From positions 1,312,001-1,376,000 of the forward strand of contig CAVXGK010000001.1 of assembly GCA_963761305.1 (NCBI GenBank): a stretch of 64,000 nucleotides of DNA, read 5' to 3'. The translations under genes were made by a program, and so were the position numbers. The notes below the pieces were generated by a model. It was not told the DNA's origin, ran no database searches, and saw only the letters and a program-made list of their open reading frames with translations. Positions within the stretch are counted from its first letter, which is position 1. Every line of letters starts with the position of its first letter. Source of the stretch: an uncultured Gemmatimonadaceae bacterium. Its GTDB lineage: Bacteria > Gemmatimonadota > Gemmatimonadetes > Gemmatimonadales > Gemmatimonadaceae. Positions 1 to 64,000 of the stretch are shown here, piece after piece.

Positions 1-587
1 ATCTCGGTGCTCTGATCGGCCTGCACGTCATTCGCAAACTTGAAAACGAACTCGTCCTGGCCGGCGCCGGGTGTGTTGAACAGGGTGTCGACCATCGTGA
101 TCGCGCCCTTGTGGTGCTGGATCATGAACGTTAGAAAGAGCCGGTCGAAGTCCGCGCCGCGCGCCGCGTCGAGCTGCTTCATCTGCTCGTCGGTGAGCAT
201 TCCCGGCATCATCATGAACATGTCCTGGCCGTTCATCTTCATCTTCATGCCGCGCGCATCCGGCTCGGGCACGGGCTGGTTTCGATCCTTGAGCCAGTTG
301 CTCATCAACCCGATCTCCGCCGTCTGCGCCATCGCGACGCGCCCGCAGAAGATCTGGAGCGACTTGCTCGCGCCGTGCGACTCGGCCCAACCGGCCATCT
401 TCACGGCTTGCGCGTGGTGTCCGATCATTCCGGACATGAACTCGATGTCGGCCGCCGTGTACGGACGACGGATGCTGTCGACGCGCGCCTGCTCGACGCC
501 GGACACGGGATGCGACGGCTGGGCGCTCACCCCCGTCGCCGCGGCGACGACGAACGCGCTGGTCGCGAAAATGATGATTCGGGACAT
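1..587 (-). CDS. DUF305 family secreted ferritin-like protein (3' end runs off the window)
   Basis: Not in the ORF track. ATG at 587 with GGAG upstream. Translates MSRIIIFATSAFVVAAATGVSAQ...ADIEFMSGMIGHHAQAVKMA...MPGMLTDEQM...FDRLFLTFMIQHHKGAITM, with the twin MIxHH motifs of DUF305. Confidence 0.85.
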   Translation of the reverse strand, partial: MSRIIIFATSAFVVAAATGVSAQPSHPVSGVEQARVDSIRRPYTAADIEFMSGMIGHHAQAVKMAGWAESHGASKSLQIFCGRVAMAQTAEIGLMSNWLKDRNQPVPEPDARGMKMKMNGQDMFMMMPGMLTDEQMKQLDAARGADFDRLFLTFMIQHHKGAITMVDTLFNTPGAGQDEFVFKFANDVQADQSTE

Positions 588-809
588 ACGACGAACTCCG
601 AAAGTGGTACGAGCTTGGGCGATAATATGGAGCCGGACCGCGACCAGGGAACCACCTAACAGCGTTTCGGCGCTCGGCTTGGGGCTAGCGGCCACGGCTG
701 ACAGATCGGCCGACGGCGGTCAGCGGCGAGCCGAAAGTTCTCTTTGCGACCTCATCCTACAGGGCACGTGAGTTGCCACTCTCGGTTCCATCGAGGATAA
801 TCACGAGCC

Positions 810-2459
810 GTGAAGCCACCCTTTAAGGCCCCTCCGATCCCTCCGCCCGTCACAGGCGATCGAGACGACCCGAAGCCGCCGAGCCGCCGCCGCCCCGGCA
901 TCGCCGCGATGGCGCCGGCCGATCTCTATCGCCTGCTCGTAGAGAGTGTCCAGGATTACGCAATCTTCGCCCTCGACGCTGACGGCTACATCCTGAGCTG
1001 GAATCCCGGGGCGCAGCGTTTCAAGGGCTACACGGCCGACGAGGTTCTCGGCAAGCACTTCTCGATCTTCTATCCGCGCGAGCTGGTCGCCGAGGGATAC
1101 CCGGAATTCGAGCTCCGGATGGCGGCAAACACGGGTCGGTACGAGGACGAGGGTTGGCGAATCCGGAAGGACGGCTCGCGGTTCTGGGCGAACGTGGTCA
1201 TCACCGCGCTTCGAAACGAGAATGGCGAGCTCACCGGTTTCGCGAAGATCACGCGCGACCTTACGGAACGGCGCGAAGCCGAAGAGGCACTACGCGAGAG
1301 CGAGGAACGCTTCCGCCTCATCGTCGAGGGAGTGCGCGACTACGCCATCTTCATGCTCGACCCGAACGGCCGCATCGCGACGTGGAACGCCGGGGCGGAA
1401 CGCATCAACGCGTATCGCGCGAAGGAGATCATCGGTCTTCACTTCTCCAAGCTCTATCCCGCCGCCGACGTCGCGGGGCACAAGCCCGAGCGCGAGCTGG
1501 AGGTCGCGGCTCAAACCGGGCGCTACGAGGAAGACGGCTGGCGCGTGCGGAAGGACGGCAGCCCATACTGGGCGACCGTGCTGATCACCGCCCTGCGCGA
1601 TCGCAACAACGTGTTGATCGGGTACGTGCAACTCACTCGCGACCTCACGGAGCGTCGCGCGGTCGAGCGACGCGCCCTCGATGCCACCGAGCGGGCAGCG
1701 GCCGAACAAGCGGCACGGCAACGGGCCGACGAGCTTCGGAGACTGGCCGACGAGGCCAATTCGGCGAAGAGCCAGTTCCTCGCCGCGATGTCGCACGAAC
1801 TGCGGACGCCGCTCAACGCGATCGGCGGTTACACCGACCTGATTTCGATGGGCCTCGCCGGACCGGTGACCGACCAACAGCTCGTTCACCTCGGGCGCAT
1901 CCGGCACAGCCAAGAGCATCTCCTCGGCATCATCAACGACATTCTGAACTTCAGCCGCGTCGAGGCCGGACAGTTGACCTACGACCTCGGGCCGGTCGAC
2001 GTGCAGGACGTCGTTCGCACCGTCATGCTCATGATGGCTCCCCAGGCACAGGGCAAAGGTCTTCGTCTCGAGCAGGCCGGGACCGATGCCGAACTCGTGG
2101 CGTGGGCGGATCGGGCGAAGGTCGATCAAATCGTGCTCAACCTCCTGTCCAACGCGGTGAAGTTCACGGCGGCCGGAGGCAAGATCGTGCTGTCGTGCGA
2201 ACAATTCGGATCCGGGCGGGTAGCGATCCGAGTGCGCGACACCGGCCGCGGGATTCCGGCGGGTCAACTCGATCAGATCTTCGAGCCGTTCGTGCAGGTT
2301 GGTCGCTCGCTCACCGACAGTCGTGAGGGCACCGGCCTCGGCTTGGCGATCAGCCGCGATCTGGCGCGAGCGATGCGCGGCGACATCATCGTGGACAGCA
2401 AGGTGGACGCCGGGTCCCAGTTCACGCTGCTGCTGCCGATAGGACCAGCGGAGGGGTAA
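810..2459 (+). CDS. Cytoplasmic PAS-domain sensor histidine kinase (2x PAS/PAC, HisKA, HATPase)
   Basis: Two DYAIF(M/A)LD...SWNxGA...RKDGSxFWA repeats; H-box MSHELRTPL; N-box NLLSNAVKFT; G1 DTGRGI; G2 GTGLGLAI. Confidence 0.95.
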   Translation: MKPPFKAPPIPPPVTGDRDDPKPPSRRRPGIAAMAPADLYRLLVESVQDYAIFALDADGYILSWNPGAQRFKGYTADEVLGKHFSIFYPRELVAEGYPEFELRMAANTGRYEDEGWRIRKDGSRFWANVVITALRNENGELTGFAKITRDLTERREAEEALRESEERFRLIVEGVRDYAIFMLDPNGRIATWNAGAERINAYRAKEIIGLHFSKLYPAADVAGHKPERELEVAAQTGRYEEDGWRVRKDGSPYWATVLITALRDRNNVLIGYVQLTRDLTERRAVERRALDATERAAAEQAARQRADELRRLADEANSAKSQFLAAMSHELRTPLNAIGGYTDLISMGLAGPVTDQQLVHLGRIRHSQEHLLGIINDILNFSRVEAGQLTYDLGPVDVQDVVRTVMLMMAPQAQGKGLRLEQAGTDAELVAWADRAKVDQIVLNLLSNAVKFTAAGGKIVLSCEQFGSGRVAIRVRDTGRGIPAGQLDQIFEPFVQVGRSLTDSREGTGLGLAISRDLARAMRGDIIVDSKVDAGSQFTLLLPIGPAEG

Positions 2460-2460
2460 C

Positions 2461-4212
2461 GTGCCTCGGCGGCTGACGGTCTGTTTGGCGTTCGCCCTCG
2501 CGGCGTGCGGTGGCACGAAGGCCGTCGTGTCGACCAGCGCCTCGCCATCGACGACCGGCGACGAACTCGACGATGCCGGCCGCGCGCGTCAGGCGCTCAA
2601 CCGCCTGACGTTCGGCGCCCGCGCCGCCGACCTCGCCGAGGTCGAACGCATCGGCGTACGCGCCTGGGTCGATGGGCAACTCCACCCGGAGCGCATCGCC
2701 GATCCCGTCGCCGACAGCGTGCTCGCGCGCCTCGAGATCACGAACAAGACGGCGTTCGAGCTGTATGCCGACCATCCGCAGCCGAACGAGTACGGATACC
2801 AGGCAGGCAAACAACCCGATACCGCCGAAATTCGCCGCAAGGCAGCCGGCGATTCGATGACGCAGGCGCTCGACGCGGTGACGCTTCAAGCGAAACTCGC
2901 CGAAGCCACGGTGTTGATGAAGGAGCTCCCCAAGCTCTTGCCGACGCGCCAGGCGGCGATCCGCGAGCTCGGTCCGTCGATTCTCATCCGCGCCGTGTCG
3001 AGCAATCGGCAACTGCTCGAGGTGATGACGGACTTCTGGGAAAACCATTTCTCGGTGAGCGTGGACAAGGTTCCGAGTCCGTTCACGCTCGTCGAGTACG
3101 ACCGCACGATTCGAGAGCACGCGCTCGGCAAATTCCGCGATCTGTTGGGTGCCGTCGCGAAGAGCCCCGAGATGCTCTTCTACCTCGACAACTACCAGAG
3201 CGTCGTCGACAGCCTCCATCCGAATCCGATCGAATGGCGGCTGGAGGAACGCCGTCGCGAACATCCGCCGTTCGGCGACACGCTGCTCGCGCACACGGTC
3301 AAACGCCGGCGCGTCGGCGTGAACGAGAATTACGCCCGCGAGCTGATGGAGCTCCACACGCTGGGCGTGGACGGCGGCTATTCCCAGAAGGACGTCCAGG
3401 AAGTCGCTCGCTGCCTCACCGGATGGGGCATTGACAATTTTCTCATCGGCCCATCGTTCGCGTTTCACGCGGACCAGCACGACGCCGGCGAGAAGGTCGT
3501 CCTCGGCACGCGAATTCCTGGCGGACGCGGCCTCGAGGACGGCGAGCAGGTGCTCGACATTCTCGCGCGGCATCCGTCCACCGCGCACTTCATCGCCAAG
3601 AAGCTGGTCACGCACTTCGTGAGCGACGCGCCGCCGCCCGCGCTCGTCGACCGCACCGCGCAGACATTCCTGCGCACCGACGGCGACATCCGCGAAGTGC
3701 TGCTCACGATCGTCGAGTCGCCGGAGTTCAACAGCCGTGCCGCGTACCGCGCGAAGGTGAAAACGCCGTTCGAGCTCGTGGCGAGCCTGCTGCGCGTGAT
3801 GGACGCGGCGCCGGACACCACGCAGCGCAGCGTGCAGATCGTCGCCCGACTCGGTCAGCCGATCTTCGGACGCGCCACGCCCGACGGCTGGCCCGATCAC
3901 GGCGACGCGTGGATGAACACCGGCGCGCTCCTCAACCGCGTGAACCTCGGCGCGCAGACCGGAGCCAATCAGGTGCCGAACGTCGCCATCGCGCGGTGGG
4001 CGGCGGCCGAGCACGTGGCGAACGCTTCGCCGGATGAAACGGTGGACGCCGTCATTCGCTCGACGCTCGCCGGCGATCCGTCACCCGCCACGCGCGAAGT
4101 CTTGCTCGGCGTGTCGCGACCACCGCCGACGGCGAACCCGCAGCAGCGACTCGCCTACGTGGCGAATCTCGTCGGCGTGGCGATCGGCTCGTCGGATTTC
4201 CAACGACGCTAG
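2461..4212 (+). CDS. DUF1800 family lipoprotein
   Basis: Lipobox LAAC; LNRLTFG; FWENHFSV; MLFYLDN; NENYARELMELHTLG; KVKTPFE. Confidence 0.9.
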   Translation: MPRRLTVCLAFALAACGGTKAVVSTSASPSTTGDELDDAGRARQALNRLTFGARAADLAEVERIGVRAWVDGQLHPERIADPVADSVLARLEITNKTAFELYADHPQPNEYGYQAGKQPDTAEIRRKAAGDSMTQALDAVTLQAKLAEATVLMKELPKLLPTRQAAIRELGPSILIRAVSSNRQLLEVMTDFWENHFSVSVDKVPSPFTLVEYDRTIREHALGKFRDLLGAVAKSPEMLFYLDNYQSVVDSLHPNPIEWRLEERRREHPPFGDTLLAHTVKRRRVGVNENYARELMELHTLGVDGGYSQKDVQEVARCLTGWGIDNFLIGPSFAFHADQHDAGEKVVLGTRIPGGRGLEDGEQVLDILARHPSTAHFIAKKLVTHFVSDAPPPALVDRTAQTFLRTDGDIREVLLTIVESPEFNSRAAYRAKVKTPFELVASLLRVMDAAPDTTQRSVQIVARLGQPIFGRATPDGWPDHGDAWMNTGALLNRVNLGAQTGANQVPNVAIARWAAAEHVANASPDETVDAVIRSTLAGDPSPATREVLLGVSRPPPTANPQQRLAYVANLVGVAIGSSDFQRR

Positions 4213-5147
4213 CCGGCCGACCGCGCCTTTAGCCTCTCGGCGACGAGGCCGACGCTCCGACTGAACGCGGCGATGGCCGCGTCGTCGAGCATCCATCGTC
4301 GCTCGATGCGATTGAACACCGCGGCGCGCTCGGCGGCGAGCGTTTCGGCGATGGCGAGCAAGCCCTCGCGATCCATGCCGAGAGAATTCGCGATCGCCTC
4401 GTCGACGCGCCGTCCGAGAACGTGCGCGTCGTGCAGCGCGCCGAGATCGTTCTGGAGTTTCTTCAGTTGCGCGAGGAGCGACTTCGATCCCCTCACGCCT
4501 TCGGCGGGCTCGAGGACATAGCGAAGACGCTTGGCGGCGATCCGCGCGGCGTGGGCCTCGCGATCGTCGTCAGCCGAGTGAATGGAGTAGAGCGCGCGAC
4601 GGAACGCGTCGAGGTGGTCGGCGAGGCGCGCGCCAATCGCGGCGGCGAGCGTAGGCGGCGGCGCGGAGATGCGCACCGGTTCGCGGACGGTCGACAAGCG
4701 CTCGGCGAGTCGCGCCCTCTCCTTCCCGAACGCCTCGAGCCATTCTCCGTTGAGCGGCTCCCTCGCGTTGCGTCGATCCGTGTTGATGAGGTCGATGAGC
4801 CGCTCGGCGCCGCGTTTTCGCACGCCGTCGGAACGTTGCGCCGTTTTCTTCAGCCACGCGAGCTGCACGTCGGCGTCGCGGCCCCGGTTTGTAATCTCGG
4901 CCAGATCGCGCAAGCGGTGGCGATCCTTGCCGGCGGCACCCCCCTCGAGCTCGGGCCTGAACGCGCGGAGCCAACTGCGCACGCGGCGCAGCGCGACGCG
5001 CAGGTCGTGCAGGCCTTTGAGGTCGTCCGGATCCGACGCCAGGTGATCGGCTTCGCGGCTGGCCCTGTCGAGACGCTCGAGCGCGACCAGTCGCGCGCCG
5101 CGAACGGCTGAGACCGTCAGGAAATCCGAAGGGAGTTCGTCTTTCAT
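4209..5147 (-). CDS. CHAD domain protein (polyphosphate-binding family)
   Basis: LHDLRVALRRVRSWL, RDADV, HAARIAAKRLRY and LQNDLGALHD motifs. Start taken at MKDELP. Confidence 0.9.
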   Translation of the reverse strand: MKDELPSDFLTVSAVRGARLVALERLDRASREADHLASDPDDLKGLHDLRVALRRVRSWLRAFRPELEGGAAGKDRHRLRDLAEITNRGRDADVQLAWLKKTAQRSDGVRKRGAERLIDLINTDRRNAREPLNGEWLEAFGKERARLAERLSTVREPVRISAPPPTLAAAIGARLADHLDAFRRALYSIHSADDDREAHAARIAAKRLRYVLEPAEGVRGSKSLLAQLKKLQNDLGALHDAHVLGRRVDEAIANSLGMDREGLLAIAETLAAERAAVFNRIERRWMLDDAAIAAFSRSVGLVAERLKARSAG

Positions 5148-5195
5148 CGCCGAAGCGGCGCGGGAGGCAGTGGGTGGCGAGCCAGAGAGCATTGT

Positions 5196-5241
5196 GCACG
5201 CGGTGCGCCAGCCGAAATCGCCGTCGTGGCGCGATTGTCGC
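5196..5241. promoter_or_regulatory. Back-to-back candidate sigma54 (-24/-12) promoters
   Basis: Minus TGGCGC-N5-GTGC (5210-5196) and plus TGGCGC-N5-TCGC (5227-5241), both GG-N10-GC, each facing a divergent gene. Confidence 0.35.
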
Positions 5242-5293
5242 CCTCGGTCCGTGAAGGTGTTCGTTCTGCGTTCCTTCGGAGGGGGGAATCTCG

Positions 5294-5446
5294 ATGATTC
5301 GCAAACTCAAGGACGGGCGTTTCCGTCTCTATTCGCGCAAACAGGATCCCAAGACCGGCCGGCGTCGCAACCTGGGAACGTTTCGCTCCCGTTCGGCCGC
5401 CGAAAAGCACGAGCGAGCCGTGCAGTACTTCAAGCGTCAGGGTTGA
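5294..5446 (+). CDS. 50-aa basic small protein with an AP2/integrase-arm-like LGTF motif
   Basis: MIRKLKDGRFRLYSRKQDPKTGRRRNLGTFRSRSAAEKHERAVQYFKRQG. GGAGG upstream, GC3-rich codons. Below the ORF track cutoff. Confidence 0.8.
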   Translation: MIRKLKDGRFRLYSRKQDPKTGRRRNLGTFRSRSAAEKHERAVQYFKRQG

Positions 5447-5538
5447 CCGATGTCTGCCATCAGGTCGCCGATTCGTTTTCGATCGTCGGGCAGGCTGCTT
5501 GCGGAGTCCGCCGCGGGCGGCGCGGGGCGGGAGTGCCG

Positions 5539-6000
5539 ATGACTGAAACCGACCGAGGTTTGCGGATGCACACGGCGGACGAGAGGCAGACTGCTGCCCC
5601 TATCGACTTCGGATCGTTCATGGAGCGACGCGAAGCCGCGGAACGCGAGTACGCGGCCGGCGACGTCGAACCCCTGCGCCGAGTGGCGACGACCCATCCG
5701 CCGGCAACGTTGTTCGGGCCTGCAGGGGAGACTCGTCTCGGCCCCGATCGCGTGATCGACGCGTACGCGCAAGTCGCGACGTCGGCCGGACCGGGTGGGG
5801 AGACGCACTTCGAGGTGATGCAAAGCGCGGCGAGCGACGGCCTCGCGTACTGGGTCGGCCTACAGCATTCCACGATGCGCGTGGCGGACAGCAATGCGCC
5901 GCGGCACGTGGTGCTGCGCGTGACCGAGCTGTTCCGTCGTGAGAAGGGCGAATGGAAGTTGATCCATCGGCATGCCGACGAGCTGGAGGCTGCGCGCTGA
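5539..6000 (+). CDS. NTF2/SnoaL-like (YybH/DUF4440) protein
   Basis: C-terminal LRVTELFRREKGEWKLIHRHAD. Start could be 5539 or 5566. Confidence 0.8.
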   Translation: MTETDRGLRMHTADERQTAAPIDFGSFMERREAAEREYAAGDVEPLRRVATTHPPATLFGPAGETRLGPDRVIDAYAQVATSAGPGGETHFEVMQSAASDGLAYWVGLQHSTMRVADSNAPRHVVLRVTELFRREKGEWKLIHRHADELEAAR

Positions 6001-6431
6001 TCTGGGAGTTGAGCCGCTTCGTCGACGCGCAGGATGGCGGCGTGTACGAGGCCGCACTCGCGGAGATCAGGAGCGGTCGAAAGCGGACGCACTGGATGTG
6101 GTTCGTCTTTCCGCAGATCGACGGCTTGGGATCGAGCCCGACCTCGCGCCGCTTCGCGATCAGGGGTGCGGACGAAGCGAAGGCCTATCTCGCGCATCCG
6201 GTGCTCGGGCCGCGGTTGCTCGATTGCATGCGCGCCGTGCTCCCCGCGCCGGGAAAGTCGGCGACGGACATTTTCGGATCGCCGGACGATATGAAGCTGC
6301 GGTCGTGCGCGACGCTGTTCGCGTCGGTGTCGGAGCCGGGGTCCGTGTTCGAACAGGTGCTGGCGCGTTTCTTCGACGGAAGGCCGGACCCGCGCACGGA
6401 AGAGCTCCTGCGGCGAGAGGACAGGAGCTGA
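5997..6431 (+). CDS. DUF1810 family protein
   Basis: LSRFVDAQ...GRKRTHWMWFVFPQI...YLAHPVLGPRL...IFGSPDDMKLRSCATLF. Start uncertain (CTG 5997 or ATG 5952). Confidence 0.9.
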   Translation: MIWELSRFVDAQDGGVYEAALAEIRSGRKRTHWMWFVFPQIDGLGSSPTSRRFAIRGADEAKAYLAHPVLGPRLLDCMRAVLPAPGKSATDIFGSPDDMKLRSCATLFASVSEPGSVFEQVLARFFDGRPDPRTEELLRREDRS

Positions 6432-6489
6432 CACCCGTCCGATCGACCGTCCGTAGTGGGAGGACACCGAAACTCCCGCGAGGCAATTG

Positions 6490-7134
6490 ATGTTCGGTTC
6501 CCTGTTCGCCGATCCGATGCGCGCCCTCATCTTCGCCGCCGCCCACCTCTTCGGAGGAAGCCTGGGAGGCGGCGTTTTCGCGGTGTCGTTGGCGGTGCGG
6601 GTCGCGTTCCTTCCGATCACCATCCGCCTCGCGCGTCGCGAACGGGAGCGACGACGGATTCTGGCGCGAATCGAGCCCGAGCTCGCGAAGGTCCGAACGA
6701 CGTTCGCCAAGCAGCCCGACCGATTGGCCGACGCGCTGCACGCGATCCATCGGCGCGAGGGCATCGAGTTGGTCGACAGCCGCGCCCTTCTCGGCGGCCT
6801 TGCCCGACTTCCTGCCCTCGGCGGGATCTACGGCGCGCTGCGCTCCATCCCGCGGCTTGGATCGTTTGCGTGGATCGCCGACCTGGCGAAGCCGAATCTT
6901 CCGCTGGCGCTGCTCGTGACGACCGGCTCGACGATCTCGGCATACGTCGCGAGCCACGGTTTGGGAACGAATGCCCGCGCGGTGGCCGCGTCGACGATCG
7001 TCGGAGCGGCGATCAGCCTCGCGTTCCTTCTGCACATGTCATCGGCGATCGCGCTGTCGTGGAGTGCGAGCGTCGCCGGCGACGTCGTTCAGAGCGTGGT
7101 GCTCGTGCGAGAGCGTCGTCGACAGAGCGTGTAG
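6490..7134 (+). CDS. Short YidC/Oxa1-family membrane insertase-like protein
   Basis: TM1 with conserved Arg (AVRVAFLPI), coiled hairpin (IEPELAKVR...LHAIHRREGI), QxP-like RLPALGGIY, SFAWIADLAKP. Confidence 0.7.
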   Translation: MFGSLFADPMRALIFAAAHLFGGSLGGGVFAVSLAVRVAFLPITIRLARRERERRRILARIEPELAKVRTTFAKQPDRLADALHAIHRREGIELVDSRALLGGLARLPALGGIYGALRSIPRLGSFAWIADLAKPNLPLALLVTTGSTISAYVASHGLGTNARAVAASTIVGAAISLAFLLHMSSAIALSWSASVAGDVVQSVVLVRERRRQSV

Positions 7135-7137
7135 CGC

Positions 7138-7875
7138 TCATCCGCCAATCTTCGTCCAGAGCAGCATGACGCCGCAGTTTGCGTTGCCGGACTTGTATTG
7201 CAGCGGAATCGTCGCCGGACCTGAATAGATCTCGATGCCCGCCAGATCCCTGGGCGGTGGCAGCTGGGCGAGGTTCGTCGGAGTCGGCATCCGAATGCCG
7301 TCGAGGTAAATCTGGAAGGCGCAGCCGCCCATGCCGCGCATGTTGTACGCGATCTGCACTCCCTTCCGCTCGCTGATGCCGACGGAGAGAACGGTACGAA
7401 TGACGTCGGCGAGGAAGGTGGCGTTGCGCTTTTCGATTTCTTCCGCCGTGATGAAATGCCCGAAGCCGAGCTTCCTCCGGTCTTCGAATTCACTCATCCG
7501 CATCGCGAGTGACTTGGCGGTGACGATCATCGTGTCGAGCGCGCTGACGATCCGCTGAAGCGCGAACGACGGTCGCAGCGTATCGCCATCGACGACGGTC
7601 GTCGCCACGGCGACCGGCACGTAGCCGATGCGATGCACGGTGAGGATGAAGTTGCCGGTGTGCAGGCCGACGATTCGGAACCGCCCATTGTCGCCCGTCG
7701 ACACGCTGAGGGCGGAGCCGAGGATCGAGACGGTCGCGCCGCTGAGCGTGACGAGGTTGGTGTCGGTGACGATGCCGTCGATCACGCCGAGGGAGGGATG
7801 CGGCTGAGCGCTCGACGGTATTGCGCCGAGCGCGACGAGTGAGGCGAGGAGCGCGCCGCGAATGTGAGGGCTCAT
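7138..7875 (-). CDS. Secreted carboxypeptidase-regulatory-like domain protein with TonB plug-like domain
   Basis: Signal peptide; GIVTDT...TGDNGRFRI...HRIGY; FITAEEIE; IYLDG; GIEIYSG...CGVMLLWTK. Confidence 0.75.
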   Translation of the reverse strand: MSPHIRGALLASLVALGAIPSSAQPHPSLGVIDGIVTDTNLVTLSGATVSILGSALSVSTGDNGRFRIVGLHTGNFILTVHRIGYVPVAVATTVVDGDTLRPSFALQRIVSALDTMIVTAKSLAMRMSEFEDRRKLGFGHFITAEEIEKRNATFLADVIRTVLSVGISERKGVQIAYNMRGMGGCAFQIYLDGIRMPTPTNLAQLPPPRDLAGIEIYSGPATIPLQYKSGNANCGVMLLWTKIGG

Positions 7876-7976
7876 GGTCAGCCGGTTTCGACACACCGGA
7901 ACGATGGGTATGTCAGAACTACGTCAGGGCGCGCCGCAGGCAAGGCGCGCTACGAACGCGTGAGTAGTATCCCCGT

Positions 7977-9194
7977 ATGAGCGCTTCTGTTACAGTGACA
8001 CCCGAGGCCGCCACCGCCACGGGGACTCGCCCGGTCGGCGCCGCGCCCCGCCGTCGAATCGACTCGGTGGACGTCGTCCGCGGCCTGGTCATGATCCTGA
8101 TGGCGCTCGACCACACGCGCGACTTCTTCGGTTCGCGCGTCGATCCCACCAACGTCGCGACGACGACCCTCCCGCTCTTCTTCACGCGCTGGATCACCCA
8201 CGTCTGCGCGCCGACGTTCTTTCTCCTCACGGGGACCGGCGCGGCGCTCTCGCTCGGACGCAAGACGACCGGCCAGCTCTCGCGCTTCCTATTTGCACGG
8301 GGGATTTGGCTTGTTTTCCTCGAGGCGGTCGTCGTTCGCTGCCTCGGCCTGCAGTTCAACTTCGACTACCACACCACGATCCTCGAAGTGATCTGGGCGC
8401 TCGGCTGGGCGATGATCGCGCTCGCCGGGTTCGTCTGGATGCCGCGCGTCGCGATCGCGGTCGTGAGCCTGGCGATGATCGCCGGCCACAACCTGCTCGA
8501 CGGCGTCCGCTCGACGAACCCGTGGTGGATCTTCCTGCACCGACCGGGATTTCTCCGGCCGCCGCCCGGGCACGTCGTGTTCGCCGCATATCCGATCGTT
8601 CCGTGGATCGGCGTCACGGCGATCGGCTTCGTGCTGGGCGGCGTCTACGCCTGGGAGCCGGTTCGACGACGAGCGTTCCTTCTGCGCCTCGCCATCGCGC
8701 TCCCGTGCGCGTTCGTGGTTCTGAGGTTTCTCAACGTCTACGGGGACCCGTTCCGCTGGTCGGTGCAGCCGACCGCGACGCACACGCTCATCGCGTTCCT
8801 CGACGTCACCAAGTATCCGCCGTCGCTCCTCTTCCTGCTCATGACGCTCGGCTTCACGATGCTCGGCTTGTACGCGTTCGACGCCGGGGTCCCGCGCTGG
8901 GCGACCCCGGCGCTCACGTTCGGACGAGCGCCGCTCTTCTACTTCCTCGTCCACTTGCCGCTCATTCACCTGCTGGTCGTCGCGGTCGGCTACGCGCGGT
9001 ACCGGTCGATCCACTGGTTCTTCACGTCGCCGTCGCTCGACAAGTACCCGTTCGAGATGCCGCCCGGCTGGGGATACTCGCTGCCGTTCGTGTACGCGAC
9101 GTGGGCACTCGTCGTGATCTCGCTCTACCCGCTTTGCGCCTGGTTCGCCCGGGTCAAAGCACGCAGCCGGTCCGCCTGGCTGAGCTACCTCTAG
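7977..9194 (+). CDS. DUF1624 / HGSNAT-like multi-pass membrane protein
   Basis: RIDSVDVVRGLVMILMALDHTRDF, TRWITHVCAP, KYPPSLLF; C-terminal WLSYL. Confidence 0.9.
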   Translation: MSASVTVTPEAATATGTRPVGAAPRRRIDSVDVVRGLVMILMALDHTRDFFGSRVDPTNVATTTLPLFFTRWITHVCAPTFFLLTGTGAALSLGRKTTGQLSRFLFARGIWLVFLEAVVVRCLGLQFNFDYHTTILEVIWALGWAMIALAGFVWMPRVAIAVVSLAMIAGHNLLDGVRSTNPWWIFLHRPGFLRPPPGHVVFAAYPIVPWIGVTAIGFVLGGVYAWEPVRRRAFLLRLAIALPCAFVVLRFLNVYGDPFRWSVQPTATHTLIAFLDVTKYPPSLLFLLMTLGFTMLGLYAFDAGVPRWATPALTFGRAPLFYFLVHLPLIHLLVVAVGYARYRSIHWFFTSPSLDKYPFEMPPGWGYSLPFVYATWALVVISLYPLCAWFARVKARSRSAWLSYL

Positions 9195-9209
9195 CACGTT
9201 CGGACCAAC

Positions 9210-9360
9210 AACGGCTGGAACGGCAACGATTTCGCGGATTGAGCGGATTACGCGGAAAACCATTGAAGGATTTTTCAAAAGAATCTGTTATTTGTTGTTT
9301 CCGTGAAATCCGCCTCGTCCGCGAAATCGTTGCAGTTCAGCTGTTGCAGTTCCAGCCGTT
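9210..9360. repeat. Intergenic long palindromic element (CGGA-periodic arms)
   Basis: Perfect 16-bp inverted repeat 9223-9238/9318-9333 and perfect 12-bp inverted repeat 9210-9221/9349-9360 around an AT-rich loop; lies between convergent genes. Confidence 0.85.
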
Positions 9361-9373
9361 CTGTTTTTGGGTC

Positions 9374-10732
9374 CTAGGTGACATGCGGCAATGGCTCGAG
9401 GATTTCCACGACCTCCTCCTTCTTGAAAAAGCGCGCCCAGCCGAGCGGATCGGACTCGTGCATCGTGTCGCGGATCGTCGTATCGGCGCCGGCGGCGAGC
9501 AGAATCCGAACGACGTCGGCGTGACCGCCGCCCGCGGCGAGGTGGAGGGCCGTCACGTTCGTGCCCCACTCCGTCCAGATCCCGTTGACGTCGGCGCCAT
9601 GCTCGAGCAGCCACTGCACGGCGCGCGCGTCGTTTCGCATGGCCATCATGTGCAGCGCGCCGGAGCTCGTGCCTTGGGCGGACACGAGCTCGGGATTCGC
9701 GTTGACCAATCGGTCGGCCATGTCCCAGTCGCTCAGTGAGAGCGCCGCGACGAGGTCGATCATCGTGACGTTCGCCGAGCGATGACCGCGTATCGCGCTG
9801 TCGAACTCCGCGAGCGTCATCGTGCGAATCGCGTCGACGATCGGCCGGTCGATGCCCGGCGTGTGCGCGTAGGCCGACGGCGGGTTGCCGGCTGCGTCCA
9901 CCGCGAGTGGATCGGCTCCGAGTTGAATCAACAGCGCGACCATCTCGGGGCGATTCATGCGAATCGCGAAGTGCAGCGGCGACTGGTGATTCTCGTTGCG
10001 GCTCATTCGCTGGTTGAGCGCGCCGGCATTCGCCGCCACGATGCGACGCACTTCGTCCTCCAATCCCATCGCGATCGCCGAAAAGATGTGGTGCCGCGCG
10101 CCGCGGCTCACGAGAAAATCGGCGACCGCGCGATGGGCCGCGTCGTCGGAGCCTTCCCAGCACGTCGCCCAGCCGATGACCTCGAGCTGGTGGTCGTCAC
10201 CATGGCCGACGACGTCACCGCCCGCGTCGGCGAGCCGTCGCACAACGTCGAGCGCGCCCCCCGCCGCGGCCCAGTGCATCGCGTACGTATTGTCGCCTCG
10301 TTCGCGCGCGTTCACGTCGAGCCCGCGCTCGAGCAGCAGATTCACGCCGCCGAGGCTGTCTTTGTGTGCGGCCGATCCCTGTTCCTTGAAGGCCGCGGCG
10401 TGGAGCAGCGTCCACTCGTACGGCTTGTCGCGAATGAAACGCTTGTCGGGGTGCTCGTCGAGCAACGCGCGCAGTCGGGGCACGTCGCCCTTTTTCGCCG
10501 CGTCGAACAGCTGGCCGTCGACGCTGAGCGAGTCGACGTGCGCTTTGAGCGCGCGCCAGCTCGGGAAGCCGTACTGTTTCGCGATCTCGAATTGCGCTTC
10601 GGCGAGCTTCGCGTCGGGCTCGGCTTGCCGCAGCTCGGCGAGACGGCGCTTGGCTTCCTTGCGAAGCCACTCGAGATTGGGCGCGTCGGGCAACGCCGAC
10701 GGTGCGGACCCAGGGGTCGCGTCGGACATCAT
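9374..10732 (-). CDS. Ankyrin repeat protein with N-terminal helical domain
   Basis: Multiple TxLHxAA...LLxxGADVN repeats; N-terminal LPDAPNLEWLRKEAKRRL...AQFEIAKQYGFPSWRAL; GGAGG RBS. Confidence 0.92.
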   Translation of the reverse strand: MMSDATPGSAPSALPDAPNLEWLRKEAKRRLAELRQAEPDAKLAEAQFEIAKQYGFPSWRALKAHVDSLSVDGQLFDAAKKGDVPRLRALLDEHPDKRFIRDKPYEWTLLHAAAFKEQGSAAHKDSLGGVNLLLERGLDVNARERGDNTYAMHWAAAGGALDVVRRLADAGGDVVGHGDDHQLEVIGWATCWEGSDDAAHRAVADFLVSRGARHHIFSAIAMGLEDEVRRIVAANAGALNQRMSRNENHQSPLHFAIRMNRPEMVALLIQLGADPLAVDAAGNPPSAYAHTPGIDRPIVDAIRTMTLAEFDSAIRGHRSANVTMIDLVAALSLSDWDMADRLVNANPELVSAQGTSSGALHMMAMRNDARAVQWLLEHGADVNGIWTEWGTNVTALHLAAGGGHADVVRILLAAGADTTIRDTMHESDPLGWARFFKKEEVVEILEPLPHVT

Positions 10733-10874
10733 GCACCTCCATTCCTTGGAAAGGACCGAGTCCTTTCGAACCGCCCGCCGTCCGCGTTAGGGGCGAGGAA
10801 TAGAAGTTTGAATCTGAAAACGACAGGGTGGGTTGAACCCTTTACGCGGACCGTCGGCCGCCCTTCGCGGCCAT
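10733..10874 (-). ncRNA. Candidate structured cis-regulatory 5' leader RNA
   Basis: Three helices (10856-10872; 10780-10787/10844-10851; 10749-10767) between a predicted promoter and the ankyrin RBS. Confidence 0.55.
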
Positions 10875-10880
10875 GCCGGA

Positions 10881-10909
10881 ACGCTATGCGCGCCGGGACG
10901 AACGAACAA
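10881..10909 (-). promoter_or_regulatory. Sigma70-type promoter of the ankyrin gene
   Basis: TTGTTC-N17-TAGCGT on the minus strand. Confidence 0.55.
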
Positions 10910-10980
10910 GTGAGGCAGCCTCGTCCTCGCCTCTGCGGCGCGCTACTTTCGAGTCCTGACTCTCGACTAACGACTGCCGT

Positions 10981-11475
10981 TTGCCCCGCTCTCTGATAGT
11001 TCGCGCCGGCCTGTTCATTCTGATCGCCCCAGGCGCGATCGCCGGTTGGCTTCCCTGGTATCTCGCCGGCTCTCGACGCCCACGGCTCGACTCCCCGCTC
11101 GGCGTCATCGGCGCCGTCTTCGCGGTCCTCGGCTGGCTCGTGCTGCTCTGGTGCGCCCGCGACTTCGCCGTTCGCGGCCGCGGCACTCCCGCACCTTACG
11201 ATCCGCCGCGCCAGCTCGTCATGGACGGCCTCTACCGTTTCGTTCGCAATCCGATGTACGTCGCGATCGTGACCTCCGTCCTCAGTCAGGCCGCGATGTA
11301 TCGATCGCGGGCAGTCCTGTGGTACGCGGCGATCGTCGCGCTTTGCTTCCACTTGCGAGTTGTGTTGTACGAGGAGCCCAAGCTGACCGAATTGTTCGGC
11401 CAGTCCTTCGACGACTATCGGGGGCGCGTGCCGCGTTGGGTCCCGCTCGTTGCTCCGCGACGCCGAGCGCGGTAA
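10981..11475 (+). CDS. Isoprenylcysteine carboxyl methyltransferase / PEMT family membrane protein
   Basis: GRGTPAPYDPPRQLV.DGLYRFVRNPMY...EEPKL...YRGRVPRW. Confidence 0.88.
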   Translation: MPRSLIVRAGLFILIAPGAIAGWLPWYLAGSRRPRLDSPLGVIGAVFAVLGWLVLLWCARDFAVRGRGTPAPYDPPRQLVMDGLYRFVRNPMYVAIVTSVLSQAAMYRSRAVLWYAAIVALCFHLRVVLYEEPKLTELFGQSFDDYRGRVPRWVPLVAPRRRAR

Positions 11476-11525
11476 TTCTGAGGGATCGTCGCCCCTCCTC
11501 GGCGGCCCACTCGGTGAGGATTCGC

Positions 11526-12317
11526 ATGCGAAACGCCTTGATCACGCTCGCTCTCTGCGCCGTCGCCGCGCCCGCGGGCGCGCAGTTCACAACGACTTAC
11601 ACCGGCGTCCAACACGTGGGCGACAAGGACTATCCGGCGACCGCGATCTTCGCGATCGACAAGGGGCGGATCGCCATGATCATGACGGGCGCGAAGCACG
11701 TGCGCATGCTGTTCGACGACAAGGCCCAGGTGCTCCGCCTCGTGAACGAGGACGGCAAGCAATACTTCGACATCACGAAGGACACCCGGTCGTCCATGGA
11801 CCCGACCGGACAGATGGCGAGGATGCAGAAACAGCTCGAGGCGATGCCGAAGGAACAGCGGGCGATGGCCGAGTCGATGATGAAACAGGCGATGGCCAGC
11901 ATGTCCGCGCCGCAGGAGCAGCTCGTCTACAACTGGACGAACGACAAGCCGAAGATCGCCGGCTACGACTGCACGCGTGTCGAGGGCCTGCGCGGCGGGC
12001 GCAAGGTGACCGAGTACTGCGGCTCGACGTCGAGCGATTTCAAGCTCACCGACAACGACCGCCAGACCGTGCTCGACATGCAGAGCTATCTGCGGAATTT
12101 CCTGATCATGGTCAAGAACGGCGACGAATCGGCGCGCGCGTTCGCATGGGACACGAGCACGGACGGCTATCCGGTGCTCACGCGCTGTTTCGACAACGGC
12201 ACGATGACGCTCGAGCTGACGCTGGCGACGGTGAATCGAACGGGCCCGAGTGACGATCAGTTCAAGGTGGACGGCTTCAAGAAGATGGAGATGCCGAAGC
12301 CGCCGGGCGGGAACTGA
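11526..12317 (+). CDS. Secreted DUF4412-like protein
   Basis: Signal peptide MRNALITLALCAVAAPAGAQ; Met/Gln-rich helical insert; KIAGYDC motif; C-terminal FKVDGFKKM. Confidence 0.65.
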   Translation: MRNALITLALCAVAAPAGAQFTTTYTGVQHVGDKDYPATAIFAIDKGRIAMIMTGAKHVRMLFDDKAQVLRLVNEDGKQYFDITKDTRSSMDPTGQMARMQKQLEAMPKEQRAMAESMMKQAMASMSAPQEQLVYNWTNDKPKIAGYDCTRVEGLRGGRKVTEYCGSTSSDFKLTDNDRQTVLDMQSYLRNFLIMVKNGDESARAFAWDTSTDGYPVLTRCFDNGTMTLELTLATVNRTGPSDDQFKVDGFKKMEMPKPPGGN

Positions 12318-12323
12318 TCGACG

Positions 12324-12620
12324 ATGGGGGTCGTCTCGGAGTCGAAGGAGAGTTTGTCACAGAGGCGGTTCGCGCTTCCTCGGTCGACGATTGCCGCCGC
12401 CGCATGCGGGGGCGTCGTCGCTTACTTCGCCTCGGCGGGACATTCGCATCGCTCGATTGACCACGGAGTGACGACCAGCTTGGGAATCGCGATCGTTCTC
12501 GTGGCACTGGCCAACCCTCTCGCTGAGATCTCGGTCGAGGTGCAGAAGTGGACGAAGGCGTTCGGCATGATGGCGATCGGAGCGTCCCTAGGGCTTTTCA
12601 TACGAAACTGGATGGGGTGA
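12324..12620 (+). CDS. Hypothetical small membrane protein
   Basis: Three hydrophobic segments; fills the operon gap with 6-nt spacers on both sides. Confidence 0.5.
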   Translation: MGVVSESKESLSQRRFALPRSTIAAAACGGVVAYFASAGHSHRSIDHGVTTSLGIAIVLVALANPLAEISVEVQKWTKAFGMMAIGASLGLFIRNWMG

Positions 12621-12626
12621 CCACTC

Positions 12627-12962
12627 ATGGGCGCAACAGCTGCCGCAATCATCATCAAGCGTGAACGCGATCTCGTGGACCACTTTCGCCGCGCCGGCGC
12701 GACGAGTCCGCAGACCGCGCAAAGTCCCGCCGCACTCGGCGTCGAAACGCGACTAGCGTGGGACATCCTCGTGAACGGCGCGATCATTCGAACCGGCGCG
12801 AGCGGCACGTTCTATCTCGACGAGCCGTCGTGGGAGGCGATGGGCCGGCGCCGGCGGCGCCTCGCAATCGTCATCGCGGTCTTCGTGATGATCGTCGCGA
12901 TAGTCGTCGCGATCGGCGTTGGCGGGTTCGGGTACTTCCTCACGACGCCGTCGCGTCACTAG
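12627..12962 (+). CDS. Hypothetical tail-anchored membrane protein (winged-helix-like N-terminus)
   Basis: FRRAGATSP...GAIIRT..GTFYLDE followed by RRRRR and a single TM segment. Confidence 0.7.
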   Translation: MGATAAAIIIKRERDLVDHFRRAGATSPQTAQSPAALGVETRLAWDILVNGAIIRTGASGTFYLDEPSWEAMGRRRRRLAIVIAVFVMIVAIVVAIGVGGFGYFLTTPSRH

Positions 12963-12971
12963 AACGCGCCC

Positions 12972-13469
12972 GTGAGACGAATACTCGCATTCGCGGTCTT
13001 GCTGCTGTGCACGTATCTCGTGAGCCAGCGACTGCGAACGCGGCACCCGGTCCTCGACGTATCGTGGCAACACTCGATTCCGGCGATCGCGCCGCAGCCC
13101 GCGGCGCAGGGACTGGCCGCCGCCGCACCATTCGTCGACAGCCCGAGCATCGCCAACGCGATCGCGAGCCATGCGCGCGAGGTGCCGGTGAACGCGGCGG
13201 GCGTCGTGTCGCGTGTGCTCCCCGACGACCGCGAAGGAGAGCGACATCAGCGCGTCATCGTTCGCCTACCTTCCGGCACGACTGTGCTGATCGCGTACAA
13301 CATCGACATCGCGCCGCGCATCGAGGGGCTCCAGCCGGGAGCGCCCATCGCCTTCGCCGGTGAGTACGTGTGGAACCAGCAGGGCGGCGTCGTTCACTGG
13401 ACGCATCACGATCCGTCGGGCCACCACAAGACGGGCTTCGTGAAGTACAACGGCCGCACCTACGAATAG
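12972..13469 (+). CDS. DUF3465 family protein
   Basis: LPDDREGERHQR...NIDIAPRI...GEYVWN.QGGVVHWTHHDPSGHH. Confidence 0.88.
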   Translation: MRRILAFAVLLLCTYLVSQRLRTRHPVLDVSWQHSIPAIAPQPAAQGLAAAAPFVDSPSIANAIASHAREVPVNAAGVVSRVLPDDREGERHQRVIVRLPSGTTVLIAYNIDIAPRIEGLQPGAPIAFAGEYVWNQQGGVVHWTHHDPSGHHKTGFVKYNGRTYE

Positions 13470-13478
13470 CGAGGCGTC

Positions 13479-14243
13479 GTGCGCGTCGCGGCTCTTTACG
13501 ACATTCACGGCAACCTGCCGGCGCTCGACGCCGTGCTGGACGACGTCCGCCTCGCGGGCGCCGATCGCATCGTCATCGGCGGCGACGTGCTCCCCGGGCC
13601 GATGCCGCGCGAAACGCTCGACCGTCTGGCGCACGTCGACATTCCCACTGACTACATCGCCGGCAACGGCGACCGCGAAGTGCTCGCTCATCTCCGCGAA
13701 TCGGGAGGGGGAGGCTCGCTGCCGGACTCGTTCCGGCAAGTCATCGTCTGGACGGGACAGCAGCTTCGCTCGGCGGACGTCCAGTGGATCGACACGTGGC
13801 TGCCGACGCTGCGCCTCACGATCGACGGACTCGGCGACGTCCTCTTCTGCCACGCGACGCCGCGCAACGACGTCGAGATCTTCACGCGTCTCTCACCCGA
13901 CCACGTCGTACTTCCGATGCTCGCCGACGCGCAGGCGCCGACGGTCGTCTGCGGACACACGCACATGCAGTTCGATCGCACGTTCGGCGCGACGCGAGTC
14001 GTGAACGCCGGAAACGTCGGCATGCCGTTCGCCGAGCCCGGCGCGTACTGGCTCCTGCTCGGCCCAGGCGTCGAATTGCGACGAACGACGTACGACTTCG
14101 AACAAGCCGCGAGCAGGATCGCGGCGACCGACTATCCGCAGGCGAAGGAGTTCGCCGCGATGAACATCCTGTCGCCGACGCCGGAAGCCGAGATGCTCGA
14201 GCGAATGACGGCCGTCGCCTCGGCCGGCACGCATCGATCCTGA
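13479..14243 (+). CDS. Metallophosphoesterase (YfcE-like)
   Basis: DIHGN, GDV, GNGD, CHAT, GHTH, NAGNVG motifs. Confidence 0.9.
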   Translation: MRVAALYDIHGNLPALDAVLDDVRLAGADRIVIGGDVLPGPMPRETLDRLAHVDIPTDYIAGNGDREVLAHLRESGGGGSLPDSFRQVIVWTGQQLRSADVQWIDTWLPTLRLTIDGLGDVLFCHATPRNDVEIFTRLSPDHVVLPMLADAQAPTVVCGHTHMQFDRTFGATRVVNAGNVGMPFAEPGAYWLLLGPGVELRRTTYDFEQAASRIAATDYPQAKEFAAMNILSPTPEAEMLERMTAVASAGTHRS

Positions 14244-14257
14244 TATCATTGAGCGCG

Positions 14258-14860
14258 ATGACCATCCTGAAACAGCTCTTCGACAACAACCGGGCGTGGG
14301 CCGCCGAGGTGACGCGCCGCGACCCGGATTTCTTCCAGCGCCTCTCGAAGCAGCAGGCGCCGGAATATTTGTGGATCGGCTGTTCCGACAGCCGCGTGCC
14401 GGCGAACGAGATCGTCGGGCTCGCGCCGGGCGAGCTCTTCGTGCATCGCAACGTCGCCAACGTCGTCGTGCACGCGGATCTCAACTGTCTTTCGGTGATC
14501 CAGTTCGCGGTCGACGTGCTGAAGGTCAAGCACATCATCGTGTGCGGGCATCACGGCTGCGGCGGCGTGCGCGCCGCGCTGCACAACGACCGCGTCGGCC
14601 TCGCCGACAATTGGCTGCGCCACGTGCAGGACGTCTGGCGCACCTACCGCGCCCAGCTCGACGCGATTTCGGACGAGAAGAAGCGCGAGGACAAGCTCTG
14701 CGAGCTGAACGTCGCCGAGCAGGTGATCAACGTGTGTCAGACGACGGTCGTGCGCGACGCATGGGCGCGAGGGCAGCCGCTCGCGGTGCACGGATGGGTG
14801 TACGATCTGAGCGACGGGCTGCTGCAGGACCTGGGGATCACCGTCACCGCGGCCGACTGA
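14258..14860 (+). CDS. can: Beta-class carbonic anhydrase
   Basis: WIGCSDSRVP, FVHRNVAN, CGHHGCGGV, LCELNV. Confidence 0.95.
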   Translation: MTILKQLFDNNRAWAAEVTRRDPDFFQRLSKQQAPEYLWIGCSDSRVPANEIVGLAPGELFVHRNVANVVVHADLNCLSVIQFAVDVLKVKHIIVCGHHGCGGVRAALHNDRVGLADNWLRHVQDVWRTYRAQLDAISDEKKREDKLCELNVAEQVINVCQTTVVRDAWARGQPLAVHGWVYDLSDGLLQDLGITVTAAD

Positions 14861-14899
14861 GGCCAGATCGCTCTTCCCAGCCGGGTTGTCCCACAGTGC

Positions 14900-14950
14900 T
14901 TGCCCGGCGGCGGTCCGCCAAACATCTTCCCATTACCTGGTACGGGGAGA
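14900..14950 (+). promoter_or_regulatory. Promoter and palindromic operator upstream of padR
   Basis: TTGCCC-N17-CATCTT overlapped by the imperfect palindrome TCTTCCC...TACCTGGTA...GGGGAGA (14925-14950). Confidence 0.5.
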
Positions 14951-14959
14951 TGACCGCAC

Positions 14960-15292
14960 GTGGCAAATCGAACGCTCGACCTCCTTCAAGGCACGCTCGA
15001 CGTGCTCGTGCTCCGCACGCTCGCCGTCGGGGCGATGCACGGCTACGCCGTGTCGCGATCGATCCGCCAGCGCACTGACGGTGTGATCGACATCGAGGAC
15101 GCCCCGCTCTACAAGGCGCTGCACCGCCTCGAGCACGGCGGGTTCGTCGCCGCCGAGTGGGGGTTGTCGGAAAACAATCGCAAGGCGCGGTACTACGAGC
15201 TCACCACGGCGGGCCGTCGTCACCTGCGCACCGAAGAAGCGGTCTGGCGACGCTACGCGGCCGCCGTGTTCAAGGTGCTGGAGCCGGCGTGA
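14960..15292 (+). CDS. PadR family transcriptional regulator
   Basis: LLQGTLDVLVLRTL...MHGYAV...LYKALHRLE...WGLSENNRKARYYELT. Confidence 0.95.
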   Translation: MANRTLDLLQGTLDVLVLRTLAVGAMHGYAVSRSIRQRTDGVIDIEDAPLYKALHRLEHGGFVAAEWGLSENNRKARYYELTTAGRRHLRTEEAVWRRYAAAVFKVLEPA

Positions 15293-17950
15293 GTCGGCGC
15301 AGGAAGTTTTTCCGTCTGCCCTGGCGCACCAAGCGACAGATCCGCGCCGATCTCGAGACGGAGCTCTCGTTTCACCTCGACATGCGGGTCGACGCGCTCG
15401 TCGCGCTCGGCCATGTCGCCCGACGCCGCTCGCGCGCAAGCGATGCGCGAGTTCGGCGACATCGACGACGCGCGGCGCTACATCGGCGCCGTGGATTTCG
15501 ACACCGAAACCGCTCAACGGCGGAGTGAGTACATGCGCGACCTGTGGCAGGACATCGTCTACGCCGCGCGCAAGCTGCGCGCCTCGCCGGCCTTTACCGT
15601 CGCCGCGATCGTCACGCTGGCGCTCGGCATCGGTGCCACCACAGCGATCTTCTCCGTCGTCGATCGCGTGCTGCTCCAGCCGCCGCCGTTCTCGAATCCG
15701 GACCATCTCGTCCGCATTCGATTCTCGCAACAGGGCCACGGCGACGCCGGCACGCCGATGGACATGGTCGACTATCCGACGCAAGCCAAGGACTTCGTCG
15801 GCTTTTCCGTCCTGGATGGCTGGACGGCGAACGTCGTCCGCGAAACGGGAGACGCCGAGCGGGTGCAGGGCGTGCGCGTGGGCGCGAACTGGTTCGACTT
15901 GCTGCGCGTCAAGCCGCTACACGGGCGTTTCTTCCGCGAAGGCGAGGACAAGCTCGGCGCGCCGGACGTCGTCGTGCTCAGCGAACAACTCTGGCGCCGC
16001 GTGTTCGGCGCCAACGAGGGTGTGATCGGCAAGACGGTACGCATCAACTCGCGTCCGTTTACGATCATCGGCGTGGCGCCGGCCGGCGAACGCTATCCGT
16101 TCACCACCGAGCTCTGGGCGCCGCGTTCGTTCACCGCGCAGGAGCTGAGCGACGGATCGCGCGACGCGCGGTGGTTGGCCGTCGTGGCGCGGGTGAAGGA
16201 CGGCGTCTCCGTAGATGCGGCGAACAATGAAGTGCGGCTCATCTCCGAGTCGATGGAGCATCGGTTCCCGGAGGACTATCGGGAGCGCCGTGCGCGTGTG
16301 ATCAGCATACAGGAAGTCACCATCGGCGATCTGCGCAAGCCGCTCTACGTGATTTTTGCCGCCGTCGTGCTCGTGCTGCTCATCGCCTTCGCGAACGTCA
16401 CCAACCTGCTGCTCGTGCGCGCGTCGAGCCGCGAAACCGAGATGGCGATTCGCAGCGCGCTCGGCGCGGGACGCGGCCGGCTCGTGCGACAATTGATGAC
16501 AGAGAGCGTGATGCTCGCGGCGATCGGGACCGCGGCCGGCATCGGGTTCGCGAAGCTCGGGATGACGCTCCTCCTCGGACACGTGCCGCCCGGCCTCGTG
16601 CTGGTGAACGAGGCGTCGATCGACGGCCGTACGCTCGCACTCACGACGGTCGTCGCGGTGCTCAGCGGTTTGATCTTCGGCTCGCTCCCCGCGCTGCAGG
16701 TCGCCGGCGGCGGTGTCGCGACGACGCTTCGCGCGGGCGGGCGCGGGACGCAAGGCAAAACGATGACGAGCCGCGCCAAGCGCGCGATCGTCGTCGCCGA
16801 GTTGGCGCTCGCCGTCATGCTGCTCAGCGGCGCGGGACTTCTGCTCCGGAGCTTCAACCGGTTGATGTCGGTCGATCCGGGTTTCCGTCCCGAAGCCGTG
16901 ATGTCGATGAAGGTGTCGCTGCCGCAATCGGCGTACGATTCGACGAGCGAACGGAATTTCGTGCGGCAGGTGATGGAGCGGGCGAGCGCCCTTCCCGGCG
17001 CCACGAGCGCGGCGATGAGCAACTTCGTTCCGCTCGACGGGTCGACGTACGACTTCTCGTTCACGATCCGCGGCCGGCCGGCAGTGCGACCGAGCGACGA
17101 GCCGGACGCGCAAGTCCGGCAGGTCACGCCGAACTACTTCGCGACGCTTGGCGAGCCGGTCGTGCGCGGCCGCGCGATTCAGCCGAGCGACGCGCCGGGC
17201 GCGCCCAGCGTGTATGTCGTGAACCAGACGTTCGTGAAGCGCTTCTTCCCGAACGAGAATCCGATCGGCCAGTACATCAAGCTCGGATGGGGCGGCGATC
17301 CGAACGAGCCGTATTGCGAGATCGTCGGCGTCGTCGGCGACGTGCGGGGCAGCGGCCTCGGCGACGATCCGGTTTCGACGGTCTACGCGTCGCTCACCCA
17401 GCATCCCTTCTCGAACCTCACGATTCTCGTTCGCACTAGCGCGCCGCTGGCGTCGCTCGCGGCACCGCTGCGCGCCATCGTGCGCGATCTCGACCACGAC
17501 GTGCCCGTGTTCTCCGTGCAGACGATGGAGGAGCGCGTCGCGTCGTCGGTGGGGCGCGAGCGTTTCTACACGACGCTGGTCGCGATCTTCGCCGCCGTGG
17601 CGCTGGTGCTCGCCGCGGTCGGTCTCTACGGCGTCATCGCCTACGCGGTGAGTCAGCGGACGCACGAGTTGGGCGTGCGCGTCGCGCTCGGCGCGACGTC
17701 GCAGCGCATCTCGGCGATGGTGATTCGCGAGGGGCTCGCGCTCACCGCGGTCGGCGCGGCGATCGGCATCGTGGCGGCGCTTGGCGCCGGGAGCGTTGTC
17801 GCATCGCTCCTGTTCGGCGTCACGCCGCGTGACCCGATCACGCTCGTCGGAGTCGTCGTCGTGCTGGCGGCGGTCGCGATGCTCGCGAGTTGGCTGCCGG
17901 CTCGCCGCGCCGCGCGCGTCGACCCGTTGGTGGCGATGCGCGGAGAGTAA
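15289..17950 (+). CDS. ADOP-type ABC transporter permease (duplicated MacB-PCD/FtsX); +1 frameshift near 15411
   Basis: GTGA overlap with padR; ELSFHLDMR in one frame continuing as MSPDAARAQAMREFGD in another; TLALGIGATTAIFSVV; RTHELGVRVALGA; PARRAARVDP. Confidence 0.9.
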
Positions 17951-18047
17951 GCGGCGACCCGTCGCTGGCAGCGAGCGGAGCTCGGCGCGTATCGCGGCCG
18001 CTGATTGCGTCGCCGGCCCCGAAGACGCTAATTACGAGCTGAGCCGC

Positions 18048-18119
18048 GAGAGGCGAGAGAGAAATCTGACGTCAGAAATCAGATATCTGACGTCAGACGT
18101 CTTGTGGTTGTCGCCTCTC
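18048..18119. repeat. Heptamer-periodic palindromic element
   Basis: TCTGACGTCAGA twice (18065, 18086) inside the inverted repeat GAGAGGCGA/TCGCCTCTC. Confidence 0.7.
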
Positions 18120-18142
18120 CGTCAACCGGTCACGGGGGAGCG

Positions 18143-18445
18143 ATGAAGATTCTTCAGGTCGTGCCGAGGGCTGACAGCGAGGAGAGTCTCAAGGCGCTCC
18201 TCAAGGCAAAGCTGCGCGCACTGCGCGCGCGGCCGACGGCGTTCCGCCGCAAGGCCGAGGGCAAGCTGGCGCACGTGAAGTATCCCGGCTGGATTCGCTG
18301 GGATGAGACCCTGGGCGGCATCCTCGTCGCCGAGATTCACACCAAGGACGAGAGCTCGGAGTGGCTCCTGCTGCGCGCCTTCGTCGGCTATCTCGAGCGC
18401 CATCTACGCGAAAACATCGAAAACATCACCATCACCTACCGATGA
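18143..18445 (+). CDS. Hypothetical protein
   Basis: Good codon usage; ATGA overlap with the next gene. Confidence 0.75.
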   Translation: MKILQVVPRADSEESLKALLKAKLRALRARPTAFRRKAEGKLAHVKYPGWIRWDETLGGILVAEIHTKDESSEWLLLRAFVGYLERHLRENIENITITYR

Positions 18446-18861
18446 CGAAACGCTCAATCTTCGCCGCCGCCGGCGTGCTCGCGACCTTCTCGCTCGGCGC
18501 GACGGCCGACCATCTCGTCTTCGCCGCGCAGCAGCAGCCGGCGATCAAGCGCACGATCCTCCAGCGGACCGATGATCCCGCATCGTCCAGGTACGAGGCG
18601 ATCATGGGCATCTCGGAGATTCCGCCGGGCGGCACGTCGGGTCGGCACCGGCACGCGGGCATCGAACTGGCCTACGTTCTCGACGGCTCCGTCGAGCTCG
18701 TGCACGAGGGCAAACCGCCCGTGACCATCAAGGCCGGCGAGGTGACGACGAACACCGCCGGTGGCATTCACGTGGCGACGAACCGCGGTTCGGTTCCGGT
18801 CAAGATTCTCACCGTGTACGTCGTCGAGAAAGGCAAGCCGCTCGCCGAAATCGTACCGTAG
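18442..18861 (+). CDS. Secreted cupin domain protein
   Basis: Signal peptide; HRHAGIELAYVLDG and GIHVATN cupin motifs. Confidence 0.9.
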   Translation: MTKRSIFAAAGVLATFSLGATADHLVFAAQQQPAIKRTILQRTDDPASSRYEAIMGISEIPPGGTSGRHRHAGIELAYVLDGSVELVHEGKPPVTIKAGEVTTNTAGGIHVATNRGSVPVKILTVYVVEKGKPLAEIVP

Positions 18862-18869
18862 AACACGAG

Positions 18870-19394
18870 CTAGGAAGACGCTGCGTCTTCCTTGATCTGC
18901 GCGGCGTGGCGTGCCGCGTGAGAACCGGCGAACGCGATCCAGCCATAGCCTGAGAGTGGACCGAGCGCCGGATGCGGCGCCGAGACTTCGCCGAGCGACA
19001 GGCCGTCGGCGGATTGGATCACGTCCTTCAGCTCGCCGCGCGCCGCTTCGAACTCGGTCCACACGCGCGACGCGTCGGTGTCGCGCGGCTCACCGAACTC
19101 CGACGTCTTGACTCGTCGCGCCCGACCCTGCACGCGCTCCGTGTCGACGACCGTGAACACGGACGAGCTGTCCGTTTCGGGCGCGACCGCGCGCGCTTGC
19201 TCGATGAGCGATTGCAGTCGTTTGACGAGCAGCCGCTCGACGATCGTCACGTGATGCACGACCTCCGCCGCTGACCATCGGTCCGGCGCCGGGCGAATCG
19301 ACCGGCGCTCCGGCGGGATCGCCTCGAATTCGACGCGGAGCGCGTCGGCCTGGCGATCGATGTAGTCGAGAAGCTGCGCGATTCGTGGATGCAT
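18870..19394 (-). CDS. DinB/YfiT family protein
   Basis: WSAAEVVHHV...HPALGPL...HAARHAAQI. Confidence 0.88.
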   Translation of the reverse strand: MHPRIAQLLDYIDRQADALRVEFEAIPPERRSIRPAPDRWSAAEVVHHVTIVERLLVKRLQSLIEQARAVAPETDSSSVFTVVDTERVQGRARRVKTSEFGEPRDTDASRVWTEFEAARGELKDVIQSADGLSLGEVSAPHPALGPLSGYGWIAFAGSHAARHAAQIKEDAASS

Positions 19395-19515
19395 GTTCGA
19401 AAGAAAGTGCCTGTCGTGACGGCGTGAAAGCCGGTGAATCGCCTGGCGGAAGCGGCCCGCCGCGGCTATTGTCGCCGCACCTTTCGCCGTCTCCAACGCC
19501 GACGCCGAGCGATAC

Positions 19516-21276
19516 GTGCCCGCCTCGTCTCTCCAGAAGCCGCCGGACATTCGCGAGTTCTCGCCGCGCTCGATCTTCGTCGGATTGATCGTCGCGCTGG
19601 TCATCGGGGCGTCGTATCCGTACGTCGTACTCAAGTTCGGCTTCGGCCCGAACATCTCCGTCGTCTCGGCGTTCTTCGGCTTTCTGGCGCTCGGCCTCTT
19701 CTCGCGCAGCTACAACCGCTGGGAGAACAACGTCGTTCAGACCGCCGGCACCACGGCGGGGCAGATCGCCTTTCTGTGCTGGCTGCTCGCGGCGTTCGAC
19801 ATCATGAGCGCCGACCCGACCAGCGGGTTCGACATCCATCTGACGCGGATGCAGACGTTCATTTGGCTGTCGGCGTCGGGGCTGCTCGGCGTGTTCCTCG
19901 CCGTGCCGCTGCGCAAACATTTTATCGAAGACGAGAACCTTCCCTTCCCCGACGGCATCGCGGCGGGCGAGACGCTCATCATGCTCGACTCGCACGGCCC
20001 GCAGGCGCGCAAGTCGGCGTTCGCGATGGTCGGCGCGCTGCTCGTGTCGGGCCTGACGTTCCTCGGGACGCAGCTTCAGTGGATCGTCGACACGATTCCC
20101 GTCTCGGTCAACGCCTTCTCGTCGCGGCTCGGCATCGGGTTCGGCATCTCGTTCCTGAACATCGGATCGGGCATCATCATCGGGCTGCGCATCAGCACGA
20201 GCATGTTCATCGGCGGCGTCATCGGCTGGATCCTCGCGCCGCCGTGGCTTCTCTCGCACGGACTCATCGCCGCCGACGCGAAACGTGTCGACGTCTTGCT
20301 CACCGTGATGTGGTTCGCCGTCGGCATGCTGATCGCGGGCGGCATCGCGGGTCTCGCGCTGCGGTGGCGCGTGCTCGCGAAATCGTTCAAGGGATTGACC
20401 GCGAAGGGCGAGACCGGCGACTTGCCCCTGCACTGGGTGTGGATCGGCGCCGGCGCGTCGACGGTGTTTCTGATCATCGTGCAGAGCGCGTTCTTCCATA
20501 CGCCGGTCTGGCAATCGGTCGTCGCGATCGGGCTCTCGGTGCCGCTCGGCCTCGTCGCGTTGCGCGTGCTCGGCGAAACAAACTGGGGTCCGATCAGCAC
20601 GATGGTGAATCTCGTGCAGGCGATCTTCGGCGGACTCGCGCCGGGCGATCTGCGCGCGAGCATGGTGTCGAGCGGCATCACCGGCGCGGTGGCGGCCGAG
20701 TCGGAGGGGTTGATGCAGGACTTCCGCGCCGGCCAGATGATCAACTCGACGCCGCGGATCCTCACGTACATGCAGCTCCTCGCCGTGCCGTTTGGCGCGC
20801 TCGCGCTGGCGTTCATGTATCCGCTGCTGCGCGACACCTACGGCATCATCGGCGACCACGCGCAGCTGTTGAGTCCAACGTCGCAGCGGTGGGTCGGTTT
20901 CGCGAAGATCGTGACGCGCGATTTTTCGGCGGCGACGCTCACGCCGGCGGCGGCGATGCAACTGGCGTGGATGAAGGAGTCATTCGGCGCCGGCGTGGTC
21001 GTCGGCGTGCTGCTGACGTTGCTCGAGCAGCGAAAGGACTGGCACTGGTTCCTGCCATCGCCCACCGGCATGGGCATCGCGATGCTCATTCCGTTCAGCG
21101 CGGTGACGGTGATCTTCCTCGGCGCCGTCGCCGATCGCATTTGGAAGATGCTCAACCCCGGCACACACGAACGCTATTCGATTCCGGTCGCGTCGGGATT
21201 GATCGCCGGCGAAGCGTTGGTCGCGGTGATCATTCCGCTGCTCGTCACGCTGCACCTCATGAAGTTGCCGTCGTAG
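19516..21276 (+). CDS. OPT family oligopeptide transporter
   Basis: YVVLKFG, ENNVVQT, LPFPDGIA, GETNWGP, LMQDFRAG, SGLIAGE. Confidence 0.9.
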   Translation: MPASSLQKPPDIREFSPRSIFVGLIVALVIGASYPYVVLKFGFGPNISVVSAFFGFLALGLFSRSYNRWENNVVQTAGTTAGQIAFLCWLLAAFDIMSADPTSGFDIHLTRMQTFIWLSASGLLGVFLAVPLRKHFIEDENLPFPDGIAAGETLIMLDSHGPQARKSAFAMVGALLVSGLTFLGTQLQWIVDTIPVSVNAFSSRLGIGFGISFLNIGSGIIIGLRISTSMFIGGVIGWILAPPWLLSHGLIAADAKRVDVLLTVMWFAVGMLIAGGIAGLALRWRVLAKSFKGLTAKGETGDLPLHWVWIGAGASTVFLIIVQSAFFHTPVWQSVVAIGLSVPLGLVALRVLGETNWGPISTMVNLVQAIFGGLAPGDLRASMVSSGITGAVAAESEGLMQDFRAGQMINSTPRILTYMQLLAVPFGALALAFMYPLLRDTYGIIGDHAQLLSPTSQRWVGFAKIVTRDFSAATLTPAAAMQLAWMKESFGAGVVVGVLLTLLEQRKDWHWFLPSPTGMGIAMLIPFSAVTVIFLGAVADRIWKMLNPGTHERYSIPVASGLIAGEALVAVIIPLLVTLHLMKLPS

Positions 21277-21277
21277 G

Positions 21278-22102
21278 ATGATCGTTCATCTCATCGACGG
21301 CACGTACGAGCTGTTCCGCCACTTTTATGGTCAGCGGCGGTTCAACGAGGGCCAAGACTCGAAGTACGGTGCGGCGATCGGCGTCTTGAACACCGTCCTC
21401 CAGATGATCGAAGGCGGCGCGACGCACCTCGGCGTCGCCACCGACCGCGTGATCGAGTCGTTCCGCAACGATCTCTGGCCCGGCTACAAGACGGGCGCGG
21501 GAATCGACGCCGCGCTGTGGGCGCAGTTTCGACCGCTGGAGGACGCGCTCGAGGCGATGGGCGTCGCGCTGTGGCCGATGGTCGAGCTCGAGGCGGACGA
21601 CGCGCTCGCATCGGCGGCACACATCGCCGAGCAGGACGCAGTGGTCGACAAGGTGTCGATCTGGACGCCCGACAAGGATCTCGCGCAGTGCGTGCGCGGC
21701 GACCGGGTGGTGCAGGTCGACCGTCGCTCGCAAAAAATTCGCGACGAAGCCGGCGTGCGCGAAAAGTTCGGCGTCGAGCCGCGTTTGATCCCCGACTATC
21801 TCGCGCTCGTCGGCGACAGCGCCGACGGTTATCCGGGTCTTCCCGGCATCGGCGCCGTGACCGCCGCTCGACTCATCAACCGCCACGGGCCGCTCGAGCA
21901 ATTCCCCGCGGAGGTGCTCGGCGACAAGCGCGAGCTGGCACTGCTCTTCAAGACGCTCGCGACCCTCCGTACCGACGCGCCGCTATTCGCCGATGTCTCC
22001 GCGCTCGAGTGGCGCGGCCCAACCGCGCAGTTCGCCGAATTCGCAACGCGCTTCGACGATCCACGGCTGCAAGCCCGCGCTGCAGCGGCGGAAGCGCGTT
22101 AA
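21278..22102 (+). CDS. 5'-3' exonuclease (flap endonuclease-like, PIN plus H3TH)
   Basis: LIDG, GYKTG, EADDALAS, DKDLAQ, LVGDSADGYPGLPGIG. Confidence 0.92.
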   Translation: MIVHLIDGTYELFRHFYGQRRFNEGQDSKYGAAIGVLNTVLQMIEGGATHLGVATDRVIESFRNDLWPGYKTGAGIDAALWAQFRPLEDALEAMGVALWPMVELEADDALASAAHIAEQDAVVDKVSIWTPDKDLAQCVRGDRVVQVDRRSQKIRDEAGVREKFGVEPRLIPDYLALVGDSADGYPGLPGIGAVTAARLINRHGPLEQFPAEVLGDKRELALLFKTLATLRTDAPLFADVSALEWRGPTAQFAEFATRFDDPRLQARAAAAEAR

Positions 22103-22151
22103 CGTGGGTCGCCTGTGTGGCTCCGGGTGACGACGATGTCGGCTGTCCCTG

Positions 22152-22290
22152 GCATCTACGACACGGTACTGCAACGGATTTCCGCGGAATGAACGGATGT
22201 CGCGGAAACAACATTGGCTTTCTAAAAAGGCTCTTGAGTCATGTTCCAATTCCGTCAGGTCCGCGAGAATCCGCAGTCCCTAGTCGTAGT
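22152..22290. repeat. Intergenic palindromic element, CGGA-periodic family
   Basis: CATCTACGAC...ACGGATTTCCGCGGA arm, AT-rich loop, TCCG...TCCGCG...ATCCGC...GTCGTAG arm; between convergent genes. Confidence 0.7.
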
Positions 22291-22329
22291 GGCCAGCCAG
22301 CGCGACAAAGGTTCGATGCTACACGAGTC

Positions 22330-24291
22330 TCATCGGACCACGAACGTCACCGTCGCCGGCTCGCTGGTCGCGCCGCCGCTGCTCACGGTGTAGGTGAACG
22401 AGTCCGTCCCGGTGAACGACGCGCTCGGCGTGTACGTGAAGCTGCCGTCCGGATTCAGCGCCAGCTTGCCGTGCGCCGGCTTCGTGACGACGGAAGCGGT
22501 CGCCGGTGACGCGCTCGCGTTCGCGAAACCCCGGCCGCCGGTTTCGACGAGGCCCGGCGCGCGCACGGCGAGCGGCTTGCCCTTCGCCAGCGCGTAGATG
22601 TGCGGCAGCGCGACAAGTCCGGGGGTCCCCGCTCCCCGTCCTCCTCCACGTCCCGCTGGCACGGCTGGCATCTCACTCGGCGAAAAGCGCGGCAGCATGT
22701 CGTCGCGATTGGCGAGTCCCCACATTACGGAGGCGGTGAGCACGGCGTTGTGCATCACGTCTTCCGGAACGATGCGCTCGTAGGTGTCGAGGTTCGTGTG
22801 CCACGTCGTGCTGTTGTACTCGATCGGGTCTTGTTGTGCGCCGATCCCGGGAAGGCCGGCGACGGCGAACGCGCCGTTGTCGCTGCCGCCCTCGACGCGC
22901 GCCGTGGACGCCGTCGCGCCGAACACGCCCCAATCGTCGAACGGCTTCAGGTACTGGGCGAGGATCGCCGCGGCCTGCGGCGGCCCGAAGATCGACGCGC
23001 CGCGTACGCGTCCCGTGCCATCGTCGATGTTCCAATAGGCGTCGATCTTGCCGAAGTCCTTCCCCGGCGACTCGGCGCTTCCAAAATGATCTTTCACATA
23101 TGCGAATGAGCCGAGCAAGCCTTCCTCTTCGCCACTCCAGAGCGCGACGCGGATCGTGCGGCGCGGCTTGGCGCCGATCGTCTCGAGGATGCGCGCCGCC
23201 TCCATCATGATCGCGCAGCCGATCGCGTTGTCCGTCGCGCCGGTGGCGCTGGTCCAGGAATCGAGGTGGCCGCCCATCATCACGACTTCGTCGGCCTTGT
23301 CCGTGCCGGGAATCTCGGCCACCGTCACGTACGACGTCTTGCCCTGCGGGAAGTACTGGTTCGATACGTTGAACTCGACCGCCACCGGCGTGCCGTCGCC
23401 GATGATGCGGAAGATGCGGCCGTAGTCGTCGGTGCGAAGAATGACGGCCGGCGGCTGTGGCGTCGTGTCGTCGTAGATCTGCCCCGCGCCGTTCTGCGCG
23501 ACGATCACGCCCGGAATGCGTCCCGGACCCTGCGGAGTGAGACGCAGCGCCGGCGGGTTGTCGCGCAGGAACTGCGTGATGCGCTGATTGACCTGTTGCG
23601 CCGAGAGATGACCTTCCGGTGGAGGCGTCTGCGCGCCGCGGCCTCCGCGTCCACCACCGAACGGACCGCCGCCGCGTCCGCCGCGTCCTGGGGCGTTCGG
23701 ATCCTGCGGCGCGTAGCGTTCGCGCACCTGATCGTCCGGCGTACGCTTGGCTCGCTCGTTGAAGTTCACCGGCACCGCGGGCGGCGCTCCGACCATGACG
23801 ATGCCGCCTTTCACCTTGTGCGCGAGCGGCGCGAGATAGTCGGCGAGCTCCTGCTCGGTCGGCGCTTCAGGCGGCACGATGCTCACCACGTCGCCCTTCA
23901 CCGTTCCTTTCGTCGACGGCGACCAGGGCACCGCCTCGAACTTCACGTTCGCGTGCACCGGCGACGTGATGAATCCCTCGGCGCGCCCCGGCACCCAGCC
24001 GACGCCGCGCCACGTGAACGGCTCGAGATGCGCGTTCTGCATGCCCCAACCCGTCATCGTCTTGACCGCCCAATTCGCCGCCGCGACGTGATTCGGCGAG
24101 CCGATCGGGCGCGGACCGTAGACGTCCGTCAAGAAGTGCTCGATCCACATGATCTTCGAATGATCCATGCCTTCCGCACGGATCTTCGCGTTCATCGCGG
24201 AATCGATGTGCTCCGCCGGCTGCTGCGCCGCGGCCGCGATCGAGAAAACGAAAAGAGGGGCAGCCGCCAACGACTGCAGTCGAATCGACAT
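22330..24291 (-). CDS. Secreted M28 family peptidase with C-terminal Ig-like (Big_9/cadherin-like) domain
   Basis: GGHLDSW, GATDNA, WSGEEEGL, GSDN, WHTNLD; C-terminal PAHGKL.LNPDGSFTYTP...GTDSFTYTV. Confidence 0.9.
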   Translation of the reverse strand: MSIRLQSLAAAPLFVFSIAAAAQQPAEHIDSAMNAKIRAEGMDHSKIMWIEHFLTDVYGPRPIGSPNHVAAANWAVKTMTGWGMQNAHLEPFTWRGVGWVPGRAEGFITSPVHANVKFEAVPWSPSTKGTVKGDVVSIVPPEAPTEQELADYLAPLAHKVKGGIVMVGAPPAVPVNFNERAKRTPDDQVRERYAPQDPNAPGRGGRGGGPFGGGRGGRGAQTPPPEGHLSAQQVNQRITQFLRDNPPALRLTPQGPGRIPGVIVAQNGAGQIYDDTTPQPPAVILRTDDYGRIFRIIGDGTPVAVEFNVSNQYFPQGKTSYVTVAEIPGTDKADEVVMMGGHLDSWTSATGATDNAIGCAIMMEAARILETIGAKPRRTIRVALWSGEEEGLLGSFAYVKDHFGSAESPGKDFGKIDAYWNIDDGTGRVRGASIFGPPQAAAILAQYLKPFDDWGVFGATASTARVEGGSDNGAFAVAGLPGIGAQQDPIEYNSTTWHTNLDTYERIVPEDVMHNAVLTASVMWGLANRDDMLPRFSPSEMPAVPAGRGGGRGAGTPGLVALPHIYALAKGKPLAVRAPGLVETGGRGFANASASPATASVVTKPAHGKLALNPDGSFTYTPSASFTGTDSFTYTVSSGGATSEPATVTFVVR

Positions 24292-24394
24292 TCGTGCTCC
24301 TGAACAGGCTGAGTGAGGTGCCGTTCGTATACGTTGGCGGCCAATGGCGTGTTGGGCAACGAGCCTGCGTGCTCTCCAGATTTGCCTCAACGAT

Positions 24395-24436
24395 CGGACC
24401 GCGGACACAAACGGATTTGACGGATACGAACGGATG
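24395..24436 (+). repeat. Single arm of the CGGA-periodic element
   Basis: GCGGACACAAACGGATTTGACGGATACGAACGGA closely resembles the left arm at 53613-53646. Confidence 0.6.
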
Positions 24437-24454
24437 ACGTGATTCTTGTTGTTC

Positions 24455-25201
24455 ATGGCGACCGAACTCCGTGGCCCGGTCAAGACACCTGTCTTCCTGA
24501 CGGCCGAATGGCTCAATCTCGTGCTGCTCAACTACATCGTGCCGCCGGCGCTCCTCGAGCCGCTGGTGCCGAACGGAACGGAGCTCGATCTCTGGCGCGG
24601 CGAGGCATACGTGAGCGTCGTCGGATTCGTGTTCGCCAACACGCGCGTGCGCGGTGTCGCGATTCCGTTTCACCAGACGTTCGAGGAAGTGAATCTGCGG
24701 TTCTACGTCAGGCGTCGTGTCGACGGCGACGAGCGGCGCGCCGTGACCTTCGTTCGCGAGCTCGTGCCTCGCCTCGCCATCGCCGTGACCGCGCGTCTCA
24801 TGTACAACGAGCCGTACCTGCACCTCGCGATGTCGCACCAAGTCGATCTCAATCCTTCCGCCCAGTCACGCGCCGAGTATCGGTGGACGTCGGAGGGCGC
24901 ATCGGGCGCTGTCGTCGGCGACGGATTGGGCGAACCAGGGGTTCCGGCCGCCGACACCGAGGAAGCGTTCATGACCCAACGGCACTGGGGTTACACGCGC
25001 CAGCGCGACGGGTCCACGGTCGAGTATTTCGTCGCGCATCCGGCGTGGCGCGTGAGCCGGATCGAGCGCGGCTTTCTCGACGGCGACGCGACGCGCGTGT
25101 TCGGCCCGGAGTTTGCCGCGATCTTCACCCGCCCGCCGAGCTCGGCCTTCTTCGCCGACGGTTCGGCGGTGGCGGTTCACGATCCGGTGCGGCTCGAGTA
25201 G
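24455..25201 (+). CDS. DUF2071 (YqjF) family protein
   Basis: FLTAEW.NL.LLNY, FEEVNLRFYV, HWGYT, YFVAHPAW. Confidence 0.88.
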   Translation: MATELRGPVKTPVFLTAEWLNLVLLNYIVPPALLEPLVPNGTELDLWRGEAYVSVVGFVFANTRVRGVAIPFHQTFEEVNLRFYVRRRVDGDERRAVTFVRELVPRLAIAVTARLMYNEPYLHLAMSHQVDLNPSAQSRAEYRWTSEGASGAVVGDGLGEPGVPAADTEEAFMTQRHWGYTRQRDGSTVEYFVAHPAWRVSRIERGFLDGDATRVFGPEFAAIFTRPPSSAFFADGSAVAVHDPVRLE

Positions 25202-25227
25202 ATCGACGTCTCTTGCAAGGAGGATCG

Positions 25228-25707
25228 GTGGCGGCAACGGAAGCTTGGCGACGCATCGTCGCGTCGTCGCTCGATTGGGAGCAGGCGCACGCGTCGCTCG
25301 ATCACGCGATCAAAGGGCTGGCGCCTGAACTGCGCGGCAAGCGGCCGGTGAATTTCCCGCACTCGGCGTGGGAACTGCTCGATCACATCCGCGCCACGCA
25401 GCACGACCTGCTCGACTTCTGCACCAACGAGAACTATCAGGAAGCGAAATGGCCGGACGACTATTGGCCGAAGACGCCCGCGCCGCCGAGCGACGCGGCG
25501 TGGAACGAGTGCGTGGCGACGATCCATCGCGACGCGAAGGCGCTGGCTGATTTCACGATCAACGACCCGCGCGATCTCACGACGAAAATTCCGCACGGTA
25601 CGGGACAGACCTACCTGCGCAGCGTGCTCGTGGTGGTCGACCACACGGCGTATCACGTCGGGCAATTGATCGCGGTGCGCCGATTGCTCGACGCATGGCA
25701 AGGCTGA
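25228..25707 (+). CDS. DinB family protein
   Basis: AGGAGG RBS then GTG; HSAWELLDHIR...DHTAYHVGQL. Confidence 0.88.
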   Translation: MAATEAWRRIVASSLDWEQAHASLDHAIKGLAPELRGKRPVNFPHSAWELLDHIRATQHDLLDFCTNENYQEAKWPDDYWPKTPAPPSDAAWNECVATIHRDAKALADFTINDPRDLTTKIPHGTGQTYLRSVLVVVDHTAYHVGQLIAVRRLLDAWQG

Positions 25708-25733
25708 CGCGCTTGCGGCTGACGGGCGAGCGG

Positions 25734-26744
25734 CTATCGGCTCGGCATGGGACACGTCGCCATCACTAGCGGCGACGCGCCGCCTTCGCTCGTGAAAACG
25801 AATCGTCCGCGGTTGTCGATCCAGCTGATTCCCTCGCCTTGCGCTTCGCCGAGGATGAGGATGTTGCACGACGTCGGCGGGACGGAGTGATCGACTTTGC
25901 CCGTCGCCGAGTCGGTCGCGAACACGTAGACCTGTTCGTACGTGCGAACCGCCAGGTGACGGCTGTCGGGTGAGAGCGCGGCGTCGGTGACGACCCGGAG
26001 CGGCGCGGACCCGGGCACGATCGGCAGGCTGTCGACGCGCTCGGCGACCACCTGGCCGGTCGATCCCCAATCGCTCGCCGGCAGCCGATAGACCAACGCG
26101 GGACGAAGGTGGCGGTCGCCACCCTTGGCGCGCAGCGGTCGCTTGGAGATGAGGAACACGTCGCCGTTCGGCGCGACGTACATCGCTTCCACGTCGCGCG
26201 GGCCGTCGGGATACACGTACGTCAGCTTCTCGGCGGCGAAGGCGCCGTTGAATTCGGGAGACGTTGCCGCCGTCGGCTCGGCGCTGCGGTAGATCACGCG
26301 AGTCGGATAGACCGCGGCGTTGTCGCCTGTGTCGCCGATGTAGAGACACGCCGCCGTTCGCTGCTGCGCGCCGCATGGACCAAGCGACGCCGATTCCCAA
26401 TCGACGTTCGACGCGTTCGTCACACGCCAGACGCCGCGATCGTTCCCGCTGGTGTCGAGCGCGAAGACGAGCGGCTCGTTGTCGGAGTCGTTCATCGAGT
26501 AGAACACGCCGGGCTGGCTCCGGCTCATCACGGCGACGGAATTCTCCAGCAGCTCGGGTCGCGCGTGGAGCGGAACGATCGAGATCGCGGTGGGCTGCGC
26601 GCCCATCGAGTCCGTGCCGACGTACACCGTTCTGCCTTCGTCGTCGGCGTTTGCGGCGCGCTCACACGCGCACAGCGTCAGTACGGCAGCCACTGCGCCA
26701 AATCGGATCCGTCGCCCAGCCCGCGTCGATAAATTGCCGCGCAT
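25734..26744 (-). CDS. Hypothetical lipoprotein, probable beta-propeller (SdiA-regulated/phytase-like)
   Basis: Lipobox LCAC; NDSD, DWE, IGDTGDN, DVEAM, QGEGI, TSEG motifs. Start uncertain. Confidence 0.75.
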   Translation of the reverse strand: MRGNLSTRAGRRIRFGAVAAVLTLCACERAANADDEGRTVYVGTDSMGAQPTAISIVPLHARPELLENSVAVMSRSQPGVFYSMNDSDNEPLVFALDTSGNDRGVWRVTNASNVDWESASLGPCGAQQRTAACLYIGDTGDNAAVYPTRVIYRSAEPTAATSPEFNGAFAAEKLTYVYPDGPRDVEAMYVAPNGDVFLISKRPLRAKGGDRHLRPALVYRLPASDWGSTGQVVAERVDSLPIVPGSAPLRVVTDAALSPDSRHLAVRTYEQVYVFATDSATGKVDHSVPPTSCNILILGEAQGEGISWIDNRGRFVFTSEGGASPLVMATCPMPSR

Positions 26745-28077
26745 GCACCCCATCACGTTGCGTCTCGTCCTCATTGGTTCTACCGCCGTCGGCGCGCTGA
26801 CGTTGGTCGCCCGGCCGGCCAATGCGCAATCGGCGCTCTCGCCGGCCGAGCGAGCGATGGTCCGCGCCGTCGACGCCCACCGCGACGAATCCCTCGCGCT
26901 CCTCGAGCGTTTGGTGAACATAAACAGCGGCACGATGAACTTTGCGGGCGTCCGCGAAGTCGCGGACGCGCTTCGCCCGTCGTTCGAGGCGCTGGGCTTC
27001 ACCACGCGCTGGGTCGATGGGGCCGCATTCCATCGCGCGGGCCACCTCATCGCGGAACATCCGGGACCGGGCCCGAAGATCCTGCTCATCGGGCACCTCG
27101 ACACCGTTTTCGAACCGACCAGCCCATTTCAACGCTTCGAGCGGCTGAACGACTCGACGGCACGGGGGCCTGGCGTGATCGACATGAAAGGAGGCGACGT
27201 CATTCTTCTTTTCGCTCTGCGCGCACTGGCCGACGCCGGTACGCTCGCCAAGATGAACGTGACGGTCGTGTTCGACGGCGACGAAGAGGAAGCCGGCACT
27301 CCGGTCGACGCCGCGCGACGGGCGCTCGGCGACGCGGCGACCGGAGCACGCTACGCGCTGGGTTTCGAGGACGGCGCGGGGGATCCCAAGACCGCCGTCA
27401 TCTCGCGCCGAAGCGCGGGCTCGTGGACGGTGCGGACAACCGGCAATCCGGCGCACTCGTCGCAGATCTTCAAACCGGAGGTCGGCGCGGGCGCGGTGTA
27501 CGAAGCGTCGAGGATTCTCTCCGAGTTCTACACGCGGCTGTCGAAGGAGGCGTACCTCACGTTCAACCCGGGTCTCGCCGTCGGCGGCACACTGGTGAAG
27601 GTCGATACCACCGGCACCCAGGCCACGGTCGCCGGCAAGCGCAACGTCGTCGCCGAGCACATGGAGGTCACCGGAGACCTGCGCACGCTGTCACCCGAGC
27701 AGCACGCGACGGCGGAGCGCACGATGCGCGAGATCGTCGCGAAACACTTGCCGCAAACGTCAGCGACGATCGACTTCGACGACAGCTATCCGCCGATGGC
27801 GCCGACCGCCGGCAACCGCCGGCTGCTCGCGCTCTACGATCAAGCGAGCCGCGACCTCGGCTTCGGCCCGGTGGTCGCTGTCGATCCGTCGCGAGCCGGA
27901 GCGGCCGACGTGTCGTTCGTCGCCGCGAAGGTGCCGATGATCCTCGACGGGATTGGACTCTCCGGCCACGACGATCACACCGAGAAGGAGACCGCCGACC
28001 TTCGCATGCTCGCCCCAATGACCAAGCGCGCCGCGCTGCTCATGCTTCGCATTAGCGACGGCTCGGTGGGTCCGTAG
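26743..28077 (+). CDS. Secreted M20 family peptidase (carboxypeptidase G2-like)
   Basis: LVNINSGT, GHLDTVF, GPGVIDMKGG, DEEE, HSS. Confidence 0.92.
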   Translation: MHPITLRLVLIGSTAVGALTLVARPANAQSALSPAERAMVRAVDAHRDESLALLERLVNINSGTMNFAGVREVADALRPSFEALGFTTRWVDGAAFHRAGHLIAEHPGPGPKILLIGHLDTVFEPTSPFQRFERLNDSTARGPGVIDMKGGDVILLFALRALADAGTLAKMNVTVVFDGDEEEAGTPVDAARRALGDAATGARYALGFEDGAGDPKTAVISRRSAGSWTVRTTGNPAHSSQIFKPEVGAGAVYEASRILSEFYTRLSKEAYLTFNPGLAVGGTLVKVDTTGTQATVAGKRNVVAEHMEVTGDLRTLSPEQHATAERTMREIVAKHLPQTSATIDFDDSYPPMAPTAGNRRLLALYDQASRDLGFGPVVAVDPSRAGAADVSFVAAKVPMILDGIGLSGHDDHTEKETADLRMLAPMTKRAALLMLRISDGSVGP

Positions 28078-28159
28078 CTCGACCTGGCGCGGCTGAGCCG
28101 GGCAGCGCCCGCACTCTGTGCCCGTTACTGGCGGCCGGCCGCTTCCTGGCCCAGAATCA

Positions 28160-28213
28160 GTCCGGCCGTCCGGCCGTCGCTGTTCACCCGTCTACCTGTC
28201 CACCCGTCCACCT
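28160..28213 (+). repeat. Octamer-periodic tandem tract
   Basis: GTCCGGCC x2, then GTTCACCC GTCTACCT GTCCACCC GTCCACCT. Confidence 0.65.
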
Positions 28214-28326
28214 GCCTAGTTGGACGCAACGAGATGGACATTTTGCACGTTTCGGTTACACAGGCCGCGTCCGCGCGCGGCCGGTTGGCCATAGTCCTTC
28301 TCCCGCCCCCGCCCCCCGAGGCCCGC

Positions 28327-30930
28327 ATGTCGTTGACCATTCGAAGGAACGCCATCACCGCCGCCGCGGCACTCGCCCTCGCGATGCCACTCGGCGCCCA
28401 GATCATCGTCGCCCCCGCGAAAGGAATCGCGCAGAAGCTGAACAAGGGGTTCGGTGCGGCGGCGGCGGGGCTCGATTCGCCGACTCAGGGCAGCTCGGCC
28501 ACGAAGGCGCCGGCGAAAACAGGAGCGACCGTTGCGGCCACCGTTGGAAAGGTGGGCGGCTACACGATCGACCAGTTCCTGTCGCCGGCGTCGCCGCTCG
28601 AACTGGGCGCGGCTCGCAAGGCCGACCGGATCGCGTACGTCGTGTACGAGCGCGGAATGCGCAACATCTACACGGCCGCGGCGCCGGACTTCAAGGGCGT
28701 GCGCATCACCAAGTTCCTCGACGACGACGGCGTTGACGTGAGCTCGGTGCGGCTCTCCGACGACGGCACGATCGCGATCTTCGTGCGCGGGTCGGGACAG
28801 AACCGCGTGGGTTGGGTGGCCAACCCGTCGCACGACCCGAACGGACCGGATCGATCGGTGTGGGCGGCGAAGACAGATGGCACCGGCGCCTGGCGGTTGG
28901 CGTCGATCGAAAACACCGAGACGGCGGCCGGAGGTCGTGGCGGCGGCCGTGGCGGTTCCCCGACGCTCTCGCCCGACGGCAAGTACGTCGTGTTCGCGCG
29001 AGATGGACAGCTCTATCGCGCCAAAACGTCGCGACCCGTCACCTCGGCGATGGACACGGCCGGCGTTCCGTTCATCAAGGAGTGGGGCCGCCAGGGCGAG
29101 CCTGTGTGGTCGCCGGACGGAAACAAGATCGCGTTCGTGAGCACGCGTGAGAATCACGCCTTCATCGGCGTGTACGATGTGAAAACTCGAAAGCTGGATT
29201 TCCTGGCGCCGAGCACGGACATGGACGGCGCGCCGGTGTGGTCGCCCGACAGCAAGCGCATCGCGTTCATTCGCCGGCCGGGCACGCCGTTCGGCCAGCA
29301 GGTGGCAGCCAACACGCCGTTCGGACAGGCTCCGGCTCCCGCGCCCGGTGGCGGTGGTGGTGGCGGTGGTGGTGGCGGCGCCGGTGGCGGTCGTCGCGGT
29401 GGACGCGGCGGCGGTGGCGGTGGCGGCGCCGGTGGTGCAGGCGCTGAGATGCCGGCGGGGCCCAGCGGATGTTCGGCCGGTCGTGGCGGCGAAGGCCGCG
29501 GCGGGGCGGCGGCGGGCTTCAACGACGGCGGCCGCGGCGCCCCGGTGGACACGGGACACGTGGACGGCCTCTGTCGCGCGGCGTTCGCCGGCGGCTTCAC
29601 GATCGCCTTCATGGTCGCCGACGTCGCGACGGGGAAGGCGACGCAGTTCTGGCACAACCAGCCGAACGACCGAACGTTCAACGCGATCAACTCGTTCGCA
29701 TGGGCCGACGATCACGTCGTGTTCACCGCGCAGCGGCCGAACGACGAGTGGGATCGGTACTTCTCGATCAGCATCGACAATCCGCAAGCGGAGCCGGTGC
29801 TGCTCACGACGACCGACGGTCTGATCAACGACAGCGTCGCCGACCGAACGTTCGTCACTACGGCGTTCTCGAAAGACGGCAAGACGTTCTACTACTGCAC
29901 GAACGCCAAGGACATCGAGAAGCGGCACATCTGGGCCGTGCCGACGTCCGGCGGCACGCCAGTGCAGATCTCGACCGACGACGGCGTCGAGGTGTCGCCG
30001 ACGCCGCTCGCATCCGGCAAGCAGATGGCGGTGCTCTACTTCAACGCCTCGCAGCCGGCGTCGATCGGCATCGTGCCGATGGCCGGCGGCACTACGAAGG
30101 TCGTATTTCCAACGCTTCTCAAAGACTTCCCGCAGGCCGCGCACGTGACGCCGGAGATCGTCATCACGCACGCCGCCGACGGTGTCGAGGTTCACAACCA
30201 GCTCTTCCTGCCGAAGGATCTCAAGCCCGGCGAGAAGCGGCCGGCGATCGTGTTCGTGCACGGCGGTCCGTCGCGCGAGATGCTGCCCGCATACCACTAC
30301 ATGCAGTTCTATCACTGGGCGTACGCCTACAACCAGTGGCTTGCGTCGCAGGGCTACATCGTGATGTCGATCAACTACCGCAGCGGCATCGGCTACGGAC
30401 GCTCGTTCCAGCGTGCGGCGAACACTGAAGGGCGCGGCAACTCGGAGTACCAGGACGTCGTCGCCGGCGGCAAATATCTCCAAGGCCGCCCCGACGTCGA
30501 TCCGAACCGCGTCGGTATCTGGGGACTCTCATACGGCGGACTGCTCACCGCCGAGGCGCTCGCTCGCAACTCCGACATGTTCGTGGCCGGCGTGGACCTC
30601 GCGGGCGTGCACATCTACGGCAACGCGCAGGACACGACGAGTCTCGCGTTCCGTTCGTCGGCCGTCGGTGCAATCAATGGCTGGAAGTCGCCGGTGTTCC
30701 TCGAGCAAGGCGACGACGACCGCAACGTCGACTTCGCGCAGATGGTCGGCCTTGTTGATTTGTTGCGCGCGCGCGGCGTGTACTACGAGCTCACCGTCAT
30801 CCCTGACGACGTCCACGAGTCCCTGGTCCACAGCCGGTGGATCGACATCTTCAGCCGAAGCAGCGATTTCCTGCATCGGTTCGTGTGGGACAAGCAGGCG
30901 CCGCCTCTGATGACGACCAACGGCAAGTGA
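28327..30930 (+). CDS. Secreted S9 family peptidase with PD40 propeller and Gly-rich insert
   Basis: WSPDG repeats; HGGP; GLSYGG nucleophile; DDRNV; DDVH. Confidence 0.93.
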   Translation: MSLTIRRNAITAAAALALAMPLGAQIIVAPAKGIAQKLNKGFGAAAAGLDSPTQGSSATKAPAKTGATVAATVGKVGGYTIDQFLSPASPLELGAARKADRIAYVVYERGMRNIYTAAAPDFKGVRITKFLDDDGVDVSSVRLSDDGTIAIFVRGSGQNRVGWVANPSHDPNGPDRSVWAAKTDGTGAWRLASIENTETAAGGRGGGRGGSPTLSPDGKYVVFARDGQLYRAKTSRPVTSAMDTAGVPFIKEWGRQGEPVWSPDGNKIAFVSTRENHAFIGVYDVKTRKLDFLAPSTDMDGAPVWSPDSKRIAFIRRPGTPFGQQVAANTPFGQAPAPAPGGGGGGGGGGGAGGGRRGGRGGGGGGGAGGAGAEMPAGPSGCSAGRGGEGRGGAAAGFNDGGRGAPVDTGHVDGLCRAAFAGGFTIAFMVADVATGKATQFWHNQPNDRTFNAINSFAWADDHVVFTAQRPNDEWDRYFSISIDNPQAEPVLLTTTDGLINDSVADRTFVTTAFSKDGKTFYYCTNAKDIEKRHIWAVPTSGGTPVQISTDDGVEVSPTPLASGKQMAVLYFNASQPASIGIVPMAGGTTKVVFPTLLKDFPQAAHVTPEIVITHAADGVEVHNQLFLPKDLKPGEKRPAIVFVHGGPSREMLPAYHYMQFYHWAYAYNQWLASQGYIVMSINYRSGIGYGRSFQRAANTEGRGNSEYQDVVAGGKYLQGRPDVDPNRVGIWGLSYGGLLTAEALARNSDMFVAGVDLAGVHIYGNAQDTTSLAFRSSAVGAINGWKSPVFLEQGDDDRNVDFAQMVGLVDLLRARGVYYELTVIPDDVHESLVHSRWIDIFSRSSDFLHRFVWDKQAPPLMTTNGK

Positions 30931-31451
30931 ACGACGACGGCCGCCGGCGCGGCTGGACGGGAGGCTTTCTCCCGTTCGTCGTGCTGGCGGTCGACACGCT
31001 CGTCCTCGGCCTGCAGAGGACGAAACACCATGCACTGCTCCCGGCGACCGAGACGAAGATGCTCTGGGCGGCCGAGGTGGCGACGATCGCGTGCGTGCTC
31101 ATTCTGACGTCGGGTTGGGGCCGAGATTCCGGCTGGCACGACGCGCAGCAACGGCTCGGTACGCTTGCGAACAATTTCTATGAGCCGCGCCGTTCGTCGC
31201 TGATCCACGGCTGGGCGATCGGCTGCGCCGTGTTCTGCGGCCTGTGGTGGGGCATCGCGACGTGGAGTGTCGTATTGTTCGGGATGCGGCGCGGCGTGTT
31301 GACCAACGGGTTGGTCGACTTCGAGGTGGCCACGGCGGTCGGGGCGCTCACGGGGGGCGTCATCGGCGCGGTGGTCGGCCTCGCGATCGGCCATCGGTGG
31401 GAGACGACCCACCGCCGATCGCGCGCGGATCGAATGTCGGTGAATGCCTGA
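30927..31451 (+). CDS. Hypothetical membrane protein
   Basis: GTGA overlap; about four hydrophobic segments. Confidence 0.65.
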   Translation: MNDDGRRRGWTGGFLPFVVLAVDTLVLGLQRTKHHALLPATETKMLWAAEVATIACVLILTSGWGRDSGWHDAQQRLGTLANNFYEPRRSSLIHGWAIGCAVFCGLWWGIATWSVVLFGMRRGVLTNGLVDFEVATAVGALTGGVIGAVVGLAIGHRWETTHRRSRADRMSVNA

Positions 31452-31941
31452 GCTGTCCATCCGCATCAAGAAGAAGACGGACGGCTCGGCGGCGCTCAGT
31501 TGCACCCGCGCCGACGGCTCGACGACCTGGCAGCGGCAGGACGGGCGGCTCGGCCTCTTCTTTCCGCTGCACGACCTGACGCACTACGCCGTGGAGACCG
31601 TGCTCGGTCTCAAACACGGATTCTACGGCCTCTTGGCGGAAGGGTGGGACATCACCCGGTTCACCGACCCCGGCGTGAGCAAGCAGTTGCCGGAGGACGC
31701 CGGACTCGCCGAGGTTTTAGTGGGGTTCCTCGACGTCGAACGCGCGACGGGAACGCGCGCGACGGCCGAGGACTTCAATTGGAAGATCCGAACGTACTAC
31801 GACGAACACGCGGCGCCGACGCCGACGTTTCGCATGACTGACGACACACTCGATCGAATCCGCACGGTGCGAGCCGACTTGTTCGAGCGCTGGTCCGCCG
31901 TCCAACCTGGCGAGGCGCTCGAGTTGGCGTTCGACCGATGA
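31444..31941 (+). CDS. Conserved hypothetical protein with HDxxH..E motif
   Basis: CTRADGSTTW...LHDLTHYAVE...GFYGL; coupled to both neighbours. Confidence 0.75.
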   Translation: MPELSIRIKKKTDGSAALSCTRADGSTTWQRQDGRLGLFFPLHDLTHYAVETVLGLKHGFYGLLAEGWDITRFTDPGVSKQLPEDAGLAEVLVGFLDVERATGTRATAEDFNWKIRTYYDEHAAPTPTFRMTDDTLDRIRTVRADLFERWSAVQPGEALELAFDR

Positions 31942-32423
31942 GCCCGAAGCCAGCCATCAGCTCCGGCCTGCTCCTCTATCGGCGCACGCCGCGCGGCCTC
32001 GAGGTGTTTCTCGCCCACCCAGGCGGTCCGTTCTGGGCAGGACGCGACGCTGGTGCGTGGACGATCCCGAAAGGCGCGGTGGAGTCGGGGGAGGACGTGC
32101 TCGACGCTGCCAAGCGCGAGTTCGTCGAAGAAACGGGCATCACCCCGTCGCCGCCGTTCATTCCGCTCGGATTCATCAAACAGAAGGCCGGCAAGACGGT
32201 GAACGCCTGGGCGTGGGAAGGAGACGCCGACCCGCGCGCGATCACCAGCAACACGACCAAGACCGAGTGGCCGCGTGGCTCCGGCGAATGGGTGATCTAC
32301 CCCGAGATCGACCGCTGCGCGTGGTTCGACGCCGCCATCGCGAGGCAAAAGATCAACCCCGCACAAGCGGAGTTGATCGATCGCCTGGAATTGATGCTCG
32401 CGGAGAGCAACTCCGGAGTCTGA
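31938..32423 (+). CDS. NUDIX hydrolase
   Basis: HPGGPFW; Nudix box PKG..ESGED.LDAAKREFVEETG. Confidence 0.92.
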   Translation: MSPKPAISSGLLLYRRTPRGLEVFLAHPGGPFWAGRDAGAWTIPKGAVESGEDVLDAAKREFVEETGITPSPPFIPLGFIKQKAGKTVNAWAWEGDADPRAITSNTTKTEWPRGSGEWVIYPEIDRCAWFDAAIARQKINPAQAELIDRLELMLAESNSGV

Positions 32424-32434
32424 GCCGCGAGCGG

Positions 32435-33160
32435 CTATCGGCCGCCGAGCACCAGTCCGAGTCCGAGCTCGGTTTGCCCGCCGTCCACGAAGATGTGTTG
32501 GAAGGCGAGGTTGAGCGCGACGGAGCCGCCGCGGTTGTAGATCGCCGCGCCGCCACCGAGCATGAACTTGCTGCCGCTGCCGCTGTCGCCGACGTCGGGA
32601 TTGAAGTCGCCGAAACCGAACGCCGGCGTGAGAAACGGAACGATGCGCAGCTCGTTGGGTCCGCCGCCGCGCGCGATCAGCGACAGCGGAAGACCGACCG
32701 ATCCGGCGAGGAGCGTCGACCCCGAGGGGTTCGAAAAACCGAACTCGCCGTTCAGGCCGACGCGCAACAGCGGCGAACTTCGGGAGTCGCTCATCGGAAT
32801 GTCGGTGAGCCGCGTGTCGGCACCGACGCCGAGTACGATCGCGCTCGGCCCTCGCGACGGCGAGGACGCGCCCGCGGTGAGCGACACGCTGGATGCGCCG
32901 CCTCCGGACAGCAGCGCCGTCGCCACGAAATTGTTCAGCGACCTGCTGAGCTCTCCGCCCGACACGTTGCCGTAGCGCACCGAAAACTCGGCGCCGTTCT
33001 GGTGTTCACCGAGAATGGTGCTGGTGGCGATCGGCGGAAGACCCGCGACCGCGGTCCGCATCAGCGCGATGTACGCAGCGCCGTCGGAGAACGACTGAGC
33101 CGGCGCGTTTGCCGCGAGAAGGACCATTGCGGCGACGGCCAGCGAACTGGGCTTGAACAC
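32435..33160 (-). CDS. Hypothetical outer-membrane beta-barrel protein
   Basis: Signal peptide, GGAGG RBS, alternating beta-strand pattern ending ELGLGLVL. Confidence 0.7.
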   Translation of the reverse strand: MFKPSSLAVAAMVLLAANAPAQSFSDGAAYIALMRTAVAGLPPIATSTILGEHQNGAEFSVRYGNVSGGELSRSLNNFVATALLSGGGASSVSLTAGASSPSRGPSAIVLGVGADTRLTDIPMSDSRSSPLLRVGLNGEFGFSNPSGSTLLAGSVGLPLSLIARGGGPNELRIVPFLTPAFGFGDFNPDVGDSGSGSKFMLGGGAAIYNRGGSVALNLAFQHIFVDGGQTELGLGLVLGGR

Positions 33161-33194
33161 GGTGACCTCCGTTACGAGACGCCGTGTCTGCTTG

Positions 33195-33209
33195 GCAAGC
33201 CTTGCGCCG
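33195..33209 (-). promoter_or_regulatory. Candidate sigma54 promoter
   Basis: CGGCGC-AAGGC-TTGC (GG-N10-GC), 35 nt upstream of the start at 33160. Confidence 0.45.
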
Positions 33210-33233
33210 CGCTCGCCATCGCGGCCGCGCCTT

Positions 33234-33602
33234 TTACGCGCTCGAGAGCCGGTGCCGCCAGTATTTCTCGTCGCGAATGAGCACGTCGAGCTGGATCGCT
33301 CGCTCGCCTTCCTCGACCGAATAGTCAGCGATGTGAATCGTGCTCGTCGGAATGCGCGCGCCGTTGGTGTCTTCCAACAGCAGCTCGAGCTTGTCGCGCG
33401 CGTCGTGATAGCGCTCGAGCATGGCGTCGTCGCGCGCGCCTTCCCGCGGCACCGCGCGGGCGAACAACCGAAATACCGGCTGCACGAGATCGTAGCCGAG
33501 TCCCGGGCGGAATGGCCCCCACGCGCGGCCGGTGCTCGGCTCGGTGTGCTCGAGATCCGAATGTCCGACGATGACGCCCTTGAGACGAACGGTATGCTTC
33601 AC
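33234..33602 (-). CDS. Hypothetical protein
   Basis: GTGA-coupled to tonB; normal codon bias. Confidence 0.7.
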   Translation of the reverse strand: MKHTVRLKGVIVGHSDLEHTEPSTGRAWGPFRPGLGYDLVQPVFRLFARAVPREGARDDAMLERYHDARDKLELLLEDTNGARIPTSTIHIADYSVEEGERAIQLDVLIRDEKYWRHRLSSA

Positions 33603-34315
33603 GGCTTACGCGGTCCCGGTTTCGCCTTGATGTCGGCGGACTCGGTGATCTTGAACGTGAACTGCTGCTGCACGAGCTGACGCACCTTGGATACGCCGAT
33701 GCGCGCCGGCTCGAACTTCATGTACGGTAACACGTCGCGCACGGCCGACGTGAACTCGGGATTCGTCGCCCGCAGGACAACGAACGACGTCGTGTCGGCG
33801 AACCCGGTCGTGTCGACGATGTACTGCGCGTTGACGAAGCCCTGGACGTGTTGCTCGAGGAGCTTGAGCGGATACGCCGGCGCGGCGCTGCTCGCCGATC
33901 GCACCACGGCGACGTCGACGTCGAGCACCGAATAGACGGAATCCTCTCCCTTGGTGGCCGGCGCTTCAGGCGTGGTCACGGAGTCTTTTCCTCGACTTCT
34001 CGACGTCTCTTTCAGGACCGGCGTCGGCCGGGCGTTGCCGAAACCATGCGTGCCGTCGCCCAGGTCGACGCCAATCGGCGCGAGCTTGATGAATTGGACG
34101 CTCTCTCGCGAACCGGACTGCGTCGGAGTTCGATCCGGAGGCGGACGATAGACCGGGAACGAACGGTTCTCGAATGTCTTCGCCGTGAGGCCGTCTGGCG
34201 GTAACGTGGCGAGAACCCACGCCGCGATGACCGCGACGTGCAACACCGCGCTGAACGACGCGCTGGAGTAACGCAGCGTCGGTGTGACATCCGAACCCAT
34301 CCACGAGCGCATCAT
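33599..34315 (-). CDS. tonB: Energy transducer TonB family protein
   Basis: TM with SAVLH; C-terminal PAYP...QGFV..QYIVDTTG...KFEPA...VRQLVQQQFTF. Confidence 0.85.
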   Translation of the reverse strand: MMRSWMGSDVTPTLRYSSASFSAVLHVAVIAAWVLATLPPDGLTAKTFENRSFPVYRPPPDRTPTQSGSRESVQFIKLAPIGVDLGDGTHGFGNARPTPVLKETSRSRGKDSVTTPEAPATKGEDSVYSVLDVDVAVVRSASSAAPAYPLKLLEQHVQGFVNAQYIVDTTGFADTTSFVVLRATNPEFTSAVRDVLPYMKFEPARIGVSKVRQLVQQQFTFKITESADIKAKPGPRKP

Positions 34316-34404
34316 GGTGCCCCCCGCCCCCTACTCTCCGACTGCGCTTGCAACTTCCCCGTCACGCGGCTTTCGGGTGGGCGCGCCGCGCGACCTGCTC
34401 CGCT

Positions 34405-34938
34405 CTACGACAGCGAATACCGATCCTTGAGCAACGCCACGTGGTGGCGTTCGTGTCCGGCGATGATGTACAGCAACGCCCGCACGCTGATCGCGGCGCC
34501 GTTCGCCGTACCGCGATGTGTGAACGTCGACGGGTCGAGTCCGCGCACCAGCGACGTCGTCGACGAGCGTACCGCCTGAAATTCGTCCGTGAGATCCGAC
34601 AACGAGCGCTCCGCGAAATTGGCGCTCGGCACCCACGCGTTCTCGTCGAAACCCGGCAGCGGCTGAGCATCCTGCCGCGCGAACCAGAGCGCGCGGAAGC
34701 CCATTACGCGCTCCACGTCCGCCATGTGGCCCACCACCTCTTTCACGGTCCACTTGCCGGGCGCGTACGCGAAGTCGGCGCGAGCGGCCGGAGTCCGGCG
34801 AAGCAGCGCCACCGTGTTGCCGATCTCGGATTCCAGCTGCTGCACGAAGTCGCCATCGGGCACGAGCGAGACGTACTTGCCATAGTAGGCAATGTGCTCG
34901 TCGGGATTCGGCCTGGGAATGCGTGTCGCGCTCGCCAT
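34405..34938 (-). CDS. DinB family protein
   Basis: YAPGKWTVKEVVGHMAD.ER...LPGFDEN...IAGHERHH. Confidence 0.92.
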   Translation of the reverse strand: MASATRIPRPNPDEHIAYYGKYVSLVPDGDFVQQLESEIGNTVALLRRTPAARADFAYAPGKWTVKEVVGHMADVERVMGFRALWFARQDAQPLPGFDENAWVPSANFAERSLSDLTDEFQAVRSSTTSLVRGLDPSTFTHRGTANGAAISVRALLYIIAGHERHHVALLKDRYSLS

Positions 34939-35061
34939 TTCGCCTCGTCACTCCGTCGATTCGGTTCGTCACCGCAAAACCACTGCGAACTCTTCCTCTC
35001 GAATACAGACTACCGCAACGGCGTCCTCGTCATCGACCTGACAGACTCATGACAACTTGAA

Positions 35062-36429
35062 TCACGTCACCGCGGCCACGGCGGGCGCCCGGGGCTCGGC
35101 GGGCGTCACGCCGCGTGCGAGTTCGCTCTGCCGGCGGCCCAGCCACACCGCGAGCCCGAGGAAGATCACCGAGAGCGGGATGGCGACGTACGAGATTCCC
35201 GAGAGCCCGAGTCCGAGCGCCGCCAACCCACTGTAGCTCCAGCCGCCGATCTGGTCGCCGGTACGATACACCACCGTCTCGATGACGTTCTTCGCCTTGT
35301 ACTTGTCTTCGCGTTTCACGACCGTGAACAACACTTCCATGGCCGGATTGGTCAGCGCGAAGTTGCCGGCTCGCCGCAATACAGTGAAGACGGCAACCAT
35401 CGCGAAAACCGGAAATGTGCCGAGCGCGGCGAAGCCGACGATGCTCAGCACCGGCAGCATGGCCAGTGTTATGGCCAGTCCGAGCCAGCGGATGATCCGA
35501 CCGGTGAAGAAGATCTGGGTGACCAGGGTCAGCGTCTGGACGGCCAGCTCGAGCTGCGCCGACACCGCAGTCCGCGTCGCGCGGTCCGCGTAGACGCGGC
35601 CGACCAGATCGCTCTGCGCGTAGTAGAGAAACGTCGCACCGATGGTGATCAGCACCATGAAACAACAGATTCCGAACAAATAGGGCGACTTCAACACGTG
35701 GGTGAAGCCGGCCCAGATGGTGCCGCCGATCACTTCGGTGTCCGCGGGCTTTCGCACGCTCATCGGCGTCGCGCCCCCGCTGCGCCAAGGGAAGCGCGTC
35801 ACGGTGAGGACGGCCAGCTCGAGGAGTCCCGCCGACACGAGCAGCAGCGTGATCGGCCCGATGCGCGTCGCCAGCGCCGCCGCCGCCGCCGAACCCGTGA
35901 TCGAGCCGAGCGTGCCGCCGACGCCGATGAAACCGAACATCCGTTTCGCCTGCTCGCTGGTGAACGTGTCGGCCATCAAACACCAGAAGATCGACGTGTT
36001 GAACAGCGCGAACACGGTCGTCCACACGAACAGCGTGCGCGACGTCCACACGTCCACCGACGACCCTTCCTTGGCCGAGACAAAGCGCAGCACGACGTAG
36101 AACACGAGCATGCTCGCGACGAAGAACTGGTAGGCGATCGGAATGAATCGCCGCACCGGAAACTTCACGACCAGCGCCGCGAACATCGGATTGAGCAGGA
36201 TGGTGACCGAGAGCGTGGCGGTGAACAGCCATTTGAGCTTGTTGACGCCCGTCGCCGCGGCGACCTCGTCCCGCATCGCCCGCAAGACGAAGTAGCTGCT
36301 CAGCAGAAAGAAGAAGAACACGGCCGACGTGAGCATCGCGCGCACCTCGCCGTCACGTACGTCGACGACGCGGCGCAACAGGCCCATGCCTCCGCTTGGC
36401 GGCGCGGGCGCCGCCCGACCGTCGCTCAT
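35062..36429 (-). CDS. MFS-fold transporter (NTP/NDP exchange, TLC-like)
   Basis: SYFVLRAMRD, FWCLMAD.F..EQAKRMFG, REDKYKAKN.IET.VYR.GD; ATGA overlap. Confidence 0.88.
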   Translation of the reverse strand: MSDGRAAPAPPSGGMGLLRRVVDVRDGEVRAMLTSAVFFFFLLSSYFVLRAMRDEVAAATGVNKLKWLFTATLSVTILLNPMFAALVVKFPVRRFIPIAYQFFVASMLVFYVVLRFVSAKEGSSVDVWTSRTLFVWTTVFALFNTSIFWCLMADTFTSEQAKRMFGFIGVGGTLGSITGSAAAAALATRIGPITLLLVSAGLLELAVLTVTRFPWRSGGATPMSVRKPADTEVIGGTIWAGFTHVLKSPYLFGICCFMVLITIGATFLYYAQSDLVGRVYADRATRTAVSAQLELAVQTLTLVTQIFFTGRIIRWLGLAITLAMLPVLSIVGFAALGTFPVFAMVAVFTVLRRAGNFALTNPAMEVLFTVVKREDKYKAKNVIETVVYRTGDQIGGWSYSGLAALGLGLSGISYVAIPLSVIFLGLAVWLGRRQSELARGVTPAEPRAPAVAAVT

Positions 36430-37631
36430 TTCGTCGCCTGCTTCGACTTCCATGCGGCGATCACTTCGCTCTCACGATCGGCGGAGATCCCCGCGCGTCC
36501 CCCTTTCGCCAACGTCTCCAAATCGGCGGCGGGTCGCGTTTTATTCCAGTCGAGCGTGTCCTTCGCCGTCACCGCGAGCGGGCGGAACGTGAGCCCCGCC
36601 GCGAGCGCTTTCTTGATGCTGCGGCGCGAGAATGCGACGTTGTTCGGCCGATCCGGCACCCAGACCGGCATGCTCGCCAGCGTCGGGCTGCTCACCCACG
36701 CGCGCACCTTTTGTTCGGTGAGGAAATCCGCCGGGACCCACGTGAACTGCGCGCCGGCCGTCGTGACGGCTTTGATGCCGTAGAGGAGCTGCGCCATCGT
36801 GAGCGGCGCGACCGGTCCCGTCGCGTTGAACGTGCCGAACGTCTTGTTCTCCGCCATGCGAATCGTGAACTCGGCGATGTCGCGCGAGTCGATGATCTGC
36901 ACCGGATCGTTGCCGTCGCCCGGCGCGAGGACTTCGCCGCCCTTGTCGATGCGATACGGCCAGTACGTGAAGCGATCGGAGACATCCAGCGGACCAACGA
37001 TCAGTCCCGGGCGGATGATGGTGTTGATCCCGGGATACTGCTTTTCGACTTCCTTCTCCGAGTACGCCTTCAGCGCCCCATAGAACTTTCCAAAGTTCTG
37101 ACGGTCGAGCGTGTACGGATCGAGGCCCTCGGGCAACGGGGCCGTCGGATCGGTTTCATCGGACCACGCGTTCTTGTCGCTCGCGTAGGCGGAGATCGTC
37201 GAGATGAAGATGTAGTGGCTGGTGTTGCCCTTGAGGTACTGCGCCGCGTTGCGCACCCACGCCGGCGCCGTCGTCGGGTTGTCGATCACGACGTCGAACT
37301 TGAGCCCCTTGAGCGCGCTCATATCCTCGTTCAGATCGCCGATCAGCTGCTCGACGCGGCCCTTGAAGAAATCCGGCCGCGTCTTGTTGCGATTGATCAG
37401 CGTGACTTTGTGGCCGCGCGCGATCGCGTACTCCACCTGCTCTGGACCGGTGAATCCAGTCCCACCCAAAATCAGAATGCTGAGCGACGCCTTGGCCCGT
37501 TCGACCTGGCGCTTCGAGCTCGGAATCGGCTCGGCCGACAATGCCGGGACGAGGCCGGGCAGGGTCTCGAGGCCGAGCGCCCCGGCGGCGACGGCCGAGG
37601 CCTTGAGGAAGTTGCGTCGGTTGGTGGGCAC
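36426..37631 (-). CDS. Tat-exported NAD-dependent epimerase/dehydratase (extended SDR)
   Basis: NRRNFLK Tat motif; GGTGFTG; YGALK; IRPGLIVGP. Confidence 0.9.
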   Translation of the reverse strand: MPTNRRNFLKASAVAAGALGLETLPGLVPALSAEPIPSSKRQVERAKASLSILILGGTGFTGPEQVEYAIARGHKVTLINRNKTRPDFFKGRVEQLIGDLNEDMSALKGLKFDVVIDNPTTAPAWVRNAAQYLKGNTSHYIFISTISAYASDKNAWSDETDPTAPLPEGLDPYTLDRQNFGKFYGALKAYSEKEVEKQYPGINTIIRPGLIVGPLDVSDRFTYWPYRIDKGGEVLAPGDGNDPVQIIDSRDIAEFTIRMAENKTFGTFNATGPVAPLTMAQLLYGIKAVTTAGAQFTWVPADFLTEQKVRAWVSSPTLASMPVWVPDRPNNVAFSRRSIKKALAAGLTFRPLAVTAKDTLDWNKTRPAADLETLAKGGRAGISADRESEVIAAWKSKQATK

Positions 37632-37820
37632 GGGAGGCTCCGGGTCGAGGTCGATCGACGGGCGTTGGAGAGGGTCCAAGTTGGTCAGCGGGCCTGTCTT
37701 TCGACAGTCCACCGTGGTTTGGCGGGATGTACGGATTTGGTGACGTACTGGCTGGGCAGCTTTGCGACGAGGCGGTAGTTTCCCGATTCGATCATCTTCG
37801 CGTCTCCACCGAGGTCGCCA

Positions 37821-39551
37821 ATGGTCCGAGCCCGCCGCCGATCGTCGATCCGCGCGATTGCCCCGTGCGTCTTGCTCTTCGTCGCAACGGGCGTTTCCGC
37901 TCAACAAGCTTCCGAGTCGCAGCCGGTCACGTCGCGCGACGGGATGGTCATCACGACCTCGGCGCCAGCGTCCGACGTGGGGGCCGCGATCCTCAAGAAG
38001 GGTGGAAACGCCGTCGATGCCGCCGTCGCGACGGCGTTCGCGCTCGCGGTGACACACCCGAGCGCGGGCAACATCGGCGGCGGCGGCTTCATGGTCGTTC
38101 GCCTCGCGGACGGCACCGCGACGACGATCGACTACCGCGAACGCGCGCCGCTTCGCTCCACGAAGACGATGTACCTCGATTCGACAGGCAAGATTGCGCG
38201 CCAGCTCACGGCCACCGGGTATCTCGCGCCGGGCGTACCCGGCACGGTGCGCGGCCTCGCGCTCGCTCACGGCAAGTTCGGCAAGCTGGCGTGGAAAGAC
38301 GACGTGATGCCGGCCGTCGAGCTCGCCGAAAAGGGATTCGTCCTCTCGACGGCGCTCGCCCGTTCGCTGAATCGTGAAGTCGCGGGCGCCATGGCGAAGT
38401 ATCCGGCGTCGGTCGCGGCATATGGCAAGCCCGGCGGCGGCGAGTGGGCGGCCGGTGACACGCTGGTGTTGCGCGATCTCGGTCGCACGCTCCGCGCGAT
38501 CGCCACGAAGGGACCGAACGCTTTCTACACCGGATGGATCGCCGACAGCATCGCCGCGTCGATGGCGAAGAACGGCGGTCTCATCTCCAAGCGCGATCTC
38601 GCCGAGTATCAGGCGAAGAGTCGCGCGCCGATTCGCGGCACGTATCGCGGCTACGAGTTGATCTCGATGCCGCCGCCGACCAGCGGCGGCGTGACGATGA
38701 TCGAGATGCTCAACATTCTCGAGCAGTTCGATCTGTCGAAGCTCGGCGACATGTCGCCCGCCGCGTTGCATCTCGAGATCGAAGCGATGCGGCGCGGCTA
38801 CCTCGATCGCGCGCGCTACCTCGGCGATCCCGCCTTCGTGAAGATGCCGATCGCCAAGCTCACGTCGAAGAGCTACGCCAAGACACTCGCCTCGTCGATC
38901 GACCTCTCGCACGCGACGAACAGCGCCGAGCTCGGACGCGACATCGTCACGCAGATCGCGTCGACCGAGGAAGACGAGACCACCCAATTCTCGATCGTCG
39001 ACCGCACGGGGAACGCGGTGTCGAACACGTTCACGCTCGAAGGCGGCTTCGGCTCGCACGTCGTGGTCGACGGCGCGGGGTTCATCCTCAACAACGAGAT
39101 GGGCGACTTCAACAAGAAGCCGGGCGAGACGAATCTGACGGGCGACATCGGCACGCCGGCGAATCAGATCGCGCCGGGCAAGCGCATGCTCAGCTCGATG
39201 AGCCCGACCATCATCACGAAGAACGGAAAGCTCTTCATGGTGACCGGATCGCCGGGCGGCCGCACGATCATCAACACGGTGATGGAGATCGTGCTCGGGG
39301 TGATCGACTTCGGGCTCGACGCACGGCAAGCGGTGGATGCATCGAGGTTCCACCACCAGTGGCTGCCCGATGAGGTGACGTTCGAGCGCAACGCGGTCCC
39401 CGATTCGGTGGCCGCCCGGTTGCGCGCAATGGGGCACGACGTCCGCTTTGGCGGCCTGCAGGGGGACGGGCACACGATCGTCGTCCGGGACGGGGTCGCC
39501 AGCGGCGCGAACGATCATCGGAGCCCCGACTCGAAGGTCGGCATCCCCTGA
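37821..39551 (+). CDS. ggt: Gamma-glutamyltransferase
   Basis: GGNAVDAAVA, GGGGFM, DYRERAP, catalytic ETTQFSIVD, NNEMGDF, LSSMSPT, GSPGG. Confidence 0.95.
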   Translation: MVRARRRSSIRAIAPCVLLFVATGVSAQQASESQPVTSRDGMVITTSAPASDVGAAILKKGGNAVDAAVATAFALAVTHPSAGNIGGGGFMVVRLADGTATTIDYRERAPLRSTKTMYLDSTGKIARQLTATGYLAPGVPGTVRGLALAHGKFGKLAWKDDVMPAVELAEKGFVLSTALARSLNREVAGAMAKYPASVAAYGKPGGGEWAAGDTLVLRDLGRTLRAIATKGPNAFYTGWIADSIAASMAKNGGLISKRDLAEYQAKSRAPIRGTYRGYELISMPPPTSGGVTMIEMLNILEQFDLSKLGDMSPAALHLEIEAMRRGYLDRARYLGDPAFVKMPIAKLTSKSYAKTLASSIDLSHATNSAELGRDIVTQIASTEEDETTQFSIVDRTGNAVSNTFTLEGGFGSHVVVDGAGFILNNEMGDFNKKPGETNLTGDIGTPANQIAPGKRMLSSMSPTIITKNGKLFMVTGSPGGRTIINTVMEIVLGVIDFGLDARQAVDASRFHHQWLPDEVTFERNAVPDSVAARLRAMGHDVRFGGLQGDGHTIVVRDGVASGANDHRSPDSKVGIP

Positions 39552-39588
39552 TGTAACTTTGGTTCAACCGCGGCCAGATCGGAGCGAC

Positions 39589-40017
39589 ATGGCACGTCAG
39601 CCACGAAAAGGACGAGGTGGGGGAGCCGGAGGGGGAGGCGGCGGTGCCGCCGGTCGGGCGCCGAGGAAGACCCGAGGAAAGGTCCGGACCTCCGACTATT
39701 TCACGCAGCCCGGCAAGCGCGGCGCCGTTGTGGTGTTGCGCAAACCCATAGGAAATCGCGCCACGGCAAAGGTTTGCGGCGTGATGCCGAGCCGCGTCCA
39801 CGCCAAGATGCTGATCAACGCGCTCGAGCGCGCCGAGTCGGTCGTGAAGGATCTGTTCATGGAGGCGACCGACGACGGCATCGAGGCACTCGAAGCCGTG
39901 CTGGCGGCGTGTTGCCGCGAGGTCCTCGAGAAGGGTCCCAAGGTCGCCCCCGTCCCGGAGAATTACGTCGAGCCGCCTTCGGAAGACGACGAGGCCGCTG
40001 GATTGGACGCGGAGTAA
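39589..40017 (+). CDS. Hypothetical protein with basic Gly/Arg/Lys N-tail and acidic C-tail
   Basis: GGAG RBS; MARQPRKGRGGGAGG...; ends EDDEAAGLDAE. Confidence 0.75.
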   Translation: MARQPRKGRGGGAGGGGGGAAGRAPRKTRGKVRTSDYFTQPGKRGAVVVLRKPIGNRATAKVCGVMPSRVHAKMLINALERAESVVKDLFMEATDDGIEALEAVLAACCREVLEKGPKVAPVPENYVEPPSEDDEAAGLDAE

Positions 40018-40038
40018 GCGCGGGCGTCCGAGCGCGCG

Positions 40039-41052
40039 CTACTTCTTGCGCGGAGCGTAGCCGGCGAAATGGCCGGTGTGGTGCCAGGTGGAGGTCTGTG
40101 AGTAGTCCTCCGGCTCGGCCGGTTCCGTCTCGCTCAGCTTGCGAACGTCGATGCTGACGATGCCATGCTCGTCGACGTCGTTGTAGATGTTGACGAATCG
40201 TTCGCCGACGACGATTTCCTCGGGCTTGTACGACGAGCGCGCGTGCACCGTCTGCGAGAACGTTTCGTCGATCCCGGCAAGCAGAATCATGAACTCGGCG
40301 TCCTTGTTCACGAAGTCGGCGTGCGTGTAGCCGCGCATCGGACTTTTTTCGTCAATCGGATGCACGACGGTCCAGCTCAGCGGGAAGAACGTCACGCGTG
40401 AACGCTCGAGCTTGAGCTCGTCGTACTTTCGCACCGAGCCCTCGATGCGGCTGAACAGCACCTTCGCTTCGATCTCGACGATCTGGTTGCTGCGGCCGTT
40501 GGTGACCCGGAACATGAAGGCCGTGATGCCGCGGTACGGCGCGATGACGCTGCGCGAGCTGAACACGATCGCGGCTGTCGGCCGTGAGAATCGCGCGAAC
40601 AAGAGTCCGGTGCCCAGCGCGAAGACCAGCAGGCCGATGAGCGCTTCGACGGTCATGACGAGATGGGGCGCCACGCCGTTCGGGACGATGTTGCCGTAGC
40701 CGATGGTCGACAGCGTCTCGACGCTGAAGAAGAATGCGCGCCCGAACGGCCCGCCGGTCTGGCTGCTGGGAATGCCGTCGAGGGCCCCCGTTCCACAGGC
40801 GAGATAGGCGAACGCGAAGAGCGTGTTGGCGACGAAATAGCCGACGGTGATGATCGCGAGAAACTTCGGCCAGCTGATCGTGAGCAGGAAATGGTAGGGC
40901 GCGAGCGACGTGAGGAGCGGCACGCCGCGACGGCGCGGATTGAACGTGCCGTCGCGGTTGAGGAGCCGTTTCTCGTTCGCGCCACCGATGACCGAGCCGA
41001 ACCCAAGATCTTTGGGCTCTTCGATGTCGAGGCGCGGCGGGGCGGCGGTCAC
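40039..41052 (-). CDS. Inward-rectifier potassium channel (KirBac)
   Basis: FFFSVETLSTIGYG filter, FARFSRP, FPLSWTVVHPIDEKSP; GTGA overlap with upstream gene. Confidence 0.93.
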   Translation of the reverse strand: MTAAPPRLDIEEPKDLGFGSVIGGANEKRLLNRDGTFNPRRRGVPLLTSLAPYHFLLTISWPKFLAIITVGYFVANTLFAFAYLACGTGALDGIPSSQTGGPFGRAFFFSVETLSTIGYGNIVPNGVAPHLVMTVEALIGLLVFALGTGLLFARFSRPTAAIVFSSRSVIAPYRGITAFMFRVTNGRSNQIVEIEAKVLFSRIEGSVRKYDELKLERSRVTFFPLSWTVVHPIDEKSPMRGYTHADFVNKDAEFMILLAGIDETFSQTVHARSSYKPEEIVVGERFVNIYNDVDEHGIVSIDVRKLSETEPAEPEDYSQTSTWHHTGHFAGYAPRKK

Positions 41053-44000
41053 GGAACGATCGACCCCGACTGTTGCGCCTTTAGAGATTGCCAATACTCG
41101 TCCATCTTGATGCGCGGAATGCCCTTGGTCATCCAGTCGGGCGCGGCGGTGCCCTTGAGGTAGTGGTCGAACCAGTCCTTCTGGCGCATGGCGTAGTCCT
41201 TCATGTTGATCGGCCGCGCGAGCCCGTGGTTTTCCCCGACGTACTCGAGCAGAATCACGTCCTTCTTGAGCTGCGCCAGCGTGTTGTAGTACGTGATTCC
41301 CTGGTTGAAGTCCACCGCGCCGTCCTTGTCGTCGGCGAGGATGATGAGCGGCGTCTTCACGTTTTGCGCGTGGAAGACCGGCGAGTTCCGCACGTACGCC
41401 TCGTAATTCTCGGCGACGTTGCCCTTGAAGCGACCCTGGCTGTCCTCGAAGATCGAGGCGTCAGAGTTGCCGGTGTTCCAGTACACGGACGCGTACATGC
41501 TCACCATGTTGGTGAGCGGCGCGCCGGCGATCGCCGCCTTGAAGATGTTCGTCTGCGTGACGAGGAAGGCGGTCTGATAGCCGCCCCACGAGTGGCCCCA
41601 CAGCCCGACGTTGGCCGAGTCGATCATGCCCGTGCCGATCGCCGCCTTCACGGCGGGAATCACGCACCACACCGCCGACATGCCGGGATCGTTGATCTTG
41701 TAGACGATGTCGGGGTCGAGCACGGCGTACCCGCGGCTCGTGTACAGGCTGCGGTTCGGCGTGCTCGTCTCACTCGGCGAGACGAACGTGTTGGCGAGGT
41801 TCGAGCGCTTCTCGTAGATCGTCACGAGCAGCGGATACTTCTTGCCCGGCTCGTAGTTCGCCGGCAGGTAGAGCGCGCCCTGCAGCTTGTCGCCCTTGGC
41901 GCTCGTGTAGTTGATGAGACGCACGCCGCTCGTCCAGGCAAACTCCTTCTGCTGCGGATTCGCGTCGGTGAGCTGGCGGCCATCCTTGAAATCGGTTCCG
42001 GCGACGTAGTAGTTCGGGAAATCACGCGACGACTGCTTGGTGTAGACGTACACGTCCGCGTCACGCGCTTTCTGGAAATCGAAGCTGGCGTCGTCCCAGA
42101 CGAGGGACTTCGCGCCCGGCGTACCCGGATCGACGCGCGAGAGGCCGGCCTTCTTCGTCCACTCGCCGTACGTGCCGACGTAGAGGGGTTGAGTAAGATC
42201 GATTCCGAGGCTCGCGCCGCCACCACCACCACGGCCGCCGCGGCCTCCGCGCCCGCCACCCGCGGTGACGCCGCGCTCGAACGGGTAGACCCGGTTGTAG
42301 CGGATCTGATCGCGCTTGCCGTTCACCGTGATGTTCACCGCCGTGCCGGTGCCGGTCGTCGGCACTTTCCAGATGTCCCAGCCGTCGGACAGCAGCACCG
42401 ACGCGCCATCACGCGTCCAACCGAACGGCGCGCGCGGCGGCGGCACGAGGTAATTGTGGTCGTCGTCGGTGTTGGAGAAGTTGACGGCGGTCGCCTTGGT
42501 GATGTTCCGCTTGGCGCCGGTCGCCAAGTCGAGCACCCAATAGTTGCCGTCGTCGCCCCAGTAGAGCTCTTCCTTTCCGTTCGGCGACGAAACGCGAACT
42601 CCCGGGCGGTGCTTCTTGAGCACCAGGTCGCGCTTGCCCGTGCGCAGGTCGACCGTGTAGTCGTCCTCGTACACGCGGCCGGTGTACGCCGACGGCTGCT
42701 CGTAGTCGCGGTTGTCCGTGCCGATCGCGAAGTGGTCGTGCGGCGACACCGTGACGCTGCGCAGCGCTTCGTCGGCCAACTGAACGAACTTGTCGTCGGC
42801 GAGCCGGTACTCGGCCAGGAACGTGAACGCGCGATCCTGCGTTTCTTGCACGATCTGCTGCGATTGGAGACGGGGATCTTTCTCGTTCCAGATGATGAGC
42901 GACGGATTCTCCTCCGTCGCCTCGTTCACGCGCGGCTGGTTGATGGTGCCGCCCATTCCCGGAGCACCGGCCTGGATCACGCCGCTTCCCCGTCCGGCGA
43001 GCAAGCGATCCGCCGCCTTCTTTCCTTCGCGAATCCCGAAATAGACGGCCGAGAGATCTTCGGCCAAACGCGGCGCACGTTCCACGGCGATCGCCATGTC
43101 TTTCGGGAAATCGGTGTGCTGCGTCGCGTCGAACACCATCTTCCTCGGCGCCGGCGCGGAGACGCTCGTGAACGCGACGACTGAGTAGTTCGTATCGCGC
43201 CCGGTGGAATCGACGCGGCCGCGGAGCACGGCGAGCGCGTCGACGCTGTCCGCCCACACAAGGTGGCGATACAGCGAGCGGTCTGAATCGATCGCACGCA
43301 CGACGTCCGTCTTCATGTTGCGCAGCTGGACGCCGTTTCCGATCTGGTCGCGCGCGTCGATCGTGTACGCCAGCCAATCACCCGTGTCGTCGAACCCGAA
43401 CTCGGCGACGTTGCCGACGTTCACCGCTTCACCGCTCGCCAGGTTGTAGAGCAGAAGATCGGTACCCTCGGCGCGGCCGGCAGCCGCGGCGCCGCCCGCT
43501 CCTCCGCCGCCGCGTGCACCCGTCGCCGGCGCGGTGCCCGTCGTCGCGGCGGGTGTTTCCGCCGGGGCTTGAATCGCGAGCCACGTTGGCTTGTCGCCGT
43601 CGAACGCGTACCGGCGCACGCGATCGAATTCTTTCTTCTCGCCTGTGGCCAGATTCACGACTGCGAGCTTGTTCTGCGGCGCCGGCGTTTGCGTCGCCGC
43701 GTCCGTCGTTGGGGCGCCGCCGCCTCTGCCACCGCGGCCCGCCCCACCGGCGCGGCCACCGCGACCCGTGGTCGACGGCGGATAGACCATGAACGCGACC
43801 CAACGCGAGTCGGCGCTGATCGAGAGCGGTCCACCGCCGGCATCGGGTGCGGGGCCACCACGGCCACCCCCACCGCCGCCTCGACCGCCGGCGTCGGAGC
43901 TACCGATCGGGAATTTCCATTCCTTGTTGTCGGCGCCCGTCGAACGGATGATCACATTCGCGTCGCCTTCATTGGGGGCGAGCACGTACGCGAACCACTT

Positions 44001-44168
44001 GCCGTCGTTGGACAGCACGGACTGGCGAATGGTCTTCCAGGCCTTGAGGTCCGCCGGCTGCAGTTGCTTGGTCGGACCCGCGGCAGGCGCGGATGCAGGT
44101 GCTGTTTGCTGGGCCGCGGCGAGCGACGCGCCACCCAGCGACAGGGCGAGAACGGTAGCGAAACGCAT
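41049..44168 (-). CDS. Large secreted S9 family peptidase
   Basis: Signal peptide; GHSWGG nucleophile; DGAVD; GENHGL. Confidence 0.93.
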   Translation of the reverse strand: MRFATVLALSLGGASLAAAQQTAPASAPAAGPTKQLQPADLKAWKTIRQSVLSNDGKWFAYVLAPNEGDANVIIRSTGADNKEWKFPIGSSDAGGRGGGGGGRGGPAPDAGGGPLSISADSRWVAFMVYPPSTTGRGGRAGGAGRGGRGGGAPTTDAATQTPAPQNKLAVVNLATGEKKEFDRVRRYAFDGDKPTWLAIQAPAETPAATTGTAPATGARGGGGAGGAAAAGRAEGTDLLLYNLASGEAVNVGNVAEFGFDDTGDWLAYTIDARDQIGNGVQLRNMKTDVVRAIDSDRSLYRHLVWADSVDALAVLRGRVDSTGRDTNYSVVAFTSVSAPAPRKMVFDATQHTDFPKDMAIAVERAPRLAEDLSAVYFGIREGKKAADRLLAGRGSGVIQAGAPGMGGTINQPRVNEATEENPSLIIWNEKDPRLQSQQIVQETQDRAFTFLAEYRLADDKFVQLADEALRSVTVSPHDHFAIGTDNRDYEQPSAYTGRVYEDDYTVDLRTGKRDLVLKKHRPGVRVSSPNGKEELYWGDDGNYWVLDLATGAKRNITKATAVNFSNTDDDHNYLVPPPRAPFGWTRDGASVLLSDGWDIWKVPTTGTGTAVNITVNGKRDQIRYNRVYPFERGVTAGGGRGGRGGRGGGGGASLGIDLTQPLYVGTYGEWTKKAGLSRVDPGTPGAKSLVWDDASFDFQKARDADVYVYTKQSSRDFPNYYVAGTDFKDGRQLTDANPQQKEFAWTSGVRLINYTSAKGDKLQGALYLPANYEPGKKYPLLVTIYEKRSNLANTFVSPSETSTPNRSLYTSRGYAVLDPDIVYKINDPGMSAVWCVIPAVKAAIGTGMIDSANVGLWGHSWGGYQTAFLVTQTNIFKAAIAGAPLTNMVSMYASVYWNTGNSDASIFEDSQGRFKGNVAENYEAYVRNSPVFHAQNVKTPLIILADDKDGAVDFNQGITYYNTLAQLKKDVILLEYVGENHGLARPINMKDYAMRQKDWFDHYLKGTAAPDWMTKGIPRIKMDEYWQSLKAQQSGSIVP

Positions 44169-44220
44169 AAGGACTCCGGGGAGAGTCGGGTCGAAAGAAG
44201 CTACGGGTAGGGCCGGGACA

Positions 44221-44249
44221 TTGCCAACTACATCCGCTACGGATATAGT
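44221..44249 (+). promoter_or_regulatory. Sigma70 promoter with palindromic operator in the spacer (leaderless padR)
   Basis: TTGCCA-N17-TATAGT, ATG 6 nt downstream; palindrome TACATCCG-CTA-CGGATATA. Confidence 0.7.
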
Positions 44250-44255
44250 GTGGCC

Positions 44256-44615
44256 ATGAACCGACGAGAGAACGTCGCGCAGACGCCGCTGACTCCCGCC
44301 GTGCTCCACATCCTCCTCGCCCTGGCCGAGGGCGAGCGGCATGGGTACGCGATCGCGCAGGAGATCGAGGAGGTGACGGACGGCGACGTACGCATGGGGC
44401 CGGGTACGCTCTACGGGTCCATTCGCCGCATGCTCGTCGCCGGACTCATCGACGAAGCGCCGCGGCGAAAGCGTCCCGACGACGACGAACGGCGTCGCTA
44501 CTACCGATTGACCGCCGTCGGCCGCCGTTTGCTCGAGGCCGAGCTGTCGAGGCTGACGCGGGTCGTCCGAGTGGCGCGCGGCAAACGGCTGTTGCGCGAT
44601 CCGGGGGTCGCGTGA
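44256..44615 (+). CDS. PadR family transcriptional regulator
   Basis: ILLAL..GERHGYAI...GPGTLYGSI.RM...RRRYYRLT. Confidence 0.95.
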   Translation: MNRRENVAQTPLTPAVLHILLALAEGERHGYAIAQEIEEVTDGDVRMGPGTLYGSIRRMLVAGLIDEAPRRKRPDDDERRRYYRLTAVGRRLLEAELSRLTRVVRVARGKRLLRDPGVA

Positions 44616-47269
44616 GCCGACCGTCGTACGTCGAACGCATTTATCGCGGTGCGCTGGAATTCCTCCCCATCGACTTCCGCGAGCGCTTCGGCGAGGAGAT
44701 GGTCGAGCTGGCCGCCGAACGCCTTCGCGCCGCTCGCCGTTCGGGGATGCTGGCGTACGGGCGAGAGGCCCTGACCCTCCTCACCGATCTCGCGGCGACG
44801 ATTCCGCGCGAGCGGTTCGCCGAACGAACCGTGGATCCCCACGCACGACCCGAGGACACCATGGACATCCTCTTTCAAGATCTTCGATTCGCGGCCCGCG
44901 GCCTGATGCGGCGGCCGGCGTTCGCCGTCGTCGCGGCGGCCACGATCGCGCTCGGCATCGGCGCCAACGCGGCCATCTTTTCGGTCGTCGACGCGGTGCT
45001 CATTCGCCCGCTGCCGTACGACCAACCCGATCGCCTCACGCTCGTTTGGGGAACGCAGGGCGCGCAGCCGAACCAGGGCGTCGTCTACGCGGACTACGTC
45101 GATTGGCGGCGACTCAACCACACGTTCGCCGACCTCGGCGCGTTCCGCGGCCAGAGCGTGAACCTCACGGGGAGCGACACGCCCGATCGTCTCGTCGGCG
45201 CGTTCGTCGACGCGGGCTTCCTGCGCGCCGTCGGCGCCAAGCTCGAGCGCGGGCGGCTGTTCTCGGAGACGGAGACCGAGGTCGCGACCAAGTCGCCGGC
45301 GGTCATCATCTCGCACGAGACGTGGGTGACGCGATTTGGATCCGATCCCGCGATGCTCGGCAAGCCGCTCACGATCAACGGCACCATGTTCACCGTCGTC
45401 GGCATCACTGTACCCAACATGCCGATGCCTCTCTTCGCACCCGGCCCAGACGTGTTGATGCCGATCGGATACTACCCCAACGCGCACGGGCTCGATCGCG
45501 GCACGCGCGGCATCAGCGTCGCCGGGCGGCTCAAGCCGGGCATCACCGTCGCCGCGGCGGATCTCGATCTCAAGGCGATCGAGCACCAGTTGGCCGCCGC
45601 GTATCCGACGAGCAACGCCGGCACGAGCGCCGACGTCTTCGCGCTCAAGGAGTTCGGCGTCGCACAATCGCGGCCGCGTCTCCTGCTCATGCTCGTGGCC
45701 GCGCTGGTCGTGCTGCTCATCGCCTGCGCGAACGTCGCCAACCTGCAGCTCGCGCGTGGCGCGTCGAGAACGCGCGAGATGTCGGTGCGTGCGGCGCTCG
45801 GCGCCGGACGATCGCGCATGGCGCGTCAACTGTTGACCGAGAGCGTCGTACTGTCGCTCGTCGGTGGCGCACTCGGCCTGGCCGTCGCTTTCGGCCTCAC
45901 CAAAATTCTCGTCTCGTTGATCGGCTCGCAGCTGCCGATCGACCAGCGCACCATTTCCGTCGACGCGCGAGTCGTGGTCTTCGCGCTGGCCGTCTCGTTC
46001 GCCTGCGGCATTTTGTTCGGCCTCGTGCCGGCGTGGAAAGCGTCGCGCACCGATCTCACCGGCATGTTGCGCTCGCGCATTTCCGCCGGGCTGGGTCACG
46101 TGTCCACGCGCAACGCGCTGGTCGTCGTGCAGCTCGCGCTGTCGCTCGCGCTGCTCGCGTCGGCCGGACTGCTCACGCGTTCGCTGCTCGCGCTGCAACG
46201 CGTGAATCCCGGCTTCGACGGCGACCGACTGCTCACCGCGCAGTTCCGCCTGCCCGCCGGCAAATACGACACGCCGGAAAAGATCTGGACGATGTTCGAT
46301 CGCACGGTGCACGAACTGCGATCGCTGCCCGGCGTCGAATCGGCGGCGCTCGTCCGCGCGTCGCCGCTGAGCGGCAACGGCGAGATCTATCCCGCCGCCA
46401 TCGAAGGCCGCACGCAAGTCGCGGCAAGCGAAGCGCAGCAGGTGCAGGTGAACAGCGTCACGACGGACTATTTCGGCACGATGCGCATCCCGGTGCTCGC
46501 CGGACGCGACGTCGCGGAGGCAGATCGCGCCGGCGCGCTGCCGGTCGTGGTCGTGAACAAGGCGTTCGCCCAACAGACGTGGCCTGGCCAGTCGGCGATC
46601 GGCAAGCGCGTGAAGCTCGGCGACGACCACTGGCGAACGATTGTCGGCGTCGTCGCCGACGCGCGTCAGTACACGCTCGACGAGACGCCGCTGCTGCAAG
46701 CCTACATTCCCCACGCGCAGCGCCCCCAGATCTTCACGAGCATCGTCGTGCGCACGAAAGGCGATCCGCACGCGGCGACGGCATCGGTGCGTCAGGCACT
46801 GTGGCGCGTGGACAAGGATCAGCCGATCTGGCGATTCCGTTCGATGGAAGAGGATCTCGCCGCTGTGACGACCTCACCGCGCGTGATGATGTGGCTCATG
46901 GGGATCTTCTCGCTCGTCGCGGTGCTGGTCGCCGTGGTCGGGATCTACGGCGTGCTGAGCTACACGATGAGCCAGCGCACGCAAGAGATCGGCATTCGCA
47001 TCGCGCTCGGCGCCGACGCGCGACGGGTACGGCGGATGGTGGTGGCCGAGGGCGCGCGGCTTGTCGGCGTCGCGGTGGCGATCGGGCTGGTCGGGTCGTT
47101 GGCGGCGACGCGGCTCTTGAGAAGCCAGCTGTTCGGCGTCGAGCCGCACGACGCGGTCACGTTCGTGGCCGTGACCGCGATGCTGGGGGGCGTGGCGATT
47201 CTGGCGTGCTACATCCCGGCGCGACGGGCGAGTCGGGTGGATCCGATGGACGCGCTTCGGACGGACTAG
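44612..47269 (+). CDS. ADOP-type ABC transporter permease
   Basis: QDLRFAAR, ALGIGANAAIFSVV, LIACANVANL, RTQEIGIRIALGA, PARRASRVDP. Confidence 0.93.
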   Translation: MSRPSYVERIYRGALEFLPIDFRERFGEEMVELAAERLRAARRSGMLAYGREALTLLTDLAATIPRERFAERTVDPHARPEDTMDILFQDLRFAARGLMRRPAFAVVAAATIALGIGANAAIFSVVDAVLIRPLPYDQPDRLTLVWGTQGAQPNQGVVYADYVDWRRLNHTFADLGAFRGQSVNLTGSDTPDRLVGAFVDAGFLRAVGAKLERGRLFSETETEVATKSPAVIISHETWVTRFGSDPAMLGKPLTINGTMFTVVGITVPNMPMPLFAPGPDVLMPIGYYPNAHGLDRGTRGISVAGRLKPGITVAAADLDLKAIEHQLAAAYPTSNAGTSADVFALKEFGVAQSRPRLLLMLVAALVVLLIACANVANLQLARGASRTREMSVRAALGAGRSRMARQLLTESVVLSLVGGALGLAVAFGLTKILVSLIGSQLPIDQRTISVDARVVVFALAVSFACGILFGLVPAWKASRTDLTGMLRSRISAGLGHVSTRNALVVVQLALSLALLASAGLLTRSLLALQRVNPGFDGDRLLTAQFRLPAGKYDTPEKIWTMFDRTVHELRSLPGVESAALVRASPLSGNGEIYPAAIEGRTQVAASEAQQVQVNSVTTDYFGTMRIPVLAGRDVAEADRAGALPVVVVNKAFAQQTWPGQSAIGKRVKLGDDHWRTIVGVVADARQYTLDETPLLQAYIPHAQRPQIFTSIVVRTKGDPHAATASVRQALWRVDKDQPIWRFRSMEEDLAAVTTSPRVMMWLMGIFSLVAVLVAVVGIYGVLSYTMSQRTQEIGIRIALGADARRVRRMVVAEGARLVGVAVAIGLVGSLAATRLLRSQLFGVEPHDAVTFVAVTAMLGGVAILACYIPARRASRVDPMDALRTD

Positions 47270-47273
47270 TCGC

Positions 47274-47658
47274 GAATGGTCATCGTTAGCGTTTGCACCG
47301 CAGCACCAGCTTCTACGACAAAGGAACAGAAACGGATTCGGCGGATTGGACGGAATTCCGCGGCTACAATTTTACGGTTTATCCGCGGAATTCCGTGAAG
47401 TCCGCGAAAATCCGCGTTTCCTTTGTCATCGAGCCCGAACGGGTCGGCGTAGAGCTCACGCTTCGTGAGCAGCGGGAGGGCGAGGGGAATGGTCCTCGTT
47501 AGCGTTTGTACTGCAGCACCGCCATCTACGACAGAGGAAAAGAAACGGATTTCGCGGATTGGGCGGAATTCCGCTGCTACAACTTTACGGTTTATCCGCG
47601 GAATTCCGTGAAATCCGCGAAAATCCGCATTCCCTTTTTCATCGAACCCGAACGGGTC
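47274..47658. repeat. Two diverged tandem copies of a ~172-bp palindromic element (213-bp period)
   Basis: 47274-47445 and 47487-47658 align colinearly; each has ACGGATT..GCGGATT..CGGAATTCCG and TCCGCGGAATTCCGTG..TCCGCGAAAATCCGC arms. Confidence 0.9.
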
Positions 47659-47672
47659 CGGGGGGGCCAAGG

Positions 47673-48927
47673 CTAGTCGGCGGCGACGGCCGCCACCTCG
47701 CCGAACTCCACCCCGTGCTTCTCCTTGCCCGCCCACGCCGCGATCGCGCCGAGCGTGAAGACCGTGGCGGCCGTGAGCGCCATCGCCGTGGCGTACGTCA
47801 TGTGGTCGGCGAAGATCGCTTCGATGTAGGCAACGGTCCCCGCCACCGCGACGCCGCACTGATAGGCGAAGCCGGGCAGGAATCCGCGAACGCCATCCGG
47901 CGCGAGCTCGTTGATGTGCGCCGGAATCACGCCCCACGCGCCCTGCACCATGAACTGCATCGTGAATCCGCCAATCACGAGGAGCGGCACGGTTTTCGAG
48001 AACGCCCAGAGCGGAATCACGACGACCGCGAGTACCAGCGCGCTGACGATCGCGCGCCGCCGCCCGACGCGGTCAGAGTAGAGGCCGAACAGAATGCCGC
48101 CCGTGATCGCGCCGGCGTTGGCGATCGCCGTTATCATGGCGATCCGCTGCGGCGTGAAATTCCAGTCGCGCTTGAGGAACGTCGGGTACATGTCCTGCGT
48201 GCCGTGGGAGACGAAGTTCATCATCATCATCAGCACGAACAGGTACAGAAACAGCGGCGAGGTGCGACACGAGTCCTCGGCCGTACGCACCCCAGTCGCG
48301 ATGCCGCGTCCGCTCCCAGACCTCCGATTCCTTGACGAACGATCGCACGTAGATCGCGAGGAGCGCCGGGATGCCGCCGATGAAGAACATCGGACGCCAA
48401 CCCCAGCGCGGAAACACGAACAGGAAGCACAGCGCGGCGAGCAGATTTCCGCACGCGTAGCCTTCCTGCAGGAATCCCGAGAGCACTCCGCGCCGGTTGC
48501 GCGGCGCCTTCTCCATCGCCAGCGACGCGCCGACGCCCCATTCGCCGCCCATGCCGATGCCGAACAGCGCGCGCAGCACGAGGAACGCCGCGTACGAGTG
48601 CACGAGTCCGGTCGCGACCTCGACGATCGAGTAGAACACGAGGTCGATCATGAGCGGGATCTTGCGACCGTAGCGATCCGCCAGGAGGCCGAAGATGAAC
48701 GCGCCGACCGGACGGAAGGCGAGCGTGATCGTCAACGACAGCGCGATCGCCTTGTCGGGGCGGCCGAATTCCTTGGCGATCGCCGTCAGCGCGAACGTGA
48801 CGAGAAAGAAGTCGAACGCATCGAGCGTCCAGCCGAGGAAGCTCGCGATCACCGCGGCGCGATGGCCGGTGACTGCCGGCGCCGCGTAGACCGAGGACTT
48901 GGGCGCGGAGGTGGTCGGGGCGGTCAT
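47673..48927 (-). pseudogene. SHS/JEN-family MFS carboxylate transporter, split by a +1 frameshift near 48259
   Basis: N-half GWTLDAFDFF...GMGGEWG; C-half FVSHGTQDMYPTFL...QGAWGVIPAH in a different frame. May be a sequencing error. Confidence 0.8.
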
Positions 48928-49039
48928 GTCTCGAGACTGGGTTCAGCGGGAGGAGGGGCCTGAAATGCCACGAGGGCGATGCCCAAGATGTCACCTGGGG
49001 CACCGCCCTCGCCAGCGCTTGCTCGCGCGCGTGACAGCG

Positions 49040-49723
49040 TTACATCGCGCCCGATTTTACCGTGAAGTTGGCGACGTGCACGCTGAGCATGTGATTCACA
49101 CGCACGCCCACCTGGCCGCTCTCGTCGGCGGTCATACCGCCGCGCGCGATCGCCTGGACCTGCGTGTTGTTCACGAAGAAACGCACCGAGTCCTTCGCCA
49201 CCTTGATCGCGAGATCGTTCGTGGCGTTCGGCATGTCGTCGAACTTGTGAATCGCCGCGTTGGCGGTCCACGGAGCGAGGCTGTGCACCGGATCCGGGCC
49301 GGCGCGATGGCTGATCATGAACTTTCCGTCCTGACGCACCAAGAAGTAGAGATATGTCTCCTTCGCCGCGTCATTCAGGTCGCGTCCAGCGACGAACAGG
49401 CCGAACGCTTCGCCGGCATCGCCGTGCCCCGTGTTCTTCACCGCTTGGCGGAAGTTCGCCGAGACGGTGTAGTTGTCCTTCTGCGCGTCGGCCGCGCGCC
49501 AATAGATCCCCGCGCCGCCGGACGTGACGTGGAAGCCAGGACCCATCGTCTCGAACTTCGCGCTCTTCGTCGCGTCCTTGTCGTCGAGCCGCATCGACCA
49601 GCCCGCCGGCATCGGCGCGGCTGCGACCGCTGTCGTCGGATCCTTCGCCTGCTGCGTCTGCGCCGCCAGCGGCGCCACGGCCGCCAACGCCAGCACGCCC
49701 GTCAAAGTCATCGTGATTCGCAT
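49040..49723 (-). CDS. Secreted hypothetical protein, concanavalin-like (DUF1080-like) beta sandwich
   Basis: Signal peptide; GLFVAG...YLYFLVRQDG...N.L.IKV....VRFFVN...GQVGVRV. Confidence 0.7.
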   Translation of the reverse strand: MRITMTLTGVLALAAVAPLAAQTQQAKDPTTAVAAAPMPAGWSMRLDDKDATKSAKFETMGPGFHVTSGGAGIYWRAADAQKDNYTVSANFRQAVKNTGHGDAGEAFGLFVAGRDLNDAAKETYLYFLVRQDGKFMISHRAGPDPVHSLAPWTANAAIHKFDDMPNATNDLAIKVAKDSVRFFVNNTQVQAIARGGMTADESGQVGVRVNHMLSVHVANFTVKSGAM

Positions 49724-49809
49724 CGTGCCCCCTCGCCTCGAATGAGTTGTTCTCGTGATCGACCGAATATGACGGACCCCACCGTCCGCCGCCATGTCAC
49801 GCATCACCC

Positions 49810-51510
49810 TCAATAACCCGCAGCGTGCCCATCCTTTCTCGGATCCGACGCCGCCGCGTAGCCGTGGGCGAGCTTGATGATCGCCTGGCTCCCGCCGAAC
49901 TGCGACGGCTTGGCGATGCTCACGTCGTGACCCATCGCCTTGAGGCCCGCGATGACACTGTCCGGGATCGCCGGCTCTACGATCACGCGCGTGCCCTCCA
50001 TGTGGCGGAAGCGCCCCTGGTCCATCGCTTCCTGCAGATCCATTCCGAACACCAGCAGGTTGATCAGGAACTGCGCGTGTCCCTGCGCCTGCATCGCGCC
50101 GCCCATCAGTCCGAAGCTCATGTACGGCTCGTCGCCGCTGCCGTCGGCCGACGGATTCGGTCCCGGCTTGGTTACGAATCCTGGAATGAGCGTATGGAAA
50201 GGACGCTTGCCCGGCGCCACCGTGTTCGGGAGATTCGGCTCCATCGTGAACCCCGCGCCGCGATCCTGCAGCGCGAAGCCCGTGCCCGGCGCGACGATCC
50301 CCGATCCGAACTCGTCGAACAAGCTGTTGATGAACGACACCATGTTGCCGTCCTTGTCGGCAACGGTGAGATAGATCGTTTCGCTCGACGTGCGACCCGG
50401 ACCCGGATCGACGTGCGTCTGCGCCTTGTGCTCGTCGATGTGGCTCCGACGCTCGGCGATGAACGGGTCGGAAAGAATCTGGCTGGGCGGAATCGTGAGA
50501 TGGTCGGCGTCGCCGTCGTACCGCGCGAGATCCGCGTAGGCAAGCTTCTTCGCTTCGATCAAGTGATGGAGGTACGGCGCGCTGTTCGCGCCCATCGACT
50601 TGAGATCATATGAGTCGAGAATGCGCAGCATCTCGAGCGCGGCGATTCCCTGGTTGTTCGGCGGCAATTCCCAAATGCGATAGCCCTTGAACGTCGTCGA
50701 GATCGGCGTCACCCACGTCGGCTCGTTCTTCTTGAGATCGTCGAGCGTGAGGAAGCCGTTGAGCTCTTTGATTCGCGCGATGATCTTCTGTCCCAGTTCG
50801 CCGCCATAGATCGCCGACGGTCCGTCCTTGGCGATGAGACGCAGCGAGTTGGCCATGTCCGGATTCTTGAACCAGTCGCCGGCCTTCGGCGTGTGGCCGC
50901 CGGGCATGAACGTCGCCGTCGCCCCCGGATCACTCTGCAAGCGGCGCGTCGCGCCCGACCAATCGCCCGAGATCACCGGCGTGACGACGAATCCATTCTC
51001 GGCGTAGCCGATCGCCGGCTGCAGCGCCTTCGCGAGCGTGAAGGTGCCGTACTTCTTGAGCAGCGCGTCCCAACCGCCGACCGCGCCAGGAACAGTGACC
51101 GTCTCGACGCCGCTCGACGGCATGCGCGTGCGGCCGCGCTTGATCAACTCCTCGCGCGTCATCAACGATCCCGCTCGGCCGCTCGCGTTGAGCGCGATGA
51201 GCTTCTTGTCCTTCGCGCTCCAGATGAGCGCGAACATGTCGCCGCCCGGGCCGGTCATCATCGGTTCGACGACGGCGAGAACGCCCGCCGCCGTCACCGC
51301 GGCGTCGATCGCGTTGCCGCCATGCTCGAGCACTTCGACGGCGGCGCTGGTGGCGAGCGGTTGGCTCGTCGCGGCGACGCCGTTCGGCACGTAGACGGTG
51401 GATCGGCCGGCCATGGTCAACGGTCGTTGGGCGCTGAGGTTCGTTGCGATTGTGAAAACCGCAGAGACACCGAGAACGCGGAGGGATGAACGGGAAGACA
51501 GGAAGGGCAT
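49810..51510 (-). CDS. ggt: Gamma-glutamyltransferase family protein (second subfamily)
   Basis: ATSQPLA, GGNAIDAA, GGDMF, catalytic ETIYLTVAD, KRPFHTLIP, MGGAMQAQG. Confidence 0.93.
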   Translation of the reverse strand: MPFLSSRSSLRVLGVSAVFTIATNLSAQRPLTMAGRSTVYVPNGVAATSQPLATSAAVEVLEHGGNAIDAAVTAAGVLAVVEPMMTGPGGDMFALIWSAKDKKLIALNASGRAGSLMTREELIKRGRTRMPSSGVETVTVPGAVGGWDALLKKYGTFTLAKALQPAIGYAENGFVVTPVISGDWSGATRRLQSDPGATATFMPGGHTPKAGDWFKNPDMANSLRLIAKDGPSAIYGGELGQKIIARIKELNGFLTLDDLKKNEPTWVTPISTTFKGYRIWELPPNNQGIAALEMLRILDSYDLKSMGANSAPYLHHLIEAKKLAYADLARYDGDADHLTIPPSQILSDPFIAERRSHIDEHKAQTHVDPGPGRTSSETIYLTVADKDGNMVSFINSLFDEFGSGIVAPGTGFALQDRGAGFTMEPNLPNTVAPGKRPFHTLIPGFVTKPGPNPSADGSGDEPYMSFGLMGGAMQAQGHAQFLINLLVFGMDLQEAMDQGRFRHMEGTRVIVEPAIPDSVIAGLKAMGHDVSIAKPSQFGGSQAIIKLAHGYAAASDPRKDGHAAGY

Positions 51511-51583
51511 CGGGTTTGGTCTCCGGCAGTCTTACGGAAGCATCGAGGCGGTGCCACAGCGCTCAACGATACCGCGCCGAGTA

Positions 51584-52156
51584 TCACGCGTCGAGCGCGG
51601 CGAGATCGTCGGGCGTGTCGACGTCGCGCGGCGCGTCGGCGTCCACGTCGACGAAGGCGACGCGCGTCGCGTCGCGGGTGATCAGGTCCCGCGCGCCGAC
51701 GTCGCCGGTGACCGACGTCACTTCATTGAACACGGCGCGTCCGAGGAGCACGGGATGGCCCTGCACGCCGCGGTAGCGCGTCGCGACGATCGGCTTTCTC
51801 GCGTCCCGCCAGACGGAGACGACGCGGCGCACGACGTCCGGATCGATTCCCGGCTGGTCGCCGAGCGCGATGACGGCCGCCTCGGTGTCGGATGGCGCGG
51901 CGCTCACGCCGAGCCGGAGCGACGTTGACAGTCCGTCGGCCCACCGGACGTTGCCGACAATCGTCGCATCGATGCCGGACAGCGCGGCGATCACCCTGTC
52001 CGCTTCCGATCCGACGACGACAACAAGGTGATCGACGACCGACGCGAGCGTGCGCGCCGCCGTCGCGACGATCGGCCAGCCGTTCACGTGCGCGAGCAGC
52101 TTCTGCGATCCGAACCGGCTGCCGCCGCCCGCGGCCAGCAGCACGCCGACGATCAT
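51584..52156 (-). CDS. mocA: Molybdenum cofactor cytidylyltransferase-like nucleotidyltransferase
   Basis: LAAGGGSRFG.QKLL, GLSTSL, LGDQP, GHPV, GDVGAR, DVDTPDD; in the same operon as xdhC. Confidence 0.85.
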   Translation of the reverse strand: MIVGVLLAAGGGSRFGSQKLLAHVNGWPIVATAARTLASVVDHLVVVVGSEADRVIAALSGIDATIVGNVRWADGLSTSLRLGVSAAPSDTEAAVIALGDQPGIDPDVVRRVVSVWRDARKPIVATRYRGVQGHPVLLGRAVFNEVTSVTGDVGARDLITRDATRVAFVDVDADAPRDVDTPDDLAALDA

Positions 52157-52536
52157 GGCTCGGCCGTCGCGAGCGACGACGCCGCGCGCCGCAACGTCTC
52201 GAGCGGAAGCAGCGCGCACTTCCGCCGCGCGGCCGGCGGCTCGCCTTCAAGCGACGCGAAGAGCCACGCTTCGTCGACGCGCGTCGCCGCGTCGACGCGC
52301 ATGCCGCGCACGTGTTCGGTGAGCACGGAAGCCGACGCGACGCACAGCGCGCACGCGTCGGCGGTGAACCGCGCGTCGGCGATCGTGCCGCCCCCCTGCT
52401 CCTCGCGCAGCTCGATGCGCACGACGTCGCCACAGAGCGGATTCGCCGCCTCGGCCGACGCGTCCGCGTGGTCGAGCGGGCCGCGATTCTTCGGATTGCG
52501 AAAGTGCTCCAGCACCACGGAGCGCAACGTGCTCAC
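52153..52536 (-). CDS. IscU/SufU-like Fe-S scaffold (NifU N-terminal domain)
   Basis: LEHFRNPKN.G, NPLCGD, ACALCVASAS, RRKCA. Confidence 0.88.
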   Translation of the reverse strand: MSTLRSVVLEHFRNPKNRGPLDHADASAEAANPLCGDVVRIELREEQGGGTIADARFTADACALCVASASVLTEHVRGMRVDAATRVDEAWLFASLEGEPPAARRKCALLPLETLRRAASSLATAEP

Positions 52537-53510
52537 GACGTCTTTCCGTTCCGCACCGCGACGACCTCGGCGAGAATCGACAGCGCGACCTCCTCCGGGC
52601 GTTTGCCGCCGATGTCGATGCCGATCGGCGTGCGCACGCGAGCCAGCTCGTCGGCGGTGAAGCCTTCGCCGGCCAGCATGTCGCGCACCGCCGCGCCGCG
52701 CTTGCGGCTGCCGAGCAGTCCGACGTAGCCGACCGGCGCGCGAAGCACGTGTCGAAGAACCGGCAGCTCGTACTTGTAGTCGTGGGCCACGAGCACGACA
52801 GCCACGTTTTTATTGCTCGGGATTCGAGCGACGATCTCGGACGGCATGCCGACGCGAATTTCATCCGCGTCGGGAAAGCGATCCGATGTCGCATAGCGCT
52901 CGCGGCCGTCGACGATGATCGTGCGCATGTCGAACTCGCGCGCGAGTCGAGTGAGCGTCATCGCGATCTGCCCGGCGCCGACGATGACGAGCGTCAGCGG
53001 CGGCGAGACGCGATCGAGAAACACAGGCAGCGCCGGATCGATGTCGTCGACGTCCGATGCGGGAACGGTCCGCGGCGCGATCGATGGGTCGAGCGGCGTG
53101 ACGATCACCGCGGCCTCGCCGGCCTCGAGCAGCTCGAGGGCCTCGCGGTGCGCGATGACCGTCGGATCCGTCTCCAACGAGGGCACGACGCGGGTGAGCA
53201 GCACGTCGAGCGTGCCGCCGCAGGTGAGGCCGATCTCCCACGCTTCGTCGTCGTCGAGCGAGATCGAGAGCAACCGCTGCCCGCCAGCGACGACGAGCGC
53301 GTCCGCCGCCTCGATCACCTGCGCGTCGACGCAGCCGCCGATGGTGACGCCGCCGATGATCCGTCCGCTGTGCCCGACGATCATCTTGGCGCCGATTTTC
53401 TTCGACGACCCGCCACCCGTCGCGCCGACGAGCGTCGCCAGCGCCACCGCCGGCTCGTCGCGCAGCGCGGGATCAGTCGGGTCGATCAGTCCGAACGGGT
53501 TCGGCATCAC
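52533..53510 (-). CDS. xdhC: XdhC/CoxF family Moco insertion chaperone
   Basis: GAKM, IGGCVD, GLTCGG, VGAG, GYVGLLGS, PIGIDIGG..PEEVALSILAE. Confidence 0.92.
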   Translation of the reverse strand: MMPNPFGLIDPTDPALRDEPAVALATLVGATGGGSSKKIGAKMIVGHSGRIIGGVTIGGCVDAQVIEAADALVVAGGQRLLSISLDDDEAWEIGLTCGGTLDVLLTRVVPSLETDPTVIAHREALELLEAGEAAVIVTPLDPSIAPRTVPASDVDDIDPALPVFLDRVSPPLTLVIVGAGQIAMTLTRLAREFDMRTIIVDGRERYATSDRFPDADEIRVGMPSEIVARIPSNKNVAVVLVAHDYKYELPVLRHVLRAPVGYVGLLGSRKRGAAVRDMLAGEGFTADELARVRTPIGIDIGGKRPEEVALSILAEVVAVRNGKTS

Positions 53511-53607
53511 TCGATAGTCTGCGCGGCCGCACGCCGATAGACAACGGGGCCTGGCCGCGGATCTCGCTGACGACGGCCGCTAAGGCGCCCGCTAGGCATC
53601 GACGATT

Positions 53608-53770
53608 GGAACACGGACACAGATGGATCGGACGGACACAAACGGAGACTGCTTCGAATTGAACGGCGAATCCGGGCCCATGCCGGCCTCGTGCTCCGAT
53701 ATCAATTCGAGCAACACCAACAAATGTCTTCTCCGTTTGTTTCCGTTAGATCCGTCTGTGTCCGTATTCC
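53608..53770. repeat. Intergenic long palindromic element, CGGA-periodic family
   Basis: 41-nt arms 53608-53648/53730-53770 with 36/41 complementary positions, plus inner TCGAATTGA/TCAATTCGA. Confidence 0.85.
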
Positions 53771-53841
53771 ACTCGTTATGGCCAGACCCGCGACCGAGGA
53801 TCGCGCCGTCAAGTGGAGCCGCAGCGCGAAACTGGCAGCTT

Positions 53842-54612
53842 CTATTCAGTGAGATTCGCTCGGCGCAGCACGTCGAGCCACAGGGCCCGCACCTGGTGCG
53901 CCCCCTTCGCGTTGGGCTCGATGAGCGAGCGACGCCAATACCATCGGTCGGATTCGGCGGCGCTCACGCCGTGGCCGAGGAAGTGGGCGTGCACGTCGGC
54001 CAGAAGAGTGCGCGGGGTGCCGGCGGCGAGCGTGCGAACGTGCGCGTTGAATCGGTCGAGGATCTCGAGCGGAAGCGGGCCGGCATCGTCGTACACGCCG
54101 GGAATCCGGCCGGTGCCGTCGGAGGGATCGTAGACCGTCGCGATGACGAACGTTCCAGCAGGCAGCTTCGTGCGCAGCGTGTCGAGCAGAAAATCGTACG
54201 CGTCGGCGATGTCGTTCTCGATGCGGTCGAGGAGCGAGCGCCGTGCGCGGCCGCTGTAGGCGCTCAGCAGGTCGTTGCCGCCGATGGTGAGCGTGACGAG
54301 TGTCGGCTCGTCGGTTTCGTCGAGCTGCGTCATCTGCTCGCCGAAGACGTCGCCGATCGTCGCGCCGTCGATCGCCAGGTTGCGAAAGTCGATCGCCGGC
54401 ATGCGCGTCACGAGATCGTCGGCCGTGAATTCGGGCCAGCGGTCGACGTCATTCCTGTAGAGCAGCGAGGCGGCGCCGAGCGGCGCGACGCGTCCCGCCG
54501 CTGGATCGTGCTCGAGCGCGACGGCGACATCCACGTCGCCCGCGTCGAGCGCCGGATACAGGTCGATCGACACGGAATCGCCGAGCGCGACGTACCGAGC
54601 GAACTCGATCAC
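53842..54612 (-). CDS. SGNH/GDSL hydrolase
   Basis: ALGDS, AIDGAT, IGGND blocks; block V reads IEPNAKG. Confidence 0.85.
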   Translation of the reverse strand: MIEFARYVALGDSVSIDLYPALDAGDVDVAVALEHDPAAGRVAPLGAASLLYRNDVDRWPEFTADDLVTRMPAIDFRNLAIDGATIGDVFGEQMTQLDETDEPTLVTLTIGGNDLLSAYSGRARRSLLDRIENDIADAYDFLLDTLRTKLPAGTFVIATVYDPSDGTGRIPGVYDDAGPLPLEILDRFNAHVRTLAAGTPRTLLADVHAHFLGHGVSAAESDRWYWRRSLIEPNAKGAHQVRALWLDVLRRANLTE

Positions 54613-54623
54613 GCGCGCGAGCG

Positions 54624-55841
54624 TCAGACGGTGAGGGGGACGCGAAGCCCGCGCGTCGCCAGCACGCGCGCCACGACGTCGCCGATTTTGTTGTTCGGCG
54701 TGCTCGCGCCCGCCGTGATCCCGACGCGCACCGGGCCGGCCGGAAGCCACTCGCGCGCGTCGGCTTCGTCGTGCTGCACCTGCGCGACCCGGAAGTGGAT
54801 CGAGCGCGCATCGGGATCGATCCCTGCCGACGACTCGATGTGATACGACGGCACGCGCTCGGCGCAGAGCGCGGCGAGCGAGATCGTGTTGCTCGAGTTG
54901 AACCCGCCGATCACCACCATCGCGTCGACGCCGGCGTCGAGCAGCTCGCGCACGGCGTCCTGCCGTTCCTGCGTCGCGCTGCAGATGGTGTCGAAGCTGC
55001 GGAAGTCGGTCGCTCGCGCCGCGTCGCCGCGCGCCCGGCCGATCGCGTCGCCGACTTCGGCGGCGATCGCCAGCGACTCGCGCGCCAGCATCGTGGTCTG
55101 GTTGGCGACGCCGATCCGCTGCAGGTGGCGCGTGGGATCGAACCCGGGCGAGACGGCGCGCGAAAACGTCTGCATCAGCGACTCGGCCGGCACGCCGCCT
55201 TCTATGTATCCGCACACGACCTTGGCTTCGTCCATGTTGCGCACGATCAGGTAGTGTCCGTCGGGGTATTTTCGTACTTGCGACGCCGTGGCGCGCGTCT
55301 CTTCATGGTAGTATTTGCCGTGGATGAGCGCCGTGAAGGCGTCCTTGGCGTAGCTCTCGACGCGCTTCCACACGTTGAGCACCGAACCACACGTCGTGTC
55401 GACGAGGATGCAGCCCGCGTCGCGCAGCGCGGCGAAATCGTCGATCGTCACGCCGAACGCCGGCAGGATCACCACGTCCTCGGGCCTAATCGACGAGAAG
55501 TCGAAGCCCTTCTTCCCGGGCAATAAGATCTCGATCCCCATCCCCCGCAGCCGTTCGTTGACGTGCGGGTTGTGAATGATCTCGCCGACGAGCACGATGC
55601 GCCGCTCGGGGAACTTGCGTCGCGTCTGGTATGCGTACTCGACGGCGCGCTCCACGCCGTAGCAGAAACCGAACTCGCGCGCGAGGCGAATCGTGACGTC
55701 GTCGACGACGAGCGTGTAGTCGTTCGACTTGAGGAGATCGACGACGCGGCCGTCGTAGTCGGCGGAGAGATCGTCGCGGACTTCGGCGGCCAGCCCGAAT
55801 CCTCGCCGGAAGTACGTCGACGGATCGGGCGATGGAGACAT
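54624..55841 (-). CDS. ispH: 4-hydroxy-3-methylbut-2-enyl diphosphate reductase
   Basis: FGFCYGVERA, EIIHNP, DTTC, HEET, NQTT, DTICSATQERQ, SSNT, TAGASTP. Confidence 0.96.
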   Translation of the reverse strand: MSPSPDPSTYFRRGFGLAAEVRDDLSADYDGRVVDLLKSNDYTLVVDDVTIRLAREFGFCYGVERAVEYAYQTRRKFPERRIVLVGEIIHNPHVNERLRGMGIEILLPGKKGFDFSSIRPEDVVILPAFGVTIDDFAALRDAGCILVDTTCGSVLNVWKRVESYAKDAFTALIHGKYYHEETRATASQVRKYPDGHYLIVRNMDEAKVVCGYIEGGVPAESLMQTFSRAVSPGFDPTRHLQRIGVANQTTMLARESLAIAAEVGDAIGRARGDAARATDFRSFDTICSATQERQDAVRELLDAGVDAMVVIGGFNSSNTISLAALCAERVPSYHIESSAGIDPDARSIHFRVAQVQHDEADAREWLPAGPVRVGITAGASTPNNKIGDVVARVLATRGLRVPLTV

Positions 55842-55971
55842 GCTCACAAATCTAGCGCGTGAAGCGACTCGATCGTGGTTGAATCCGCCGCGTTGCCCCG
55901 GATACCAATCGCGACGCGTTCGTCAAGTGGTCGCGATCAGTAACCGCCAAGTCGCGCACGCTTGCGAGTTC

Positions 55972-56000
55972 TTGCTACGCGAATCGCGTCGCGGTATGCT
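55972..56000 (+). promoter_or_regulatory. Sigma70 promoter of the CGNR-GNAT pair
   Basis: TTGCTA-N17-TATGCT. Confidence 0.55.
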
Positions 56001-56021
56001 TGTCGTCCCTCGCCACGATCG

Positions 56022-56690
56022 ATGCTCACGTTCACTTCTACCTCCGACGCCGCTAGCCTGGCCTACGTGCCGCGCCCGATGGGCGAACGGTCTCCGTTCG
56101 TTTTCGTCGGCGAGCGTCTCTGGCTCGACTTCGTGAACTCCGAGTTCGGCATTCGTCGCTTCGACGCGCTGCGCGACTTCGACGCGATGGTGCGTTGGCT
56201 CGAGGCCGCCGCCGTGCTCGACGCCGAACGCGCCGGCGGCATTCGCCGCCGCGCCCAACAGCAGCCGGCCGGCGCGGCCGCGTCCCTGATCGACGCGCGA
56301 CGGGTGCGCGCCGCGCTTCGCTCGCTCGCCGAACGCGGCCCGCTCAGCGATCGCGTGCGCTTCGACGGACTCGGCGAGATCAATCGTGTGCTCGGCCGCA
56401 GCGCCGGCACGCGACGCGTCGAGCTGCGTACCGACGGCACGTTCATTCGCTCGTTCGTGCCGGTGGGCGACGCGTTCGCCGGCCTCGTCATCCCGATCGT
56501 CGAGTCGGCGGCCGACGCGCTCATTCTCGGCGAATTGCCGCGCGTGCGTCGCTGCGCCGACCCGCGATGCCAGCGCGTGTTCTTCGACAACACGAAGAAC
56601 GGACGCCGCCGCTGGTGCGACATGTCGACGTGCGGCAATCGCGCGAAAGCGGCGCGGCACCGGGAGAAGCTCAGGTCTCCCCACGATTGA
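56022..56690 (+). CDS. ABATE / CGNR zinc-finger protein
   Basis: LDFVN; RRCADPRC..VF.D.TKNGRRRWC.M.TCGNRAKA. Confidence 0.93.
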   Translation: MLTFTSTSDAASLAYVPRPMGERSPFVFVGERLWLDFVNSEFGIRRFDALRDFDAMVRWLEAAAVLDAERAGGIRRRAQQQPAGAAASLIDARRVRAALRSLAERGPLSDRVRFDGLGEINRVLGRSAGTRRVELRTDGTFIRSFVPVGDAFAGLVIPIVESAADALILGELPRVRRCADPRCQRVFFDNTKNGRRRWCDMSTCGNRAKAARHREKLRSPHD

Positions 56691-57214
56691 GCCGCGAAGT
56701 CGAGGTCGTGCGCACCTACCTCGAGTTGCGATCGCCCGAGCAGTTGCGAGCCGCCCTCACCAACGCTGACGCCACCGATCCGTCGGTGGCGTTCGTGCAT
56801 CGGCCCGCGATCGCCGTCGCGGCATACCGGCGGCTGTACGAGGCGGTCGGCGACCGCTGGTACTGGCGGGACCGCAACGCGTGGACCGACGATCGCCTCG
56901 CGGCGCATTTGGCGCGGCCGGAGATCTCCGTGTGGGAGTGCGTCGTCGACGGTGCGAGCGCGGGCTTCTTCGAGTTGGAAAAGCGCGACGACGGCTCGGT
57001 GGAGATCGCGTACTTCGGACTGATCGAGCGCATGATCGGCCGGGGCCTAGGTGGGGCGATGCTGACACACGCGGCGAGAGAAGCATGGGCGCTCGGCGCG
57101 AACCGCGTTTGGCTGCACACGTGCACGCTGGACTCGCCGCATGCTTTGCCCAACTACAAGGCGCGGGGGTTCGAGCCCTTCCAAACCGAGACCTACGTGG
57201 CGGCCGTGGACTGA
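56687..57214 (+). CDS. GNAT family N-acetyltransferase
   Basis: TTGA overlap; AGFFEL, IAYFGL...GRGLGG, WLHTCTLD.P.ALPNY..RGF. Confidence 0.9.
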   Translation: MSREVEVVRTYLELRSPEQLRAALTNADATDPSVAFVHRPAIAVAAYRRLYEAVGDRWYWRDRNAWTDDRLAAHLARPEISVWECVVDGASAGFFELEKRDDGSVEIAYFGLIERMIGRGLGGAMLTHAAREAWALGANRVWLHTCTLDSPHALPNYKARGFEPFQTETYVAAVD

Positions 57215-57270
57215 CGCTGATGTTGTTGCTGATGCTGTTGCTGTTGCTGATGCTGTTGCTGTTGCTGATG
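57211..57270 (+). repeat. Hexamer tandem repeat (CTGWTG)n
   Basis: About ten units of CTGATG/CTGTTG starting at the GNAT stop codon. Confidence 0.85.
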
Positions 57271-57347
57271 CTAGAGTGCCGGCCCAGCAGTGATCGCCAT
57301 CAGGCCACGACCGCCAGTCGAAGAAGCACAGGCGACAGCATCGGTCT

Positions 57348-59942
57348 CTAGCGGCGCCGCTTCCCACGCTTGTGGTCGGGCCCGCGCTTCTTGAACTCCC
57401 CGCGGGCCTGCTTCGCGTGCTTCCCGCGCCGCTTGTCGTGCCGCTCCCGGCGGCGCTCGTCCGCGGCGCGGTCCATTTCGGCGAGCTCCTGCTCGGTGAA
57501 CGGGCGGTCGAGCTCCTCCTGCAGTTCGTCGAGCGTCGACGCACGCGCGGCGCCGCGGACGCCACGCGTCACGATGAAGCGCAGCGGTCGGTCGAGCGAC
57601 GGCAGCTCGGACTCGGTAAGGTTCCGCGCGACCTTCTCGGGAATGCGCAGTCGCGCGACGCCGACGGGTTTGCCTTCCGCCGTTTCTTCGACGTCGTAGT
57701 GGATCTCGACGTCGCGGCCGCGCACCGACGCCATCGACGGCAACGCGGCGTAGCGCGCTCGCACGGCCGCCGGCACGATGGCGTCGGCGTCGATCGACAC
57801 CGGCGTGCGGCGGAATTCGGTGAACGAATTCACCCGCGCCAGCTGTTGCTCGTACATCGCGACGAGGTCGGCGTAGCTCAGACGCGGCGTCTCGCCGCCG
57901 GAGCGCCGATACGTCTCGCGCACCGAGTCGATCGCGGCCTGACTCTCTCGCGCGCCGGGATGCCGCGCTTCGCCGCGCGCCAGCGCTTCGGCGAGCGCGT
58001 GTCGCGCCCGGTCGGCGAGCGACTCCGGAAAAACATCAATGGGTTCGACGTCGCGCTCGAGCTCGAACCCGTGATACTCGACGCGCCGCCGCACCGTGAG
58101 CGGCGAGCGCCGATGCTCGGCGTCGTACACGACCTCGGGATCCGCCACCGTCGCGAATTCACGAATGACGTCGCCCGGCAGCTGCGTCCCTTCGATCGAC
58201 GCGCGCGGGTTGCCGAACCGGTCGGCGAAGTAGCGGAGGTCGCCGGCGATGGCGCCCCAACTCCCGCACACACTCGTCTTCGAGACGCGCGCTTCCTCGC
58301 CCCACGGCGTCTGCTCGTCGACGACGAGTGAGAACGGCAGGATGTCGGCGACGAGGCGGCGGAACGCGCGCAGCGTGTCGTCGCCCGCGCGCGACATCTG
58401 CGTGGGTAGCCCGACGCCGACGGCGCGATAGACGCTCGCCATGCCGAGCGCGGCGTCCTCGATCGCCTTCACGAGCGCGCCGCGCCGTTCGGCCCAGCGC
58501 TGGATGCGATCTTCGTCGAATACGTGGCGCGGCAGCTCGTACACCATGCCGAGGGTGCCGGCCTGCTGGTACGCGTCGGCGTAGAGATTGTACGCTGTGA
58601 GGTGATCGCTGCCCGGCACGACCAGCCCCTCGAGATTCCGATCGTCGCGCGTCATCCGGTGCAGTGACTCGATGGACGCCATCACCGCGACGTGCGGCAG
58701 CAGCTCGTCGCCGCCGTGCACGAGCAACTCGGCCCAATTCCGCTCGACCGGCATCGCCTCGACGGCACGTCCGTACGTCGTGAGCCGGCCGTTCTCGGCG
58801 ATGCCGCGCTCCTCGAGCAAGGCGAGCGCGCGCCGGTACGCCGTCTTGTCGAGCGGCACCGGCAGATCGAGATCGTCCGCACGCACGCCGAGCGCCGCGC
58901 ACGTGATCGCCACGCGCTCCGAGTCGCCGGCGAGCTGAAACTCAGGCTCGGTCGGCTCGAGCGAGTCGAACTGGATGTCGCGGTCGGAGAGGATGAACAC
59001 GCGCCCGCCTTCGACGCGACCGTGCACGCGCCCGGCCATCTGCAGGATCTCGTTCGCGCCGAGGTGCTCCTGCGTGAGCACGTTGCGACCCTTGTCGATC
59101 GCATTGAAGAACTTCACGTCGTCGATGATCACCGTGTCGAGGCCGCGCACGTTGAGCGCGCTCTGCCCCGCCGCCGTCATGGCGAGGAAGAACGGCTTTC
59201 GCTCGCCGCCCTCGAGAAACGGCCGGAGTATGCGGACCGGTTCGCCGCCGTGGTAGAACGCCGTGTTGATGCGCGGCGCGGAATAGCGCACGTGCTCGGC
59301 CGCCTCTTCGACGCCGCGCCGCGTCGGCACGAACAGCGCGACGCCCCGACGATCCTTGCCGAGCTGGCGCAGAAAGCGATCGTCGAGGAACTCACGCGCC
59401 CGTTTTCGCACCACGCGCACCTGCGCCGCGCGGGACGGATCGAAGTCGTACACCTGAAGCACGTCCGACGAATTCAGATACTTGGCATAGAAGTCCGGGT
59501 TCACCGTCGCCGACAACCACACGAAGCGGCAGCCGACGCGTTTCCCGAGCGCGAGACACAGCTCGAGCTCGGCCGACGTCTGATGGATCTCGTCGACGAT
59601 GATCGTGTCGCTGCGGAGGATGTCGCCTTCCTCGAACCAGCGCCGCGCGATTCCGGTGGTGACGATGATGACGTTCCAGGTTGGCGTCTCGGGCGTCGCT
59701 TCGCGCTCGCGATTCACCACGCCCACCTTCAGTTCCTGCGTCGATAAGATCTCTTCGGCAATCGGCCGAATGGCGAGCGTCTTCCCCGTGCCCGTGCCGG
59801 CGACGATGCCGAAGCCCTTGCCGCCGCGCGCCAGCTCGCGCACGCGCGCGCCGTGCTGCTTTTCGAGAAACGTCTCAATGTGGAGATGCACCGCGAGCTC
59901 GATCGTCTCGCAGGCGGCGCGGGTGGGCGCGATCACGATCAC
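57348..59942 (-). CDS. DExH-box (SF2, HrpB-like) helicase; true start possibly ~60044
   Basis: AGTGTGKT, DEIH, SAT, QMAGRVHGR; basic C-terminal tail. Confidence 0.88.
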   Translation of the reverse strand: MIVIAPTRAACETIELAVHLHIETFLEKQHGARVRELARGGKGFGIVAGTGTGKTLAIRPIAEEILSTQELKVGVVNREREATPETPTWNVIIVTTGIARRWFEEGDILRSDTIIVDEIHQTSAELELCLALGKRVGCRFVWLSATVNPDFYAKYLNSSDVLQVYDFDPSRAAQVRVVRKRAREFLDDRFLRQLGKDRRGVALFVPTRRGVEEAAEHVRYSAPRINTAFYHGGEPVRILRPFLEGGERKPFFLAMTAAGQSALNVRGLDTVIIDDVKFFNAIDKGRNVLTQEHLGANEILQMAGRVHGRVEGGRVFILSDRDIQFDSLEPTEPEFQLAGDSERVAITCAALGVRADDLDLPVPLDKTAYRRALALLEERGIAENGRLTTYGRAVEAMPVERNWAELLVHGGDELLPHVAVMASIESLHRMTRDDRNLEGLVVPGSDHLTAYNLYADAYQQAGTLGMVYELPRHVFDEDRIQRWAERRGALVKAIEDAALGMASVYRAVGVGLPTQMSRAGDDTLRAFRRLVADILPFSLVVDEQTPWGEEARVSKTSVCGSWGAIAGDLRYFADRFGNPRASIEGTQLPGDVIREFATVADPEVVYDAEHRRSPLTVRRRVEYHGFELERDVEPIDVFPESLADRARHALAEALARGEARHPGARESQAAIDSVRETYRRSGGETPRLSYADLVAMYEQQLARVNSFTEFRRTPVSIDADAIVPAAVRARYAALPSMASVRGRDVEIHYDVEETAEGKPVGVARLRIPEKVARNLTESELPSLDRPLRFIVTRGVRGAARASTLDELQEELDRPFTEQELAEMDRAADERRRERHDKRRGKHAKQARGEFKKRGPDHKRGKRRR

Positions 59943-60047
59943 GCGTCCCGTCGGCGGCTCGGCCGCGACGAACGCGTCGTGTTCGGGGATGTACTTGTCG
60001 CGGACCGCTCGGATCGCGCGAGACTGCGACGACGGCGTGGTGACCGC

Positions 60048-60413
60048 TTACTCCGGTGGATGTCCCGGAAGAATCGCCGGAGGCTTCACGCCGGTGAAGC
60101 CCTTGGCTCCCGGCGGGAGCTTGTTCTTGTCGCCTTGCTTGGTCTTGGTCGAGTCGCCGTAGTCGTCACCGAACAGCACCTTGCCATGCGACGGCCGGTT
60201 CTTGATGGCCGTCGGGCAATCGGTCACGGCGGGCTGCTGAGCGGCCGGCACGTTCTCGAGCCAGATGCGGCACATCCCTTTTGGCGGACGTGAGTCGGCC
60301 GGCACCGCGGATTCATTTTTCCTCGCGCTGTCTTTTTGGTTCGCGTGCTGCGCCAGTGCAGGCGCTGCGTTCGCGACGAATCCGACGATGAGTACTGCAA
60401 ACACCCGCGTCAT
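60048..60413 (-). CDS. Secreted hypothetical protein (PPxGxCRIW motif)
   Basis: GGAGG RBS; signal peptide; VPADSRPPKGMCRIWLENVPAAQQPAVTDC. Confidence 0.75.
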   Translation of the reverse strand: MTRVFAVLIVGFVANAAPALAQHANQKDSARKNESAVPADSRPPKGMCRIWLENVPAAQQPAVTDCPTAIKNRPSHGKVLFGDDYGDSTKTKQGDKNKLPPGAKGFTGVKPPAILPGHPPE

Positions 60414-60462
60414 CAAGCCTCCATCCGCTACCCGAGGAGCCGGGTGGCGATGACCGTATTGG

Positions 60463-60571
60463 GCAGGGCCAGTGCCAGGGCCCGCCGGCGGTGTCGCCCG
60501 CGGAACACTAACGATTGCAACGACTTGGAGGAAACACTGTATACAGTCGAGCCCCGTCGGTGTCACCGACG
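60463..60571 (-). promoter_or_regulatory. Sigma54-type promoter region with IHF-like site and upstream palindromes
   Basis: TGGCAC-N5-CTGC (60477-60463); CAA-N4-TTG (60518-60527); ACTGTATACAGT; CGTCGGTG-T-CACCGACG. Confidence 0.5.
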
Positions 60572-60604
60572 TGGGAAAGCGGTGTCCGTACCGAGTGACG
60601 AACA

Positions 60605-61684
60605 TCAGTCGCCAAAGCTGACACCGGTCGCACGCGCGGTGAGCACGAGGTCGTGCGTCGGGTCCACACGCTTCGGATCGCGCAAAGCTTCCTTAATCGG
60701 AATCGTCACGATGTGCGGCGACTGCAGCGCCACCATGTGCGCCCACTTCTTCTCGGCGACCGCGCGCACCGCCGCGCCGCCGAAGCGCGTCGCCAGCAGA
60801 CGGTCGTAGCCCGTCGGCATCCCGCCGCGCTGGAGATGGCCGAGCACCAGCGAGCGCGTCTCCTTGCCGGTGCGCGCCTGAATCTCCCGCGCGATCGGCT
60901 CGCACAGCCCGCCGATGCGGCGCGCTTCGCCCGGCAGCGACTCGCCGAGCGTCGATGTCGTGCCGCCTTTCGGAAACGCGCCCTCGGCGACGACGACGAT
61001 CGAGAAATGACGGCCGGCGCGATCGCGCGCGTCGATCTTCTCGCAGACTTTCTCGATGTCGTACGGAATCTCGGGAATGAGGATGACGTCGGCGGTGCCG
61101 GCCACGCCCGAGTGCAGCGCGATGAATCCCGCGTCGCGCCCCATCACTTCCATGACGATCACGCGATCGTGCGACTCGGCGGTCGTGTGCAGCTTGTCGA
61201 TCGCTTCCATCGCCGTGTTGACCGCGGTGTCGAAGCCGAACGTGGTGATCGTCCCGCTCACGTCGTTGTCGATCGTCTTCGGCACGCCGACGATCTTCAT
61301 CCCCTTGTCGCAGAGCTGTTGGGCGATGAGAAGCGAGCCGTCGCCGCCGATCGAGATGAGCGCGTCGATCCCCAGCCGCGCCGCGTTCTGTATCAGCTCG
61401 TCCGAGCGATCCTCGCTCGTGATCGAGCCGTCCGGCTGCACGCGCGGGTAGTGAAACGGATTGCCTCGGTTCGTCGTGCGGAGGATCGTGCCGCCGAGGT
61501 GCGCGATGCCGCGCACCGTGTCGCGCGTCATCGGGATGACTTCGTCTTCGCCCATCAATCCGGCGAAGCCGCGCTTGATGCCGAGCACTTCCCAGCCGCG
61601 GTCGGCGGCCGAGAGCACAGCGGCTCGGATGACGGCGTTGAGTCCCGGCGCGTCGCCGCCGCCGGTGGAGATAGCGATTCTCAT
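60605..61684 (-). CDS. pfkA: 6-phosphofructokinase
   Basis: TGGGDAPGLN, GGTIL, IGGDGS, PKTIDND, EVMGR, LGHLQRGG. Confidence 0.95.
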   Translation of the reverse strand: MRIAISTGGGDAPGLNAVIRAAVLSAADRGWEVLGIKRGFAGLMGEDEVIPMTRDTVRGIAHLGGTILRTTNRGNPFHYPRVQPDGSITSEDRSDELIQNAARLGIDALISIGGDGSLLIAQQLCDKGMKIVGVPKTIDNDVSGTITTFGFDTAVNTAMEAIDKLHTTAESHDRVIVMEVMGRDAGFIALHSGVAGTADVILIPEIPYDIEKVCEKIDARDRAGRHFSIVVVAEGAFPKGGTTSTLGESLPGEARRIGGLCEPIAREIQARTGKETRSLVLGHLQRGGMPTGYDRLLATRFGGAAVRAVAEKKWAHMVALQSPHIVTIPIKEALRDPKRVDPTHDLVLTARATGVSFGD

Positions 61685-61691
61685 CCGTGCG

Positions 61692-61931
61692 CTAAGCGTT
61701 CGCGCCGCGACGCGCCTCCAACAGGCGAATGATCTCCCCCGGCGCCGCGTGTCGTTTCATTTTCGATTTCTCGAAGATCGGTTGGCCCTCGCACGACACC
61801 TCGAACCGGCCGCCGCTCGACGGAACCATTTCGATCTCGGCGCCCGGAAATCGCTGTCGAACCTCGGCGGCCAAACTGGTCGCCCGCGGTTCGTAGTTTC
61901 ACATCGTGCAGTATTCGATCCTCACGAACAC
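61692..61931 (-). CDS. SelW/Rdx-family selenoprotein (CxxU), 79 aa with UGA read as Sec
   Basis: AAAAGGAG RBS, GTG start; MFVRIEYCTM-U-NYEPRATSLAAEV...SSGGRFEV...IFEK; UGA at 61901-61899. Confidence 0.9.
61858..61893 (-). promoter_or_regulatory. Bacterial SECIS-like stem-loop
   Basis: CGAACC..GGCG.CCA-GUU-UGG.CGCC..GGUUCG just 3' of the UGA; apical-loop G at +23. Confidence 0.7.
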
Positions 61932-62054
61932 GCTGCGACTCCTTTTCGTCCGGGTTCGGTCACGAATCCACCTTGAAGCATAGTCCGATCCCGCAGCGCG
62001 TCGCGGCGCCGGCGGCCTGAGGTTGCGGGCCCCCACCCGTCTCGCCGTTCGCAG

Positions 62055-62336
62055 TCACCTCGGCACGTGCGTGACCTCCACGAGCCTCGAGATGACCGTG
62101 TCCTGCTTGGCGACCACCTGCTTGAGCGAATCGACGTCGCTCTGCAGTTGCGCGACGTCGCCTTTCACGGCGCTGATCTCGGTGGCCGCGTCGTTGAGCT
62201 CCTGCGCCATGGCCGCCTCGGCGCGAGGGTTCGCGCAGGCAAGCGGGGCGACGGCGAGCGCTGCGCCGATGATGAGCGCAAGACGGCCGGATCTGTGAGG
62301 CCGCGAGGGCGAGCGATGAAGTGAGCGAGGGCGCAT
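62055..62336 (-). CDS. Hypothetical coiled-coil lipoprotein
   Basis: Hydrophobic stretch ending PLAC, then heptad repeats (ISAVKGDVAQLQSDVDSLKQVV). Confidence 0.7.
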   Translation of the reverse strand: MRPRSLHRSPSRPHRSGRLALIIGAALAVAPLACANPRAEAAMAQELNDAATEISAVKGDVAQLQSDVDSLKQVVAKQDTVISRLVEVTHVPR

Positions 62337-62425
62337 GGGTCCGTGCGGCAGGCGTGGCGATGAAACGGTGTGGTCGGGAGCAAATTGGTGCCGCACGCCT
62401 GACGAGGCGAGGCTGAATTCCATAC

Positions 62426-62893
62426 GTGCCGCACTCGCCCCCGTGTCCGCCGTCGACGGTCGGCCGCCTCCCAACGCGGCCGGGGTTCTCCCTATTGGAG
62501 ATCACCGTGGTCTTGACCATCGTCGCGATCACCTTGGCCATCGTCGCCCCCCGTTTCGTCGCCTTTCGCGACGCCTCCGCCGTGCGCGGAGCGATGGCCG
62601 AGTTGGGCGGGCAGTTCGCGCTGGCGCGGCAGGCGGCGGTTGCACGGCGAGCCCCGACCTCCGTCGTGCTCGACACCGTTGCCGGCGTCGTGGAAGTGAG
62701 GAGCGGCGGTGTCAGGATCACACGGCGGCAGTTGGGCGATGCCTACGGGATCGTTTTGAGCTCGAATCGGGATTCGGCTGTGTACGACGCGCGCGGACTG
62801 GGGTATGGGGTGACGAACCTCACAGTTACAGCACGTCGCGGGCGATTTGTTGACACGTTGACAATGTCTCGGCTCGGGCGAACCAAGTGGTGA
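62426..62893 (+). CDS. FimT/GspH-like prepilin protein
   Basis: GFSLLEITVVLTIV methylation motif; LARQAAV; YDARG; SRLGR. Confidence 0.88.
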   Translation: MPHSPPCPPSTVGRLPTRPGFSLLEITVVLTIVAITLAIVAPRFVAFRDASAVRGAMAELGGQFALARQAAVARRAPTSVVLDTVAGVVEVRSGGVRITRRQLGDAYGIVLSSNRDSAVYDARGLGYGVTNLTVTARRGRFVDTLTMSRLGRTKW

Positions 62894-62966
62894 CGCTCCT
62901 TAGGTTTCTGGCTGGGCAGTTTGGGATGTGACGTTCGCCGGCGGGGGGTGGGTTATAGGCAAGGAC

Positions 62967-63506
62967 ATGAGCGACGATGCTGCCGACGTTCAACGCGTGC
63001 TGGCAGGCGACGTTGACGCTTACGCCGCGTTGGTCGACCGATACTACGACCGGTGCGCGCGATTTGCAGTTCGAATGCTGGGAAACCGCGACGATGCGGA
63101 AGATGCGCTGCAGGCGACGTTCGTCCGAGCCTACCGCGCGCTGGACCGGTATCAGGAACGTGACCGCTTCAGCGCCTGGTTGTATCGGATTCTGGTGAAT
63201 CAATGTCGTAGTGTTGCTGCACGCCGGGCCCATAGAGAGCGGGTGTTCGTGCGCGAGGAAGCACTTCTCGCCAACGCACCCGATCGGTCGCAAGGATGGA
63301 CCGGTGAGGACGAGGAGTTCGTCCAACGGGTGTTGAACGAGCTGGACCCGTTGCTCCGAGAGGCATTTCTCCTGAAGTACATCGAAGAGATGAGCTACGA
63401 GGAGATGTCCGCGCTGACTGGTGTCGGCGTCTCCGCGTTGAAAATGCGAGCGAAGCGCGCGTGCGATCGCCTTCGCGAGCGGTGGGAGCGGATCAAGAAT
63501 GACTGA
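62967..63506 (+). CDS. ECF sigma-70 factor
   Basis: DAEDALQATF.RAY, FSAWLYRI..N, REAFLLKY.EEMSYEEM. Confidence 0.93.
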   Translation: MSDDAADVQRVLAGDVDAYAALVDRYYDRCARFAVRMLGNRDDAEDALQATFVRAYRALDRYQERDRFSAWLYRILVNQCRSVAARRAHRERVFVREEALLANAPDRSQGWTGEDEEFVQRVLNELDPLLREAFLLKYIEEMSYEEMSALTGVGVSALKMRAKRACDRLRERWERIKND

Positions 63507-64000
63507 GCCGGATCTGAATCCGTACGTGGAGTGGATCGCCCGCGAGGCGCGGCGTCCCGTCGTCATCGACGCGGGCGCTCGTGATCGCGTCATGGCGGCC
63601 GTCCGTGCGGAGCCGATCCCTCATCGCTCCTTCGTGCGCCGCACCGGCCAGGCGTTCCAGCGATTCGCCGAGCCGCGCGCCCTCACTGTATCGCCGGCGT
63701 GGAGTTCGCTCCTCGCGGCGGGCCTCGTCGGCATCGGTGTCTTTGCCGGCGTGGAAACGACTAACCGGGACGGCCACCCGACGGCCGGGCAACCTCCGGT
63801 TGCTGCTGTCTCGCAGCTCCCGGTTTCTGACACGTTCGTGAAGTTCACCTTCGTCGCGCCGTCGGCCAAGCACGTCACCTTGGTCGGCGACTTCAACGAT
63901 TGGGACGTGTCCAAGACGCCAATGGCCCAAGCGGGCGGCACGTGGACGGTCGTCGTGCCCATGCCCGCCGGGCGCCATCAGTACTCGTTCGTGGTCGACG
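63499..64000 (+). CDS. Membrane protein with C-terminal CBM48/AMPK-beta-like (isoamylase early set) domain; candidate anti-sigma (truncated)
   Basis: Not in the ORF track. MTEPDLNP..., TM SLLAAGLVGIGVFAG, then FTFVAPSAKHVTLVGDFNDW...GTWTVVVPMPAGRHQYSFVVD. Confidence 0.85.
   Translation, partial: MTEPDLNPYVEWIAREARRPVVIDAGARDRVMAAVRAEPIPHRSFVRRTGQAFQRFAEPRALTVSPAWSSLLAAGLVGIGVFAGVETTNRDGHPTAGQPPVAAVSQLPVSDTFVKFTFVAPSAKHVTLVGDFNDWDVSKTPMAQAGGTWTVVVPMPAGRHQYSFVVD

Follow-up and report, generated by a model that had tools for sequence, protein, structure and literature searches.

A predicted double-pseudoknot leader RNA that accompanies a small N-terminal protein module in diverse bacteria

The window, the whole 64,000-nt stretch of DNA analysed here, carries on its minus strand a leader (10727-10872) that lies directly 5′ of an ankyrin gene. 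The locus raises the question of whether this leader is a structured RNA of a known kind and, if it is structured, which part of the downstream protein it accompanies. The first-pass annotation had pointed to promoter hexamers, hairpins, a GGAGG and an ATG, all of which are present on the minus strand where it had placed them. The elements of the window copy, in their order along that strand and with the RNA helices as predicted, are:

10904-10909, minus strand: putative -35 hexamer TTGTTC, read from the sequence, 37 nt 5′ of the first hairpin
10881-10886, minus strand: putative -10 hexamer TAGCGT, read from the sequence, with a 17-nt spacer after TTGTTC
10856-10872, minus strand: P1, the 5′ hairpin, whose loop-side nucleotides 10864-10861 form PK1
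10844-10854, minus strand: Px, a 2-bp stem (10854-10853 with 10845-10844) whose loop carries the 5′ kissing strand (10851-10846)
10830-10840, minus strand: P3 hairpin, 3′ of a conserved purine-rich junction
10825-10828, minus strand: 3′ strand of PK1, pairing with 10864-10861
10796-10806, minus strand: anti-Shine-Dalgarno (anti-SD) strand of P5, pairing with 10746-10736 (-16.9 kcal/mol in the window copy)
10772-10795, minus strand: P4 hairpin (10795-10791 with 10776-10772) whose loop carries the 3′ kissing strand (10785-10780)
10749-10767, minus strand: inserted hairpin, found only in the sub-lineage of the window copy
10736-10746, minus strand: Shine-Dalgarno (SD) arm of P5, with GGAGG at 10740-10736, predicted to be paired
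10526-10690, minus strand: N-terminal three-helix module (approximately residues 14-68), Glyoxalase_8/PRK05973-N-like
9374-10729, minus strand: coding sequence for module plus ankyrin repeats, 451 aa

Support for the promoter comes from the family. TTGMY occurs at -43 to -28 in 78 of 171 leaders, compared with 4-8 in four control windows, and TTGAC peaks at -37 in the family and is enriched there. The place of the proposed promoter is thus conserved, although a consensus scan of the window sequence calls no sigma-70 promoter. Transcription probably starts near 10874, a position taken from the family. At the 3′ end of the leader, ATGATG occupies 10732-10727 (minus strand), and a start codon at 10729 appears to match the SD spacing better. 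The sequence GUCCGCGU at 10851-10844 (minus strand) is complementary to 10787-10780, and in a pseudoknot-free ensemble 10 of the 11 positions of the SD arm (10746-10736) have an unpaired probability of 0.00-0.01. Folded by itself, the window leader does not exceed chance (MFE z = -1.43, matched by 16 of 200 shuffles), and support for its structure is comparative. The inserted hairpin (10749-10767) is not a terminator, because no U tract follows it; a terminator-like site at 10841-10825, which overlaps P3 and PK1, was set aside.

The surroundings of the gene hold features of their own. A long imperfect inverted repeat of ~140 nt (window 9209-9346) separates the ends at which the ankyrin gene and its neighbour converge. 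With -83.7 kcal/mol for 9196-9372 and partial copies at ~10 other places in the genome, it looks like a MITE or REP-like element. A divergent gene for a PEMT/ICMT-like methyltransferase (10981-11475, plus strand) shares its arrangement with genes 5′ of several close orthologues.

The comparative evidence rests on a covariance model, R1, built from 44 leaders (29 obtained via the protein and 15 via a DNA pattern) with the window copy left out. R1 matches 82 of 87 protein-selected sources, a set without duplicates and without loci missing the N-terminal module. Comparison of these 82 copies confirms a conserved leader with covarying structure, the covariation extending to six helices. Their mutual information revealed PK1 and Px, the top five pairs being 99-100% canonical. 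In the resulting 23-pair model of this first class of leaders (class I), 93.6% of cells are paired and 15 of the 23 pairs show two-sided changes; none of 500 shuffles reaches the observed level, and slid registers are 36-48% paired. The fold opens with the hairpin P1, whose loop pairs with a strand 3′ of P3 to form PK1, and the loop of Px holds GUCCGC, which kisses GCGGAC in the loop of P4. The kissing helix (99.6% of cells paired, two-sided changes in three of six pairs), P3 (99.7%, three of four pairs) and P4 (99.1%) are nearly always paired, PK1 is 92% paired with two-sided changes in all four of its pairs, and P1 is the worst-aligned helix in alignment A5 (65%). In Px, pair 25-36 of A5 is CG in 55 copies, AU in 13 (the window copy is A-U), GC in nine, UA in four and something else in one. 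When changes were placed on a tree of the linked proteins, the shared fraction was 0.86-1.0 for 10 of the 11 pairs that vary; the null had a mean of 0.37, a 95th percentile of 0.67 and a 99th of 1.0. PK1 pair 15-60 shares seven of eight changes on this tree, and the kissing pair contributes just two events apiece at two positions. P5 was addressed by a comparison that needs no alignment: in 158 of 172 leaders (the 14 with the inserted hairpin were treated apart), the anti-SD strand pairs with its own SD arm at a mean of -16.3 kcal/mol, versus -11.6 when cross-paired and -8.4 when shuffled.

These helices revise the secondary structure drawn at first pass, which had missed PK1, Px and the anti-SD helix (10806-10796/10746-10736). 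Its long-range helix is real, but as a 6-bp loop-loop (kissing) pair; the proposed AAAGGG/CCCCUA extension is unsupported, because its bases belong to two other covarying helices. Within the ~45-nt interior that this helix was thought to enclose lie a hairpin, one strand of a pseudoknot, the anti-SD strand and a stem. The third hairpin of that structure is present at 10767-10749, but it is an insert of one sub-lineage and not family-wide. A candidate helix that could free the SD by pairing with the anti-SD strand reaches -10.1 kcal/mol with its own partner, versus -8.5 when shuffled and -9.9 when cross-paired (-5.8 in the window copy). Such an opening helix is therefore available on average, without covariation or sequence matching. 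No conserved upstream AUG was found among the leaders and only 5 of 148 have a U-rich tract in the linker, so leader-peptide and terminator readings were dropped. Rfam 15 gives no match in the window (best local E 0.31) and no leader match in 17 + 11 further loci of all three classes described below, in line with the first-pass annotation, which did not recognise it as a known riboswitch. On sequence comparison, the leader is a member of an RNA family that is absent from Rfam and, by prediction, doubly knotted.

The RNA follows the module and not the ankyrin repeats. In its own genome, R1 finds four places, all four before a module gene (150 of 2,604 candidates scored). All three paralogues found in this genome carry the leader, as do orthologues, bearing out the statement in the first-pass annotation that similar leaders precede other module genes; they do so whatever the C-terminus. 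One 1,167-aa paralogue (L032, G000:C2:178127-181630) has the leader, an N-terminal module and ankyrins; it also contains another module copy, internal and degenerate, and a region of repeats that look LRR-like. R1 also matches 34 of 39 loci fetched after seed choice and not used in the model; the five misses comprise L223, where the leader is deleted, and four loci whose modules are weak, truncated or inside an operon. Scanning species genomes with a DNA pattern gave at least 119 loci, those listed including Acidobacteriota, Gemmatimonadota, Actinomycetota, Verrucomicrobiota, Planctomycetota, Pseudomonadota and others. When 100 of the listed loci were scanned with R1, 92 proved to be RNAs, and 86 of the 92 have the module just 3′; of the other six, three are cut by the end of the locus, two open with module-like residues in a prematurely ending frame, and in one the module has been lost.

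Genome scans, which scored 22-33 candidates per genome and may for that reason miss divergent copies, gave the same picture. In the phylum of the window, which the names of close protein relatives suggest to be Gemmatimonadota, 42 of 151 genomes contain the module and 41 of 150 contain the RNA, at 71 places. By coordinates, 67 of these places adjoin a module match and two precede module genes cut by a contig end, so that the RNA stands before a module gene at 69 of 71 places; the other two are truncated remnants. A set of 101 genomes chosen around an acidobacterium has 12 RNA places, of which 11 lie next to a module and one at the end of a contig. Among the seven module genes of this set that gave no R1 match at first, two have weak matches (E 0.002 and 0.007), another shows, by eye, the kissing helix and P4, one sits inside an operon, and two have weak modules. 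No intact class I RNA, nor any of the second class described below, was found before a module-free gene among the candidates scored in these 150 and 101 genomes and in 121 alphaproteobacterial ones. An intact module without a leader does occur (L373, operon-internal). Across phyla and unrelated C-termini, the RNA thus tracks the ~55-residue module, not the ankyrins, in a near one-to-one manner. Co-inheritance alone contributes to this coupling, since RNA and module are physically linked. Class I RNAs had no blastn match in plasmids. In viral contigs, 12 of 13 class I pattern matches have no downstream module and were read as chance; among related viral contigs (L069, L070, L073-L075 and L065), the pattern match accompanies a conserved, non-coding-looking stretch before a 62-aa ORF, with no module, and was likewise taken as chance.

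The same arrangement recurs with other leader sequences. In the 121 alphaproteobacterial genomes, all 11 true PF20066 loci fail R1 and carry another conserved leader (class II), which also precedes 73 of 75 metagenomic class II genes with enough upstream DNA, many of them close relatives. A model of 52 aligned copies (R2) has the same helices (P1, PK1, Px, kissing pair, P3, P4 and P5), with P3 inside the Px loop; 94.7% of cells are paired, and two-sided changes occur in 24 of 32 pairs, including four of six in the kissing helix. The class II helix likewise reaches the SD (own -24.7 versus cross -18.7). All 11 strong R2 matches in the 121 genomes are at PF20066 genes, several of which were seed members. 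There were also weak R2 matches at 16 places (E ≥ 1.9e-5); the 11 inspected include none before a module and were all taken as chance. The class I and class II models do not detect each other. PF20066 itself gave one sub-threshold match in 250 genomes of a Burkholderia-centred class. A weak NCBIfam match pointed to genes annotated as PRK05973 'DNA helicase', which start with the module; a class III leader precedes five of five of these, with the same helix order by motif reading and no covariation count. Thirty plasmid records contain a class III RNA, and in five of the six examined it stands before a module gene, one with a different C-terminus. On pSymA of Sinorhizobium medicae (L390:1190-1330), an intact class III leader remains where the gene is gone from the start codon on; five S. 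medicae records have match statistics identical to it. Junction bases differ between the three classes. Copies are found in cultured and tractable hosts, e.g., Sinorhizobium meliloti and Streptomyces.

Several loci add variants and neighbours. An AT-rich fourth leader variant (L251:1360-1500) precedes a module-ATPase gene; its helix order is the same by eye, and it is negative with R1 and R2. A gene for module plus VOC-like domain (L375, G184:C1:5136000-5138300) has a different-looking structured upstream region without an R1 match, which may be a further leader class. In two Agrobacterium plasmids (L336:2353-3322 and L337:1867-2630), a class II leader-module gene lies directly 3′ of repC, possibly an insertion hot spot. 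A near-threshold SorX match (L383:1293-1358, plus strand; 46.1 bits versus a gathering score of 46.6) lies 3′ of a PRK05973 gene and is unrelated to the leader.

What the genes have in common is the module. The window protein combines ankyrin repeats with a Glyoxalase_8 match at residues 16-66 that falls below the cut-off, consistent with the likeness to a glyoxalase-type N-terminal domain noted at first pass. It scores 20.5 bits against PF20066 as an isolated domain and 17.2 as a whole protein (cut-off 23.7), and so lies outside the family as defined. The module aligns to PF20066 positions 5-55 and PRK05973 positions 12-66, both below cut-off, and 26 of 73 modules match PF20066 at E ≤ 0.5; by sequence, the module appears to be a distant relative of the N-terminal third of PF20066. 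An AlphaFold2 model predicts three helices (residues 19-36, 42-52 and 58-69; pLDDT 85.8). Near-invariant residues are A26, A50, K/R27, Q46, G54 and W58, and K/R is frequent at 23 and 51; the net charge of the core is only +1. K/R27 is kept in 72 of 73 leader-bearing modules and lost, by eye, in three of five full-length leaderless ones (L379, L380 and L381). Fold searches with the model gave no clear match, RNA-binding folds included (Foldseek best E 1.6; VIA best Z 4.0), a result that does not imply a novel fold; comparison with PDB sequences was also without a clear match (best E 0.051), and an ESM Atlas search returned unnamed clusters at 0.82-0.84. A profile of the module reaches 9,795 sequence clusters at E ≤ 0.001, and the module also occurs as internal repeats.

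The cargo behind the module is varied. Among 43 of 70 class I downstream proteins scanned, 38 have ankyrins, two have LRRs and three gave nothing, and class II cargo includes VOC, LonN, ClpX zinc finger and pentapeptide repeats. Together with a DnaB-like ATPase, these domains are not functionally coherent. PADLOC matched only the ankyrin region of the window, which therefore gives no defence-system reading.

We propose a portable autoregulatory cassette in which the module, by binding the leader of its own gene, would keep the ribosome-binding site closed, and assign this reading a probability of about 0.5. We favour autogenous repression, since the downstream genes share nothing but the module and regulon copies did not turn up. 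Leaders before genes for nucleic-acid-binding proteins are commonly taken as autoregulatory (PMC11109978; PMC7247131). A sigma-70-type promoter would start the transcript at the first hairpin; P1, PK1, Px and P3 would form a compact 5′ domain, and the Px loop would kiss the P4 loop, docking the SD-bearing hairpin. The conserved basic helix of the module (K/R at 23, 27 and 51) may recognise the docked fold and hold P5 closed. When no protein is bound, the fold would loosen and ribosomes load, possibly with the purine-rich junction capturing the anti-SD. The C-terminal cargo could set the amount of free module, e.g., by binding its own ligand, and promoter, leader and module would travel together as a feedback cassette.

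Several observations speak against this cassette. No known RNA-binding fold matched the module structurally, the net charge of its core is only +1, and simple feedback would not need anything as elaborate as a ~130-nt fold whose tertiary helices are near-invariant. The opening helix lacks covariation, the intact module of L373 is leaderless, the class III RNA of L390 is gene-less, and few helices have two-sided changes in the class I kissing pair. An SD predicted to be closed by default suits an activator as well as a repressor; this and the missing covariation of the opening helix are the weak points of the repression reading.

A default-closed SD would also suit an ON switch, and the junction of P1, PK1, Px and P3 might serve as a binding site for a small molecule or an ion, with kissing-loop docking opening or closing the SD helix and the module linked through serving the same signal or by plain co-inheritance. 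The compact pseudoknotted 5′ domain, the conserved unpaired junction purines and the translational expression platform would all fit such a riboswitch. Regulons of metabolite riboswitches, however, consist of functionally coherent genes, unlike the varied cargo here; a protein module and not a pathway is common to the downstream genes, no intact class I or II copy stood before a module-free gene among the candidates scored above, and the junction bases vary between the three classes. We consider a riboswitch unlikely.

Less likely still is that the real target of the module is a cellular RNA (rRNA, tRNA or similar) mimicked by the leader, or that a released leader tethers or gates the cargo. 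That three unrelated sequence classes retain one tertiary fold suggests a structural constraint that goes further than feedback, many of the cargo domains serve protein recognition or protection, and rRNA mimicry is known among ribosomal-protein leaders (r-leaders; PMC7247131). Against a released RNA, the leaders carry no terminator or processing signal, the U-rich tract being as rare as noted above, the 3′ arm continues into the SD and start codon, and free-standing intact copies were not found, except L390.

It is improbable that another trans factor or a physical cue (ribosome state, helicase or temperature) works the SD helix while the module serves an unrelated role, e.g., oligomerisation or protease targeting, and stays linked because domain shuffling occurs downstream of it. 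Several cargoes are indeed protease-associated (LonN and ClpX zinc finger), and the occurrence of the module as internal repeats would fit. This account leaves unexplained both the rarity of leaderless modules and why one fold accompanies three module branches across three divergent leader classes.

In HDV-like ribozymes, a nested double pseudoknot includes P3/L3 and P1.1, and J4/2 supplies the catalytic C. The two pseudoknots, 2-bp CC/GG-type stem and GG-N-GAA junction of class II resemble HDV features, but a self-cleaving ribozyme of this or a new type that processes the mRNA 5′ end is very improbable: the strand order misfits HDV, no P3/L3 lies between the second helix strand and the P1 3′ strand, most class II copies have U at the putative catalytic position, and there is no Rfam ribozyme match.

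Beyond the autoregulatory cassette itself, we tentatively suggest, at slightly less than even odds, that leader and module are a widespread RNA-protein recognition pair, in which a new RNA-binding domain of three helices is paired with an RNA of double-pseudoknot, kissing-loop type that comes in three or more sequence classes matched to domain branches. The two would have been grafted onto unrelated proteins in thousands of clusters, either as a plug-in regulator of a post-transcriptional, one-component kind or as an RNP whose RNA gates the cargo. Widespread bacterial regulatory RNA classes with complex tertiary folds are rarely newly found, and here a candidate partner is obvious. A function would thereby be given to the so far unexplained N-terminal domain of proteins annotated as 'glyoxalase superfamily protein' or PRK05973 'DNA helicase', and to the module of 9,795 clusters. 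Should the module bind, specificity could be dissected with the three natural RNA classes of one fold, which might also yield orthogonal translational switches; if a metabolite binds, this would be a new riboswitch class whose genes lack the usual clue to the ligand.

How new is the system? True members of PF20066 and PRK05973 also carry leaders of the same topology, whereas the window protein has no glyoxalase or helicase domain. The literature searched names neither PF20066 nor Glyoxalase_8 and contains no description of the leader, although an unnamed entry in survey tables (PMC11109978, PMC5737381 and bioRxiv supplements) is possible; one small supplementary file of PMC8632094 gave no match. 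A comparable entry is COMPASS cluster #630,527 (bioRxiv 10.64898/2026.10.21.760802), a motif 5′ of 'glyoxalase' genes proposed to be a shared 5′ leader. It is also reported to precede flavin monooxygenase and NmrA genes, neither of which was met here. The COMPASS database may contain the leader RNA unnamed. We take the finding to be a new RNA family whose partner is probably a new RNA-binding domain, and a variation on autogenous leader control.

Among known systems, r-leaders (e.g., for S15 and S4) resemble it in being structured 5′ UTRs of the presumed ligand's gene that sequester the RBS, with several RNA classes per protein family (PMC7247131). The window leader has the 5′ UTR position and a predicted RBS-sequestering helix, with the gene product as ligand only presumed. 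Unlike r-leaders, its gene is not ribosomal (Pfam and NCBIfam give only ankyrin and weak Glyoxalase_8/PRK05973 matches) and its product has no known cellular RNA target; the module is a detachable N-terminal tag on unrelated cargo, and three RNA classes share one topology. The second parallel is ANTAR, a small helical domain fused to varied partner domains. PF03861, the ANTAR domain, matched neither the window protein nor any of the 73 modules among the best 25 of 52 families. The cognate mRNA motif of ANTAR can overlap the RBS, as the leader does here, and its targets consist of dual stem-loops whose hexanucleotide loops carry A1 and G4 and which are distributed over regulons (PMC8164766). 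The leader, by contrast, is predicted to be a double pseudoknot of ~130 nt with kissing loops, and was met only before module genes. The system thus works most like r-leaders and ANTAR, yet is a member of neither; should the recognition pair prove true, it would be a pseudoknot counterpart of ANTAR and a ready source of natural, possibly orthogonal RNA-protein switches.
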